This document shows positions 1-64,000 of a stretch of 64,000 nucleotides of DNA, piece by piece. Source of the stretch: a virus. The position numbers and the translations under genes were made by a program. The DNA lies in the IMG/VR virus record IMGVR_UViG_2773857891_000002. One strand, given 5' to 3'. Under the pieces are notes generated by a model that saw nothing but the letters and a program-made list of their open reading frames with translations, was not told the origin of the DNA and ran no database searches. The number at the start of each line of letters is the position of its first letter. The stretch's first letter is position 1.

Positions 1-177
1 CTCTGGACCCCCATCCTCGGCGTGGATGTGACCCCGGAGCAGGTTGCCCTGTGCCTTACCCAGCTGAAAATCTCCCGCCTTGTCGGCACCCCCGGTCACA
101 CAGACTCGTGGGTGGACGCGGCCGGATACATCGCACTCGGCAGCGAAATCGCAGCACGGGGGCGTGATGAAGGTTGA
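1..177 (+). CDS. DUF6378-like protein, 3' part (complete copy at 38876-39340)
   Basis: Identical to the end of ORF 38876-39340 (...DSWVDAAGYIALG). Confidence 0.7.
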   Translation, partial: LWTPILGVDVTPEQVALCLTQLKISRLVGTPGHTDSWVDAAGYIALGSEIAARGRDEG

Positions 178-562
178 TTTCCTGATCCCACAAGCGATGA
201 TCCTCACATCGAATCAAAGACTGAATCCGCATGTGAAGGCAAAGAAAACGAAGGCCCTGAGACAACTCGCTGAGAGTGAATCTCGGGGCCTTCGTGGTCC
301 CACCCCATGCCGCGTCATCGCCTGGCTTGGGTTCCAGGACAGACGCCGACGGGACGCCCCAAATTGGTGGCCAACGATCAAAGCGCTCATTGACGGGATG
401 GTCGACGCCGGGGTGTGGGAAGACGACAACTCAACGATCATTCAAGGCCCTGACCACAGAATCCTTGACTACCGGTGCCAGAAAGGACACGTCTACGTGT
501 CCATTGAAATAGGGCCACCTGAACCTGCGCGTTCAAGTTTTCTTGAACACGCAAAAAGTTGA
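167..562 (+). CDS. RusA-like Holliday junction resolvase
   Basis: RRRDxxNxxxxxKALIDGMVDAGVWEDDN motif; ATG at 167 overlaps the upstream stop region. Confidence 0.8.
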   Translation: MKVDFLIPQAMILTSNQRLNPHVKAKKTKALRQLAESESRGLRGPTPCRVIAWLGFQDRRRRDAPNWWPTIKALIDGMVDAGVWEDDNSTIIQGPDHRILDYRCQKGHVYVSIEIGPPEPARSSFLEHAKS

Positions 563-680
563 ACACCCCTTTTCTGGGTTGATCTTGCACCCCCACTTTT
601 TGGGGGTGCTTGGCGTATCCAGAAAACCCGATCCCCGGAGCGCATCCGGAAAAACCGATACCAGATAAGGAGAACCCCCA

Positions 681-866
681 ATGACCCGCAACCGTGAATC
701 CTGGGCACACCACGCAACGCAACCCGCAGCAGTAGACACGATGCTCACCGACATCCCCCGCACCCGAAACACGCCCGAAGAACTACGCCTCGCCGCAGCG
801 TGCGTGCACCGGCACGCACCCGCCACCGCCCGCCTACAAATCCTCAAAACCCTAGGACTCTCATGA
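681..866 (+). CDS. hypothetical phage protein
   Basis: AGGAG RBS; ATGA coupling to whiB. Confidence 0.7.
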   Translation: MTRNRESWAHHATQPAAVDTMLTDIPRTRNTPEELRLAAACVHRHAPATARLQILKTLGLS

Positions 867-1228
867 CCGCCTACGACTGGCAGACAGACGCGATCTGCGC
901 ACAAACAGACCCCGAACTCTTCTTCTCACCAGACCCGAAAGAACTCCAGGCGGCAATGAATCTCTGCGGCACATGCCCCGTCATCAAACAATGCGCCGAC
1001 CTCCGCAAACAAGAAAACCACCGCTACGGCATATGGGCCGGCCAATACTACTCAGACTCCAGCACACCACGGACACCCAAAAAACGGGGTCTAACACCAT
1101 CCTTCGACCACGAATACGCCCGCGACCTCGCAGCACAAGGCATCCCCCGTAAGCAAATCGCCCAGCAACTCGGCTGCACAAAAGCGGCCCTCGACTACGC
1201 CCTGAACCCAAAAAGGAAAACGAAATGA
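863..1228 (+). CDS. whiB: WhiB-family Fe-S transcription factor with extra C-terminal HTH-like segment
   Basis: C-x(4)-DPELFF...CxxC...C and GIWAG motifs. Confidence 0.9.
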   Translation: MTAYDWQTDAICAQTDPELFFSPDPKELQAAMNLCGTCPVIKQCADLRKQENHRYGIWAGQYYSDSSTPRTPKKRGLTPSFDHEYARDLAAQGIPRKQIAQQLGCTKAALDYALNPKRKTK

Positions 1229-1476
1229 CCACCTTCCAACAAAAACACGGACGACCAAAACCACCCAAAATCTGGGGCGGCTTGGGACGCCTTCAGTACG
1301 AGATCGCCCGCCCCCACGTCCTCACGATATTCAAAGCCCGCAAATCTTCACTGTGGGCGGTCAGCTCCAAAGGCTACGAAATCCACGCCTTCGACACGCG
1401 CGCTGAAGCAATCACCTGGGCACAAAAACACGCCCACAACCGCAATGAATCAGGAGGTGAGGTAAGTGGCGCGTGA
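1225..1476 (+). CDS. hypothetical phage protein
   Basis: ATGA-coupled ORF in the early operon. Confidence 0.7.
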   Translation: MTTFQQKHGRPKPPKIWGGLGRLQYEIARPHVLTIFKARKSSLWAVSSKGYEIHAFDTRAEAITWAQKHAHNRNESGGEVSGA

Positions 1477-2422
1477 ATACGCGAAAGTGAAAGCCGGGAT
1501 CTGGCAAGACGACGACTTCCGGGCACTGCCACCCCACGCACAACACCTGTACTTCGTGATCCTCACAGACCCGAAACTCTCCTACTGCGGCGTCACCGAC
1601 TGGCGACCCAAAAGATTGCTCCCCCGGTCTGCCGGGTGGGAAATGCAAGCCTTAGAAGAAGCCGCTGCAATCCTCATGGATCGACGGTTGCTAATCATTG
1701 ACGAGGACACTGAAGAAGTACTTGTGAAATCGTTTCTCCGCCACGACGGGGTAATGGCCCACAATAAACTGTGCGTGTCCGCGATGCTGGCTTATGGAGA
1801 AGTCGCTTCAAATACTATTCGGGGCATTATTGTCCACGAATTAAATCGCCTTGCAGAAGAGTTTCCAGCGTGGCCGACGTGGGAGCGAGAGCAGGTGAAG
1901 GAGGTGCTGAAGCGGCAACCTTTGGACCCGTGGAGCGAACAGTTAGGGAACCCATTTGGGTGTGCGTTAGACCCTAACTTAGCCACCCCATTAGCCCCTA
2001 GGTTAGCCCCTAACGCCTCGAGCGGTTTGGGAGTGCCCTACAACAACAACAGCAACAGCAACATAACAACAACAACATATGGGCACGACACAGCCGCACC
2101 CAAGCGCGCACGGAAGGCACCGGCTACGCCCATCCCTGCCGGGTGGGCACCCACCGAAGCCCACGGCGTCAAGGCTCAAGAGCTAGGGGTGGATCTTCAT
2201 ACAGAGAAAGAGAAATTCATTGCACACGCACAAGCGAACGACAGGAGGCAAGTGAAATGGGATGCCGCTTTTAATCAATGGCTTATTAAGTCGGCTGAAT
2301 ACAAACAGACCCGCACGCCAAACGGTGGCGGGTTTTCTTATGCCCGGAATCCTTCACAAGACGCGATTGATCTTGCGAGGGAACTTTACGAGCGCGAAAC
2401 AAGATTGGAGATTGAATCATGA
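1466..2422 (+). CDS. Replication initiator (Rep/O-like) with DnaT-like C-terminal domain
   Basis: Lies before loader and DnaB; internal iteron-like repeats; C-terminal IPAGWAPT...KFIAH...WDAAFNQWL resembles DnaT-type domains. Confidence 0.75.
   Translation: MAREYAKVKAGIWQDDDFRALPPHAQHLYFVILTDPKLSYCGVTDWRPKRLLPRSAGWEMQALEEAAAILMDRRLLIIDEDTEEVLVKSFLRHDGVMAHNKLCVSAMLAYGEVASNTIRGIIVHELNRLAEEFPAWPTWEREQVKEVLKRQPLDPWSEQLGNPFGCALDPNLATPLAPRLAPNASSGLGVPYNNNSNSNITTTTYGHDTAAPKRARKAPATPIPAGWAPTEAHGVKAQELGVDLHTEKEKFIAHAQANDRRQVKWDAAFNQWLIKSAEYKQTRTPNGGGFSYARNPSQDAIDLARELYERETRLEIES
1966..2078. repeat. Iteron-like repeats plus (CAA)n tract; candidate replication origin
   Basis: GTTAGACCCTAAC, TTAGCCACCCCA, TTAGCCCCTAG and GTTAGCCCCTAAC at ~12 bp period, followed by CAA repeats. 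Confidence 0.6.
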
Positions 2423-2778
2423 GTGGGAAATTACCTGAGAGTGTCGTGGCAATGCTTTTCGCACGGATCGCGGCTTTGGATTCCAGGAAGACGACGATTG
2501 AGGCGGTGCAGGCGTTTGCGGCTGCACTGGTGCCGATGACGGCGGAGGACGCGGTGAAAGCGATTGACTTTCATCGGGAGACTTCCAGCGAGTGGCTGAT
2601 GCCCGTGCACATCAATCGCATCGTGAAGGCGTGGCGTGAGGAGCGTGTACGGCAGGCAGGGCAACTGATCCCACCGCCAGAGCTTGCGGACGACCCGGTC
2701 GCTGAAATCAAGTGGCGGCGTCAGATGGTGGAGGCCATCGCGGACGGGACACGCACACTGAGGGAGGTGACGGCATGA
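2419..2778 (+). CDS. Putative helicase loader/inhibitor (G39P-like)
   Basis: Position between Rep and DnaB; helical motif A..AIDFHR...WLMPVHI. Confidence 0.55.
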   Translation: MSGKLPESVVAMLFARIAALDSRKTTIEAVQAFAAALVPMTAEDAVKAIDFHRETSSEWLMPVHINRIVKAWREERVRQAGQLIPPPELADDPVAEIKWRRQMVEAIADGTRTLREVTA

Positions 2779-4058
2779 CCCTGGCAAACCCCGAAGCAGA
2801 AGCAGGCATCATCTGCGGTGTGCTGCACGGGCGGCCAGAAGAGCAAGACCGCATCCTGAAAGCCCTTACCCCCCGTGACTTTCACACCCCAGCACACGAA
2901 GACATCTGGGCAACCCTCAAAGCCATGCAGGCTGAGGGGCGTGTCATCGACGGAATCACTGTCATGTCCGGGCTGGCAAAACACGGCCACCAAAACCACC
3001 AGGCTTTGATCCCGGACATTATGACGATGGGCACCCCAGCAGTGAGCGCTTTGGCGTATGCGAAGGACGTGAAAGACCTCGCAGTGCGCCGGAACCTGCA
3101 AGCCATGGGCACTAGGGTGCAGCAACTCGCGGAAGCACCCGACGCGACCCCCGCCGAGCTCGCCGCAATCGCACAGCAAGAACTCGACGCCGCTTACACA
3201 GCGGAGGAGGAAACCAAAACACACGCACAGGATCACGTAACAGCGGTTCTCAGCGACTTAGAGGACCCAACCCCACCCCAGGGCATCCAATGGCCATATC
3301 GTGACGCACAACGGATTCTCGCGCCGATGCAAGGCGGGCAGTACATCGTGATCGGTGCTAGACCAGCCGTCGGTAAATCCGTCGCTTTGGCGGACATCGC
3401 ACGGGACGCCGCAATCCGACAAAGGAAAACCGTCGTCATCTTCTCCCTAGAAATGTCCTCACAGGAATACACCCGACGCATGATCGCAGCCGAAGCCGGT
3501 GTGCGCTTCAAAAACATGCAATCCAAAACCCTCACCCCAGCGGACTGGGACAAAATCACCCCAGCCGCAGAAAGGATCGCCCAAGCGCCACTCCACATTA
3601 TCGATGACGTGTCCTGCACAACCGCCGACATACGCTCCCGTGTCCGCGAGCTGAAAGCTGACCTGATCGTGCTCGATTACATCCAAATCGGGACTATGGA
3701 CCCCGCTGACAAAGACCGCAGACAAGCCCTCGAAAAGTATTCGCGGTCCCTGAAAATCATCGCCAAATCATTCAACATCCCACTGTGTACGGCTGCGCAA
3801 CTCAACCGAAACGCCGCCAGTCCTGACACGCCCCCGCGCATGTCAGACCTCCGCGAAACAGGGGCCCTAGAGCAAGACGCCGATGTGATCATCCTCCTCC
3901 ACCGCCCAGACCAAGAACAACCAGAATCACCCCGCGCAGGCGAAGTCGACTACATCGTCGCGAAACACAGAAACGGACCCACCGGCACCATCACCCTCGC
4001 CGCCCAGCTCCACTACACACGATTCACCAACCTCGCACACCAAGGAGAACCGAAATGA
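2775..4058 (+). CDS. dnaB: DnaB-like replicative helicase
   Basis: Walker A GARPAVGKS, FSLEM, LIVLDYIQ, AAQLNR, SDLRETGALEQDAD, IVAKHRNGPTG. Confidence 0.96.
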   Translation: MTLANPEAEAGIICGVLHGRPEEQDRILKALTPRDFHTPAHEDIWATLKAMQAEGRVIDGITVMSGLAKHGHQNHQALIPDIMTMGTPAVSALAYAKDVKDLAVRRNLQAMGTRVQQLAEAPDATPAELAAIAQQELDAAYTAEEETKTHAQDHVTAVLSDLEDPTPPQGIQWPYRDAQRILAPMQGGQYIVIGARPAVGKSVALADIARDAAIRQRKTVVIFSLEMSSQEYTRRMIAAEAGVRFKNMQSKTLTPADWDKITPAAERIAQAPLHIIDDVSCTTADIRSRVRELKADLIVLDYIQIGTMDPADKDRRQALEKYSRSLKIIAKSFNIPLCTAAQLNRNAASPDTPPRMSDLRETGALEQDADVIILLHRPDQEQPESPRAGEVDYIVAKHRNGPTGTITLAAQLHYTRFTNLAHQGEPK

Positions 4059-4258
4059 CCCGCGCTCACGTTAAGCGCCCTGTGTGGGCGTGGCACTGCG
4101 ACAGATGCGGCGTAGCAAGCGGCGACTTCGCCTACAACCAGCAGTACCTTCCAACCCCCGACGAGATGCGGGCACGCGGTTGGTACATCGCAGAAAAATG
4201 GGGCGACCTATGCGCCCACTGCTCACAAACCCCACCCATCGAAGAGCCCCCATCATGA
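4055..4258 (+). CDS. small Cys-rich hypothetical protein
   Basis: CxxC...CxxC; ATGA coupling. Confidence 0.65.
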   Translation: MTRAHVKRPVWAWHCDRCGVASGDFAYNQQYLPTPDEMRARGWYIAEKWGDLCAHCSQTPPIEEPPS

Positions 4259-4407
4259 ACAGCTTCGTCCGCATGTGTGGTATCTGCACATGGGAAACCC
4301 CACCCCAACACGCATACGACACAGCCCACTCAGCCCTCTGGGGCCACTACCACACGGCACACCCCTACACACGCACTCACGCAGGAAAACTGAGGAGAAA
4401 ACCATGA
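4255..4407 (+). CDS. small Cys/His hypothetical protein
   Basis: CGIC...HxxxH; coupled starts and stops. Confidence 0.55.
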   Translation: MNSFVRMCGICTWETPPQHAYDTAHSALWGHYHTAHPYTRTHAGKLRRKP

Positions 4408-4676
4408 CCGACCACGCACAAGAAGCCCTCCAGAGGGTACTCAACCTGCACAGGCGTTCTAGTGCAGTATTTTCGTGGCGAGACGGACCCCGCTACGAGG
4501 ACCCTTGCCCTGAATGTGACGGGAGGCCAGGTGTTCATGAGTGCGGATGTTGGGCACCCCGACAAATTGAGTACGTGTGTGCCGAATGTCACCGACTAGG
4601 CAGTGGGTCGCGGGGAATCTATGACTACACATGGCCCTGCCCAACCATCCAAGCCCTCGAAGGAGAACCCACATGA
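4404..4676 (+). CDS. Cys-rich hypothetical protein
   Basis: GAGGAG RBS; CPEC, CGC, CAEC and WPCPT motifs. Confidence 0.65.
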   Translation: MTDHAQEALQRVLNLHRRSSAVFSWRDGPRYEDPCPECDGRPGVHECGCWAPRQIEYVCAECHRLGSGSRGIYDYTWPCPTIQALEGEPT

Positions 4677-4954
4677 CCGACTACACGCCAACCACCGAGG
4701 AAGTACGCCAAGACTTCGCTTACCCATGGGAAGGCTTCAAGCAGGACAAGCAAGGACGACTCGAAGCCTTCGACCGGTGGATCAACCGGCGCGACCGGAA
4801 AGTCAAAGCGAAAGCGCTACGTGACGCCGCCGACGCCATTGAAAGATTGGCACGGGAAACAACCCACGTCCGCGTGACCGAGCACGTACTAGTAGACGTC
4901 GGCGCACCTGGTGTGCTCCGGGAATATGCCCGACTTTTCACGGAGGAATCATGA
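4673..4954 (+). CDS. hypothetical phage protein
   Basis: AAGGAG RBS; ATGA coupling. Confidence 0.7.
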   Translation: MTDYTPTTEEVRQDFAYPWEGFKQDKQGRLEAFDRWINRRDRKVKAKALRDAADAIERLARETTHVRVTEHVLVDVGAPGVLREYARLFTEES

Positions 4955-5331
4955 CCATCCCACAACGCGTCCAGCGCCGCCGCACAAAGGGGTGGCGTAT
5001 GCCAGACAACACCATCTACGTGGGACGCGGCTCAAAGTGGGGAAACCCATACACCCTCGAAATCATGCAGAAAAAGATAGATGAATTGGCCGGATTATTT
5101 GAAACGGAGTCATCTATCAGCGCCCGAGAAATGGCTGTTGAAGCGTTCCGATGCGACATGAAGTACGGGCCAGAGTCGGCTTGGTGGTGGTACGGCCCAC
5201 ACATGAAAATCTTGACTGCGCTCAAGCACTTGCACGATCTACGCGGCAAGAACCTCGCTTGCTGGTGTCCACTCGACCAGCCCTGCCATGCAGACGTTTT
5301 ACTCGAACTCGCCAACACGGAGGGATCATGA
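4951..5331 (+). CDS. DUF4326 domain protein
   Basis: RRRTKGWRMP..YVGRGSKWGNP..LRGKNLACWC..CHADVL. Confidence 0.88.
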   Translation: MTIPQRVQRRRTKGWRMPDNTIYVGRGSKWGNPYTLEIMQKKIDELAGLFETESSISAREMAVEAFRCDMKYGPESAWWWYGPHMKILTALKHLHDLRGKNLACWCPLDQPCHADVLLELANTEGS

Positions 5332-5492
5332 CTTCGACGCCAACCGGTGTGCCCATCATCCAATGCGGCACCTGCAACCGCACTCACCCCCAAGGCCGGG
5401 CACACTGCACCCAATGCGGGCAGGCAAGCCTTTTCCTCGCCCACGGGAAATGCCGCAACTGCCAACGCCACAACAACCAGGAGGACCAATGA
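5328..5492 (+). CDS. small zinc-ribbon protein
   Basis: Three CxxC pairs; GGAGGG RBS. Confidence 0.65.
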   Translation: MTSTPTGVPIIQCGTCNRTHPQGRAHCTQCGQASLFLAHGKCRNCQRHNNQEDQ

Positions 5493-5692
5493 CCACACCA
5501 CGCGAACAACTCGCCAAACTGATCTTCTTTCACGACAACTGCGACACCCCGAGGGAAAACCTTGAAACAGACTGGAGAAACAACCCGCCAGTCACCGACT
5601 ACACATGGCCCATCGCCGACGCAATCATCGCCGCCGGCTGGCAACCACCACCCACTAGACCCAGCCAAACAATCCCATACCTCGACAACTAA
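5489..5692 (+). CDS. hypothetical phage protein
   Basis: GGAGG RBS; ATGA coupling. Confidence 0.65.
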   Translation: MTTPREQLAKLIFFHDNCDTPRENLETDWRNNPPVTDYTWPIADAIIAAGWQPPPTRPSQTIPYLDN

Positions 5693-5717
5693 ACCCGCCC
5701 CACACGGCGGGTTTTTC
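5691..5717 (+). terminator. Intrinsic terminator
   Basis: AAACCCGCC-ccacac-GGCGGGTTT followed by T-run. Confidence 0.75.
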
Positions 5718-5743
5718 ACACCCAAAACCAGAAAGGCAAAGCC

Positions 5744-6271
5744 ATGACCGCTGAACTTCAAGCCATGTGGCAAACCATCTCAGACGCTTACCCCTACGTG
5801 CGCGCCACCCTAGAAAAAGGCACCCGACCATCCGACGGAATGCCCGGCGCGAAACCAGACCCCCGCAAAACACCCTGCAACCTCGCCGCCCTCTCATGGC
5901 TCGAACAATGTGACAGGCTCGCAATCGCATGGGCAGAAGACAGGGAATCACCAGCAGCAGCCCGCAAATGGCTCAGCACCCACACACCCGACCTCGACCC
6001 AGACGCCCTCCTCGACTACCAAACCGAAACACACACCATCCACAACGGCGCACTCCAACACCTACCAGCACACGAAAAAACCCGCGCACTCACCCAAGAA
6101 CAAATAGCCGGAGTGTATTGCGCCACCATCCAAGAAACCCGTCTCGCCCTCGCAGCGCTCGGCCACCAAGTGCCACTGGACACAATCAAAACCTGGTCCA
6201 AGCGCGGACACCTCACCAAAACCCAAGCAGGATACCCACTCGCCCAAGCCCTAGAAAGGATCACCAAATGA
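5744..6271 (+). CDS. Putative late-gene transcription regulator (C-terminal HTH-like)
   Basis: Last large early gene before the HNH/packaging module; C-terminal VPLDTIKTWSKRGHL resembles an HTH. Confidence 0.5.
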   Translation: MTAELQAMWQTISDAYPYVRATLEKGTRPSDGMPGAKPDPRKTPCNLAALSWLEQCDRLAIAWAEDRESPAAARKWLSTHTPDLDPDALLDYQTETHTIHNGALQHLPAHEKTRALTQEQIAGVYCATIQETRLALAALGHQVPLDTIKTWSKRGHLTKTQAGYPLAQALERITK

Positions 6272-6450
6272 CGCTCGCGCTCGCACTAACCGGAGTAGTG
6301 TTTCTCGCCCTCGCAATCATCATGAGTATTCTCGCGGAAGAATCAAGCCGCTGGAATACCACCAAGATCTACGCGCGAATCGGATACATCGCCCTCGCAC
6401 TATCCACAACAGCCTTCCTCACATCCATCTGGACACACGCCCTCACATAG
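6268..6450 (+). CDS. small membrane protein (2 TM)
   Basis: Two hydrophobic stretches; ATGA coupling. Confidence 0.7.
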   Translation: MTLALALTGVVFLALAIIMSILAEESSRWNTTKIYARIGYIALALSTTAFLTSIWTHALT

Positions 6451-6462
6451 TTTGCGTTGCAC

Positions 6463-6491
6463 TAGACAAACACCGCATGAACCCTTACCTT
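6463..6491 (+). promoter_or_regulatory. Candidate late promoter
   Basis: TAGACA-17 bp-TACCTT. Confidence 0.55.
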
Positions 6492-6533
6492 TGTCATAGT
6501 GGCAGTTTCATACACTGAAGCCACCACACGCCA

Positions 6534-6556
6534 GCCGCCACTGAGCGGCATTTTTT
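6534..6556 (+). terminator. Intrinsic terminator in the late leader
   Basis: GCCGC-cactga-GCGGC-a-T6. Confidence 0.55.
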
Positions 6557-6735
6557 ATGCCCAAACACAGGGCAAGCCCAGACCATCAGACGGCACCCGG
6601 GAGCAAGACCCGGCTGGGCACCACACACACGCAGCCCACCACACGGGCACACACACTTCCCTCACCCGCCACAAACAATCGCGCGGAAACGCACGGCGCA
6701 GAGTGAGGGAGCACAACACACCGGAGGGGGGAACA

Positions 6736-7053
6736 ATGACCACCTCCCGCACAGGCACCACCCGATGGAAAAAACTCCGCCAACAAGCCATCCACCAAGC
6801 AAAACAAAACAACCAGACCCGGTGCCCAATCTGCAACACCCCCCTCAACTACAACACCCCCCTCCACCCAAAATCACCGGAGGCCGACCACATCACCCCC
6901 CACACCCACGGCGGACAAGACACACTCGAAAACATCCGCATCATCTGCAGACAATGCAACCAAAAACTCGGCGGGAAACTCGCCACCAAAACAAAAAACA
7001 AACACCAACACACCGCCAAACCCAAAACACCACACACAAAAATCAACTGGTAA
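6736..7053 (+). CDS. HNH endonuclease (cos-terminase associated)
   Basis: CPIC...EADHITP...GG...ENIRIICRQCN; GGAGG RBS; lies just before the terminase genes. Confidence 0.92.
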   Translation: MTTSRTGTTRWKKLRQQAIHQAKQNNQTRCPICNTPLNYNTPLHPKSPEADHITPHTHGGQDTLENIRIICRQCNQKLGGKLATKTKNKHQHTAKPKTPHTKINW

Positions 7054-7129
7054 CACCACCAACCAGCACAAACAAACCACAAACAAAACCAGGCAGGGGC
7101 CACCCCCTCCCCCCACCCACACTTCGCAC

Positions 7130-7155
7130 CCCGGAGGCTTAGCGAGATACCCCCC
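7130..7155 (+). other. Predicted 3'-overhang cos site (approx. CCCGGAGGCTT | AGCGAGATAC)
   Basis: Between HNH and TerS; resembles Cutibacterium phage ends as I recall them (..CGGCTT | AGTGAAATACCTCCC); abrupt AC-to-GT composition switch. Confidence 0.6.
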
Positions 7156-7209
7156 GCGCTGGTTTTTGTTGCGCCGGGGTGGGGTGGGCTTGTGATTATG
7201 GAGGGTTTT

Positions 7210-7428
7210 ATGGGGCGAATTGATGAATTAAGGGAAGCGAAAGCGCTGGCTTGGGAGTCGATTCTTGCGGTCGACGAGGACAAGCGCGCACCGCTTTTCA
7301 ATCAATGGCGTGCACTGTCGGCGGAGATCGCCGCTTTAGAAGCTGAGGAAGAACCTACAGGGAAGGGATCGGTGCTCGATGAGCTCAAAAAGCGCCGTGA
7401 ACTTAGGGGTGCAAGAACCGCGAATTAG
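7210..7428 (+). CDS. terS: Terminase small subunit
   Basis: Short helical ORF ending SVLDELKKRR, overlapping the TerL start. Confidence 0.8.
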   Translation: MGRIDELREAKALAWESILAVDEDKRAPLFNQWRALSAEIAALEAEEEPTGKGSVLDELKKRRELRGARTAN

Positions 7429-8854
7429 TTTGCATCCTAGGGCGGTTGATTTTGAGGACGCGGATGAGGCTGTTGCTCTTGCTGGTGGGTATGGTTTGAC
7501 GCCTGACCCTTGGCAGGAGCATGTTGTGCGCGGTTGGATGGGGCGGCGTCGTGATGGCCGTCTGGCTGCTGGTCGTTGCGGTGTTGCTGTGCCTCGCCAA
7601 AATGGTAAGAACGGCACTGTCGAGATCACGCAGTTGCACAAGATGGTTATGCAGGGTCGAAAGATCCTTCACACTGCTCATGAGGTTAAGACAGCGCGTA
7701 AAGCGTTTTTGCGGTTGGCCTCGTTTTTTGAGAATGAGCGTAAGTACCCCGAACTTTACGAGCTTGCCAAGGGTGGTATTCGGAAGACGAACGGCCAGGA
7801 AGCGATTCTGCTGACCAATGGCGGGTCTTGTGAGTTCGTTGCTCGTTCTCGTGGTTCTGGTCGTGGGTACACGGTTGATGATTTGTTTTGTGATGAGGCG
7901 CAGGAACTCACGGATGAACAGCTTGAGGCGTTGCTTCCAACTATTGCTGCTGCCCCGTCTGGTGATCCTCAACAGTTTTATTTGGGGACTCCGCCTGGCC
8001 CTAATAGCGTGGGTGACGTTTTTGTTCGCGTGCGCCGTGAAGGTGTCGCAGGGAAGGACAAGCGTCTTTGCTGGGATGAATGGTCCATTCCTGATGAAAC
8101 TCACGCGGATGAGGCTTTAAAGCATTGGCGTGAATACGCGGCGGCGACTAACCCTGCTTTGGGTTTGCGTTTGAATATTACGACGGTTGAGGACGAGAAA
8201 AACGCGATGAGCCCTGATGGGTTTTGTCGTGAGCGTCTAGGACGTTGGGATTCAGCTGATGTGGGTTCTGCTGCTGTTGACTTTACGCAGTGGGGGCGCT
8301 TGAAGGTTTTAGCTCCTCCGTCAAGTGGCAAGAAAGTTTTCGCAGTTCGTTTCCCTGTTGATGGTTCTGGGGTTGGGTTATCTGCGGCTTTGAAACCTTC
8401 TCGTGGGTGCCCGCATGTGGAGGGTATCCGTTTTTCTACACCCTCTGAGGGGACGCAATGGCTGATTGACTGGCTTGTGGAGCGTTGGCGTTCCGCGTCG
8501 CAGATCATTGTGGACGGCAAGGGCGGTGCAGGGTATTTGGTTTCCGCGTTGCGTGATGCCGGTGTTCCTTCTCGTGTGATTTGGACCCCGAATGTTGGGC
8601 AAGTTATTGCCGCGCATTCTTTGATGGCTGAGTCGATTAGCTCTGGTTTGGTTTCGCATTCTGGGCAGCCCGAATTGGATGAGCAGGTTAGGGACGCGGG
8701 TAAGCGGAAGATCGGTAATGACGGCGGTTTTGGTTGGATGGCGCGCACGGATTCGGGTGTGGCGTTGTTTGAGGCTGCGACTTTGGCGTTGTGGGGTGTC
8801 CACGAGACTAAGCGTCGCCCATCAGGTGAGGGAAGCGGGGTGACTATTCTATGA
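7379..8854 (+). CDS. terL: Terminase large subunit (PA6/Pahexavirus-like)
   Basis: VPRQNGKN Walker A, HTAHE, RGYTVDDLFCDEAQEL Walker B. Confidence 0.96.
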   Translation: MSSKSAVNLGVQEPRISLHPRAVDFEDADEAVALAGGYGLTPDPWQEHVVRGWMGRRRDGRLAAGRCGVAVPRQNGKNGTVEITQLHKMVMQGRKILHTAHEVKTARKAFLRLASFFENERKYPELYELAKGGIRKTNGQEAILLTNGGSCEFVARSRGSGRGYTVDDLFCDEAQELTDEQLEALLPTIAAAPSGDPQQFYLGTPPGPNSVGDVFVRVRREGVAGKDKRLCWDEWSIPDETHADEALKHWREYAAATNPALGLRLNITTVEDEKNAMSPDGFCRERLGRWDSADVGSAAVDFTQWGRLKVLAPPSSGKKVFAVRFPVDGSGVGLSAALKPSRGCPHVEGIRFSTPSEGTQWLIDWLVERWRSASQIIVDGKGGAGYLVSALRDAGVPSRVIWTPNVGQVIAAHSLMAESISSGLVSHSGQPELDEQVRDAGKRKIGNDGGFGWMARTDSGVALFEAATLALWGVHETKRRPSGEGSGVTIL

Positions 8855-10272
8855 GCCTTGAATTGACGCATGTTCGTGCGATTGGGCTGTCTGATGATGA
8901 GGTGTTGACGCTTCGTCGGTTGTTGACTTTGTGGTCTCGGAAGCGGTTTAAGAACGCTTTGCTTGGTGTTTATTACGATGGGCATCGGGTGTTGCGGGAT
9001 TTGGGTATTTCTTTGCCGCCTGAGACTAGGAACATTCAGGCTGCTTTGGGGTGGCCTGCTAAGGCTGTGCAGTATTTGACTCGGAAGCATAAGTTTGAGG
9101 GCTTTTCTTTGAACGGTGAGGTTGACCCGTTTGATATGGGGGAAGTTTTTGAGCGTAATAATTTCGGTTTAGAGCTTCCGCAGGCGTTGAATTCGACGTA
9201 TAAGCAGGCTGTGTCGTTTATTTCTTCGACGCGGGGTGTTGATGGTGAGCCTGACGTGGTTTTGCAGGCTCGTGATGCCGAGTGGACTACGGCGTTGTGG
9301 GATAAACGCAGGCGTGAGATTAGTGCGGCATTGGCTATTGTTGATACTGACGAGAATGACCAGCCGTGTGAGGCGGTTTTTTACACCCGTGATGCGGTGT
9401 TGAATATCCGGCGTGAGTGGGGTGTGTGGAAGGTTGACCGTCAGCCTAATCGCACTGGGCGTGTTTTGGTTGAGCCTTTCATTAATGACCCGCAGATTTC
9501 GCGTCCGTTTGGTTATTCGCGTATTACTCGCGAGGTTCGCTATTTGACTGATGCGGCGTTGCGTACGTTGGTTCGTACTGAGGTGTCGGCAGAGTTTTTC
9601 GCGTCCCCGCAAAGGTATGTTTTGGGTGCGAAAGAGGGCGCGTTTTCCGGCGATAATCGTTGGTCTGCCGTCATGTCTAGGTTGTTGGCTTTGGACGTGA
9701 ACGAGGAAGGTGAGAAACCCTCTGTTGGCCAGTTCCAGCAGATGACGATGTCACCTCACCTCGAGCATTACAGGCAGCTTGCGCAGAATTTCTGCGCGGC
9801 GACGGATTTGCCACAGTCGTCGGTTGGCTTGTTCTCGGAAACTCCAGCTTCGGCTGAGGCTATGGAGGCTTCGGAGGCGCGCTTGTCTGAGACCGCCGAG
9901 TACCAGTGGCGCGTTTTCCGGCACCCGCTGAAACGCCTCGCACAGAATGTCGTGATGCTCCGGGACAACCTTTCTTCTCCACCTCCTGAGATGTGGAAGC
10001 TGGATGTGAAGTGGACGCCATGCCGGTATGTCTCTCCGCAGGCTGCGGCTGATTTCACGGTGAAAGCCGTGGCTGCAGTGCCGAAGATCGGTGAGACGAC
10101 GGAGGCCCTGCGTGGCCTTGGGTTCACGACGACGCAGATTGAGGGCATGCAAGCTGAGTGGCGGCGATCTTCTGGCGCGTCGGTACTTGAGCGTGTTCTG
10201 GCTGCTCGCGGTGATTCCCCTGCCGCGTTGGTTGGGTCTGGTCAGGTGAGCAGCGATGACGACGAGGGCTGA
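8851..10272 (+). CDS. Portal protein
   Basis: Follows TerL; 473 aa; RPFGYSRIT..EFFASPQR motifs of actinophage portals. Confidence 0.92.
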   Translation: MSLELTHVRAIGLSDDEVLTLRRLLTLWSRKRFKNALLGVYYDGHRVLRDLGISLPPETRNIQAALGWPAKAVQYLTRKHKFEGFSLNGEVDPFDMGEVFERNNFGLELPQALNSTYKQAVSFISSTRGVDGEPDVVLQARDAEWTTALWDKRRREISAALAIVDTDENDQPCEAVFYTRDAVLNIRREWGVWKVDRQPNRTGRVLVEPFINDPQISRPFGYSRITREVRYLTDAALRTLVRTEVSAEFFASPQRYVLGAKEGAFSGDNRWSAVMSRLLALDVNEEGEKPSVGQFQQMTMSPHLEHYRQLAQNFCAATDLPQSSVGLFSETPASAEAMEASEARLSETAEYQWRVFRHPLKRLAQNVVMLRDNLSSPPPEMWKLDVKWTPCRYVSPQAAADFTVKAVAAVPKIGETTEALRGLGFTTTQIEGMQAEWRRSSGASVLERVLAARGDSPAALVGSGQVSSDDDEG

Positions 10273-11005
10273 TGTCGTCAGGCTGTCGTCGGCGTCTAGG
10301 GCGATTGTGGACATGGCGAAGGAAGACCTAGCCGGACTCATAGCTGGCCTAGATTTCACTAGGCCGGAGGTCGTGCGAGACGCACTGCTAGAGGTTGTCC
10401 CCGTGCTGGTACGCGAGTACGGGGACGTCGCGGCTGTTGCCGCTGCCGAATGGTATGAGGAGACGCGCGCCGCCCAGGTGCCCGGTAGGTTCGTTGCGGT
10501 TCCTGCTGCTGCGGTTGATCCTGCCCAGGTTGAGGCTACTGTGCGGTGGGCTGCTGGAGGGCTGTTCACGGAGGACGCTGCCGGGGTCCTTGCCCGTCTT
10601 GAGGGGGCTATGCAGAGGTATATCACCTACTCCGCGCGGGAAACTGTGCGGGGAAGCGTCGCCGCCGATCCTGCCCGCCCGCGGTTCGCGCGGGTGCCTT
10701 CCGGCCCGAAAACCTGCGCATGGTGCACGATGCTCGCGTCTCGGGGTTTCGTGTACAGGTCGGAAGAATCCGCTGGTGATTTAGGGCGGGGTTTTGGTGA
10801 GGACTTTCATGACGATTGCGACTGCCAGGTGGTCCCTGAATGGGACGCCGCCGCCCACCACATCGACGGGTATGACCCAGACCAGCTATACGACCTTTAC
10901 CAGAAAGCTAGGAAAGAAGCAGGTTCCGGCGATCTGACCGAGATAACTGCTGCTGCCCGCCGCCTGGAGCCTGACCGGTTCACGGACGGTGTACACACAG
11001 ACTAG
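10256..11005 (+). CDS. Head morphogenesis protein (MuF-like / capsid maturation)
   Basis: TCAWCTMLASRG...HDDCDC motif; lies after portal. Confidence 0.8.
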   Translation: MTTRADVVRLSSASRAIVDMAKEDLAGLIAGLDFTRPEVVRDALLEVVPVLVREYGDVAAVAAAEWYEETRAAQVPGRFVAVPAAAVDPAQVEATVRWAAGGLFTEDAAGVLARLEGAMQRYITYSARETVRGSVAADPARPRFARVPSGPKTCAWCTMLASRGFVYRSEESAGDLGRGFGEDFHDDCDCQVVPEWDAAAHHIDGYDPDQLYDLYQKARKEAGSGDLTEITAAARRLEPDRFTDGVHTD

Positions 11006-11034
11006 CCCTTCACCGACTGGTGGAGGGTTTTCTT
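11006..11034 (+). terminator. Terminator-like hairpin
   Basis: CCCTTCACC-gact-GGTGGAGGG followed by TTTTCTT. Confidence 0.6.
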
Positions 11035-11100
11035 ATACCCATTTCCCCTTTCACAGCCGCACGGCGTTTTTGAGGGGTGTCCCGCACGGGAGGAAAACAT

Positions 11101-11535
11101 ATGAGCGATCAAACCGGTGACCAGGAAACGCCTGCACAGGCGAAGGAAATCGATTGGAAAGCGGAAGCCCGTAAATGGGAGACGCGCGCTAAGGAGAACT
11201 TTGACGCGCTGGCTTCTAAGGAATCCGCTATTCAAGAATTGACCGCGAAAAACGAGGCCCTGACCGGCAAGGTGAAGGACCTCGAAACGGTTATTTCTGA
11301 GGGTGAGAAAGAGAAAGCTTTCGCTCAAACCCTCGCAGAAGTAGCCGAGGCTACCGGTGTCCCTGCTGCTGCTCTGCGCGGTTCCACGCGTGAAGAGCTC
11401 GAAGCGCACGCAGAGACACTTAAGCCTTTTGTTACCCCTTCTGGGCCGGTCGCGCCCAAAGCGGGAGACGCCCCGGAAAAAACTTCTGGTGGCGAAGAAA
11501 TTGAGTTCGTTCGCGGGCTCTTTGGGCGTGAATAG
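11101..11535 (+). CDS. Capsid scaffolding protein
   Basis: DWKAEARKWETRAK coiled coil; GVPAAALRGSTREEL; precedes capsid gene. Confidence 0.88.
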   Translation: MSDQTGDQETPAQAKEIDWKAEARKWETRAKENFDALASKESAIQELTAKNEALTGKVKDLETVISEGEKEKAFAQTLAEVAEATGVPAAALRGSTREELEAHAETLKPFVTPSGPVAPKAGDAPEKTSGGEEIEFVRGLFGRE

Positions 11536-11546
11536 GAGATTCACTC

Positions 11547-12446
11547 ATGGCTGTTTTTACTACCTCTGGGATTACTATCCCCACTCAGTTCATTGATCCT
11601 TGGCTTGGGAAGGTCGCGAACGGTTCTACTGTTTCTGCGCTTTCTGGTGCTATCCCGATGCAGTTTGGGCCTGGGGAGTCGATGACTTTTGACATTGGTG
11701 AAGCGGAATATGTTGGGGAGGGCGCGAATAAGTCTGGTTCGACGGTTACCCCGACTGTGAAAACCGTGAAGCCATTTAAATTCCAAAAGACTGTTCGCTG
11801 GACTAATGAGGTCATGTGGGCGGACGAGGATCACCAGCTGGGTGTGGTGCGGCAGGTGTTGGACGCGATCCAGCCTGCTCTTTCCCGTGCTCTGGATTTC
11901 GGTGTTTTCCACGGGATTAACCCGATGGATGGTACTGCGGTGGCGGCGATGGCTGAGAAGCTGTCGGACACTACTAACTCGGTTGAAGTTGCTACCGGGG
12001 ACAAGCCTTACGCGAACTTGGACGCGGCTGATGCTCTTGTGCTTGCGGACGGTTATGTGCCCCGTGATGTGGCTTTGGACCCGACTATGGCCGCGAAGTT
12101 CACGACTTTGCGTGGCACTAACTCGGAGCAGAAGCTTTACCCGAATTTCACTTTGGGTACTGCTGTTTCTGAGCTGGATGGGCACCGTGCGTCCGTGTCA
12201 AACACCGTCGGTGCGGTAGGCGTGGCTAGCACAGCGACAGACGTGCTTGGGTTCGTCGGTGACTTCTCCGGTATTCGGTGGGGTATTCAACGCAACATCG
12301 GCCTCAAGGTCATTGAATATGGTGACCCTGATGGTGCTGGTGACCTGCAGCGAAACAACCAGGTCGCGTTCCGTGCAGAGGTTGTTTACGGGTGGGGCAT
12401 CGCTGATCTTAACGCGTTCGCGAAGATTGTTGACGAGGTGGAGTGA
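11547..12446 (+). CDS. Major capsid protein (HK97 fold)
   Basis: 299 aa; YVGEG, EVMWADED, QRNNQVAFRAE. Confidence 0.93.
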   Translation: MAVFTTSGITIPTQFIDPWLGKVANGSTVSALSGAIPMQFGPGESMTFDIGEAEYVGEGANKSGSTVTPTVKTVKPFKFQKTVRWTNEVMWADEDHQLGVVRQVLDAIQPALSRALDFGVFHGINPMDGTAVAAMAEKLSDTTNSVEVATGDKPYANLDAADALVLADGYVPRDVALDPTMAAKFTTLRGTNSEQKLYPNFTLGTAVSELDGHRASVSNTVGAVGVASTATDVLGFVGDFSGIRWGIQRNIGLKVIEYGDPDGAGDLQRNNQVAFRAEVVYGWGIADLNAFAKIVDEVE

Positions 12447-12625
12447 TGGGGTTTGTCCGGGTGAAGAACCGGGCCAGTGGTGTTGTGGTGGCCGTCGCGT
12501 CTACTAAGGCGCGGCGGCTTCCCTCCACTGACTGGGTGCCGGTCGATGATGAGAAGCCTGAGCCAGTGCAGGTGAAGGATTCTGAGCCTGTGAAGCGGCG
12601 TGGGCGTCCACCGAAGGGCAAGTGA
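12446..12625 (+). CDS. small virion-associated protein
   Basis: Typical post-capsid ORF ending KRRGRPPK. Confidence 0.7.
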   Translation: MGFVRVKNRASGVVVAVASTKARRLPSTDWVPVDDEKPEPVQVKDSEPVKRRGRPPKGK

Positions 12626-12638
12626 ATAGGAGGAAGTC

Positions 12639-13046
12639 ATGGCTGACGTTTTACCCTTCCCGTTTGCCACCGTGGATGATTTGAAGTTGCGTTGGCCTGA
12701 CTTCCCTGTTGGTGGGGACTCGCATGCTGGCGTTCTGCTTGAGGACGCTTCGCAGTACATCTTGGATGTGTGTCCTACTGCTGGTGAGGTGTCTGAGTCT
12801 ACTAGGCGGCGTGTCGTCTGCAGTGTGGTTCGTCGGGCGATGGAGGTCGAGTCTGAGCTGGTTGGCGTGGAGTCGATGCAGATGGGGGCTGGGCCTTACC
12901 AGGAGACTAGGAAGGCGTTGAATCCTCACGGCGATTTTTACCTCACTAAGCAGGAGAAGCTTTCTCTAGGGTGTGGCGGTCAGAAGGCGTTCACGGTGGA
13001 CATGATGCCTGTCCGGCCTACGCCTGTTTACCCGTGGGAGGTGTGA
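12639..13046 (+). CDS. Head-to-tail adaptor
   Basis: FATVDDL..RW..LLEDAS; synteny. Confidence 0.85.
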   Translation: MADVLPFPFATVDDLKLRWPDFPVGGDSHAGVLLEDASQYILDVCPTAGEVSESTRRRVVCSVVRRAMEVESELVGVESMQMGAGPYQETRKALNPHGDFYLTKQEKLSLGCGGQKAFTVDMMPVRPTPVYPWEV

Positions 13047-13047
13047 C

Positions 13048-13383
13048 ATGCGCGGGGAAACGGTGGTGGTTCGCCGCCCAACAGCGGGCGGGGTTGACCC
13101 GTTTGGGTCACCGTCCGTGGTGTGGGTAGAAGAGGTTGTAGAGGATGTTCTGGTTGCGCCTGGGCCTAGGAATGATGCTGATGGGGCCATCCGCCCTGAC
13201 GGGAAAATCATTGCTTGGACTCTGCATTTCCCGAAGACGTTTGACCAGTCTTTGAAGGGGTGCGAGGTACGGGTGCGTGGAGAGGTTCCGCGCCCTGTCG
13301 TGGGAGACCCGAAACCGTACACGCTGGAGAACACGCCGACTCGTTGGTGGATGCCGGTGGAATTGGAGGGCGTCGATGGGTAG
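13048..13383 (+). CDS. Head-to-tail stopper
   Basis: GETVVVRR..DPFG; synteny. Confidence 0.8.
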   Translation: MRGETVVVRRPTAGGVDPFGSPSVVWVEEVVEDVLVAPGPRNDADGAIRPDGKIIAWTLHFPKTFDQSLKGCEVRVRGEVPRPVVGDPKPYTLENTPTRWWMPVELEGVDG

Positions 13384-13651
13384 TCGCGTGAAGGTGAAGA
13401 TGAATTCCGCTGGTGCTGCAAGGGTGATGAATTCGGCTGGTGTGCAGGCGAGGCTTTTAGCCCATGCGGAGAGTATGGCCGCTGCAGCTAATTCGATGCT
13501 GGATCCTGCCTCGGCTGGCGCGGGTCGTTTTGAGGCTGATGTGAAGCCCGGGAAGGTGCGTGCACACGCCCGCGTTACCGCTGCTGGGGTTTACCCTATT
13601 CGCCATAATTTGAAGCACAACACTTTATTGAAGGTTTTGGGAAATGGTTAA
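13376..13651 (+). CDS. Neck/tail completion protein
   Basis: Synteny; C-terminal HNTLLKVL. Confidence 0.75.
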   Translation: MGSRVKVKMNSAGAARVMNSAGVQARLLAHAESMAAAANSMLDPASAGAGRFEADVKPGKVRAHARVTAAGVYPIRHNLKHNTLLKVLGNG

Positions 13652-13991
13652 CATCGAGAGTTTAGTGATTTCCCATTTGAACACGGTGTTTGGTGCGGGT
13701 TTCGCTTTTGGTGACGTCCCGGCTGATAGGCCAACACGGTTTGCCACGGTTGAGCGCACGGGTGGCCCGTATTCAGAGCATCGTGATTTGCCTTTGCTCG
13801 TTGTGCAATGTTGGGAGTCGACAAGGCATGCTGCAAGCGAATTAGCGCTGACGGTTCGCGACGCTGTTAACGGCCTTTCTGCGCATCCGAATGTGGGGCG
13901 TGTGAGGGTCACGGCGTTGTATAACTTCCCGGATGGTCAGTCTGGTCATCCTCGGTATCAAATGACCGTGGAAATGGTCACCAAGGGGTGA
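13644..13991 (+). CDS. Tail terminator
   Basis: VERTGG motif; lies just before major tail gene. Confidence 0.82.
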   Translation: MVNIESLVISHLNTVFGAGFAFGDVPADRPTRFATVERTGGPYSEHRDLPLLVVQCWESTRHAASELALTVRDAVNGLSAHPNVGRVRVTALYNFPDGQSGHPRYQMTVEMVTKG

Positions 13992-14052
13992 ATAGCCTCA
14001 ACCTGTTTTGGTTTAAGTGGCGCGGCGCTGCTTTCCTGGAAGGGATTTTGAC

Positions 14053-14610
14053 ATGACTGATGCGACTAATGTTTCTGTGGGTAAGCCTAGTGCGGCTGGT
14101 GGTATTTTCGCTGGGGATACTTCGGTTGCGGCTCCGACTGACGCGACGACTGCTTTGCCTTCGGGTTTGTCGGGGTTGGGGTATGTGTCGGATGAGGGTT
14201 TGACGAACACAATTGAAATTGACACGACAGACATTATTGCGTGGGGTGGGGACAAAGTTCTCACTGTGCGCACGTCTCGCAGTGAATCGTTTACGTGGAC
14301 GTTTATTGAAACTAACGCCGCGGTGTTGGGTGAGGTTTACGGGCCTGATAACGTCACGGAATCTTCGGGTGATTTGACTGTTGTTCACAACAACAAGGAT
14401 TTGCCTGCACGGTTGTACGTCTTTGAGATTTTGCTGACTGGGAACAAAGTCAAAAGGATTGTTGTTCCTAACGGGCAAATCGTTGAGGTCGGGGACATTG
14501 TCTATGTGGACGGGGAACCCATCGGTTACCCTGTGACGCTTTCCTGCTACCCCGACTCTAGCGGGAACACCGTTTACGAGTACATTGCGAAAATCGTTTC
14601 CACGCCATAA
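14053..14610 (+). CDS. Major tail protein
   Basis: LGYVSDEGL, IIAWGGD, G(E)PIGYPVTLSCYPD motifs. Confidence 0.92.
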   Translation: MTDATNVSVGKPSAAGGIFAGDTSVAAPTDATTALPSGLSGLGYVSDEGLTNTIEIDTTDIIAWGGDKVLTVRTSRSESFTWTFIETNAAVLGEVYGPDNVTESSGDLTVVHNNKDLPARLYVFEILLTGNKVKRIVVPNGQIVEVGDIVYVDGEPIGYPVTLSCYPDSSGNTVYEYIAKIVSTP

Positions 14611-14624
14611 ACGGTTCTTTAGTT

Positions 14625-14665
14625 TGGGTGGTGTGGCTTTGGTGCCGCGCCCGCCACACCACCCA
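14625..14665 (+). terminator. Strong hairpin between major tail and chaperone genes
   Basis: TGGGTGGTGTGGC / GCCACACCACCCA, 13-bp stem. Confidence 0.65.
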
Positions 14666-14714
14666 TTAACCATTTTTTGCGCGGCAGTTCATTGATTTGT
14701 GGAAGGGGCGCGGC

Positions 14715-14996
14715 ATGCCTGCGAAGAAAAAGGAAACACCCGAAGAAGGCGCAAAGGTTATGGGCATTGAGGTTTCAGTGGATTCCGATGTGTTCGATGA
14801 CCTTGATGTCCTTGACGCCTTAGACGAATTGTCGTCAGGTAATGGTCTGGCTATCGGGCGGCTTTTCCGTAAGGTTTTGGGCGATCAGGCGGAGCGGGTT
14901 AGCCACGAGCTGCGGGACGCGAAAACTGGTCGTTTGCGGGTCACTAAGGTCGCGGAGTTCATGAAGGAGCTCATGGAGACTCTAGCCCCAAACTAA
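14715..14996 (+). CDS. Tail assembly chaperone (G)
   Basis: Follows major tail gene; ends at slippery site C CCA AAC TAA. Confidence 0.85.
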   Translation: MPAKKKETPEEGAKVMGIEVSVDSDVFDDLDVLDALDELSSGNGLAIGRLFRKVLGDQAERVSHELRDAKTGRLRVTKVAEFMKELMETLAPN

Positions 14997-15385
14997 CGCT
15001 GCTCGCAGTTCTACTACGTGATTACCGTGGGGAATTGCGGGCAGATTTTCAAGCCTATTACGGGCTTGATTTGGATGATCTGGGTGAAGGTTTGCGGGTT
15101 ATGCGGGCGGCTGATCTTGCCGCGCATTTACCTCGCGATTCGGTGACCTGGATGGCTGTGCATCCTGAAAATGCTTGGGGTGTGCAGGAGCATTTACTCG
15201 CGACCATTGCTGATACTTTGCGGTGGCTTGCGTGGGCGAAAAGCGAGGATGGGAAGCGGAACCGCAAGCGCCCGAAACCTATTCCTCGCCCTGGGGACTC
15301 TCAGGATGATAGAGGGCGTTTCTCTGGTGTGGAAAAAGCCGATTTGGATGAGGTTAAGCGTCTGTTGGCGTTGCCTCGACGGTGA
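14987..15385 (+). CDS. Tail assembly chaperone -1 frameshift extension (GT)
   Basis: The -1 frame from CCCAAAC (14987-14993) is open through 15385. Confidence 0.8.
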   Translation, partial: PKLTLLAVLLRDYRGELRADFQAYYGLDLDDLGEGLRVMRAADLAAHLPRDSVTWMAVHPENAWGVQEHLLATIADTLRWLAWAKSEDGKRNRKRPKPIPRPGDSQDDRGRFSGVEKADLDEVKRLLALPRR

Positions 15386-15392
15386 GGCAGGA

Positions 15393-15440
15393 AAGGGGGT
15401 GGAAGCGGCCGGTGCGGTTTGCTTTCACCCCCTTGTTTTT
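15393..15440. terminator. Bidirectional terminator bounding the lipoprotein moron
   Basis: AAGGGGGTGGAAGC / GCTTTCACCCCCTT stem with T-run. Confidence 0.7.
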
Positions 15441-15915
15441 ATTTGCACGCTGGGAGCGTTGCGAGTTTGTTTTTGTAGTGGTTTGAGTCCACACCGGAAG
15501 CGTCACGGATAACGACTACGGATAGGGCGTCAACTGTTGTGCAGGCGTGGTTGATAACCCAAGTTGCGGTTTGAGTGCGATCCTCGTCGGTCAGGGTTTC
15601 TTGCACATTAACCCTGATCGTTGTCGTGTTAAGTGCGTCAATCCCTGTTATTGGGTAGCCGGGGCTGGTTGGCCCCAATTCATCAAATGAGTTTACGACG
15701 TTGCTTTCAAGGACCGCGTTTGTTGTGTCCTGGGCGAGCGTATTTTCTTCCTGAATGGTTTCCGCCGGTTCAGGCTCCTTTGTTTCTTCGACCGGTTCGA
15801 CCGGTGTTTCTGTTGCAGTTTGAGCTTCAGCGTTTATCGGCATGTCCGGGATGGCACACCCCGTGAGGGTGAGCGCGGAGACAACGAAACCGGTAAGCAA
15901 AAGTCTTTTAGTCAT
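15439..15915 (-). CDS. Lipoprotein (moron), candidate superinfection exclusion protein
   Basis: Signal peptide with lipobox LTG-C20; Pro/Glu/Thr linker; opposite strand inside the tail operon. Confidence 0.8.
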   Translation of the reverse strand: MTKRLLLTGFVVSALTLTGCAIPDMPINAEAQTATETPVEPVEETKEPEPAETIQEENTLAQDTTNAVLESNVVNSFDELGPTSPGYPITGIDALNTTTIRVNVQETLTDEDRTQTATWVINHACTTVDALSVVVIRDASGVDSNHYKNKLATLPACK

Positions 15916-15956
15916 GAGGCCATTCTACAGGCCAAGTTAACCCCTGGGGAGGGCCT

Positions 15957-18333
15957 ATGAGCACCGAATTGGCTACAGCGTACCTGACTCTAATCCCGTC
16001 TTTGAAGGGCGCGTCTAAGCAAATTTCATCTGAGCTTGCGGGCGTGAATGTTTCCGGGGCCGGGCGAAGATGGGGAAGAACCTGTCTGGTGGCATTAGCA
16101 AGGGCATGAACCTGCAGATTATTGGTGCCCGGCTGCAGGACCTGGGGGCGAACATTTCTCGCGTGGGGGATTCGCTTACCAATTCTATTACGAAGCCCGC
16201 TGTGGGGGCTGCAGCTGCGGTCGGTGGCATCGCGATTGCTTTGGGGTTTAAGCGCCTTGTAGGGATTGACACCGCGCGCGCGAAGCTGATGGCGCTGGGG
16301 CACGACGGGGAATCTATTACCGACATTATGAACTCTGCCCTGGAATCGGTGAAGGGCACGTCTTACGGCTTGGGGGATGCTGCGACTATCGCCGCGTCCG
16401 CTGTCGCTGCCGGTGTTACCGCCGGTGAGGACCTGACGAAATACCTGTCTAGCACTGCTGACGCTGCTGCGGTCGCAGGCACGAGCCTGTCGGAGATGGG
16501 TTACATATTCAACCAAGTTCAGACTGGGACGGTCGCGTACACGGACTCCCTTAACCAACTCGCTGACCGTGGTATCCCGATTTATCAGTGGCTAGCGGAC
16601 GAATTGAATGTCACTGCGGGTGAGGTGAAGAAACTCGCTTCTGAGGGAAAGATTTCCAGCGAAGAGTTCTTTAAGGCGATTGATAAGAATATCGCTGGCG
16701 CTGCCCGCACTATAGGTCAAAACAGCGTTATGGGGGCATGGGAAAACACCAAAGCTGCTCTTGGACGTTTAGGTGCCGCTTTCCTTGGTGCAGGTGAAGA
16801 TGGCGGCGGTTTCTTCGGCCAGATTCAACCTTTACTGGTCGAACTGATGGGGAAGATGGATGAGCTCGCACCGAAAGCAGAAGAGCTAGGCCGGAAGTTC
16901 GGGGAGTTTTTCGAAACTCTAGTTGGGCATATTCGGTCAGCTGTTTCTTGGTGGGAATCTTTGGACCAGAAAACCCAATCCACGATTTTGAAGATGGTGG
17001 GTATTGCGGTTGTTTTGGGTCCTGTCCTGAAAATCGTCGGCAGTTTGACGTCTGGGGTTGGGCTTCTACTGACCTCGTTTGGCCGTTTGGGCGGGTCTAT
17101 GGGATCGGCGTCTGCTGGGGCTACTGGTCTTGGCAGCGCGGTTTCTAGGCTCGCTGGCCCAATCGCTCTCGTTGTTGCTGCGATTGCTGGGATGTGGACT
17201 AATTCTGAGAAGTTCCGTACTTCGGTTGAGGCTTTGGGTGCTTCGGCGGCGACGGCTTTTGAGGAAGTGTATGCGGCTTTGCAGCCTACTCTCGCTTTGA
17301 TTGGTGAGCAGTGGGGGCCGCTCATGAAGTCTTTGGGCGATTCAATGGCGGACGTTTTTGAGTCATTGTTGCCAACGATTGAATCAGTGGTTTCCGCGTT
17401 GGGCACTGTTATTGAAGCGTTGACACCGGTTATTAACTTCCTTCTGTTGACGTTTATTGGTGCCCTTGGTTCGGCAGCTCAAACAGTTTCACAGGTCATC
17501 ACCTACATTTCTGGGACTGTGCAGTGGTTGGCCGGTAACCTGCAGGATTATGTAAACATGATTTCCGCGCTGTTCCGTGGGGACTGGTCTGCCGCTTGGG
17601 GTTACGCGAAAAGTATCGCGTCGCGTAATTTGCAGCAGCTAAAGGACACGGTCAAGGTAGTTTGGGATATCATTGTTGGTTATTTCCGTACTGCTGGTGC
17701 CCAGGTTGAGGCGATCACCGGTGTTTCGATTTCCGATGTGAAGGCGGCGTTTTCTCGTGGTTTGACGAACATGAAGAAGGCCGCTCTTGATCGTCTTAAC
17801 GCTATTGTCAATGATTTCCGTAACTTCAAATCGCGTGTGAAGGCTGCGTTTGGCAACCCTAGCGGTTTGCTGCGCGGGTTGGTCGAGCGATCATTGACGG
17901 CCTGTGGGCGGGTATTAAGTCTGGGATCGGCAAGATTGAGGCTGGTCTTAGGGACCTCACATCGAAGATCCCTGATTGGAAGGGGCCTAAAGAAAAAGAC
18001 CGGAAACTTCTGACTGAGGCAGGCCGCCTAATCATTGGTGGTTTCCGTGAGGGCTTGGAGTCCCAGTATTCGGGGGTTCGTGATTCTCTATTTGGTTTCA
18101 CGGACTCATTAGTCGGCGGGGTTTCTGGGGTTTCTGGCCCTCGAATGGTTGTTTCTGGTATGCCTGCGTCAGGGCCTGTTATCGCCGGTCCTAGCGGTTC
18201 TCGTGGTTCGCGGTCTGATTTAGATTATTTAGCTGATCGGATTGTGGATGGTTTATCGGGGATCGCTGCGGCTTCTGGGATGTCAGCCGATTTGCTCGGT
18301 GGGTCGCGCCGTAGGGTCCGGGCCGGTTTCTGA
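15957..18333 (+). CDS. Tape measure protein (two apparent sequencing frameshifts in this copy)
   Basis: Intact 792-aa copy at 55120-57498; G3 vs G4 at 16062 and 17876. Confidence 0.9.
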
Positions 18334-18350
18334 TTTTGGAGGTTTTTTGA

Positions 18351-20456
18351 ATGGCCGTTGAGTGGGGTTCTTGGTCCGGTCCTTCGGGGACGCGTTTTCG
18401 TGTAGGTATTGATTTGTCGGTGTCGGGTACGACAATTACCGCGCGGTATTACTTGGGGTCTGAGGGTGGGGTTTCTGACAATCAGAAATTGGTGATGGGT
18501 TATTCTATTACTGGTTCTGTGAATTACACTGCTTCTCAGCCGTATAATGGCGGCACACAGCTGATCGCTACGCGGTCTGTGACGTCGTCGCGTGGGGTGC
18601 AGCGTCGTTTTTCTGCGCGTATTGAGGGCATTTACAATGGTGCTTCTCCGCGTGTGGATGCTTATGCGATGGTCCCTGCCGCACCGCCGTCGTCGCCGGG
18701 GACGCCGTCTGTGGTTAGTGTGTCTTCTACCTCCATGAGGATAAGCTGGTCTGCTCCGTCGTCTACTAATGGTGCGTCGATTACGCGCTATCAGGTGCAG
18801 CGGGCGGATAACAGCAGCTTCACGTCTGGTACCGCCGCAGCAACAACCACTAGCCGGTCGTACACGAACAGTAGTCTTTCACCTAATCGGACGTATTACT
18901 GGCGTGTGCGGGCGGAAAACTCCGCTGGCTGGTCTGGCTGGTCTGGTGGGCGTGCTGCGACGACTTCCCCTGCTCTACCGACCGCCCCGACTTCTGTGGC
19001 TGTGACACGGAATAGTGACACGTCGCAGGCGTTGTCGTGGACTCGGCAGGCGACTTCGCAGGCACCTTATGACTCGATTCAGGTTGAGCGGAAAGACACC
19101 GTCAACAGCTCGTGGACTCGTGTTGCGACGGTTGGTGGCACTGCAACGTCGTACACGGATACATCCACTGTTGCTTCGCGTCGGTATGACTACCGGGTGC
19201 GGGCGGTGAACGGCGGTGGCGCTGGCGGGTACTCGGCTACGGTGAGTGTGTCTACGTCGCCGAGTGCACCATCTGGTGTGGTAGCGAAGAAATCGGGCAC
19301 GCAGATCAGTGTGTCTTGGTCTAAGTCAACGAACCAGTGGGGGATTTACCAGCACGTCATCCAGGATAATCCCGGTGGGACTGGCTGGGTGGATGTTGCA
19401 ACCGTGGGGGATGTCACCTCATGGGCTGACACGGCCCCGGACACGAATGTCACTCACCAGTATCGTGTGGCTACGCGGGTGTACACGTATGGTGTGGGGT
19501 CTGCTGGGTTGACTGGCGGATGGTCCACCCCATCGGCTGTGGTGCAGCTGATCGCGCCACCGTTGGCACCCTCGCGTCGCCTACCAGTCGGGACGATCGA
19601 CCGCGCCGCGATCCTGACCTTTGCATGGACCCACAACCCAGTGGACACCACTGATCAGACCGCTTACGAACTGCAATACCGGGTCAATGGTGGGGCGTGG
19701 GTGCTGCTTACTGGCACGACGGCTGATGTGCGGATGGTGTCCGCCCTTGGGGTGTCCGGCACTCTTGAGTGGCAGGTCCGCACAAAGGGTGAGCACCCCG
19801 ACTTTGGGCCATGGTCACCGGTCTGGTCAGCGTCTTTGGCGTCTTTACCTGCCGTGGTTTTGCTTGCACCGGTCGGGACTCTACCGTCGTCTAGGTTGAC
19901 GGCGGAATGGTCTTACGCGAACGCTGACAGTACTGGGCAGGCGGTGTGGGAAGCGCAGTTGCTGGATTCTGAGGGTGCTCTTTTGGAGACTCGTACGGGG
20001 TCTGGTGGGGCGGTTTCAGCTGTTTTTGAGACAGCCCTTGTGGATGGTGCAGATTATGTGGCTCGTGTGCGTGCTCGGTCTGGTGCGGGCATGTGGTCGA
20101 ACTGGGAGTCGCAGCAATTCACGACTGATTTCCCGCTACCGGTCACGGTTGAGGCTATCCCTGTTTTCGATAGGGAAACAGGGGTCACCACACTGACTTT
20201 CACTGACCCGCCAACGCCCTCAACTTACGAGTGGACTGGCCAGCCTAATGCGTCTCCCAGTACAAGTAACACGGCTGATGGCACTATCACTAACCTCGAG
20301 ATAAACCCTCGGTTCGTAACGGACGCAGACACCCCTCCTGATTCCACACGCGAGCCACACGCGCTGTTACCAGCTGGTAGTTATGCCCTCGTTATCCCTG
20401 CCGCGCCGACCGGTTTTGGTTACGGCAGTTTCGCTTACGACCCTTTTGGAGAATGA
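18351..20456 (+). CDS. Minor tail protein with fibronectin type III repeats
   Basis: FN3 motifs (P..P..V...S..SMRISW, Y.VQR, YYWRVRA.N..G); follows tape measure gene. Confidence 0.87.
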   Translation: MAVEWGSWSGPSGTRFRVGIDLSVSGTTITARYYLGSEGGVSDNQKLVMGYSITGSVNYTASQPYNGGTQLIATRSVTSSRGVQRRFSARIEGIYNGASPRVDAYAMVPAAPPSSPGTPSVVSVSSTSMRISWSAPSSTNGASITRYQVQRADNSSFTSGTAAATTTSRSYTNSSLSPNRTYYWRVRAENSAGWSGWSGGRAATTSPALPTAPTSVAVTRNSDTSQALSWTRQATSQAPYDSIQVERKDTVNSSWTRVATVGGTATSYTDTSTVASRRYDYRVRAVNGGGAGGYSATVSVSTSPSAPSGVVAKKSGTQISVSWSKSTNQWGIYQHVIQDNPGGTGWVDVATVGDVTSWADTAPDTNVTHQYRVATRVYTYGVGSAGLTGGWSTPSAVVQLIAPPLAPSRRLPVGTIDRAAILTFAWTHNPVDTTDQTAYELQYRVNGGAWVLLTGTTADVRMVSALGVSGTLEWQVRTKGEHPDFGPWSPVWSASLASLPAVVLLAPVGTLPSSRLTAEWSYANADSTGQAVWEAQLLDSEGALLETRTGSGGAVSAVFETALVDGADYVARVRARSGAGMWSNWESQQFTTDFPLPVTVEAIPVFDRETGVTTLTFTDPPTPSTYEWTGQPNASPSTSNTADGTITNLEINPRFVTDADTPPDSTREPHALLPAGSYALVIPAAPTGFGYGSFAYDPFGE

Positions 20457-20460
20457 TTTC

Positions 20461-23109
20461 ATGTCTATTACACCTTTCCCGACACAGGGCCAATACCCTT
20501 GGTACGACCAACTTGAACAGTGGGGCGCGGACACACAAGCCGCCGCCGAATCCGCTGAACTAAACGCGGATGCTTTACGAGCAGACGTAGCAACCGCACT
20601 CAGCGACTCAACCGCCGCGAGTGCCGCCGCCATTGCTGCTGCAGGTCTCGTGGGTGCGCCTGCTGGGGAGGCTGTGCTCGCGGCCGTCTCAGAAGGAGGG
20701 GCCGCCTATGGTGAGTTGACCCGCTCGTTTACGCAAATCCGGCAAACGGACTTAGCTTCATTCCTTGAGCCCGGCGAAGTGCTACCTAACGATGGTGTAA
20801 TGGATGCGTATCCGCTGTTTCAGCGCGCGGTTGACGCAGTCACCGCGCAAGGGGTTCCTAAGACGATCGCTATCCCCAGCGGGAAATACCGCATACAGTC
20901 CTCGGTGCGGTGGCGCACCGGGTCTCATGTCGGATTTGTGGGGGCGGGTCGGGAAAATACGCGAATCCTTCCAGAAGGATCAGCCGTATTTGGGATCATG
21001 GACCCGAGCTTCGATGACACTACAACGCTCAATGGCCTCCATTTCGCGGATTTCACCATCGATTGCAGTGGCCAGACCGGCCCTATGGATCAGGTGGGCA
21101 TTAAGGGGATCGCCCTGCGTTGGCTTGTCGATTCCCGTTTTGACCGGGTGCGAATCTTAAACTCATGGGCGACCTCATTCGGGTGCGACTTCCTCCGCAA
21201 CGTCACCTTCGCGGACTGCACGGCGATCGGCTCTGGTCGCGGCGCGATCAGCAGGCATTCGTTCGGTGCCGGATTCGGGATCGGAACCGGCGCGTTCGAG
21301 AATGAGACTGTCCGTTTCGAGTCCTGCTATGCGGAGGGCGCGCGTTCGTCCGGGTTCTTCGTCGAAAACCTCATCAGCACCCCTAACGGTGTGCGCGGCG
21401 AGGGGGCTGGGTTCATCATGACCGGCTGTGTTGCTGTCGGCAACTGGAACGGGCTGCGCGATTTCGGCGCAGAGTCGTCCGTGATTACCGGGTGCCAGTT
21501 CATTGATAACGAGAACGCTGGAATCAGCATCGACGGTGGCTCCCAGGCTGGCAGGCACGGAGGTCGCAACAACCTCGCGACGGGCAACATTATCCGTGGC
21601 AACAGCGTCGGTGTGCTTGTCGGTGACGCCGCAGTGGGTTCTTACACGTTTGCGGATAACGAAATTGTGGGAAACACTCTCGCAGGATGTCGAGTTACCG
21701 GTCGGATCGGTGAAGGGTGGATCTGGCAGGGCAACCGTATCAGCCAGAACGGCGCGGGAGGGATCGAGATCCTTTCTCCCCTAATTTCCCTCCCACAGAT
21801 CACAAACAACGTGATCCGAGAGAACGGGACCGGAGACGGCATATCAATGGTTGGTGACACTGTGGAACCGGTTATCAACGGGAACACGATCTCAGGCCAT
21901 CGCGGCGCTGGTATACGCCTTCCTGGTGAGTCATCGTTCATGACCACGCCAACGATACGCAACAACAACACCTCGGAGAACTCGCTGGGCAGCCTGGTGA
22001 ACGAGAAGGTCACGGATGATACTGCGCATATCGCAGGGAACCGGGCAGGAGCATCCTTCTCGACGCTCACCAACCTCAATCCGCGTCCGTCGTTCCAGGA
22101 CGGCTCGATTGGGCCGGTAACCGTGATCACGCGTTTCGAGGCTCCCGTGCCGCTGTTGGACGAGGAACGCGGATACGTTCGTCTCATCGCAATGGGGAAC
22201 TCTCCGACTGCTCGTGTGATGCGCGTGAACGCTGCACTGTCCGGGCCGCTGACCGTCTCCGCATGGGTTCGCGCCACCAGAGATACCCGCATCCGTGCGG
22301 CCGTCTCTGGGAGGTGGGCAGCGGGCACGCAAAGCCGCAACTGGCAGCAGGGCGGCGTGGAGGCCACGGGGGATTGGCAGCGCGTCCATGTGACGTTCGT
22401 GCTTCCAGCCAACGGGTCTGGGGCTGACTTGACTCTTTCCATCGACAACACCGAAGCGGGAGGCGTGCTCGATGTGCGTGACATCCTGCTGACCCCCGGC
22501 GTGACCCTCTGGGGCTACTTCGACGGAGACTCAGTCGGTGCCGAATGGACCGGCGCAGCATACGAATCTACGTCGGTGCTCACTCTTTCGGAAGTGCCAA
22601 TCAGTCTTGAAGATCGGCTCTTTTCGCTTACTGGGCAAGTGCCGCTAGTAGAAAAAGTAGGGTCTGGCACCACGGGAGGTCTGACTGAAACAGCTGCTCA
22701 GCCACTAACGATGTACGCGGTCTTTGCGTCTGCCCCGTCAGGGGTCCGTGCCCGCTTGCGTAGTGCAGTAAACCCCGCTACTGACCGGTTCGCCATAGGT
22801 AGGAATGGCGCTGGCAACGCGTGGGTGGCCGTCGCGACAGACACCACCGAGGCCACAAAATTTGCGGCAGTAAACATGGTGGCAGGCCCCGCAGTTATTG
22901 CAGGGGTCCGCGAGGAAACCATTATCACCGTTGACGTTCACGGGGAGTCATCTAACTCGATTGAGGTCGATGGATTCAATGCAGTTCCTTTGGCGAACAT
23001 AAATAATGACGCCTCGGTAGTGCACTCGCTCGTTTACTTGGGGGCGCATGAAGCGGGGGTCCGGTCCGCTGTGATGGACGCCCTGGCCGCTGAGTATGGC
23101 ATCGCTTAA
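20461..23109 (+). CDS. Tailspike / receptor-binding protein with pectate-lyase-like right-handed beta-helix and CBM-like domain
   Basis: AFQRAVDA..KTIAIPSGKY..VGAG entry motif, repeated I.GN.I..N...GI rungs, TNL..PSF..YFDG module. Confidence 0.82.
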   Translation: MSITPFPTQGQYPWYDQLEQWGADTQAAAESAELNADALRADVATALSDSTAASAAAIAAAGLVGAPAGEAVLAAVSEGGAAYGELTRSFTQIRQTDLASFLEPGEVLPNDGVMDAYPLFQRAVDAVTAQGVPKTIAIPSGKYRIQSSVRWRTGSHVGFVGAGRENTRILPEGSAVFGIMDPSFDDTTTLNGLHFADFTIDCSGQTGPMDQVGIKGIALRWLVDSRFDRVRILNSWATSFGCDFLRNVTFADCTAIGSGRGAISRHSFGAGFGIGTGAFENETVRFESCYAEGARSSGFFVENLISTPNGVRGEGAGFIMTGCVAVGNWNGLRDFGAESSVITGCQFIDNENAGISIDGGSQAGRHGGRNNLATGNIIRGNSVGVLVGDAAVGSYTFADNEIVGNTLAGCRVTGRIGEGWIWQGNRISQNGAGGIEILSPLISLPQITNNVIRENGTGDGISMVGDTVEPVINGNTISGHRGAGIRLPGESSFMTTPTIRNNNTSENSLGSLVNEKVTDDTAHIAGNRAGASFSTLTNLNPRPSFQDGSIGPVTVITRFEAPVPLLDEERGYVRLIAMGNSPTARVMRVNAALSGPLTVSAWVRATRDTRIRAAVSGRWAAGTQSRNWQQGGVEATGDWQRVHVTFVLPANGSGADLTLSIDNTEAGGVLDVRDILLTPGVTLWGYFDGDSVGAEWTGAAYESTSVLTLSEVPISLEDRLFSLTGQVPLVEKVGSGTTGGLTETAAQPLTMYAVFASAPSGVRARLRSAVNPATDRFAIGRNGAGNAWVAVATDTTEATKFAAVNMVAGPAVIAGVREETIITVDVHGESSNSIEVDGFNAVPLANINNDASVVHSLVYLGAHEAGVRSAVMDALAAEYGIA

Positions 23110-23151
23110 TGTCGGGAAGCGCCCTAAACCGAATCCATGATTGGAGGGGAA

Positions 23152-23955
23152 ATGCGTTACGAAACCATTGCCACATTGGCAAACGAAACCTACGTGATAA
23201 CCCCGCTTGAGGAAGGGCAAGCACTCCACTTCAACGGAAACCGGTACACCGGCCCTGTAGGTGAACCGATCCGCGTGTACGGCACCGGCCCCGTGGAAAT
23301 CTCCCAAGGGAAATGGGGTAACCGCCTACGTGCAACCGGCAAATACGACGGCCCCTACTTCGACGGTTACACCCCCAGCACCGTTCCTGCCGAGTTCCTC
23401 ACGCTACAACGCAGCATTGACGGCAGCCCTTGGGTAACCCTCGCGGAAGACATACAACTCGACGGAGCCGTAACCGACCCCATCCCCGCGCTCGCAGGCA
23501 CAAACACCTACCGGGCAGTCAGCAAAACCGTGTTGCCCACCAGCGCAAACGGGCCAAACGTTGACTACCAAATCAACGAACCGAAATGGCACTACATCAA
23601 CACTGGCCCGCACATGAGCGAAGTCTACAGAGTGTACGGAAACCCCAACCTCTCACGACAACACAGCCGCAACCGCGCCACCATCCACATGGCCGGACGC
23701 GCAAACCCCATCACAATCACCGGGGAGAACCGCTCATCAACCTACACGCTGACAGCCCAACTCACCCCCGACGCGACACCACCCAACCAATGGGAAAACC
23801 TCGAATGGACACCCGACCCAATCTGCTACCGAGACCCATCAGGACAACGCATCCTAGGGACAGTCAACGGCACAGAACTGACCGGGTCGAAATGGCCGGA
23901 GGTGAGCGTCGCATTCACAAAAACCGACTACCAAGAGGAAGAAATCTATGAGTAA
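23152..23955 (+). CDS. Minor tail protein (resembles the C-terminal part of an FN3 distal-tail protein)
   Basis: LQRSIDG..W, NTYRAVS, C-terminal PICYRDPSGQR; GGAGG RBS. Confidence 0.78.
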   Translation: MRYETIATLANETYVITPLEEGQALHFNGNRYTGPVGEPIRVYGTGPVEISQGKWGNRLRATGKYDGPYFDGYTPSTVPAEFLTLQRSIDGSPWVTLAEDIQLDGAVTDPIPALAGTNTYRAVSKTVLPTSANGPNVDYQINEPKWHYINTGPHMSEVYRVYGNPNLSRQHSRNRATIHMAGRANPITITGENRSSTYTLTAQLTPDATPPNQWENLEWTPDPICYRDPSGQRILGTVNGTELTGSKWPEVSVAFTKTDYQEEEIYE

Positions 23956-24987
23956 AGCGCATAGGGTTCAAACCCTCAAGGTGAACCTGCTCGACACCGG
24001 GGAGAACCTTCTAGGGGAACTCCCCGGCGTCGAGGGGGGCGGATTCGAGTACAACACCAACGCCATCGTAAAAACGTCGGGTTCCCTTGACGTTGTCGGG
24101 GTGACGTCGAGGGACTGGACTAATCTTCGTGTCCAACCGGTCATCAGCGTAGACGGGGAGGATCACCCTTTGGGGGTGTTTCTTCCCACCTCCCCGAAAC
24201 CGCGTGGGATGACCACTTCACAACCCAAACTGTGGACCTGCTCGACAAGCTTGCGATCCTTGACCAGGCAGTAACCCCCACGATGCTGTCAATCCCTGCA
24301 GGGACAAACCTGACCGACGCGGTCACCGCCGTCATTGAAATGTCCGGGGAACCAGCCGGGGCAGTGAACCCATCCGACCAGACAACGCGGACAGACACCA
24401 CCTGGGAGCCAGGGACAACACTCCTGCGGGTGGTGAACGATCTGCTGGAATCCGCGAACTACTTTTCACTGTGGTGTGACGGCTGGGGGCGCTACCAAAT
24501 CACACCATACGTGGACACGAAATCGCGTCCAATCGTCGCCGAATGGGAAGAAGGGGAAAACGCGACTTTCACACCTGACTTCGACCACCTCGAGGATATT
24601 TATACAGTCCCTAACCGTGTGATCTGCGTCTCCCAGGCGACAGGAGACGAGGAAGCCCTAGTGTCTGTCGCGGAGAACACAAACCCGCAAAGTCCGTACA
24701 GTTTCCAGGCGCGCGGACGGTGGATCGACCACGTCGAAGAAAACGTGGAAACCACCGGGCAAACCGCCCTCAACGACTACGCGGCAAGGCGACTACAAGA
24801 ACTATCCTCCGCAATGTCGACCGTCACAATCACCCACCTTTACCGCCCGTTCAACCTGAACGACGCAGCAACATTCGCCTCACACCGGGCAGGGATCACC
24901 GGCAGGCATGTCATCACAAAATACTCGATCCCCTGGTCTGAAACAGGGTTAACCACAACAACTTTGCGGAAGGTGGTGGAAGTGTAG
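23948..24987 (+). CDS. Minor tail/baseplate hub protein (apparent sequencing frameshift at 24192)
   Basis: C4 here vs C5 at 63357, where the frame is continuous; PLGVF, DLLDK, VPNRVI motifs. Confidence 0.8.
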
Positions 24988-25596
24988 ATGCGCGGTGCAA
25001 CAGATTTCATGGCAGACATCGCGGTGATGATCCGGAAGCAAGTTGTGGACGCCGTCCCGACTTTCCGGTGGGCGACCGTGACCGGTGCGAACCCTCTGCG
25101 GATCAGGTTTGACGGGGAAACAGACCCTTTGCCGATCACCCCGGATGCCCTGGTCAACCCGCCTGTGGGGGCCAGGGTTTTCGTCCTCCACTGGATGCGC
25201 CGCGTAACCGTTTTGGGGCGCGCGGGGGGCATACCAGACACCGGATGGGTGCCTTTCGACCCGTCGCCTGCTTGCCAGGTGCACGCAGGACAGCAGCCGA
25301 TGTATCGGGTGCGCGATGGTGTCCTTTACATGCGTGGTGCGGTGTCGCTGAAAAGCGGTGAGTTCGGCACCGGGTATATCGCAGTCAGCGAACCGTTGAG
25401 CGTTCTTGCTGGTGTAAGCAATCTGGATTGGAAAACCAGTGTGAATCTCGCTGGTGCTGGTGCGCGTTTACCGTTGCGCGGGTATGTGCATGCGTCGACG
25501 CAGGAAATTATGGTCGCAGCCGTGAGCGATGCCGTTCTGACGCCGTCGACTTACGCCACGCTCAATGGTTTTTCGGGCATGGACTTAACGGACTAA
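24988..25596 (+). CDS. Minor tail protein
   Basis: RWATVTG.NPLRIRFDG; DTGW..; YRVRDGVLYMRG. Confidence 0.8.
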   Translation: MRGATDFMADIAVMIRKQVVDAVPTFRWATVTGANPLRIRFDGETDPLPITPDALVNPPVGARVFVLHWMRRVTVLGRAGGIPDTGWVPFDPSPACQVHAGQQPMYRVRDGVLYMRGAVSLKSGEFGTGYIAVSEPLSVLAGVSNLDWKTSVNLAGAGARLPLRGYVHASTQEIMVAAVSDAVLTPSTYATLNGFSGMDLTD

Positions 25597-25606
25597 TTCA
25601 ACTTTT

Positions 25607-26005
25607 TTGGGGGCAAGGATGGGGAGCATTGTGAGTGTATCAAGCTTAAGTGCAGCGGATTTAGCCGCTTTACAGTTGGAGATTGAAGCGGAAACAGCCA
25701 GGCGGGAGAGGTTGGCCGGGTTCGTGGGCGCGTGGCTGCGGTGTTTGGGGCAGGTGCGCGAGTTCGCGCAAGCATGCCCACCAGTTCCTTTTGAGTCACC
25801 ACCTACGTGGGAGAACGCTTTGACGGGTTTTGTTCCTGGTCAGAGGGTTGCGCATGAGGGGCGTGTGTGGCGCAACGACTCGCAGGGGCTACTTATGACG
25901 GTGCCTGGCGTGGATGGGTGGTGGACCGATGTAACCCCCGAACCCGACCCCGAGCCAGAGCCGGACCCCGAGCCTGGGACGGAAGAGGAAGGAGGCGGCG
26001 CATGA
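25607..26005 (+). CDS. hypothetical virion-associated protein
   Basis: G.RV.HEGRVWRN carbohydrate-binding-like motif; PEPDPEP tail. Confidence 0.65.
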   Translation: MGARMGSIVSVSSLSAADLAALQLEIEAETARRERLAGFVGAWLRCLGQVREFAQACPPVPFESPPTWENALTGFVPGQRVAHEGRVWRNDSQGLLMTVPGVDGWWTDVTPEPDPEPEPDPEPGTEEEGGGA

Positions 26006-26286
26006 CAGCCATGGTCCTCACACTCATCGGATCAGCCGGAGTCGGAGCAATCGTCACCGCCGTGCTACTGCACCTGCGAGAATCACCAAAAGCAAAAGCA
26101 GACACCGCGGCGACACTCGCGTCTACCGCGCTCGCGATCGTGGAAAAACTCGAGGACAGAGTCACAGTCCTCGAATCACGAGACCTCGCGGCGACCGCTT
26201 ACATCGCGGTGCTACGTCAGCATATCGAGGCGGGCAATCCACCTCCCCCACCGGACTGGCCGGAAATCCTCAAATCAATCGCCTAG
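26002..26286 (+). CDS. membrane protein (lysis-cassette associated)
   Basis: N-terminal TM helix plus coiled coil; precedes endolysin. Confidence 0.75.
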   Translation: MTAMVLTLIGSAGVGAIVTAVLLHLRESPKAKADTAATLASTALAIVEKLEDRVTVLESRDLAATAYIAVLRQHIEAGNPPPPPDWPEILKSIA

Positions 26287-26309
26287 CACCCCACAGTGGG
26301 TGCTTTTTT
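26285..26309 (+). terminator. Intrinsic terminator
   Basis: AGCACCC-cacagt-GGGTGCT followed by T5. Confidence 0.7.
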
Positions 26310-26335
26310 CATACCAAAAACAGGAGAAAAACATC

Positions 26336-27169
26336 ATGGTTGTTTCACAAAATGGCTGGTCCGGCGTGTGGACGGGTTTGTCCCCGACGCTCACAAGCCT
26401 GCGGTGGATCACGGGCCGTGTGCGTCGCGGGAACGTCCACACGATCTTTGATTACCTCGGTGAGCGCTTCCACAAGGAAGTCGAACCGATCACGAAATCG
26501 CATTCGTGGGGGTGGGCTAACCGGGCGATCCGGGGTGCGTCCACTCTCTCAAACCACGCCAGTGGTACTGCGGTGGACTTCAACGCGCCAAGGCACCCCC
26601 TCGGCGCGTGGGGCACTTTCAAGCCCGTACAGGTCACCGCGATCCGCCGAATCTTGAAAGACCTCGATGGGGTCGTCCGGTGGGGTGGGGACTACACCGG
26701 ACGCAAGGATGAGATGCATTTTGAGATCGTCGGGTCCGCGTCAAAGGTCGCTGCGGTGGCCCGGAAAATCAAGACCGCGAAAGCCCCGAAGCCGTCCACA
26801 CCGTCTGTGGTGAAAGGGCTTGTGGAGGACTCTAAGTGGGGTTCTGCGACGACTCGCCGCGCCCAGCAGGTCGCAGGGACACCGGATGACGGGAAGGTGT
26901 CCGGGCAGGAGCGGCAGCACCGAAACCAGCATCTCACGACCGGGTGGGAGTGGGGGGCACCTGGTGCGGGTAAAGGGTCCCAGCTGATTGCCCGCCTGCA
27001 GCAGGACCTGAAAAAGAAGGGCCTCTACAAGGGGAAGATCGACGGCATCGCCGGCCCCGGGTTCTGGTCTGGGTTCAAGAAAGCGCAGAAGGAAAAGACC
27101 ATCAAGGCTGCGATCAGGCGGTTCCAAATGTGCCTGAATGAAGGCCGTTTTTGGACTATCAGGAAATAA
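26336..27169 (+). CDS. Endolysin, M15-family Zn peptidase with C-terminal peptidoglycan-binding region
   Basis: SNHASGTAVD and DEMHFEI zinc motifs; KGKIDGIAGP PG-binding-like motif. Confidence 0.92.
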   Translation: MVVSQNGWSGVWTGLSPTLTSLRWITGRVRRGNVHTIFDYLGERFHKEVEPITKSHSWGWANRAIRGASTLSNHASGTAVDFNAPRHPLGAWGTFKPVQVTAIRRILKDLDGVVRWGGDYTGRKDEMHFEIVGSASKVAAVARKIKTAKAPKPSTPSVVKGLVEDSKWGSATTRRAQQVAGTPDDGKVSGQERQHRNQHLTTGWEWGAPGAGKGSQLIARLQQDLKKKGLYKGKIDGIAGPGFWSGFKKAQKEKTIKAAIRRFQMCLNEGRFWTIRK

Positions 27170-27180
27170 GGAGAAACATC

Positions 27181-27396
27181 ATGGAACACGTTGAGAATCT
27201 TGTGCGGCCTGCTGCGATCCGTGCGGTCCGCACTTTCTTGCAGGTGCTGATCCCTGCGCTTGGTGCGGGTGCTATCACTGAGCTCGACTACCTGGGCGCG
27301 GTCAGTATCGCTGCCGGTGCCACCCTAATCGCTTTCCTTCAAGGCGTACTCGGTGGCCTACCCGAAGCGGAAGGCCAGGGTGATGGGACTCTCTGA
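27181..27396 (+). CDS. Holin (r1t-like)
   Basis: RAVRTFLQ motif; two TM helices; follows endolysin. Confidence 0.85.
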   Translation: MEHVENLVRPAAIRAVRTFLQVLIPALGAGAITELDYLGAVSIAAGATLIAFLQGVLGGLPEAEGQGDGTL

Positions 27397-27619
27397 CGCG
27401 CTCAAAGCGCAAAAAGTACCCGTGGGTGGCCCACGCTGCCAGGTCGGGCGACTGCTGCACACCTTGCCCGCCGATGACGTCGACGCTTTGGCGGAGGCTT
27501 TGGACTCGGACATGACGCACGCGTCAATTAGTCGTGCGCTCATCGAAGAAGGTCATCGGGTCACCGCGATCACGGTCGGGCGGCACCGTAGAGAGGAATG
27601 CTCTTGTGGCACTTTCTGA
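27383..27619 (+). CDS. small Cys/HTH-like protein upstream of the phosphoesterase
   Basis: C.V..LL..L..DD..AL..AL....ISRAL..EG....VGRHRR.ECSC. Confidence 0.75.
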   Translation: MGLSDALKAQKVPVGGPRCQVGRLLHTLPADDVDALAEALDSDMTHASISRALIEEGHRVTAITVGRHRREECSCGTF

Positions 27620-28754
27620 CCGGCTAGCGGAGAAAACAGCGAAGTCTCGGGCGCACATTGAGGTGGATTCTACGGGCGCGGATGTCACTGACGTGCCCGT
27701 GGAGGGCACCCTTGATGGGGATTGGGGTGCGCTAATCCGCCATTTTGGCCTTGATCCTGATGCTTTTGAGGTTGTGGATGACACGGTGCGAATGTCGATG
27801 CGGGAGCACCCAACAGGCGACAAGGGGTGGCTTTCGTCATACTCGGCGCGCTTCCGTAAGATTCGCCACGAGATGATCCGCCCGGAAGTCCTACAAAGGT
27901 GGCGTGACGACCTCACGGACTGGGAGCCGGACCCTATCTCCCATGTGGAGCAGGACCACACTTACCTGGTGCTGGTCGCTGATCCGCAGCTTGGGAAAAA
28001 GGGCACTCAGGAGGCTGTGGAAAACTGGCGGCGCGGGGTGTCTGCGCATGTCAGGCAGATACGGGCTTTGAAGCCTGCGCGGGTGCATGTCGCTTTCATG
28101 GGCGATGAGACGGAAGGTGCCTGCAACAATTACGCCAACCAACCACACACGATAGAACTGAATCAGTCCCAGCAGCTGGAATTGGACTTCGATATGCGCG
28201 TGTGGACGATCAAGCAACTTCTCGCGACTGGTCTGCCTGTATCCGCATCGTCTGTGATATCCAACCACGGCGAATGGACACGTAACGGCAGCAAAGACCC
28301 CGTGACCAGCAGCAACGACAACGCGAGCACCCACATCGCCCGTATGACGCAACGGCTTTTCCATGAGCTAGGTCACGACATTGAGTGGACCATCGGGGAA
28401 ACCCACCCCGGCATCACCCTCACCTTGGGTGGTGTGGAGTGCTATTTCTCCCACGGATACAAGGAAAAGGGCCGGGGAACGTCCACGGAGACGCGCACCA
28501 GGGCGGCGATTGAACGGCAAATCCTAGGCCGCACAGAAGAACTCGGCACAACGAAACTGTGGTTCATGGCGCACTACCACCACTTCTACACCCAAGAATT
28601 CGAGGGCCGCACACTCTTTGGGTGCCCTGCTCTTGAGGCGGAAAGGTCGAGCGAGTACATGCTCGACCAGTACGGTGTGTGGTCACCGCCGGGGATGCTC
28701 GGGATGCTTGTGGGTGGCAGTGGGAGGGGGTGGCAAAATGCCAACGTCTTTTGA
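27606..28754 (+). CDS. Calcineurin-like metallophosphoesterase (MRE11-like)
   Basis: ADPQLG, MGDETEG, SNHGE, SHG and AHYHH variant motifs I-V. Confidence 0.82.
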   Translation: MALSDRLAEKTAKSRAHIEVDSTGADVTDVPVEGTLDGDWGALIRHFGLDPDAFEVVDDTVRMSMREHPTGDKGWLSSYSARFRKIRHEMIRPEVLQRWRDDLTDWEPDPISHVEQDHTYLVLVADPQLGKKGTQEAVENWRRGVSAHVRQIRALKPARVHVAFMGDETEGACNNYANQPHTIELNQSQQLELDFDMRVWTIKQLLATGLPVSASSVISNHGEWTRNGSKDPVTSSNDNASTHIARMTQRLFHELGHDIEWTIGETHPGITLTLGGVECYFSHGYKEKGRGTSTETRTRAAIERQILGRTEELGTTKLWFMAHYHHFYTQEFEGRTLFGCPALEAERSSEYMLDQYGVWSPPGMLGMLVGGSGRGWQNANVF

Positions 28755-28881
28755 GTGCCCCGAGTGCCTGACGCCTTTCCCGTCTCAGGCGGCTGCTGAC
28801 CGGTGTGCCATGTGGTGCGGGGGAAGCGAACCCAACCACGAGAAGTATCGTCCGCGCCGCTGGGATGATTACGACGAATAA
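28738..28881 (+). CDS. small zinc-ribbon protein (47 aa)
   Basis: CPEC...C..WC; overlaps the phosphoesterase stop. Confidence 0.6.
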   Translation: MPTSFECPECLTPFPSQAAADRCAMWCGGSEPNHEKYRPRRWDDYDE

Positions 28882-28885
28882 CACA

Positions 28886-28915
28886 AGCGCCCCCACCCTA
28901 ACCGGTGGGGGCGCT
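28886..28915. terminator. Bidirectional terminator between convergent operons
   Basis: AGCGCCCCCACC-ctaacc-GGTGGGGGCGCT, 12-bp stem. Confidence 0.8.
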
Positions 28916-28923
28916 ATTCGTGT

Positions 28924-29331
28924 TTACGGGGCCTTCGCTTCTATGTGCACATACTCCACAGCGAACTCCACCCCTGACATATGCGCGTACAATGCAGCCT
29001 GCTGTATGGCCGAAGAGTACATGCTCCAGGGGAGACCAGATTTACCGTCTGTCGCCGTGAGAAATGACGCCTCATTCTTGAAAACGATGAGATCGATTGC
29101 CCTGCCGGTGTCAGCTGCGAGGTCGATCTGCTCCATTTCCCCTTCAAGGAATTTGTCGTAACGGTCCACCATTTCCAGCAGGTAGGTCACTGCGTGGGCG
29201 GGTGGGGTTATTGTTGCGCACCATCTTTCTACAGAGCGTTTGCCGTGCGCGCCTAGCCCAAGCGCAGAGGCAATGGTTTGCTGCTCTAACCCAATAGCCG
29301 AGCGAAGCGCATTGAAAGTAGCCGGATTCAT
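28924..29331 (-). CDS. Aca2/YdiL (DUF1870)-like HTH repressor
   Basis: MNPATFNALRS..RSVERW..P..V..LLEM N-terminal HTH, and LIVFKNEASF..W.MY.SA C-terminal pattern matching Aca2/YdiL as I recall them; AGGAG RBS. Confidence 0.7.
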   Translation of the reverse strand: MNPATFNALRSAIGLEQQTIASALGLGAHGKRSVERWCATITPPAHAVTYLLEMVDRYDKFLEGEMEQIDLAADTGRAIDLIVFKNEASFLTATDGKSGLPWSMYSSAIQQAALYAHMSGVEFAVEYVHIEAKAP

Positions 29332-29349
29332 AGTTCTCTCCTAAGAAAG

Positions 29350-29377
29350 ATGGCCCCCACCCGGAGGTGAGGGCCAT
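29350..29377 (-). terminator. Intergenic hairpin/attenuator between candidate acr and aca
   Basis: ATGGCCC-t-CACC-tccg-GGTG-g-GGGCCAT followed by CTTTCTT on the minus strand. Confidence 0.6.
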
Positions 29378-29386
29378 AGGTGATGG

Positions 29387-29632
29387 TTAGTTTCGGGTGA
29401 TTTCCTTGACGAAGTTCTTCACGTCTTGGGTATTCATCGGACGTTCGGTTTTCCCTGTCCAGATGGTTTCGTTGCTCTCGAGGTCTTTGATGGTCAGGCC
29501 TTGCGCCCCGCCGTTGACGACGATGATTTTGAATGCTGCGATGGTTTTTTGTGGGAAGCCTTCAACGATGGTGACCTGCGCGGTGTAGTTGGTGGTGTTG
29601 CCGGTTTTGTTGAAGATGATTGCTTGTGCCAT
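29387..29632 (-). CDS. 81-aa unknown protein; candidate anti-CRISPR/anti-defence protein
   Basis: GGAAGGA RBS before ATG 29632; first gene after a strong promoter; directly upstream of the Aca2-like gene. Confidence 0.7.
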   Translation of the reverse strand: MAQAIIFNKTGNTTNYTAQVTIVEGFPQKTIAAFKIIVVNGGAQGLTIKDLESNETIWTGKTERPMNTQDVKNFVKEITRN

Positions 29633-29693
29633 GGTTCCGGTCCTTCCGGGTTGTGCGGCCTGTGGACTGTTGTCCTGCCGTCTTGATGTTTCT

Positions 29694-29723
29694 ATTCTAT
29701 GACGGTTGAACCGACATGCGCAA
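29694..29723 (-). promoter_or_regulatory. Sigma70 promoter with palindromic operator in the spacer
   Basis: TTGCGC-18 bp-TAGAAT; spacer contains ATG-t-CGGTT-c-AACCG-t-CAT. Confidence 0.75.
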
Positions 29724-29797
29724 GTGGTGAGCGGGTGAAAACAAGTCAACCCAAAAACCCTGACACCACAAAATCAACCCCCACAACTTGACACCTG

Positions 29798-31231
29798 TCA
29801 CCCAGCAAGTAAAACCGCAGCCCTCGCCAAGAAAATCGACTTATCAGCAGGCTCCAAAGCCGCAAAGGCGCCCAGCAGATCATCCACACTTACACCTGGC
29901 ATCGGAGCTGGAGCGACCTCCACACCCGGAGCTGCCCCCATCAGCTGAAGCCTTTGCCCCACGGCCTCCATCGCCTCACGGGCAAGCTCCATACTCACAT
30001 GCTGATACTGCTGGGTCGTGACAATCTCGGAGTGCCCCATAATCTCCTTGATTGTCTTGGGGTCAATCCGCATATGAAGCAGGAGACTCGCGGTGGTGTG
30101 GCGTATCTCGTGGATGACATACCTTTGCCCACCGACTTCTTTGCCGTCCACAATCGTGGGTGGGGTCTTCCAGATACCAAGCTCTTCTTGGATCGCGGCC
30201 CACTCCGCCCGGTCGGCGGCCATGTTTTGCGGCTCGCCTGTCGCTCTAGGCCACACTAGATTACCTTCACTGCGCGGGCAGTGCTCTTTCCATACCTCGA
30301 GCATCTTCGCGAGCACGGGGATCATGGGCGCGAGTCGGTAGCCTGAGTCGGATTTGAGCTCTACGAGGTGGAAGGAGCCCCATAGCTGCTGGGACTTGTG
30401 GCCGTGGGGGACGCGGAAGCCGCTGGTCTGGTCGTAGGCCACATTGTAGGGGAGGTTTTGGAGCTGCCAGGAGATCGTGAAGTAGGATTCTTCGAGGTGT
30501 ACGCGGTCCCATGTCATGCCGAGCGCTTCGCCTTGACGCATGCCCTCAAGAAAAGCGGCGAGCCACCTGGAAGCGAATCCTGCTTTCTGGGGGTCGGCGT
30601 CGACTAGCCTGCCGAGGTGTCGCACGACTTTGAGTGCGTCTTCTAGTGGGAGGTCGCGCCGGTCGTGCGCTGATTTCGCGGGCTTCTTGACAAGGAGCAC
30701 TGAGTCTGGGACACGGTAGCCTTCTGCGATTGCTGCCCTGAGCGCGCTTTGAAATTGCCCAAGCACAGTCCCCGCGTAGGTCGTGCTCTTCCCACCATCC
30801 AGCATCGCTTTCACTATTGCTTTGGCGTGACTCGCCTCGAGGTCTTGAAGCTGCACCCTCCCGACGATGGGGATCATCCACCGCGTGACGTAGGTGCGGG
30901 TCCCGTTGAAGGTCTTAGGGCGCACGCGGGTCTGCTCTGCCTCGAGCCATTCCTTCAACCACGCCCCGACTGTCTTCGAGCGGGATTTCGCAGCGGCGCG
31001 ACCTTCCAACATCAGCCGCTTGCGTCGCACCTGGAATTTGTCCCACGCTATGTCTTCGTCTTTGTGTGAGACGTAGATGCGCTTTCGGGTGCCTAGTGCG
31101 CTGTCTCCTATTTCGATGCTTCCACGCCACATGCCGCTTGGCTCGTGCCACCGGAAGGAGCCTTCCCCGTGCTTGGGGATGTGACTTTTTTTGGGTGTCT
31201 TGCCGGTGTCCTGAGTCGATTTTCTGGCCAT
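29798..31231 (-). CDS. int: Tyrosine integrase
   Basis: GMRQGEALG (R), HEIRH (HxxR), MGHS...TTQQY (H/Y). Confidence 0.95.
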   Translation of the reverse strand: MARKSTQDTGKTPKKSHIPKHGEGSFRWHEPSGMWRGSIEIGDSALGTRKRIYVSHKDEDIAWDKFQVRRKRLMLEGRAAAKSRSKTVGAWLKEWLEAEQTRVRPKTFNGTRTYVTRWMIPIVGRVQLQDLEASHAKAIVKAMLDGGKSTTYAGTVLGQFQSALRAAIAEGYRVPDSVLLVKKPAKSAHDRRDLPLEDALKVVRHLGRLVDADPQKAGFASRWLAAFLEGMRQGEALGMTWDRVHLEESYFTISWQLQNLPYNVAYDQTSGFRVPHGHKSQQLWGSFHLVELKSDSGYRLAPMIPVLAKMLEVWKEHCPRSEGNLVWPRATGEPQNMAADRAEWAAIQEELGIWKTPPTIVDGKEVGGQRYVIHEIRHTTASLLLHMRIDPKTIKEIMGHSEIVTTQQYQHVSMELAREAMEAVGQRLQLMGAAPGVEVAPAPMPGVSVDDLLGAFAALEPADKSIFLARAAVLLAG

Positions 31232-31238
31232 GATTTAC

Positions 31239-31260
31239 TACCTCCATTACTACCCACATT
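31239..31260. repeat. Integrase arm-type repeat (left)
   Basis: TACCTCCATTACTACCCACATT is identical at 31465-31486; overlaps the int SD (GGAGG on the minus strand). Confidence 0.75.
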
Positions 31261-31343
31261 GCGACGGTATTCTGACGATACCGTGAGGGCGTGTAATCCG
31301 CATAATCTCGCGGTTTCTTACGTCTCAGTCTACCTTATGCTTA

Positions 31344-31391
31344 CGACTGAAAATCGAAAGGTCACCGGATCGATGCCGGTCGGAGCCACCA
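31344..31391 (+). other. attP core = 3' part of tRNA-Phe(GAA)
   Basis: CGA-CTGAAAA-TCG anticodon arm, ACCGG-ATCGATG-CCGGT T arm, CGGAGCCA-CCA end; the 5' half of the tRNA is absent. Confidence 0.85.
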
Positions 31392-31395
31392 CCCC

Positions 31396-31429
31396 GGGAG
31401 CCGCTAGAAATAGCGGCTCCCATTCTTTT
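31396..31429 (+). terminator. Intrinsic terminator for the reconstituted tRNA
   Basis: GGGAGCCGCTA-gaaa-TAGCGGCTCCC followed by ATTCTTTTT. Confidence 0.85.
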
Positions 31430-31464
31430 TGCCCTGAGGTCGTCACGACCCAAAAGAAGGCCAT

Positions 31465-31486
31465 TACCTCCATTACTACCCACATT
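31465..31486. repeat. Integrase arm-type repeat (right)
   Basis: 22-bp identity with 31239-31260. Confidence 0.75.
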
Positions 31487-31546
31487 CAAAGTCAATTGCG
31501 CACCCACGCTACATAGGCGTAATCCCCGCGATAGATTTCACAAATC

Positions 31547-31578
31547 AGGCCCCACCTCGGTTGAGGTGGGGCCTTTTT
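31547..31578. terminator. Terminator downstream of immA
   Basis: AGGCCCCACCTC-ggtt-GAGGTGGGGCCT with T-run. Confidence 0.8.
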
Positions 31579-31584
31579 CCGTTT

Positions 31585-31950
31585 TCAGGCTTTCGCAGAC
31601 GCTCGCCATATGTCAAGAATCGACTCGGGCAAGCTAAGCGCCGCAGCGACCGCCCCAGGACTCTCATAAAGCATCTCTGCCTCCATGAGCTCTACAGGGT
31701 CCACAAGTAACTCCGCCGCAAACCTGTTCGCCTGCCGCTCGTCCCGCTCCCGGCTGTGAGGATTAACCCGCCAGTCATGCCCATGATGGATATGTCCAAG
31801 CTCATGCGCCAACGCCACCCGTTGCGTCATGATCGAGCGATGCTGATTGATCAGGATCCTGTCGTCCAGCAGTAGGCCGGTGTAGCGGGACATTGACACC
31901 CACTCCACCTTGTAGCCCGCAGCTTGGGCCATCTCGATCAGGGCATCCAT
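31585..31950 (-). CDS. ImmA/IrrE-family metallopeptidase
   Basis: AHELGH (HExxH) and ERQANRFAAELL. Confidence 0.9.
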   Translation of the reverse strand: MDALIEMAQAAGYKVEWVSMSRYTGLLLDDRILINQHRSIMTQRVALAHELGHIHHGHDWRVNPHSRERDERQANRFAAELLVDPVELMEAEMLYESPGAVAAALSLPESILDIWRASAKA

Positions 31951-31960
31951 GCATCCTCCA

Positions 31961-32386
31961 TCAGGGTTGGGTTTCTTGAGCTTCGGACTCTTTATCATGG
32001 TCAGCCTCGCTTGCTGCCAGGACGAAGTCTTTTATATCCGCTCCCACTGACAGCGCCAGGTAGTGCATCGTAGAGTCCATGGCTTTCTGCCGTCGTTGCG
32101 CGGGGATTCGTTCCACGAGAGTGCCGACCATGACAAGCCACTTTTCAGTTGCCGCGTCAAACTCTGGGGCGTCTGAGACGCCTAGAGCCTCGAAAATCTT
32201 CTCAAGAGACTTGCTGTTCGGCCTTGTTGCGCCACGCTCGATGTTTGAGATGGTTTGCCGACTGATCCCGGTCGCATCTGACAGTTCTTGCTGGCTGATT
32301 CCTAGGCGCTCACGAATGTCCGCGATGGTCGCAGCCGCCTCGACACGCTCCGCCTGAGTCATGTCGGCGATCTTTTTTCTTGACAT
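31961..32386 (-). CDS. Immunity repressor (XRE HTH)
   Basis: IRERLGISQQELSDATGISRQTISNIERG; divergent from Cro. Confidence 0.9.
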   Translation of the reverse strand: MSRKKIADMTQAERVEAAATIADIRERLGISQQELSDATGISRQTISNIERGATRPNSKSLEKIFEALGVSDAPEFDAATEKWLVMVGTLVERIPAQRRQKAMDSTMHYLALSVGADIKDFVLAASEADHDKESEAQETQP

Positions 32387-32520
32387 TGTGAACCCCTGGT
32401 TACTAGTAGTGAATACGCCAAAATAGTACCTCACAATTTGACATTCCGTCAATTGTAGCGGGTGAAAGATGACATTAATGCTTGCGTCCATGTCAAAAGT
32501 TAGGCAGGATATTTGACATG
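32380..32520. promoter_or_regulatory. Genetic-switch region with TGACAT-based operators
   Basis: TTGAC-attcc-GTCAA (32438-32452), CATGTCAAA-N14-TTTGACATG (32489-32520), and further TGACAT half-sites. Confidence 0.65.
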
Positions 32521-32724
32521 GCACAGCAAACAAACAACACCGGCACATCACTGAGGAGCCTACGTCGCCTCGCCGGACTCACACTCGAAGACGTAGCCGC
32601 CCAAGCAGACACATCAGTCTCCTACCTTTCCAAAGTAGAAACCGGCAGGTACGAACCCACAAGGGTTTACGTCGCCAAAGTCACCGCGATCATCGCAGAC
32701 GCCCTCGCCAAGACTGCCGCCTAA
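32518..32724 (+). CDS. Cro-like HTH repressor
   Basis: LRRLAGLTLEDVAAQADTSVSYLSKVETG. Confidence 0.88.
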   Translation: MAQQTNNTGTSLRSLRRLAGLTLEDVAAQADTSVSYLSKVETGRYEPTRVYVAKVTAIIADALAKTAA

Positions 32725-32808
32725 CACACTCCCCCTCCCCCTTGTTTCACCAAGACCGTCGTACGGCGGCACCCACACCAAGTGGGCCTAGAACAGAAGG
32801 ACACTTCC

Positions 32809-33075
32809 ATGTCTGAAACGAGTTTTGTCATGCTTCGTCGCATCATCCGTGCTGAGTCCCTGCAAATGGGCATCAAAATGTCCAGCCGGGCAGCTGACCG
32901 TATCGCAGGGCAGCTTCTCGAGGCGGAAGCTTTCAAAGCCTGGTGCGCGGACATCGACGCACAGGACGTAGAGCTATTCGGGTCGATCAGTGAACCGCAC
33001 TCGGACCCCACCGCACGCACAGCAATCCAGCGCATCCTCCGCAAGCAATTCCAATTAGAAAGGCAAGCAGCATGA
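32809..33075 (+). CDS. hypothetical phage protein
   Basis: AAGGA RBS; ends ERQAA with ATGA coupling. Confidence 0.7.
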   Translation: MSETSFVMLRRIIRAESLQMGIKMSSRAADRIAGQLLEAEAFKAWCADIDAQDVELFGSISEPHSDPTARTAIQRILRKQFQLERQAA

Positions 33076-33248
33076 ACACCGACAAGTACACTCCGCGTCA
33101 CGCGAAACCCGGCTGGAATGTGGAGCACACCATCTACCAACGCGCATTCCACGAAGGAATCGCCGCCCGACGCAAAAAACTTGGTATCACACCACGACAC
33201 GCAAGGGACGAAGGCCCCGTGAATCCTGATGTAGTTACTGCCGCTTGA
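33072..33248 (+). CDS. 58-aa hypothetical protein (not in the ORF track)
   Basis: ATGA overlap; MNTDKYTPRHAK...VVTAA. Confidence 0.55.
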   Translation: MNTDKYTPRHAKPGWNVEHTIYQRAFHEGIAARRKKLGITPRHARDEGPVNPDVVTAA

Positions 33249-33354
33249 GCGGAGATGATTTTTTTCGCTGTATCCCGCTAGAGATAGCACCCCGATAAAC
33301 CAAAGCCCACCAGCGACCACTGGTGGGCTTCGACATTCCCGAAAGGAAACCGTA

Positions 33355-34125
33355 ATGAATCTGTCCATTGTACCAACGATTGAGCGCTCAGACGATGGTG
33401 CTCTTGTCGTTTCATCCGAGCAAATCGCCGAGGGGTCAGGCGTCCAACACAAGAACGTGCTGGAGCTCGCAGCGACCCACATGGCGAGTCTTCAACGATT
33501 TGGGACGGTCGCGTTTGAAACGCGACCGTTGCCAGGCGGCGGAAACCCAGTCCGAATCGCTCTGCTGAATGAGCAGCAAGCAACCCTACTCATGACCTTT
33601 ATGCGGAACACCGAGCAAGTCGTCGCTTTCAAAGTCGCTTTGGTGGATGCCTTCTACCAGATGGCTAAAACCCTGAGGCCGACTGTCCCGCAAACCTACG
33701 CCGAAGCCCTACGCGCCGCAGCCGACGCAGCCGACGCAGCCGACGCACTATCCCAGAAAGAGCAAGTCATCGCACTACTGGAGCCGAAAGCAGCGTCGTG
33801 GGATTCGGTCGTGTCATCTGCCGGGTCGTGGTCCTTCAATGATGCCGCGAAAGTGCTGCATGAGTCGGGGCAGATCGACATTGGCGAGAAGCGCCTAGTC
33901 CGCGCACTCGTGGACTGGGGGTACCTGTACCGAGACCACAAAAAGCGCCCTCACGTGTACCAGCGCTTTGTAGAGCAGGGACTTTTCGTCGCTAAAGCCC
34001 GCACCTACAAAGATCTAAAAACCGGCATCGAAATGGCGTCATCAGCCCCACAAGTACGCATCACCGGTAAAGGCCTAGACATGATCCGCACCCGCATCAC
34101 CGCAAACAAGGAGGTCACAGCATGA
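33355..34125 (+). CDS. Antirepressor (Rha-like N-terminus plus ANT/KilAC C-terminus)
   Basis: VVSSEQIAEG..HKNVLEL, LLNEQQATLLMTFMRNT, PQTYAEALR, PQVRITGKG. Confidence 0.9.
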   Translation: MNLSIVPTIERSDDGALVVSSEQIAEGSGVQHKNVLELAATHMASLQRFGTVAFETRPLPGGGNPVRIALLNEQQATLLMTFMRNTEQVVAFKVALVDAFYQMAKTLRPTVPQTYAEALRAAADAADAADALSQKEQVIALLEPKAASWDSVVSSAGSWSFNDAAKVLHESGQIDIGEKRLVRALVDWGYLYRDHKKRPHVYQRFVEQGLFVAKARTYKDLKTGIEMASSAPQVRITGKGLDMIRTRITANKEVTA

Positions 34126-44494: not shown

Positions 44495-44906
44495 CTTCGA
44501 CGCCAACCGGTGTGCCCATCATCCAATGCGGCACCTGCAACCGCACTCACCCCCAAGGCCGGGCACACTGCACCCAATGCGGGCAGGCAAGCCTTTTCCT
44601 CGCCCACGGGAAATGCCGCAACTGCCAACGCCACAACAACCAGGAGGACCAATGACCACACCACGCGAACAACTCGCCAAACTGATCTTCTTTCACGACA
44701 ACTGCGACACCCCGAGGGAAAACCTTGAAACAGACTGGAGAAACAACCCGCCAGTCACCGACTACACATGGCCCATCGCCGACGCAATCATCGCCGCCGG
44801 CTGGCAACCACCACCCACTAGACCCAGCCAAACAATCCCATACCTCGACAACTAAACCCGCCCCACACGGCGGGTTTTTCACACCCAAAACCAGAAAGGC
44901 AAAGCC

Positions 44907-45434
44907 ATGACCGCTGAACTTCAAGCCATGTGGCAAACCATCTCAGACGCTTACCCCTACGTGCGCGCCACCCTAGAAAAAGGCACCCGACCATCCGACG
45001 GAATGCCCGGCGCGAAACCAGACCCCCGCAAAACACCCTGCAACCTCGCCGCCCTCTCATGGCTCGAACAATGTGACAGGCTCGCAATCGCATGGGCAGA
45101 AGACAGGGAATCACCAGCAGCAGCCCGCAAATGGCTCAGCACCCACACACCCGACCTCGACCCAGACGCCCTCCTCGACTACCAAACCGAAACACACACC
45201 ATCCACAACGGCGCACTCCAACACCTACCAGCACACGAAAAAACCCGCGCACTCACCCAAGAACAAATAGCCGGAGTGTATTGCGCCACCATCCAAGAAA
45301 CCCGTCTCGCCCTCGCAGCGCTCGGCCACCAAGTGCCACTGGACACAATCAAAACCTGGTCCAAGCGCGGACACCTCACCAAAACCCAAGCAGGATACCC
45401 ACTCGCCCAAGCCCTAGAAAGGATCACCAAATGA
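44907..45434 (+). CDS. Putative late regulator (copy 2)
   Basis: Identical to 5744-6271. Confidence 0.5.
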   Translation: MTAELQAMWQTISDAYPYVRATLEKGTRPSDGMPGAKPDPRKTPCNLAALSWLEQCDRLAIAWAEDRESPAAARKWLSTHTPDLDPDALLDYQTETHTIHNGALQHLPAHEKTRALTQEQIAGVYCATIQETRLALAALGHQVPLDTIKTWSKRGHLTKTQAGYPLAQALERITK

Positions 45435-45898
45435 CGCTCGCGCTCGCACTAACCGGAGTAGTGTTTCTCGCCCTCGCAATCATCATGAGTATTCTCGCGG
45501 AAGAATCAAGCCGCTGGAATACCACCAAGATCTACGCGCGAATCGGATACATCGCCCTCGCACTATCCACAACAGCCTTCCTCACATCCATCTGGACACA
45601 CGCCCTCACATAGTTTGCGTTGCACTAGACAAACACCGCATGAACCCTTACCTTTGTCATAGTGGCAGTTTCATACACTGAAGCCACCACACGCCAGCCG
45701 CCACTGAGCGGCATTTTTTATGCCCAAACACAGGGCAAGCCCAGACCATCAGACGGCACCCGGGAGCAAGACCCGGCTGGGCACCACACACACGCAGCCC
45801 ACCACACGGGCACACACACTTCCCTCACCCGCCACAAACAATCGCGCGGAAACGCACGGCGCAGAGTGAGGGAGCACAACACACCGGAGGGGGGAACA

Positions 45899-46216
45899 AT
45901 GACCACCTCCCGCACAGGCACCACCCGATGGAAAAAACTCCGCCAACAAGCCATCCACCAAGCAAAACAAAACAACCAGACCCGGTGCCCAATCTGCAAC
46001 ACCCCCCTCAACTACAACACCCCCCTCCACCCAAAATCACCGGAGGCCGACCACATCACCCCCCACACCCACGGCGGACAAGACACACTCGAAAACATCC
46101 GCATCATCTGCAGACAATGCAACCAAAAACTCGGCGGGAAACTCGCCACCAAAACAAAAAACAAACACCAACACACCGCCAAACCCAAAACACCACACAC
46201 AAAAATCAACTGGTAA
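45899..46216 (+). CDS. HNH endonuclease (copy 2)
   Basis: Identical to 6736-7053. Confidence 0.92.
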   Translation: MTTSRTGTTRWKKLRQQAIHQAKQNNQTRCPICNTPLNYNTPLHPKSPEADHITPHTHGGQDTLENIRIICRQCNQKLGGKLATKTKNKHQHTAKPKTPHTKINW

Positions 46217-46291
46217 CACCACCAACCAGCACAAACAAACCACAAACAAAACCAGGCAGGGGCCACCCCCTCCCCCACCCACACTTCGCAC

Positions 46292-46318
46292 CCCGGAGGC
46301 TTAGCGAGATACCCCCCC
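46292..46318 (+). other. Predicted cos site (copy 2)
   Basis: Same motif as 7130-7155 with two C-tract length differences. Confidence 0.6.
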
Positions 46319-46372
46319 GCGCTGGTTTTTGTTGCGCCGGGGTGGGGTGGGCTTGTGATTATGGAGGGTTTT

Positions 46373-46591
46373 ATGGGGCGAATTGATGAATTAAGGGAAG
46401 CGAAAGCGCTGGCTTGGGAGTCGATTCTTGCGGTCGACGAGGACAAGCGCGCACCGCTTTTCAATCAATGGCGTGCACTGTCGGCGGAGATCGCCGCTTT
46501 AGAAGCTGAGGAAGAACCTACAGGGAAGGGATCGGTGCTCGATGAGCTCAAAAAGCGCCGTGAACTTAGGGGTGCAAGAACCGCGAATTAG
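46373..46591 (+). CDS. terS: Terminase small subunit (copy 2)
   Basis: Identical to 7210-7428. Confidence 0.8.
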   Translation: MGRIDELREAKALAWESILAVDEDKRAPLFNQWRALSAEIAALEAEEEPTGKGSVLDELKKRRELRGARTAN

Positions 46592-48017
46592 TTTGCATCC
46601 TAGGGCGGTTGATTTTGAGGACGCGGATGAGGCTGTTGCTCTTGCTGGTGGGTATGGTTTGACGCCTGACCCTTGGCAGGAGCATGTTGTGCGCGGTTGG
46701 ATGGGGCGGCGTCGTGATGGCCGTCTGGCTGCTGGTCGTTGCGGTGTTGCTGTGCCTCGCCAAAATGGTAAGAACGGCACTGTCGAGATCACGCAGTTGC
46801 ACAAGATGGTTATGCAGGGTCGAAAGATCCTTCACACTGCTCATGAGGTTAAGACAGCGCGTAAAGCGTTTTTGCGGTTGGCCTCGTTTTTTGAGAATGA
46901 GCGTAAGTACCCCGAACTTTACGAGCTTGCCAAGGGTGGTATTCGGAAGACGAACGGCCAGGAAGCGATTCTGCTGACCAATGGCGGGTCTTGTGAGTTC
47001 GTTGCTCGTTCTCGTGGTTCTGGTCGTGGGTACACGGTTGATGATTTGTTTTGTGATGAGGCGCAGGAACTCACGGATGAACAGCTTGAGGCGTTGCTTC
47101 CAACTATTGCTGCTGCCCCGTCTGGTGATCCTCAACAGTTTTATTTGGGGACTCCGCCTGGCCCTAATAGCGTGGGTGACGTTTTTGTTCGCGTGCGCCG
47201 TGAAGGTGTCGCAGGGAAGGACAAGCGTCTTTGCTGGGATGAATGGTCCATTCCTGATGAAACTCACGCGGATGAGGCTTTAAAGCATTGGCGTGAATAC
47301 GCGGCGGCGACTAACCCTGCTTTGGGTTTGCGTTTGAATATTACGACGGTTGAGGACGAGAAAAACGCGATGAGCCCTGATGGGTTTTGTCGTGAGCGTC
47401 TAGGACGTTGGGATTCAGCTGATGTGGGTTCTGCTGCTGTTGACTTTACGCAGTGGGGGCGCTTGAAGGTTTTAGCTCCTCCGTCAAGTGGCAAGAAAGT
47501 TTTCGCAGTTCGTTTCCCTGTTGATGGTTCTGGGGTTGGGTTATCTGCGGCTTTGAAACCTTCTCGTGGGTGCCCGCATGTGGAGGGTATCCGTTTTTCT
47601 ACACCCTCTGAGGGGACGCAATGGCTGATTGACTGGCTTGTGGAGCGTTGGCGTTCCGCGTCGCAGATCATTGTGGACGGCAAGGGCGGTGCAGGGTATT
47701 TGGTTTCCGCGTTGCGTGATGCCGGTGTTCCTTCTCGTGTGATTTGGACCCCGAATGTTGGGCAAGTTATTGCCGCGCATTCTTTGATGGCTGAGTCGAT
47801 TAGCTCTGGTTTGGTTTCGCATTCTGGGCAGCCCGAATTGGATGAGCAGGTTAGGGACGCGGGTAAGCGGAAGATCGGTAATGACGGCGGTTTTGGTTGG
47901 ATGGCGCGCACGGATTCGGGTGTGGCGTTGTTTGAGGCTGCGACTTTGGCGTTGTGGGGTGTCCACGAGACTAAGCGTCGCCCATCAGGTGAGGGAAGCG
48001 GGGTGACTATTCTATGA
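46542..48017 (+). CDS. terL: Terminase large subunit (copy 2)
   Basis: Identical to 7379-8854. Confidence 0.96.
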   Translation: MSSKSAVNLGVQEPRISLHPRAVDFEDADEAVALAGGYGLTPDPWQEHVVRGWMGRRRDGRLAAGRCGVAVPRQNGKNGTVEITQLHKMVMQGRKILHTAHEVKTARKAFLRLASFFENERKYPELYELAKGGIRKTNGQEAILLTNGGSCEFVARSRGSGRGYTVDDLFCDEAQELTDEQLEALLPTIAAAPSGDPQQFYLGTPPGPNSVGDVFVRVRREGVAGKDKRLCWDEWSIPDETHADEALKHWREYAAATNPALGLRLNITTVEDEKNAMSPDGFCRERLGRWDSADVGSAAVDFTQWGRLKVLAPPSSGKKVFAVRFPVDGSGVGLSAALKPSRGCPHVEGIRFSTPSEGTQWLIDWLVERWRSASQIIVDGKGGAGYLVSALRDAGVPSRVIWTPNVGQVIAAHSLMAESISSGLVSHSGQPELDEQVRDAGKRKIGNDGGFGWMARTDSGVALFEAATLALWGVHETKRRPSGEGSGVTIL

Positions 48018-49435
48018 GCCTTGAATTGACGCATGTTCGTGCGATTGGGCTGTCTGATGATGAGGTGTTGACGCTTCGTCGGTTGTTGACTTTGTGGTCT
48101 CGGAAGCGGTTTAAGAACGCTTTGCTTGGTGTTTATTACGATGGGCATCGGGTGTTGCGGGATTTGGGTATTTCTTTGCCGCCTGAGACTAGGAACATTC
48201 AGGCTGCTTTGGGGTGGCCTGCTAAGGCTGTGCAGTATTTGACTCGGAAGCATAAGTTTGAGGGCTTTTCTTTGAACGGTGAGGTTGACCCGTTTGATAT
48301 GGGGGAAGTTTTTGAGCGTAATAATTTCGGTTTAGAGCTTCCGCAGGCGTTGAATTCGACGTATAAGCAGGCTGTGTCGTTTATTTCTTCGACGCGGGGT
48401 GTTGATGGTGAGCCTGACGTGGTTTTGCAGGCTCGTGATGCCGAGTGGACTACGGCGTTGTGGGATAAACGCAGGCGTGAGATTAGTGCGGCATTGGCTA
48501 TTGTTGATACTGACGAGAATGACCAGCCGTGTGAGGCGGTTTTTTACACCCGTGATGCGGTGTTGAATATCCGGCGTGAGTGGGGTGTGTGGAAGGTTGA
48601 CCGTCAGCCTAATCGCACTGGGCGTGTTTTGGTTGAGCCTTTCATTAATGACCCGCAGATTTCGCGTCCGTTTGGTTATTCGCGTATTACTCGCGAGGTT
48701 CGCTATTTGACTGATGCGGCGTTGCGTACGTTGGTTCGTACTGAGGTGTCGGCAGAGTTTTTCGCGTCCCCGCAAAGGTATGTTTTGGGTGCGAAAGAGG
48801 GCGCGTTTTCCGGCGATAATCGTTGGTCTGCCGTCATGTCTAGGTTGTTGGCTTTGGACGTGAACGAGGAAGGTGAGAAACCCTCTGTTGGCCAGTTCCA
48901 GCAGATGACGATGTCACCTCACCTCGAGCATTACAGGCAGCTTGCGCAGAATTTCTGCGCGGCGACGGATTTGCCACAGTCGTCGGTTGGCTTGTTCTCG
49001 GAAACTCCAGCTTCGGCTGAGGCTATGGAGGCTTCGGAGGCGCGCTTGTCTGAGACCGCCGAGTACCAGTGGCGCGTTTTCCGGCACCCGCTGAAACGCC
49101 TCGCACAGAATGTCGTGATGCTCCGGGACAACCTTTCTTCTCCACCTCCTGAGATGTGGAAGCTGGATGTGAAGTGGACGCCATGCCGGTATGTCTCTCC
49201 GCAGGCTGCGGCTGATTTCACGGTGAAAGCCGTGGCTGCAGTGCCGAAGATCGGTGAGACGACGGAGGCCCTGCGTGGCCTTGGGTTCACGACGACGCAG
49301 ATTGAGGGCATGCAAGCTGAGTGGCGGCGATCTTCTGGCGCGTCGGTACTTGAGCGTGTTCTGGCTGCTCGCGGTGATTCCCCTGCCGCGTTGGTTGGGT
49401 CTGGTCAGGTGAGCAGCGATGACGACGAGGGCTGA
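48014..49435 (+). CDS. Portal (copy 2)
   Basis: Identical to 8851-10272. Confidence 0.92.
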   Translation: MSLELTHVRAIGLSDDEVLTLRRLLTLWSRKRFKNALLGVYYDGHRVLRDLGISLPPETRNIQAALGWPAKAVQYLTRKHKFEGFSLNGEVDPFDMGEVFERNNFGLELPQALNSTYKQAVSFISSTRGVDGEPDVVLQARDAEWTTALWDKRRREISAALAIVDTDENDQPCEAVFYTRDAVLNIRREWGVWKVDRQPNRTGRVLVEPFINDPQISRPFGYSRITREVRYLTDAALRTLVRTEVSAEFFASPQRYVLGAKEGAFSGDNRWSAVMSRLLALDVNEEGEKPSVGQFQQMTMSPHLEHYRQLAQNFCAATDLPQSSVGLFSETPASAEAMEASEARLSETAEYQWRVFRHPLKRLAQNVVMLRDNLSSPPPEMWKLDVKWTPCRYVSPQAAADFTVKAVAAVPKIGETTEALRGLGFTTTQIEGMQAEWRRSSGASVLERVLAARGDSPAALVGSGQVSSDDDEG

Positions 49436-50168
49436 TGTCGTCAGGCTGTCGTCGGCGTCTAGGGCGATTGTGGACATGGCGAAGGAAGACCTAGCCGGAC
49501 TCATAGCTGGCCTAGATTTCACTAGGCCGGAGGTCGTGCGAGACGCACTGCTAGAGGTTGTCCCCGTGCTGGTACGCGAGTACGGGGACGTCGCGGCTGT
49601 TGCCGCTGCCGAATGGTATGAGGAGACGCGCGCCGCCCAGGTGCCCGGTAGGTTCGTTGCGGTTCCTGCTGCTGCGGTTGATCCTGCCCAGGTTGAGGCT
49701 ACTGTGCGGTGGGCTGCTGGAGGGCTGTTCACGGAGGACGCTGCCGGGGTCCTTGCCCGTCTTGAGGGGGCTATGCAGAGGTATATCACCTACTCCGCGC
49801 GGGAAACTGTGCGGGGAAGCGTCGCCGCCGATCCTGCCCGCCCGCGGTTCGCGCGGGTGCCTTCCGGCCCGAAAACCTGCGCATGGTGCACGATGCTCGC
49901 GTCTCGGGGTTTCGTGTACAGGTCGGAAGAATCCGCTGGTGATTTAGGGCGGGGTTTTGGTGAGGACTTTCATGACGATTGCGACTGCCAGGTGGTCCCT
50001 GAATGGGACGCCGCCGCCCACCACATCGACGGGTATGACCCAGACCAGCTATACGACCTTTACCAGAAAGCTAGGAAAGAAGCAGGTTCCGGCGATCTGA
50101 CCGAGATAACTGCTGCTGCCCGCCGCCTGGAGCCTGACCGGTTCACGGACGGTGTACACACAGACTAG
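49419..50168 (+). CDS. Head morphogenesis protein (copy 2)
   Basis: Identical to 10256-11005. Confidence 0.8.
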   Translation: MTTRADVVRLSSASRAIVDMAKEDLAGLIAGLDFTRPEVVRDALLEVVPVLVREYGDVAAVAAAEWYEETRAAQVPGRFVAVPAAAVDPAQVEATVRWAAGGLFTEDAAGVLARLEGAMQRYITYSARETVRGSVAADPARPRFARVPSGPKTCAWCTMLASRGFVYRSEESAGDLGRGFGEDFHDDCDCQVVPEWDAAAHHIDGYDPDQLYDLYQKARKEAGSGDLTEITAAARRLEPDRFTDGVHTD

Positions 50169-50263
50169 CCCTTCACCGACTGGTGGAGGGTTTTCTTATA
50201 CCCATTTCCCCTTTCACAGCCGCACGGCGTTTTTGAGGGGTGTCCCGCACGGGAGGAAAACAT

Positions 50264-50698
50264 ATGAGCGATCAAACCGGTGACCAGGAAACGCCTGCAC
50301 AGGCGAAGGAAATCGATTGGAAAGCGGAAGCCCGTAAATGGGAGACGCGCGCTAAGGAGAACTTTGACGCGCTGGCTTCTAAGGAATCCGCTATTCAAGA
50401 ATTGACCGCGAAAAACGAGGCCCTGACCGGCAAGGTGAAGGACCTCGAAACGGTTATTTCTGAGGGTGAGAAAGAGAAAGCTTTCGCTCAAACCCTCGCA
50501 GAAGTAGCCGAGGCTACCGGTGTCCCTGCTGCTGCTCTGCGCGGTTCCACGCGTGAAGAGCTCGAAGCGCACGCAGAGACACTTAAGCCTTTTGTTACCC
50601 CTTCTGGGCCGGTCGCGCCCAAAGCGGGAGACGCCCCGGAAAAAACTTCTGGTGGCGAAGAAATTGAGTTCGTTCGCGGGCTCTTTGGGCGTGAATAG
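50264..50698 (+). CDS. Scaffolding protein (copy 2)
   Basis: Identical to 11101-11535. Confidence 0.88.
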   Translation: MSDQTGDQETPAQAKEIDWKAEARKWETRAKENFDALASKESAIQELTAKNEALTGKVKDLETVISEGEKEKAFAQTLAEVAEATGVPAAALRGSTREELEAHAETLKPFVTPSGPVAPKAGDAPEKTSGGEEIEFVRGLFGRE

Positions 50699-50709
50699 GA
50701 GATTCACTC

Positions 50710-51609
50710 ATGGCTGTTTTTACTACCTCTGGGATTACTATCCCCACTCAGTTCATTGATCCTTGGCTTGGGAAGGTCGCGAACGGTTCTACTGTTTCTG
50801 CGCTTTCTGGTGCTATCCCGATGCAGTTTGGGCCTGGGGAGTCGATGACTTTTGACATTGGTGAAGCGGAATATGTTGGGGAGGGCGCGAATAAGTCTGG
50901 TTCGACGGTTACCCCGACTGTGAAAACCGTGAAGCCATTTAAATTCCAAAAGACTGTTCGCTGGACTAATGAGGTCATGTGGGCGGACGAGGATCACCAG
51001 CTGGGTGTGGTGCGGCAGGTGTTGGACGCGATCCAGCCTGCTCTTTCCCGTGCTCTGGATTTCGGTGTTTTCCACGGGATTAACCCGATGGATGGTACTG
51101 CGGTGGCGGCGATGGCTGAGAAGCTGTCGGACACTACTAACTCGGTTGAAGTTGCTACCGGGGACAAGCCTTACGCGAACTTGGACGCGGCTGATGCTCT
51201 TGTGCTTGCGGACGGTTATGTGCCCCGTGATGTGGCTTTGGACCCGACTATGGCCGCGAAGTTCACGACTTTGCGTGGCACTAACTCGGAGCAGAAGCTT
51301 TACCCGAATTTCACTTTGGGTACTGCTGTTTCTGAGCTGGATGGGCACCGTGCGTCCGTGTCAAACACCGTCGGTGCGGTAGGCGTGGCTAGCACAGCGA
51401 CAGACGTGCTTGGGTTCGTCGGTGACTTCTCCGGTATTCGGTGGGGTATTCAACGCAACATCGGCCTCAAGGTCATTGAATATGGTGACCCTGATGGTGC
51501 TGGTGACCTGCAGCGAAACAACCAGGTCGCGTTCCGTGCAGAGGTTGTTTACGGGTGGGGCATCGCTGATCTTAACGCGTTCGCGAAGATTGTTGACGAG
51601 GTGGAGTGA
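50710..51609 (+). CDS. Major capsid protein (copy 2)
   Basis: Identical to 11547-12446. Confidence 0.93.
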   Translation: MAVFTTSGITIPTQFIDPWLGKVANGSTVSALSGAIPMQFGPGESMTFDIGEAEYVGEGANKSGSTVTPTVKTVKPFKFQKTVRWTNEVMWADEDHQLGVVRQVLDAIQPALSRALDFGVFHGINPMDGTAVAAMAEKLSDTTNSVEVATGDKPYANLDAADALVLADGYVPRDVALDPTMAAKFTTLRGTNSEQKLYPNFTLGTAVSELDGHRASVSNTVGAVGVASTATDVLGFVGDFSGIRWGIQRNIGLKVIEYGDPDGAGDLQRNNQVAFRAEVVYGWGIADLNAFAKIVDEVE

Positions 51610-51801
51610 TGGGGTTTGTCCGGGTGAAGAACCGGGCCAGTGGTGTTGTGGTGGCCGTCGCGTCTACTAAGGCGCGGCGGCTTCCCTCCACTGACTGGGT
51701 GCCGGTCGATGATGAGAAGCCTGAGCCAGTGCAGGTGAAGGATTCTGAGCCTGTGAAGCGGCGTGGGCGTCCACCGAAGGGCAAGTGAATAGGAGGAAGT
51801 C

Positions 51802-52209
51802 ATGGCTGACGTTTTACCCTTCCCGTTTGCCACCGTGGATGATTTGAAGTTGCGTTGGCCTGACTTCCCTGTTGGTGGGGACTCGCATGCTGGCGTTCTG
51901 CTTGAGGACGCTTCGCAGTACATCTTGGATGTGTGTCCTACTGCTGGTGAGGTGTCTGAGTCTACTAGGCGGCGTGTCGTCTGCAGTGTGGTTCGTCGGG
52001 CGATGGAGGTCGAGTCTGAGCTGGTTGGCGTGGAGTCGATGCAGATGGGGGCTGGGCCTTACCAGGAGACTAGGAAGGCGTTGAATCCTCACGGCGATTT
52101 TTACCTCACTAAGCAGGAGAAGCTTTCTCTAGGGTGTGGCGGTCAGAAGGCGTTCACGGTGGACATGATGCCTGTCCGGCCTACGCCTGTTTACCCGTGG
52201 GAGGTGTGA
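51802..52209 (+). CDS. Head-to-tail adaptor (copy 2)
   Basis: Identical to 12639-13046. Confidence 0.85.
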   Translation: MADVLPFPFATVDDLKLRWPDFPVGGDSHAGVLLEDASQYILDVCPTAGEVSESTRRRVVCSVVRRAMEVESELVGVESMQMGAGPYQETRKALNPHGDFYLTKQEKLSLGCGGQKAFTVDMMPVRPTPVYPWEV

Positions 52210-52210
52210 C

Positions 52211-52546
52211 ATGCGCGGGGAAACGGTGGTGGTTCGCCGCCCAACAGCGGGCGGGGTTGACCCGTTTGGGTCACCGTCCGTGGTGTGGGTAGAAGAGGTT
52301 GTAGAGGATGTTCTGGTTGCGCCTGGGCCTAGGAATGATGCTGATGGGGCCATCCGCCCTGACGGGAAAATCATTGCTTGGACTCTGCATTTCCCGAAGA
52401 CGTTTGACCAGTCTTTGAAGGGGTGCGAGGTACGGGTGCGTGGAGAGGTTCCGCGCCCTGTCGTGGGAGACCCGAAACCGTACACGCTGGAGAACACGCC
52501 GACTCGTTGGTGGATGCCGGTGGAATTGGAGGGCGTCGATGGGTAG
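52211..52546 (+). CDS. Head-to-tail stopper (copy 2)
   Basis: Identical to 13048-13383. Confidence 0.8.
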   Translation: MRGETVVVRRPTAGGVDPFGSPSVVWVEEVVEDVLVAPGPRNDADGAIRPDGKIIAWTLHFPKTFDQSLKGCEVRVRGEVPRPVVGDPKPYTLENTPTRWWMPVELEGVDG

Positions 52547-52814
52547 TCGCGTGAAGGTGAAGATGAATTCCGCTGGTGCTGCAAGGGTGATGAATTCGGC
52601 TGGTGTGCAGGCGAGGCTTTTAGCCCATGCGGAGAGTATGGCCGCTGCAGCTAATTCGATGCTGGATCCTGCCTCGGCTGGCGCGGGTCGTTTTGAGGCT
52701 GATGTGAAGCCCGGGAAGGTGCGTGCACACGCCCGCGTTACCGCTGCTGGGGTTTACCCTATTCGCCATAATTTGAAGCACAACACTTTATTGAAGGTTT
52801 TGGGAAATGGTTAA
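52539..52814 (+). CDS. Neck/tail completion protein (copy 2)
   Basis: Identical to 13376-13651. Confidence 0.75.
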   Translation: MGSRVKVKMNSAGAARVMNSAGVQARLLAHAESMAAAANSMLDPASAGAGRFEADVKPGKVRAHARVTAAGVYPIRHNLKHNTLLKVLGNG

Positions 52815-53154
52815 CATCGAGAGTTTAGTGATTTCCCATTTGAACACGGTGTTTGGTGCGGGTTTCGCTTTTGGTGACGTCCCGGCTGATAGGCCAACAC
52901 GGTTTGCCACGGTTGAGCGCACGGGTGGCCCGTATTCAGAGCATCGTGATTTGCCTTTGCTCGTTGTGCAATGTTGGGAGTCGACAAGGCATGCTGCAAG
53001 CGAATTAGCGCTGACGGTTCGCGACGCTGTTAACGGCCTTTCTGCGCATCCGAATGTGGGGCGTGTGAGGGTCACGGCGTTGTATAACTTCCCGGATGGT
53101 CAGTCTGGTCATCCTCGGTATCAAATGACCGTGGAAATGGTCACCAAGGGGTGA
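52807..53154 (+). CDS. Tail terminator (copy 2)
   Basis: Identical to 13644-13991. Confidence 0.82.
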   Translation: MVNIESLVISHLNTVFGAGFAFGDVPADRPTRFATVERTGGPYSEHRDLPLLVVQCWESTRHAASELALTVRDAVNGLSAHPNVGRVRVTALYNFPDGQSGHPRYQMTVEMVTKG

Positions 53155-53215
53155 ATAGCCTCAACCTGTTTTGGTTTAAGTGGCGCGGCGCTGCTTTCCT
53201 GGAAGGGATTTTGAC

Positions 53216-53773
53216 ATGACTGATGCGACTAATGTTTCTGTGGGTAAGCCTAGTGCGGCTGGTGGTATTTTCGCTGGGGATACTTCGGTTGCGGCTCCGA
53301 CTGACGCGACGACTGCTTTGCCTTCGGGTTTGTCGGGGTTGGGGTATGTGTCGGATGAGGGTTTGACGAACACAATTGAAATTGACACGACAGACATTAT
53401 TGCGTGGGGTGGGGACAAAGTTCTCACTGTGCGCACGTCTCGCAGTGAATCGTTTACGTGGACGTTTATTGAAACTAACGCCGCGGTGTTGGGTGAGGTT
53501 TACGGGCCTGATAACGTCACGGAATCTTCGGGTGATTTGACTGTTGTTCACAACAACAAGGATTTGCCTGCACGGTTGTACGTCTTTGAGATTTTGCTGA
53601 CTGGGAACAAAGTCAAAAGGATTGTTGTTCCTAACGGGCAAATCGTTGAGGTCGGGGACATTGTCTATGTGGACGGGGAACCCATCGGTTACCCTGTGAC
53701 GCTTTCCTGCTACCCCGACTCTAGCGGGAACACCGTTTACGAGTACATTGCGAAAATCGTTTCCACGCCATAA
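53216..53773 (+). CDS. Major tail protein (copy 2)
   Basis: Identical to 14053-14610. Confidence 0.92.
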   Translation: MTDATNVSVGKPSAAGGIFAGDTSVAAPTDATTALPSGLSGLGYVSDEGLTNTIEIDTTDIIAWGGDKVLTVRTSRSESFTWTFIETNAAVLGEVYGPDNVTESSGDLTVVHNNKDLPARLYVFEILLTGNKVKRIVVPNGQIVEVGDIVYVDGEPIGYPVTLSCYPDSSGNTVYEYIAKIVSTP

Positions 53774-53877
53774 ACGGTTCTTTAGTTTGGGTGGTGTGGC
53801 TTTGGTGCCGCGCCCGCCACACCACCCATTAACCATTTTTTGCGCGGCAGTTCATTGATTTGTGGAAGGGGCGCGGC

Positions 53878-54548
53878 ATGCCTGCGAAGAAAAAGGAAAC
53901 ACCCGAAGAAGGCGCAAAGGTTATGGGCATTGAGGTTTCAGTGGATTCCGATGTGTTCGATGACCTTGATGTCCTTGACGCCTTAGACGAATTGTCGTCA
54001 GGTAATGGTCTGGCTATCGGGCGGCTTTTCCGTAAGGTTTTGGGCGATCAGGCGGAGCGGGTTAGCCACGAGCTGCGGGACGCGAAAACTGGTCGTTTGC
54101 GGGTCACTAAGGTCGCGGAGTTCATGAAGGAGCTCATGGAGACTCTAGCCCCAAACTAACGCTGCTCGCAGTTCTACTACGTGATTACCGTGGGGAATTG
54201 CGGGCAGATTTTCAAGCCTATTACGGGCTTGATTTGGATGATCTGGGTGAAGGTTTGCGGGTTATGCGGGCGGCTGATCTTGCCGCGCATTTACCTCGCG
54301 ATTCGGTGACCTGGATGGCTGTGCATCCTGAAAATGCTTGGGGTGTGCAGGAGCATTTACTCGCGACCATTGCTGATACTTTGCGGTGGCTTGCGTGGGC
54401 GAAAAGCGAGGATGGGAAGCGGAACCGCAAGCGCCCGAAACCTATTCCTCGCCCTGGGGACTCTCAGGATGATAGAGGGCGTTTCTCTGGTGTGGAAAAA
54501 GCCGATTTGGATGAGGTTAAGCGTCTGTTGGCGTTGCCTCGACGGTGA
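53878..54548 (+). CDS. Tail assembly chaperone G/GT with -1 frameshift (copy 2)
   Basis: Identical to 14715-15385. Confidence 0.82.
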
Positions 54549-54601
54549 GGCAGGAAAGGGGGTGGAAGCGGCCGGTGCGGTTTGCTTTCACCCCCTTGTT
54601 T

Positions 54602-55078
54602 TTATTTGCACGCTGGGAGCGTTGCGAGTTTGTTTTTGTAGTGGTTTGAGTCCACACCGGAAGCGTCACGGATAACGACTACGGATAGGGCGTCAACTGT
54701 TGTGCAGGCGTGGTTGATAACCCAAGTTGCGGTTTGAGTGCGATCCTCGTCGGTCAGGGTTTCTTGCACATTAACCCTGATCGTTGTCGTGTTAAGTGCG
54801 TCAATCCCTGTTATTGGGTAGCCGGGGCTGGTTGGCCCCAATTCATCAAATGAGTTTACGACGTTGCTTTCAAGGACCGCGTTTGTTGTGTCCTGGGCGA
54901 GCGTATTTTCTTCCTGAATGGTTTCCGCCGGTTCAGGCTCCTTTGTTTCTTCGACCGGTTCGACCGGTGTTTCTGTTGCAGTTTGAGCTTCAGCGTTTAT
55001 CGGCATGTCCGGGATGGCACACCCCGTGAGGGTGAGCGCGGAGACAACGAAACCGGTAAGCAAAAGTCTTTTAGTCAT
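54602..55078 (-). CDS. Lipoprotein moron (copy 2)
   Basis: Identical to 15439-15915. Confidence 0.8.
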   Translation of the reverse strand: MTKRLLLTGFVVSALTLTGCAIPDMPINAEAQTATETPVEPVEETKEPEPAETIQEENTLAQDTTNAVLESNVVNSFDELGPTSPGYPITGIDALNTTTIRVNVQETLTDEDRTQTATWVINHACTTVDALSVVVIRDASGVDSNHYKNKLATLPACK

Positions 55079-55119
55079 GAGGCCATTCTACAGGCCAAGT
55101 TAACCCCTGGGGAGGGCCT

Positions 55120-64000: not shown

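What the first reader, a model, noticed from the sequence alone, without database searches (positions are those of the whole stretch)
28886..29723. Candidate anti-CRISPR/anti-defence operon: unknown 81-aa gene plus Aca2-like repressor
Seen: a self-contained leftward unit wedged between the lysis/phosphoesterase operon and the integrase. It runs promoter, 81-aa ORF (29632-29387, MAQAIIFNKTG...KEITRN, beta-rich, no motif I recognise), hairpin, 135-aa HTH ORF (29331-28924), then a bidirectional terminator. Knowledge: Aca2/YdiL (DUF1870) proteins have an N-terminal HTH (MN...L.ALR...SW..WE...P..V...LL.M) and a C-terminal 'RFF/Y....F.......W..Y.S.A' segment. The 135-aa protein shows both patterns when compared with my recollection of those sequences. 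aca genes typically follow acr genes and repress the strong acr promoter. Inference: the 81-aa protein is an uncharacterised Acr or other anti-defence protein of an actinobacterial phage.
Basis: partly seen in the sequence, partly recalled or inferred. Interest (0 to 1): 0.9.

Follow-up and report, generated by a model that had tools for sequence, protein, structure and literature searches.

The report
Aca2-type repressor operon with orphan cargo
A prophage of a small actinobacterium carries a self-contained two-gene unit in which a near-orphan 81-residue protein sits in front of a genuine relative of the anti-CRISPR-associated repressor Aca2; this makes the small protein a reasonable but unproven candidate inhibitor of bacterial immunity.

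Summary
All of these are present at the stated coordinates: promoter, 81-aa ORF, hairpin, 135-aa HTH ORF and bidirectional terminator.

**The 135-aa protein** is a true two-domain member of the Aca2/YdiL family.
- Pfam PF08965 scores 25.3 bits against a 23.8 cut-off.
- A profile of it hits solved Aca2 structures at 4e-12.
- The AlphaFold model matches only Aca2, YdiL and SO3848.

**Regulatory signals.** A 19-nt palindrome fills the -35/-10 spacer and is unique in the lysogen genome. A diverged allele has a different palindrome at the same place. The 5' UTR folds into two hairpins in all alleles.

**The 81-aa protein** has no family, no significant fold match and only one distant homologue (52% identity). 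That homologue is also followed by an Aca2-like gene. Both genes are under purifying selection.

**Anti-CRISPR remains untested.**
- The lysogen has no Cas1, Cas2, Cas3 or type I-E repeats.
- A congeneric genome has type I-E CRISPR-Cas. It has spacers matching this phage family, one of them inside the small-gene family.
- A sibling prophage carries a mini-GNAT plus another HTH gene in the same slot.

My odds are about 0.4 for anti-defence cargo and about 0.15 for anti-CRISPR specifically. The scan has already reported similar Aca2-like operons on other DNA.

The parts
29725..29797 (-). Conserved upstream block (about 90 nt in relatives). It holds the direct repeats GGTGTCAAG (29795-29787) and GGTGTCAGG (29767-29759), and TTGACT (29749-29744).
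   Evidence: It is nearly identical upstream of three different cargo sets: the window, L024 and prophage 2 of G001. The repeat occurs only here in the window. Its function is unknown.
29694..29723 (-). Promoter: -35 TTGCGC (29723-29718), 18-nt spacer, -10 TAGAAT (29699-29694).
   Evidence: The -10 boxes TAGAAT, TAGGCT and TATAGT fall in the same alignment column in three loci. The strict consensus scan did not call it.
29699..29717 (-). Operator candidate: a 19-nt palindrome ATGTCGGTT-C-AACCGTCAT, with 8 of 9 arm positions pairing.
   Evidence: It is unique in the window at up to 3 mismatches and in the whole lysogen genome at up to 2. It is conserved in near alleles. In L024, whose regulator is only 28% identical, the same spot holds a different palindrome, TGCCGTA-AAC-TATGGCA.
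29637..29680 (-). 5' UTR with two hairpins. HP1 (29680-29656) has a lower stem CGGC/GCCG and a covarying upper stem. HP2 (29649-29637) is CCGG-AAGGA-CCGG, with the Shine-Dalgarno sequence in the loop.
   Evidence: Three alleles fold independently to the same architecture. The HP1 upper stem reads GGAC/GTCC, GAGG/CCTC and GGG/CCC in the three.
29387..29632 (-). 81-aa cargo gene (P0002): soluble, predicted as five beta-strands plus a C-terminal helix. Near-orphan.
29350..29377 (-). Intergenic 12-bp hairpin followed by CTTTCTT; a possible attenuator or mRNA stabiliser.
   Evidence: The stem is conserved and the loop varies in L028-L031. It is absent in L024, where the two genes overlap (ATGA).
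28924..29331 (-). 135-aa Aca2/YdiL-family HTH regulator (P0001).
28886..28915 (.). Bidirectional intrinsic terminator shared with the convergent plus-strand Zn-ribbon ORF.
   Evidence: It is conserved in L031 and L024.

Best explanation
This is an autonomous accessory operon (a 'moron') of a roughly 39-kb temperate siphovirus-type prophage. The host is a 2.75-Mb actinobacterium, probably Jonesia denitrificans, though that identification is from memory only.

Shown:
- A host-type promoter drives an orphan 81-aa soluble protein and then a 135-aa regulator of the Aca2/YdiL family.
- The promoter spacer is filled by a palindrome that occurs nowhere else in the genome.
- The leader RNA folds into two hairpins, and the second holds the ribosome-binding site.

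Inferred:
- The regulator binds the palindrome as a dimer and shuts off its own operon after an initial burst, as Aca2 does for acrIF8-aca2.
- The intergenic hairpin lowers the regulator dose relative to the cargo.
- The cargo is most likely a protein inhibitor of a host immune system.
- The most concrete candidate target is the type I-E CRISPR-Cas system found in the same genus.

I put the regulatory architecture at about 0.8 confidence. The anti-defence function of the cargo is about 0.4, and that is the figure given below.
For: Regulator identity:
- PF08965 scores 25.3 bits against a 23.8 cut-off, covering 1-119 of the protein and 1-114 of 118 model positions.
- The L024 partner passes independently at 25.0 bits.
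- Profile A2 hits Aca2 7ezy at 4e-12 and 7b5j at 2e-9, full length.
- The AF2 model (pLDDT 89.5) has a top 10 made up only of SO3848, Aca2 and YdiL, at TM 0.65-0.78; after that E rises above 1.

Operator:
- The palindrome is unique.
- It changes together with the regulator in L024.

Leader:
- Three alleles give the same two-hairpin fold, with compensatory changes in the upper stem.
- This parallels the DNA-motif-plus-5'-UTR-hairpin layout described for aca operons (PMC13551039).

Cargo:
- It is small and soluble, with no family.
- dN/dS is 0.10-0.19.

Mobility and slot:
- The pair travels as a unit next to different integrases or next to a tRNA end.
- In a sibling prophage the same slot holds a phage-type mini-GNAT plus another HTH gene.
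- Upstream partners of homologous regulators differ: Corndog gp77 and Streptomyces loci.

CRISPR pressure:
- The congeneric genome G402 has type I-E cas genes and 64 spacers.
- Spacer C8_6 matches the 77-aa gene at 26 of 32 positions, with AAC on the PAM side.
- Three more spacers match prophage-2 late genes at 24-25 of 32.
- 1920 shuffled spacers never exceeded 24.
Against: - No similarity to any known Acr or anti-defence protein, in sequence or in fold.
- The lysogen genome is complete in one contig and has no Cas1, Cas2, Cas3-HD or I-E repeats. No self-targeting argument is therefore possible.
- Aca2-fold regulators also sit in non-acr contexts: YdiL and SO3848 (PMC8434428), and gp76 of lytic Cluster O mycobacteriophages. 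From memory, the host of those phages, M. smegmatis, has no CRISPR-Cas.
- The cargo is better conserved than the regulator (52% against 28%).
- The location at the prophage end is also typical of lysogenic-conversion and prophage-defence genes.
- Only one of the five AF2 models of the cargo was confident.
- HP1's lower stem is identical in L024 although the operator differs. This argues against the regulator reading HP1 with its DNA specificity.
Confidence: 0.4

Rival explanations
1. A toxin-first type II toxin-antitoxin, abortive-infection or prophage-encoded defence module. The 81-aa protein would be a toxin or effector, and the HTH protein its antitoxin and autorepressor, as in HigBA or MqsRA. 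It would be expressed from the lysogen to exclude other phages or to stabilise the prophage.
For: - Small protein followed by an HTH autoregulator, with its own promoter and terminator, at the prophage end beside int/att.
- Weak HTH-level similarity to MqsA and HigA-2 antitoxins.
- The first gene is more conserved than the regulator, as is common for toxins versus antitoxins.
- Allelic cassettes with conserved flanks.
Against: - No match to any toxin family in Pfam, NCBIfam or PADLOC, nor by fold.
- The Aca2 fold accounts for residues 1-128 of 135, which leaves no spare neutralising domain.
- A strong hairpin between the genes would favour excess 'toxin' over 'antitoxin' message. That suits a cargo/repressor pair better (inference).
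- The binding test could not be run.
Confidence: 0.2
2. An accessory gene unrelated to immunity. The cargo would be, for example, a modulator of host physiology or of phage development that merely uses an Aca2-fold autorepressor for dose control.
For: - The family occurs with varied or no partners: YdiL stands alone, SO3848 sits with an SMI1/KNR4 protein (PMC8434428), and Corndog gp76 ends a long operon.
- The cargo has no informative similarity of any kind.
- The lysogen has no CRISPR-Cas.
Against: - Very narrow distribution and allelic turnover at a fixed slot are more typical of conflict genes.
- CRISPR spacers show that the phage family is under immune pressure in the genus.
Confidence: 0.3
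3. The 81-aa protein is an excisionase or recombination directionality factor, or otherwise part of the integrase module, since it lies directly downstream of int on the same strand.
For: It is co-directional with int and starts 166 nt after int's stop codon.
Against: - The same pair sits beside a different, divergently oriented 260-aa integrase that has its own HTH_17 Xis-like neighbour (L028).
- In L029 and L030 it sits beside a tRNA end with no integrase.
- It has its own promoter and operator.
- The predicted fold has no winged-helix or HTH element.
Confidence: 0.03

Closest known systems
acrIF8-aca2 operon of Pectobacterium phage ZF40 (Aca2; PDB 7b5j, 7vjo-7vjq; also 7ezy, 8w35)
   Same: - Small first gene, then an Aca2-fold HTH regulator, in a prophage.
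- An inverted repeat overlapping the promoter.
- A structured two-hairpin 5' UTR that includes the ribosome-binding site.
- The regulator shares both the HTH domain and the C-terminal alpha/beta dimerisation domain (PMC6765145, PMC8434428, PMC13551039).
   Different: - About 18-22% identity to solved Aca2 proteins.
- Actinobacterial host.
- The cargo is unrelated to any Acr.
- The lysogen has no CRISPR-Cas.
- The operator sequence is unrelated.
- There is a strong intergenic hairpin.
- DNA and RNA binding are untested.
YdiL (Salmonella, PDB 1s4k) and SO3848 (Shewanella, PDB 2ox6)
   Same: Same two-domain fold. SO3848 is the top structural match, at TM 0.75-0.78.
   Different: Both are chromosomal, not in prophages, and of unknown function. 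SO3848 carries extra helices (PMC8434428).
gp76 of Cluster O mycobacteriophages (Corndog and relatives), annotated 'HTH DNA binding protein'
   Same: - 135 aa and a full-length homologue (hhalign 97.9%, E 3.7e-13, 120 columns).
- Preceded by a small 79-aa gene and lying next to the lysis genes.
   Different: - It is the last gene of a long operon in lytic phages.
- The upstream gp77 is unrelated to the 81-aa protein.
- It does not reach the PF08965 threshold.
Toxin-first type II TA systems with HTH antitoxins (HigBA, MqsRA)
   Same: Gene order (small protein, then HTH autorepressor), size range, and residence on mobile elements.
   Different: - No toxin fold or family match.
- The regulator's C-terminal domain is the Aca2 dimerisation domain, not a toxin-binding domain.
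- The HTH similarity is only generic.

Membership tests
Aca2/YdiL (Pfam PF08965, DUF1870) | Sequence match to the family model above the curated threshold | tested here: met
   25.3 bits against 23.8, E 1.8e-5, nearly full length. The L024 partner scores 25.0 bits. The margin is small: a six-frame genome-wide scan of G001 did not list it at E<=0.01.
Aca2/YdiL (Pfam PF08965, DUF1870) | Two-domain fold: N-terminal HTH, long helix, C-terminal beta-alpha-alpha-beta dimerisation domain | tested here: met
   AF2 pLDDT 89.5 and pTM 0.81. The top 10 Foldseek hits are only 2ox6, 7ezy, 7vjo/p/q, 7b5j and 1s4k, at TM 0.65-0.78 and probability 1.00. The profile hit to 7ezy is 4e-12.
Aca2/YdiL (Pfam PF08965, DUF1870) | Homodimer that binds an inverted repeat in its own promoter (autorepression) | tested here: inconclusive
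   A unique 19-nt palindrome lies in the -35/-10 spacer and changes together with the regulator. A palindrome this good anywhere in the intergenic region arises in 8.6% of shuffles; exactly within the spacer it arises in 0.055%.
Aca2/YdiL (Pfam PF08965, DUF1870) | Binding of 5' UTR RNA hairpins (translational repression) | not testable with these tools
   Two conserved hairpins exist, and one holds the Shine-Dalgarno sequence. However, HP1's lower stem does not co-vary with the operator in L024.
acr-aca operon (functional class) | An aca-family gene downstream of a small gene in one operon on a mobile element | tested here: met
acr-aca operon (functional class) | The upstream protein inhibits a CRISPR-Cas system | not testable with these tools
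   No homology to known Acr proteins. The AcrIF24 N-terminal domain scores Z 4.7-4.8, which is at noise level.
acr-aca operon (functional class) | The host carries CRISPR-Cas, ideally with a self-targeting spacer | tested here: not met
   G001 has no Cas1, Cas2, Cas3-HD or I-E repeats. The congeneric G402 has type I-E with spacers to this phage family but does not carry the cassette.
Type II toxin-antitoxin | The first protein belongs to a known toxin family or fold | tested here: not met
   Pfam, NCBIfam, PADLOC, Foldseek and VIA-align gave nothing significant.
Type II toxin-antitoxin | Direct toxin-antitoxin complex | not testable with these tools

The most novel reading that the evidence does not exclude
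The 81-aa protein founds a new-fold family of anti-CRISPR (type I-E) or other immune inhibitors from actinobacterial phages. Its divergent Aca2-like partner would show that Aca2-type control by a promoter palindrome plus a structured leader, and therefore aca guilt-by-association, extends into Actinomycetota.
Probability: 0.15. Interest if true: 0.7.

Novelty: new member of a known kind. Interest (0 to 1): 0.45.

Why it matters
To my knowledge, anti-defence genes of actinobacterial phages are almost uncharted. A validated inhibitor here would have three consequences.
- It would add a new protein family.
- It would confirm that Aca2-fold regulators can be used as search handles in this phylum.
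- It would provide a matched natural system: a CRISPR-free lysogen, plus a congeneric type I-E host whose arrays already hold spacers against this phage family.

Even if the cargo is not anti-defence, the locus is a compact example of cassette exchange. A fixed 'slot' with a conserved upstream block holds swappable cargo-plus-regulator pairs.

Tried and rejected
**Searches for relatives**
- INPHARED phages gave nothing by DNA or by the 81-aa protein.
- IMG/VR, JGI metagenomes and GTDB genomes gave no further relatives of the 81-aa protein. It was also not found in the other 200 genomes sampled from the host's family.
- The exact spacer was not found in IMG/VR.
- The HMMER search of 1.84 billion representatives gave one real homologue (P0014), a fragment, and a 1215-aa repeat protein (P0015, E 6.7e-4). 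I judge P0015 a periodic beta-strand artefact, because the match spans repeat boundaries.

**Fold searches for the 81-aa model**
- PDB, BFVD, AFDB clusters, VIA-wide and the ESM Atlas gave nothing significant. The best Z was 6.1, below the usual noise of 7-8.

- No RNA-seq run was listed.
- Rfam gave nothing.

**Readings rejected**
- The 120-aa extended ORF from TTG 29749: its extra part is the conserved promoter region.
- The excisionase reading: see the rival explanations.
- I tested whether the operator half-site recurs in the hairpins. Only a short GACGG overlap was found, and it is not convincing.

**Not verified**
- The organism name (Jonesia denitrificans) rests on my memory of the genome size and accession numbers. 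No tool confirmed it.

Full report
**Observation**

- -35 TTGCGC at 29723-29718, an 18-nt spacer, and -10 TAGAAT at 29699-29694.
- An 81-aa ORF at 29632-29387, preceded by GGAAGGA.
- A 12-bp hairpin at 29377-29350 (dG -25.5 kcal/mol, z -4.4).
- A 135-aa ORF at 29331-28924, preceded by AGGAGA.
- A 12-bp, GC-rich terminator at 28886-28915, called on both strands.

Upstream lies a tyrosine integrase at 29798-31231. Downstream, converging on the same terminator, lie a small Zn-ribbon-like ORF and a 406-aa gene that follow the lysis genes.

**Setting**

The window is a 39.16-kb phage genome present about 1.6 times head to tail.
- The same DNA lies at 100% identity in a complete 2.75-Mb single-contig genome, G001.
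- Public records place it as a prophage with the integrase at its end.
- I believe the host is Jonesia denitrificans, but this rests on memory.

**The regulator**

The 135-aa protein is a genuine member of the Aca2/YdiL family.
- It passes PF08965 (Aca2_YdiL) narrowly, at 25.3 against 23.8 bits, over almost its whole length.
- A profile built from it and four relatives hits solved Aca2 chains full length: 7ezy at 4e-12 and 7b5j at 2e-9. Two rows of that profile were picked with PF08965, so it is not fully independent. The window protein and the L024 protein each pass Pfam on their own.
- The AlphaFold model (pLDDT 89.5) has an HTH, a long helix and a beta-alpha-alpha-beta domain.
- Its ten best PDB matches are only SO3848, Aca2 and YdiL, at TM 0.65-0.78, followed by a cliff.

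The family is rare in the class.
- PF08965 was found in 5 of 401 genomes sampled.
- Full-length matches to the actinobacterial profile were found in 4 of 401.
- gp76 of the Cluster O mycobacteriophages is also a full-length homologue.

**Control elements**

A 19-nt palindrome fills the promoter spacer, with 8 of 9 arm positions pairing.
- It occurs nowhere else in the phage or in the lysogen genome.
- By itself, a palindrome this good somewhere in the 165-nt intergenic region arises in 8.6% of shuffles. Exactly within the spacer it arises in 0.055%.
- Near alleles keep the core CGGTTCAACCG.
- The distant allele L024, whose regulator is only 28% identical, has a different palindrome at the same place between aligned -35 and -10 boxes.

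The leader folds into the same two hairpins in three alleles.
- The upper stem of the first hairpin changes by compensatory substitutions.
- The second hairpin presents the Shine-Dalgarno sequence in its loop.
- This mirrors the layout described for aca operons (PMC13551039).
- The invariant lower stem does not track the operator change.

**The cargo**

The 81-aa protein has no match in Pfam, PHROGs, NCBIfam or PADLOC.
- Among 5.8 billion clustered proteins, only near-identical copies exist.
- Among 1.84 billion representatives there is one real homologue, P0014, at 52% identity.
- P0014 is immediately followed by an Aca2_YdiL gene, with an ATGA overlap.
- dN/dS of 0.10-0.19 shows that the gene is constrained.
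- The model is five strands plus a C-terminal helix, but only one of five models was confident.
- No library gave a significant fold match.

**Mobility and the slot**

The pair occurs in several contexts.
- Beside a 477-aa integrase.
- Beside a different, divergently oriented 260-aa integrase.
- Beside a tRNA end.

A second prophage in G001 shares the flanks and a roughly 90-nt upstream block. Its cargo, next to tRNA-Thr, is a phage-type mini-GNAT plus a 199-aa protein with an HTH-like C-terminal part. From memory, a small GNAT can act as an anti-CRISPR (AcrVA5). This is a lead, not a test.

**CRISPR context**

- G001 has no Cas1, Cas2, Cas3-HD or I-E repeats.
- Cas1 is present in 8 of the 25 same-family genomes searched.
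- The other species of the genus, G402, has a full type I-E locus with 64 spacers.
- One spacer matches the 77-aa gene of L024 at 26 of 32 positions. AAC lies on the PAM side, and its C agrees with the repeat's last base. The spacer encodes a third allele of the conserved NY.A.VTI motif.
- Three other spacers match prophage-2 late genes at 24-25 of 32.
- Shuffled spacers reached at most 24 in 1920 trials.

This phage family therefore meets type I-E immunity in the genus. That makes an Acr plausible, but it does not identify the gene.

**Verdict**

The structure and the Aca2 assignment are sound. The Acr claim remains guilt by association.

| Reading of the cargo | Odds |
|---|---|
| Anti-defence of any kind | about 0.4 |
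| Anti-CRISPR specifically (included in the row above) | about 0.15 |
| Toxin-antitoxin or defence module | about 0.2 |
| Other accessory function | about 0.3 |

The scan has already reported several similar Aca2-like operons on other DNA.

Noticed in passing
window 1-64000: The window is a 39,163-39,166-bp phage genome repeated head to tail about 1.63 times. The copies differ by 1-3-bp indels: for example, the ORF at 16070-18013 is 647 aa in one copy and 792 aa at 55120-57498 in the other. This is either a concatemer or tandem assembly with indel errors, or real variants.
   Followed up: partly
window 29725-29797; L024 333-400; L002 2791-2859: A block of about 90 nt with 2-3 direct repeats of GGTGTCARG(G) and a TTGACT is nearly identical upstream of three different cargo sets. 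Downstream of it the sequences diverge. Its function (UP-like element, a second regulator's site, or a recombination handle) is unknown.
   Followed up: partly
G001:C1 2,363,500-2,364,900 (L002 1733-2704; L005 8740-9711): A sibling prophage holds, in the same slot next to tRNA-Thr, a 111-aa phage-type mini-GNAT followed by a 199-aa protein with a phage-specific N-terminal domain and an HTH-like C-terminal part.
   Followed up: partly
G402:C1 1-10824 and C8 1-2340 (L032, L034): A congeneric genome has a type I-E CRISPR-Cas locus and two arrays with 64 spacers. Four spacers match this prophage family at 24-26 of 32 positions, one of them inside the homologue of the 81-aa gene.
   Followed up: yes
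window 28738-28881 (+): A small 47-aa ORF with CxxC...C..W-C spacing (Zn-ribbon-like) converges on the shared terminator. It is 96% conserved in prophage 2 and is also present in L031. It has no Pfam or PADLOC match.
   Followed up: no
L027 (Mycobacterium phage Corndog 47488-48193): Cluster O mycobacteriophage gp76 (135 aa, 'HTH DNA binding') is a full-length homologue of the Aca2-like regulator. It is preceded by an unrelated 79-aa gp77 with a weak LSM-like hit.
   Followed up: partly
window 31330-31500: The intergenic region between the integrase start and the ImmA/cI-like genes translates like the 3' part of a tRNA (…GIDPVTFRF…), although ARAGORN finds no complete tRNA. It is probably the attP core.
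   Followed up: no
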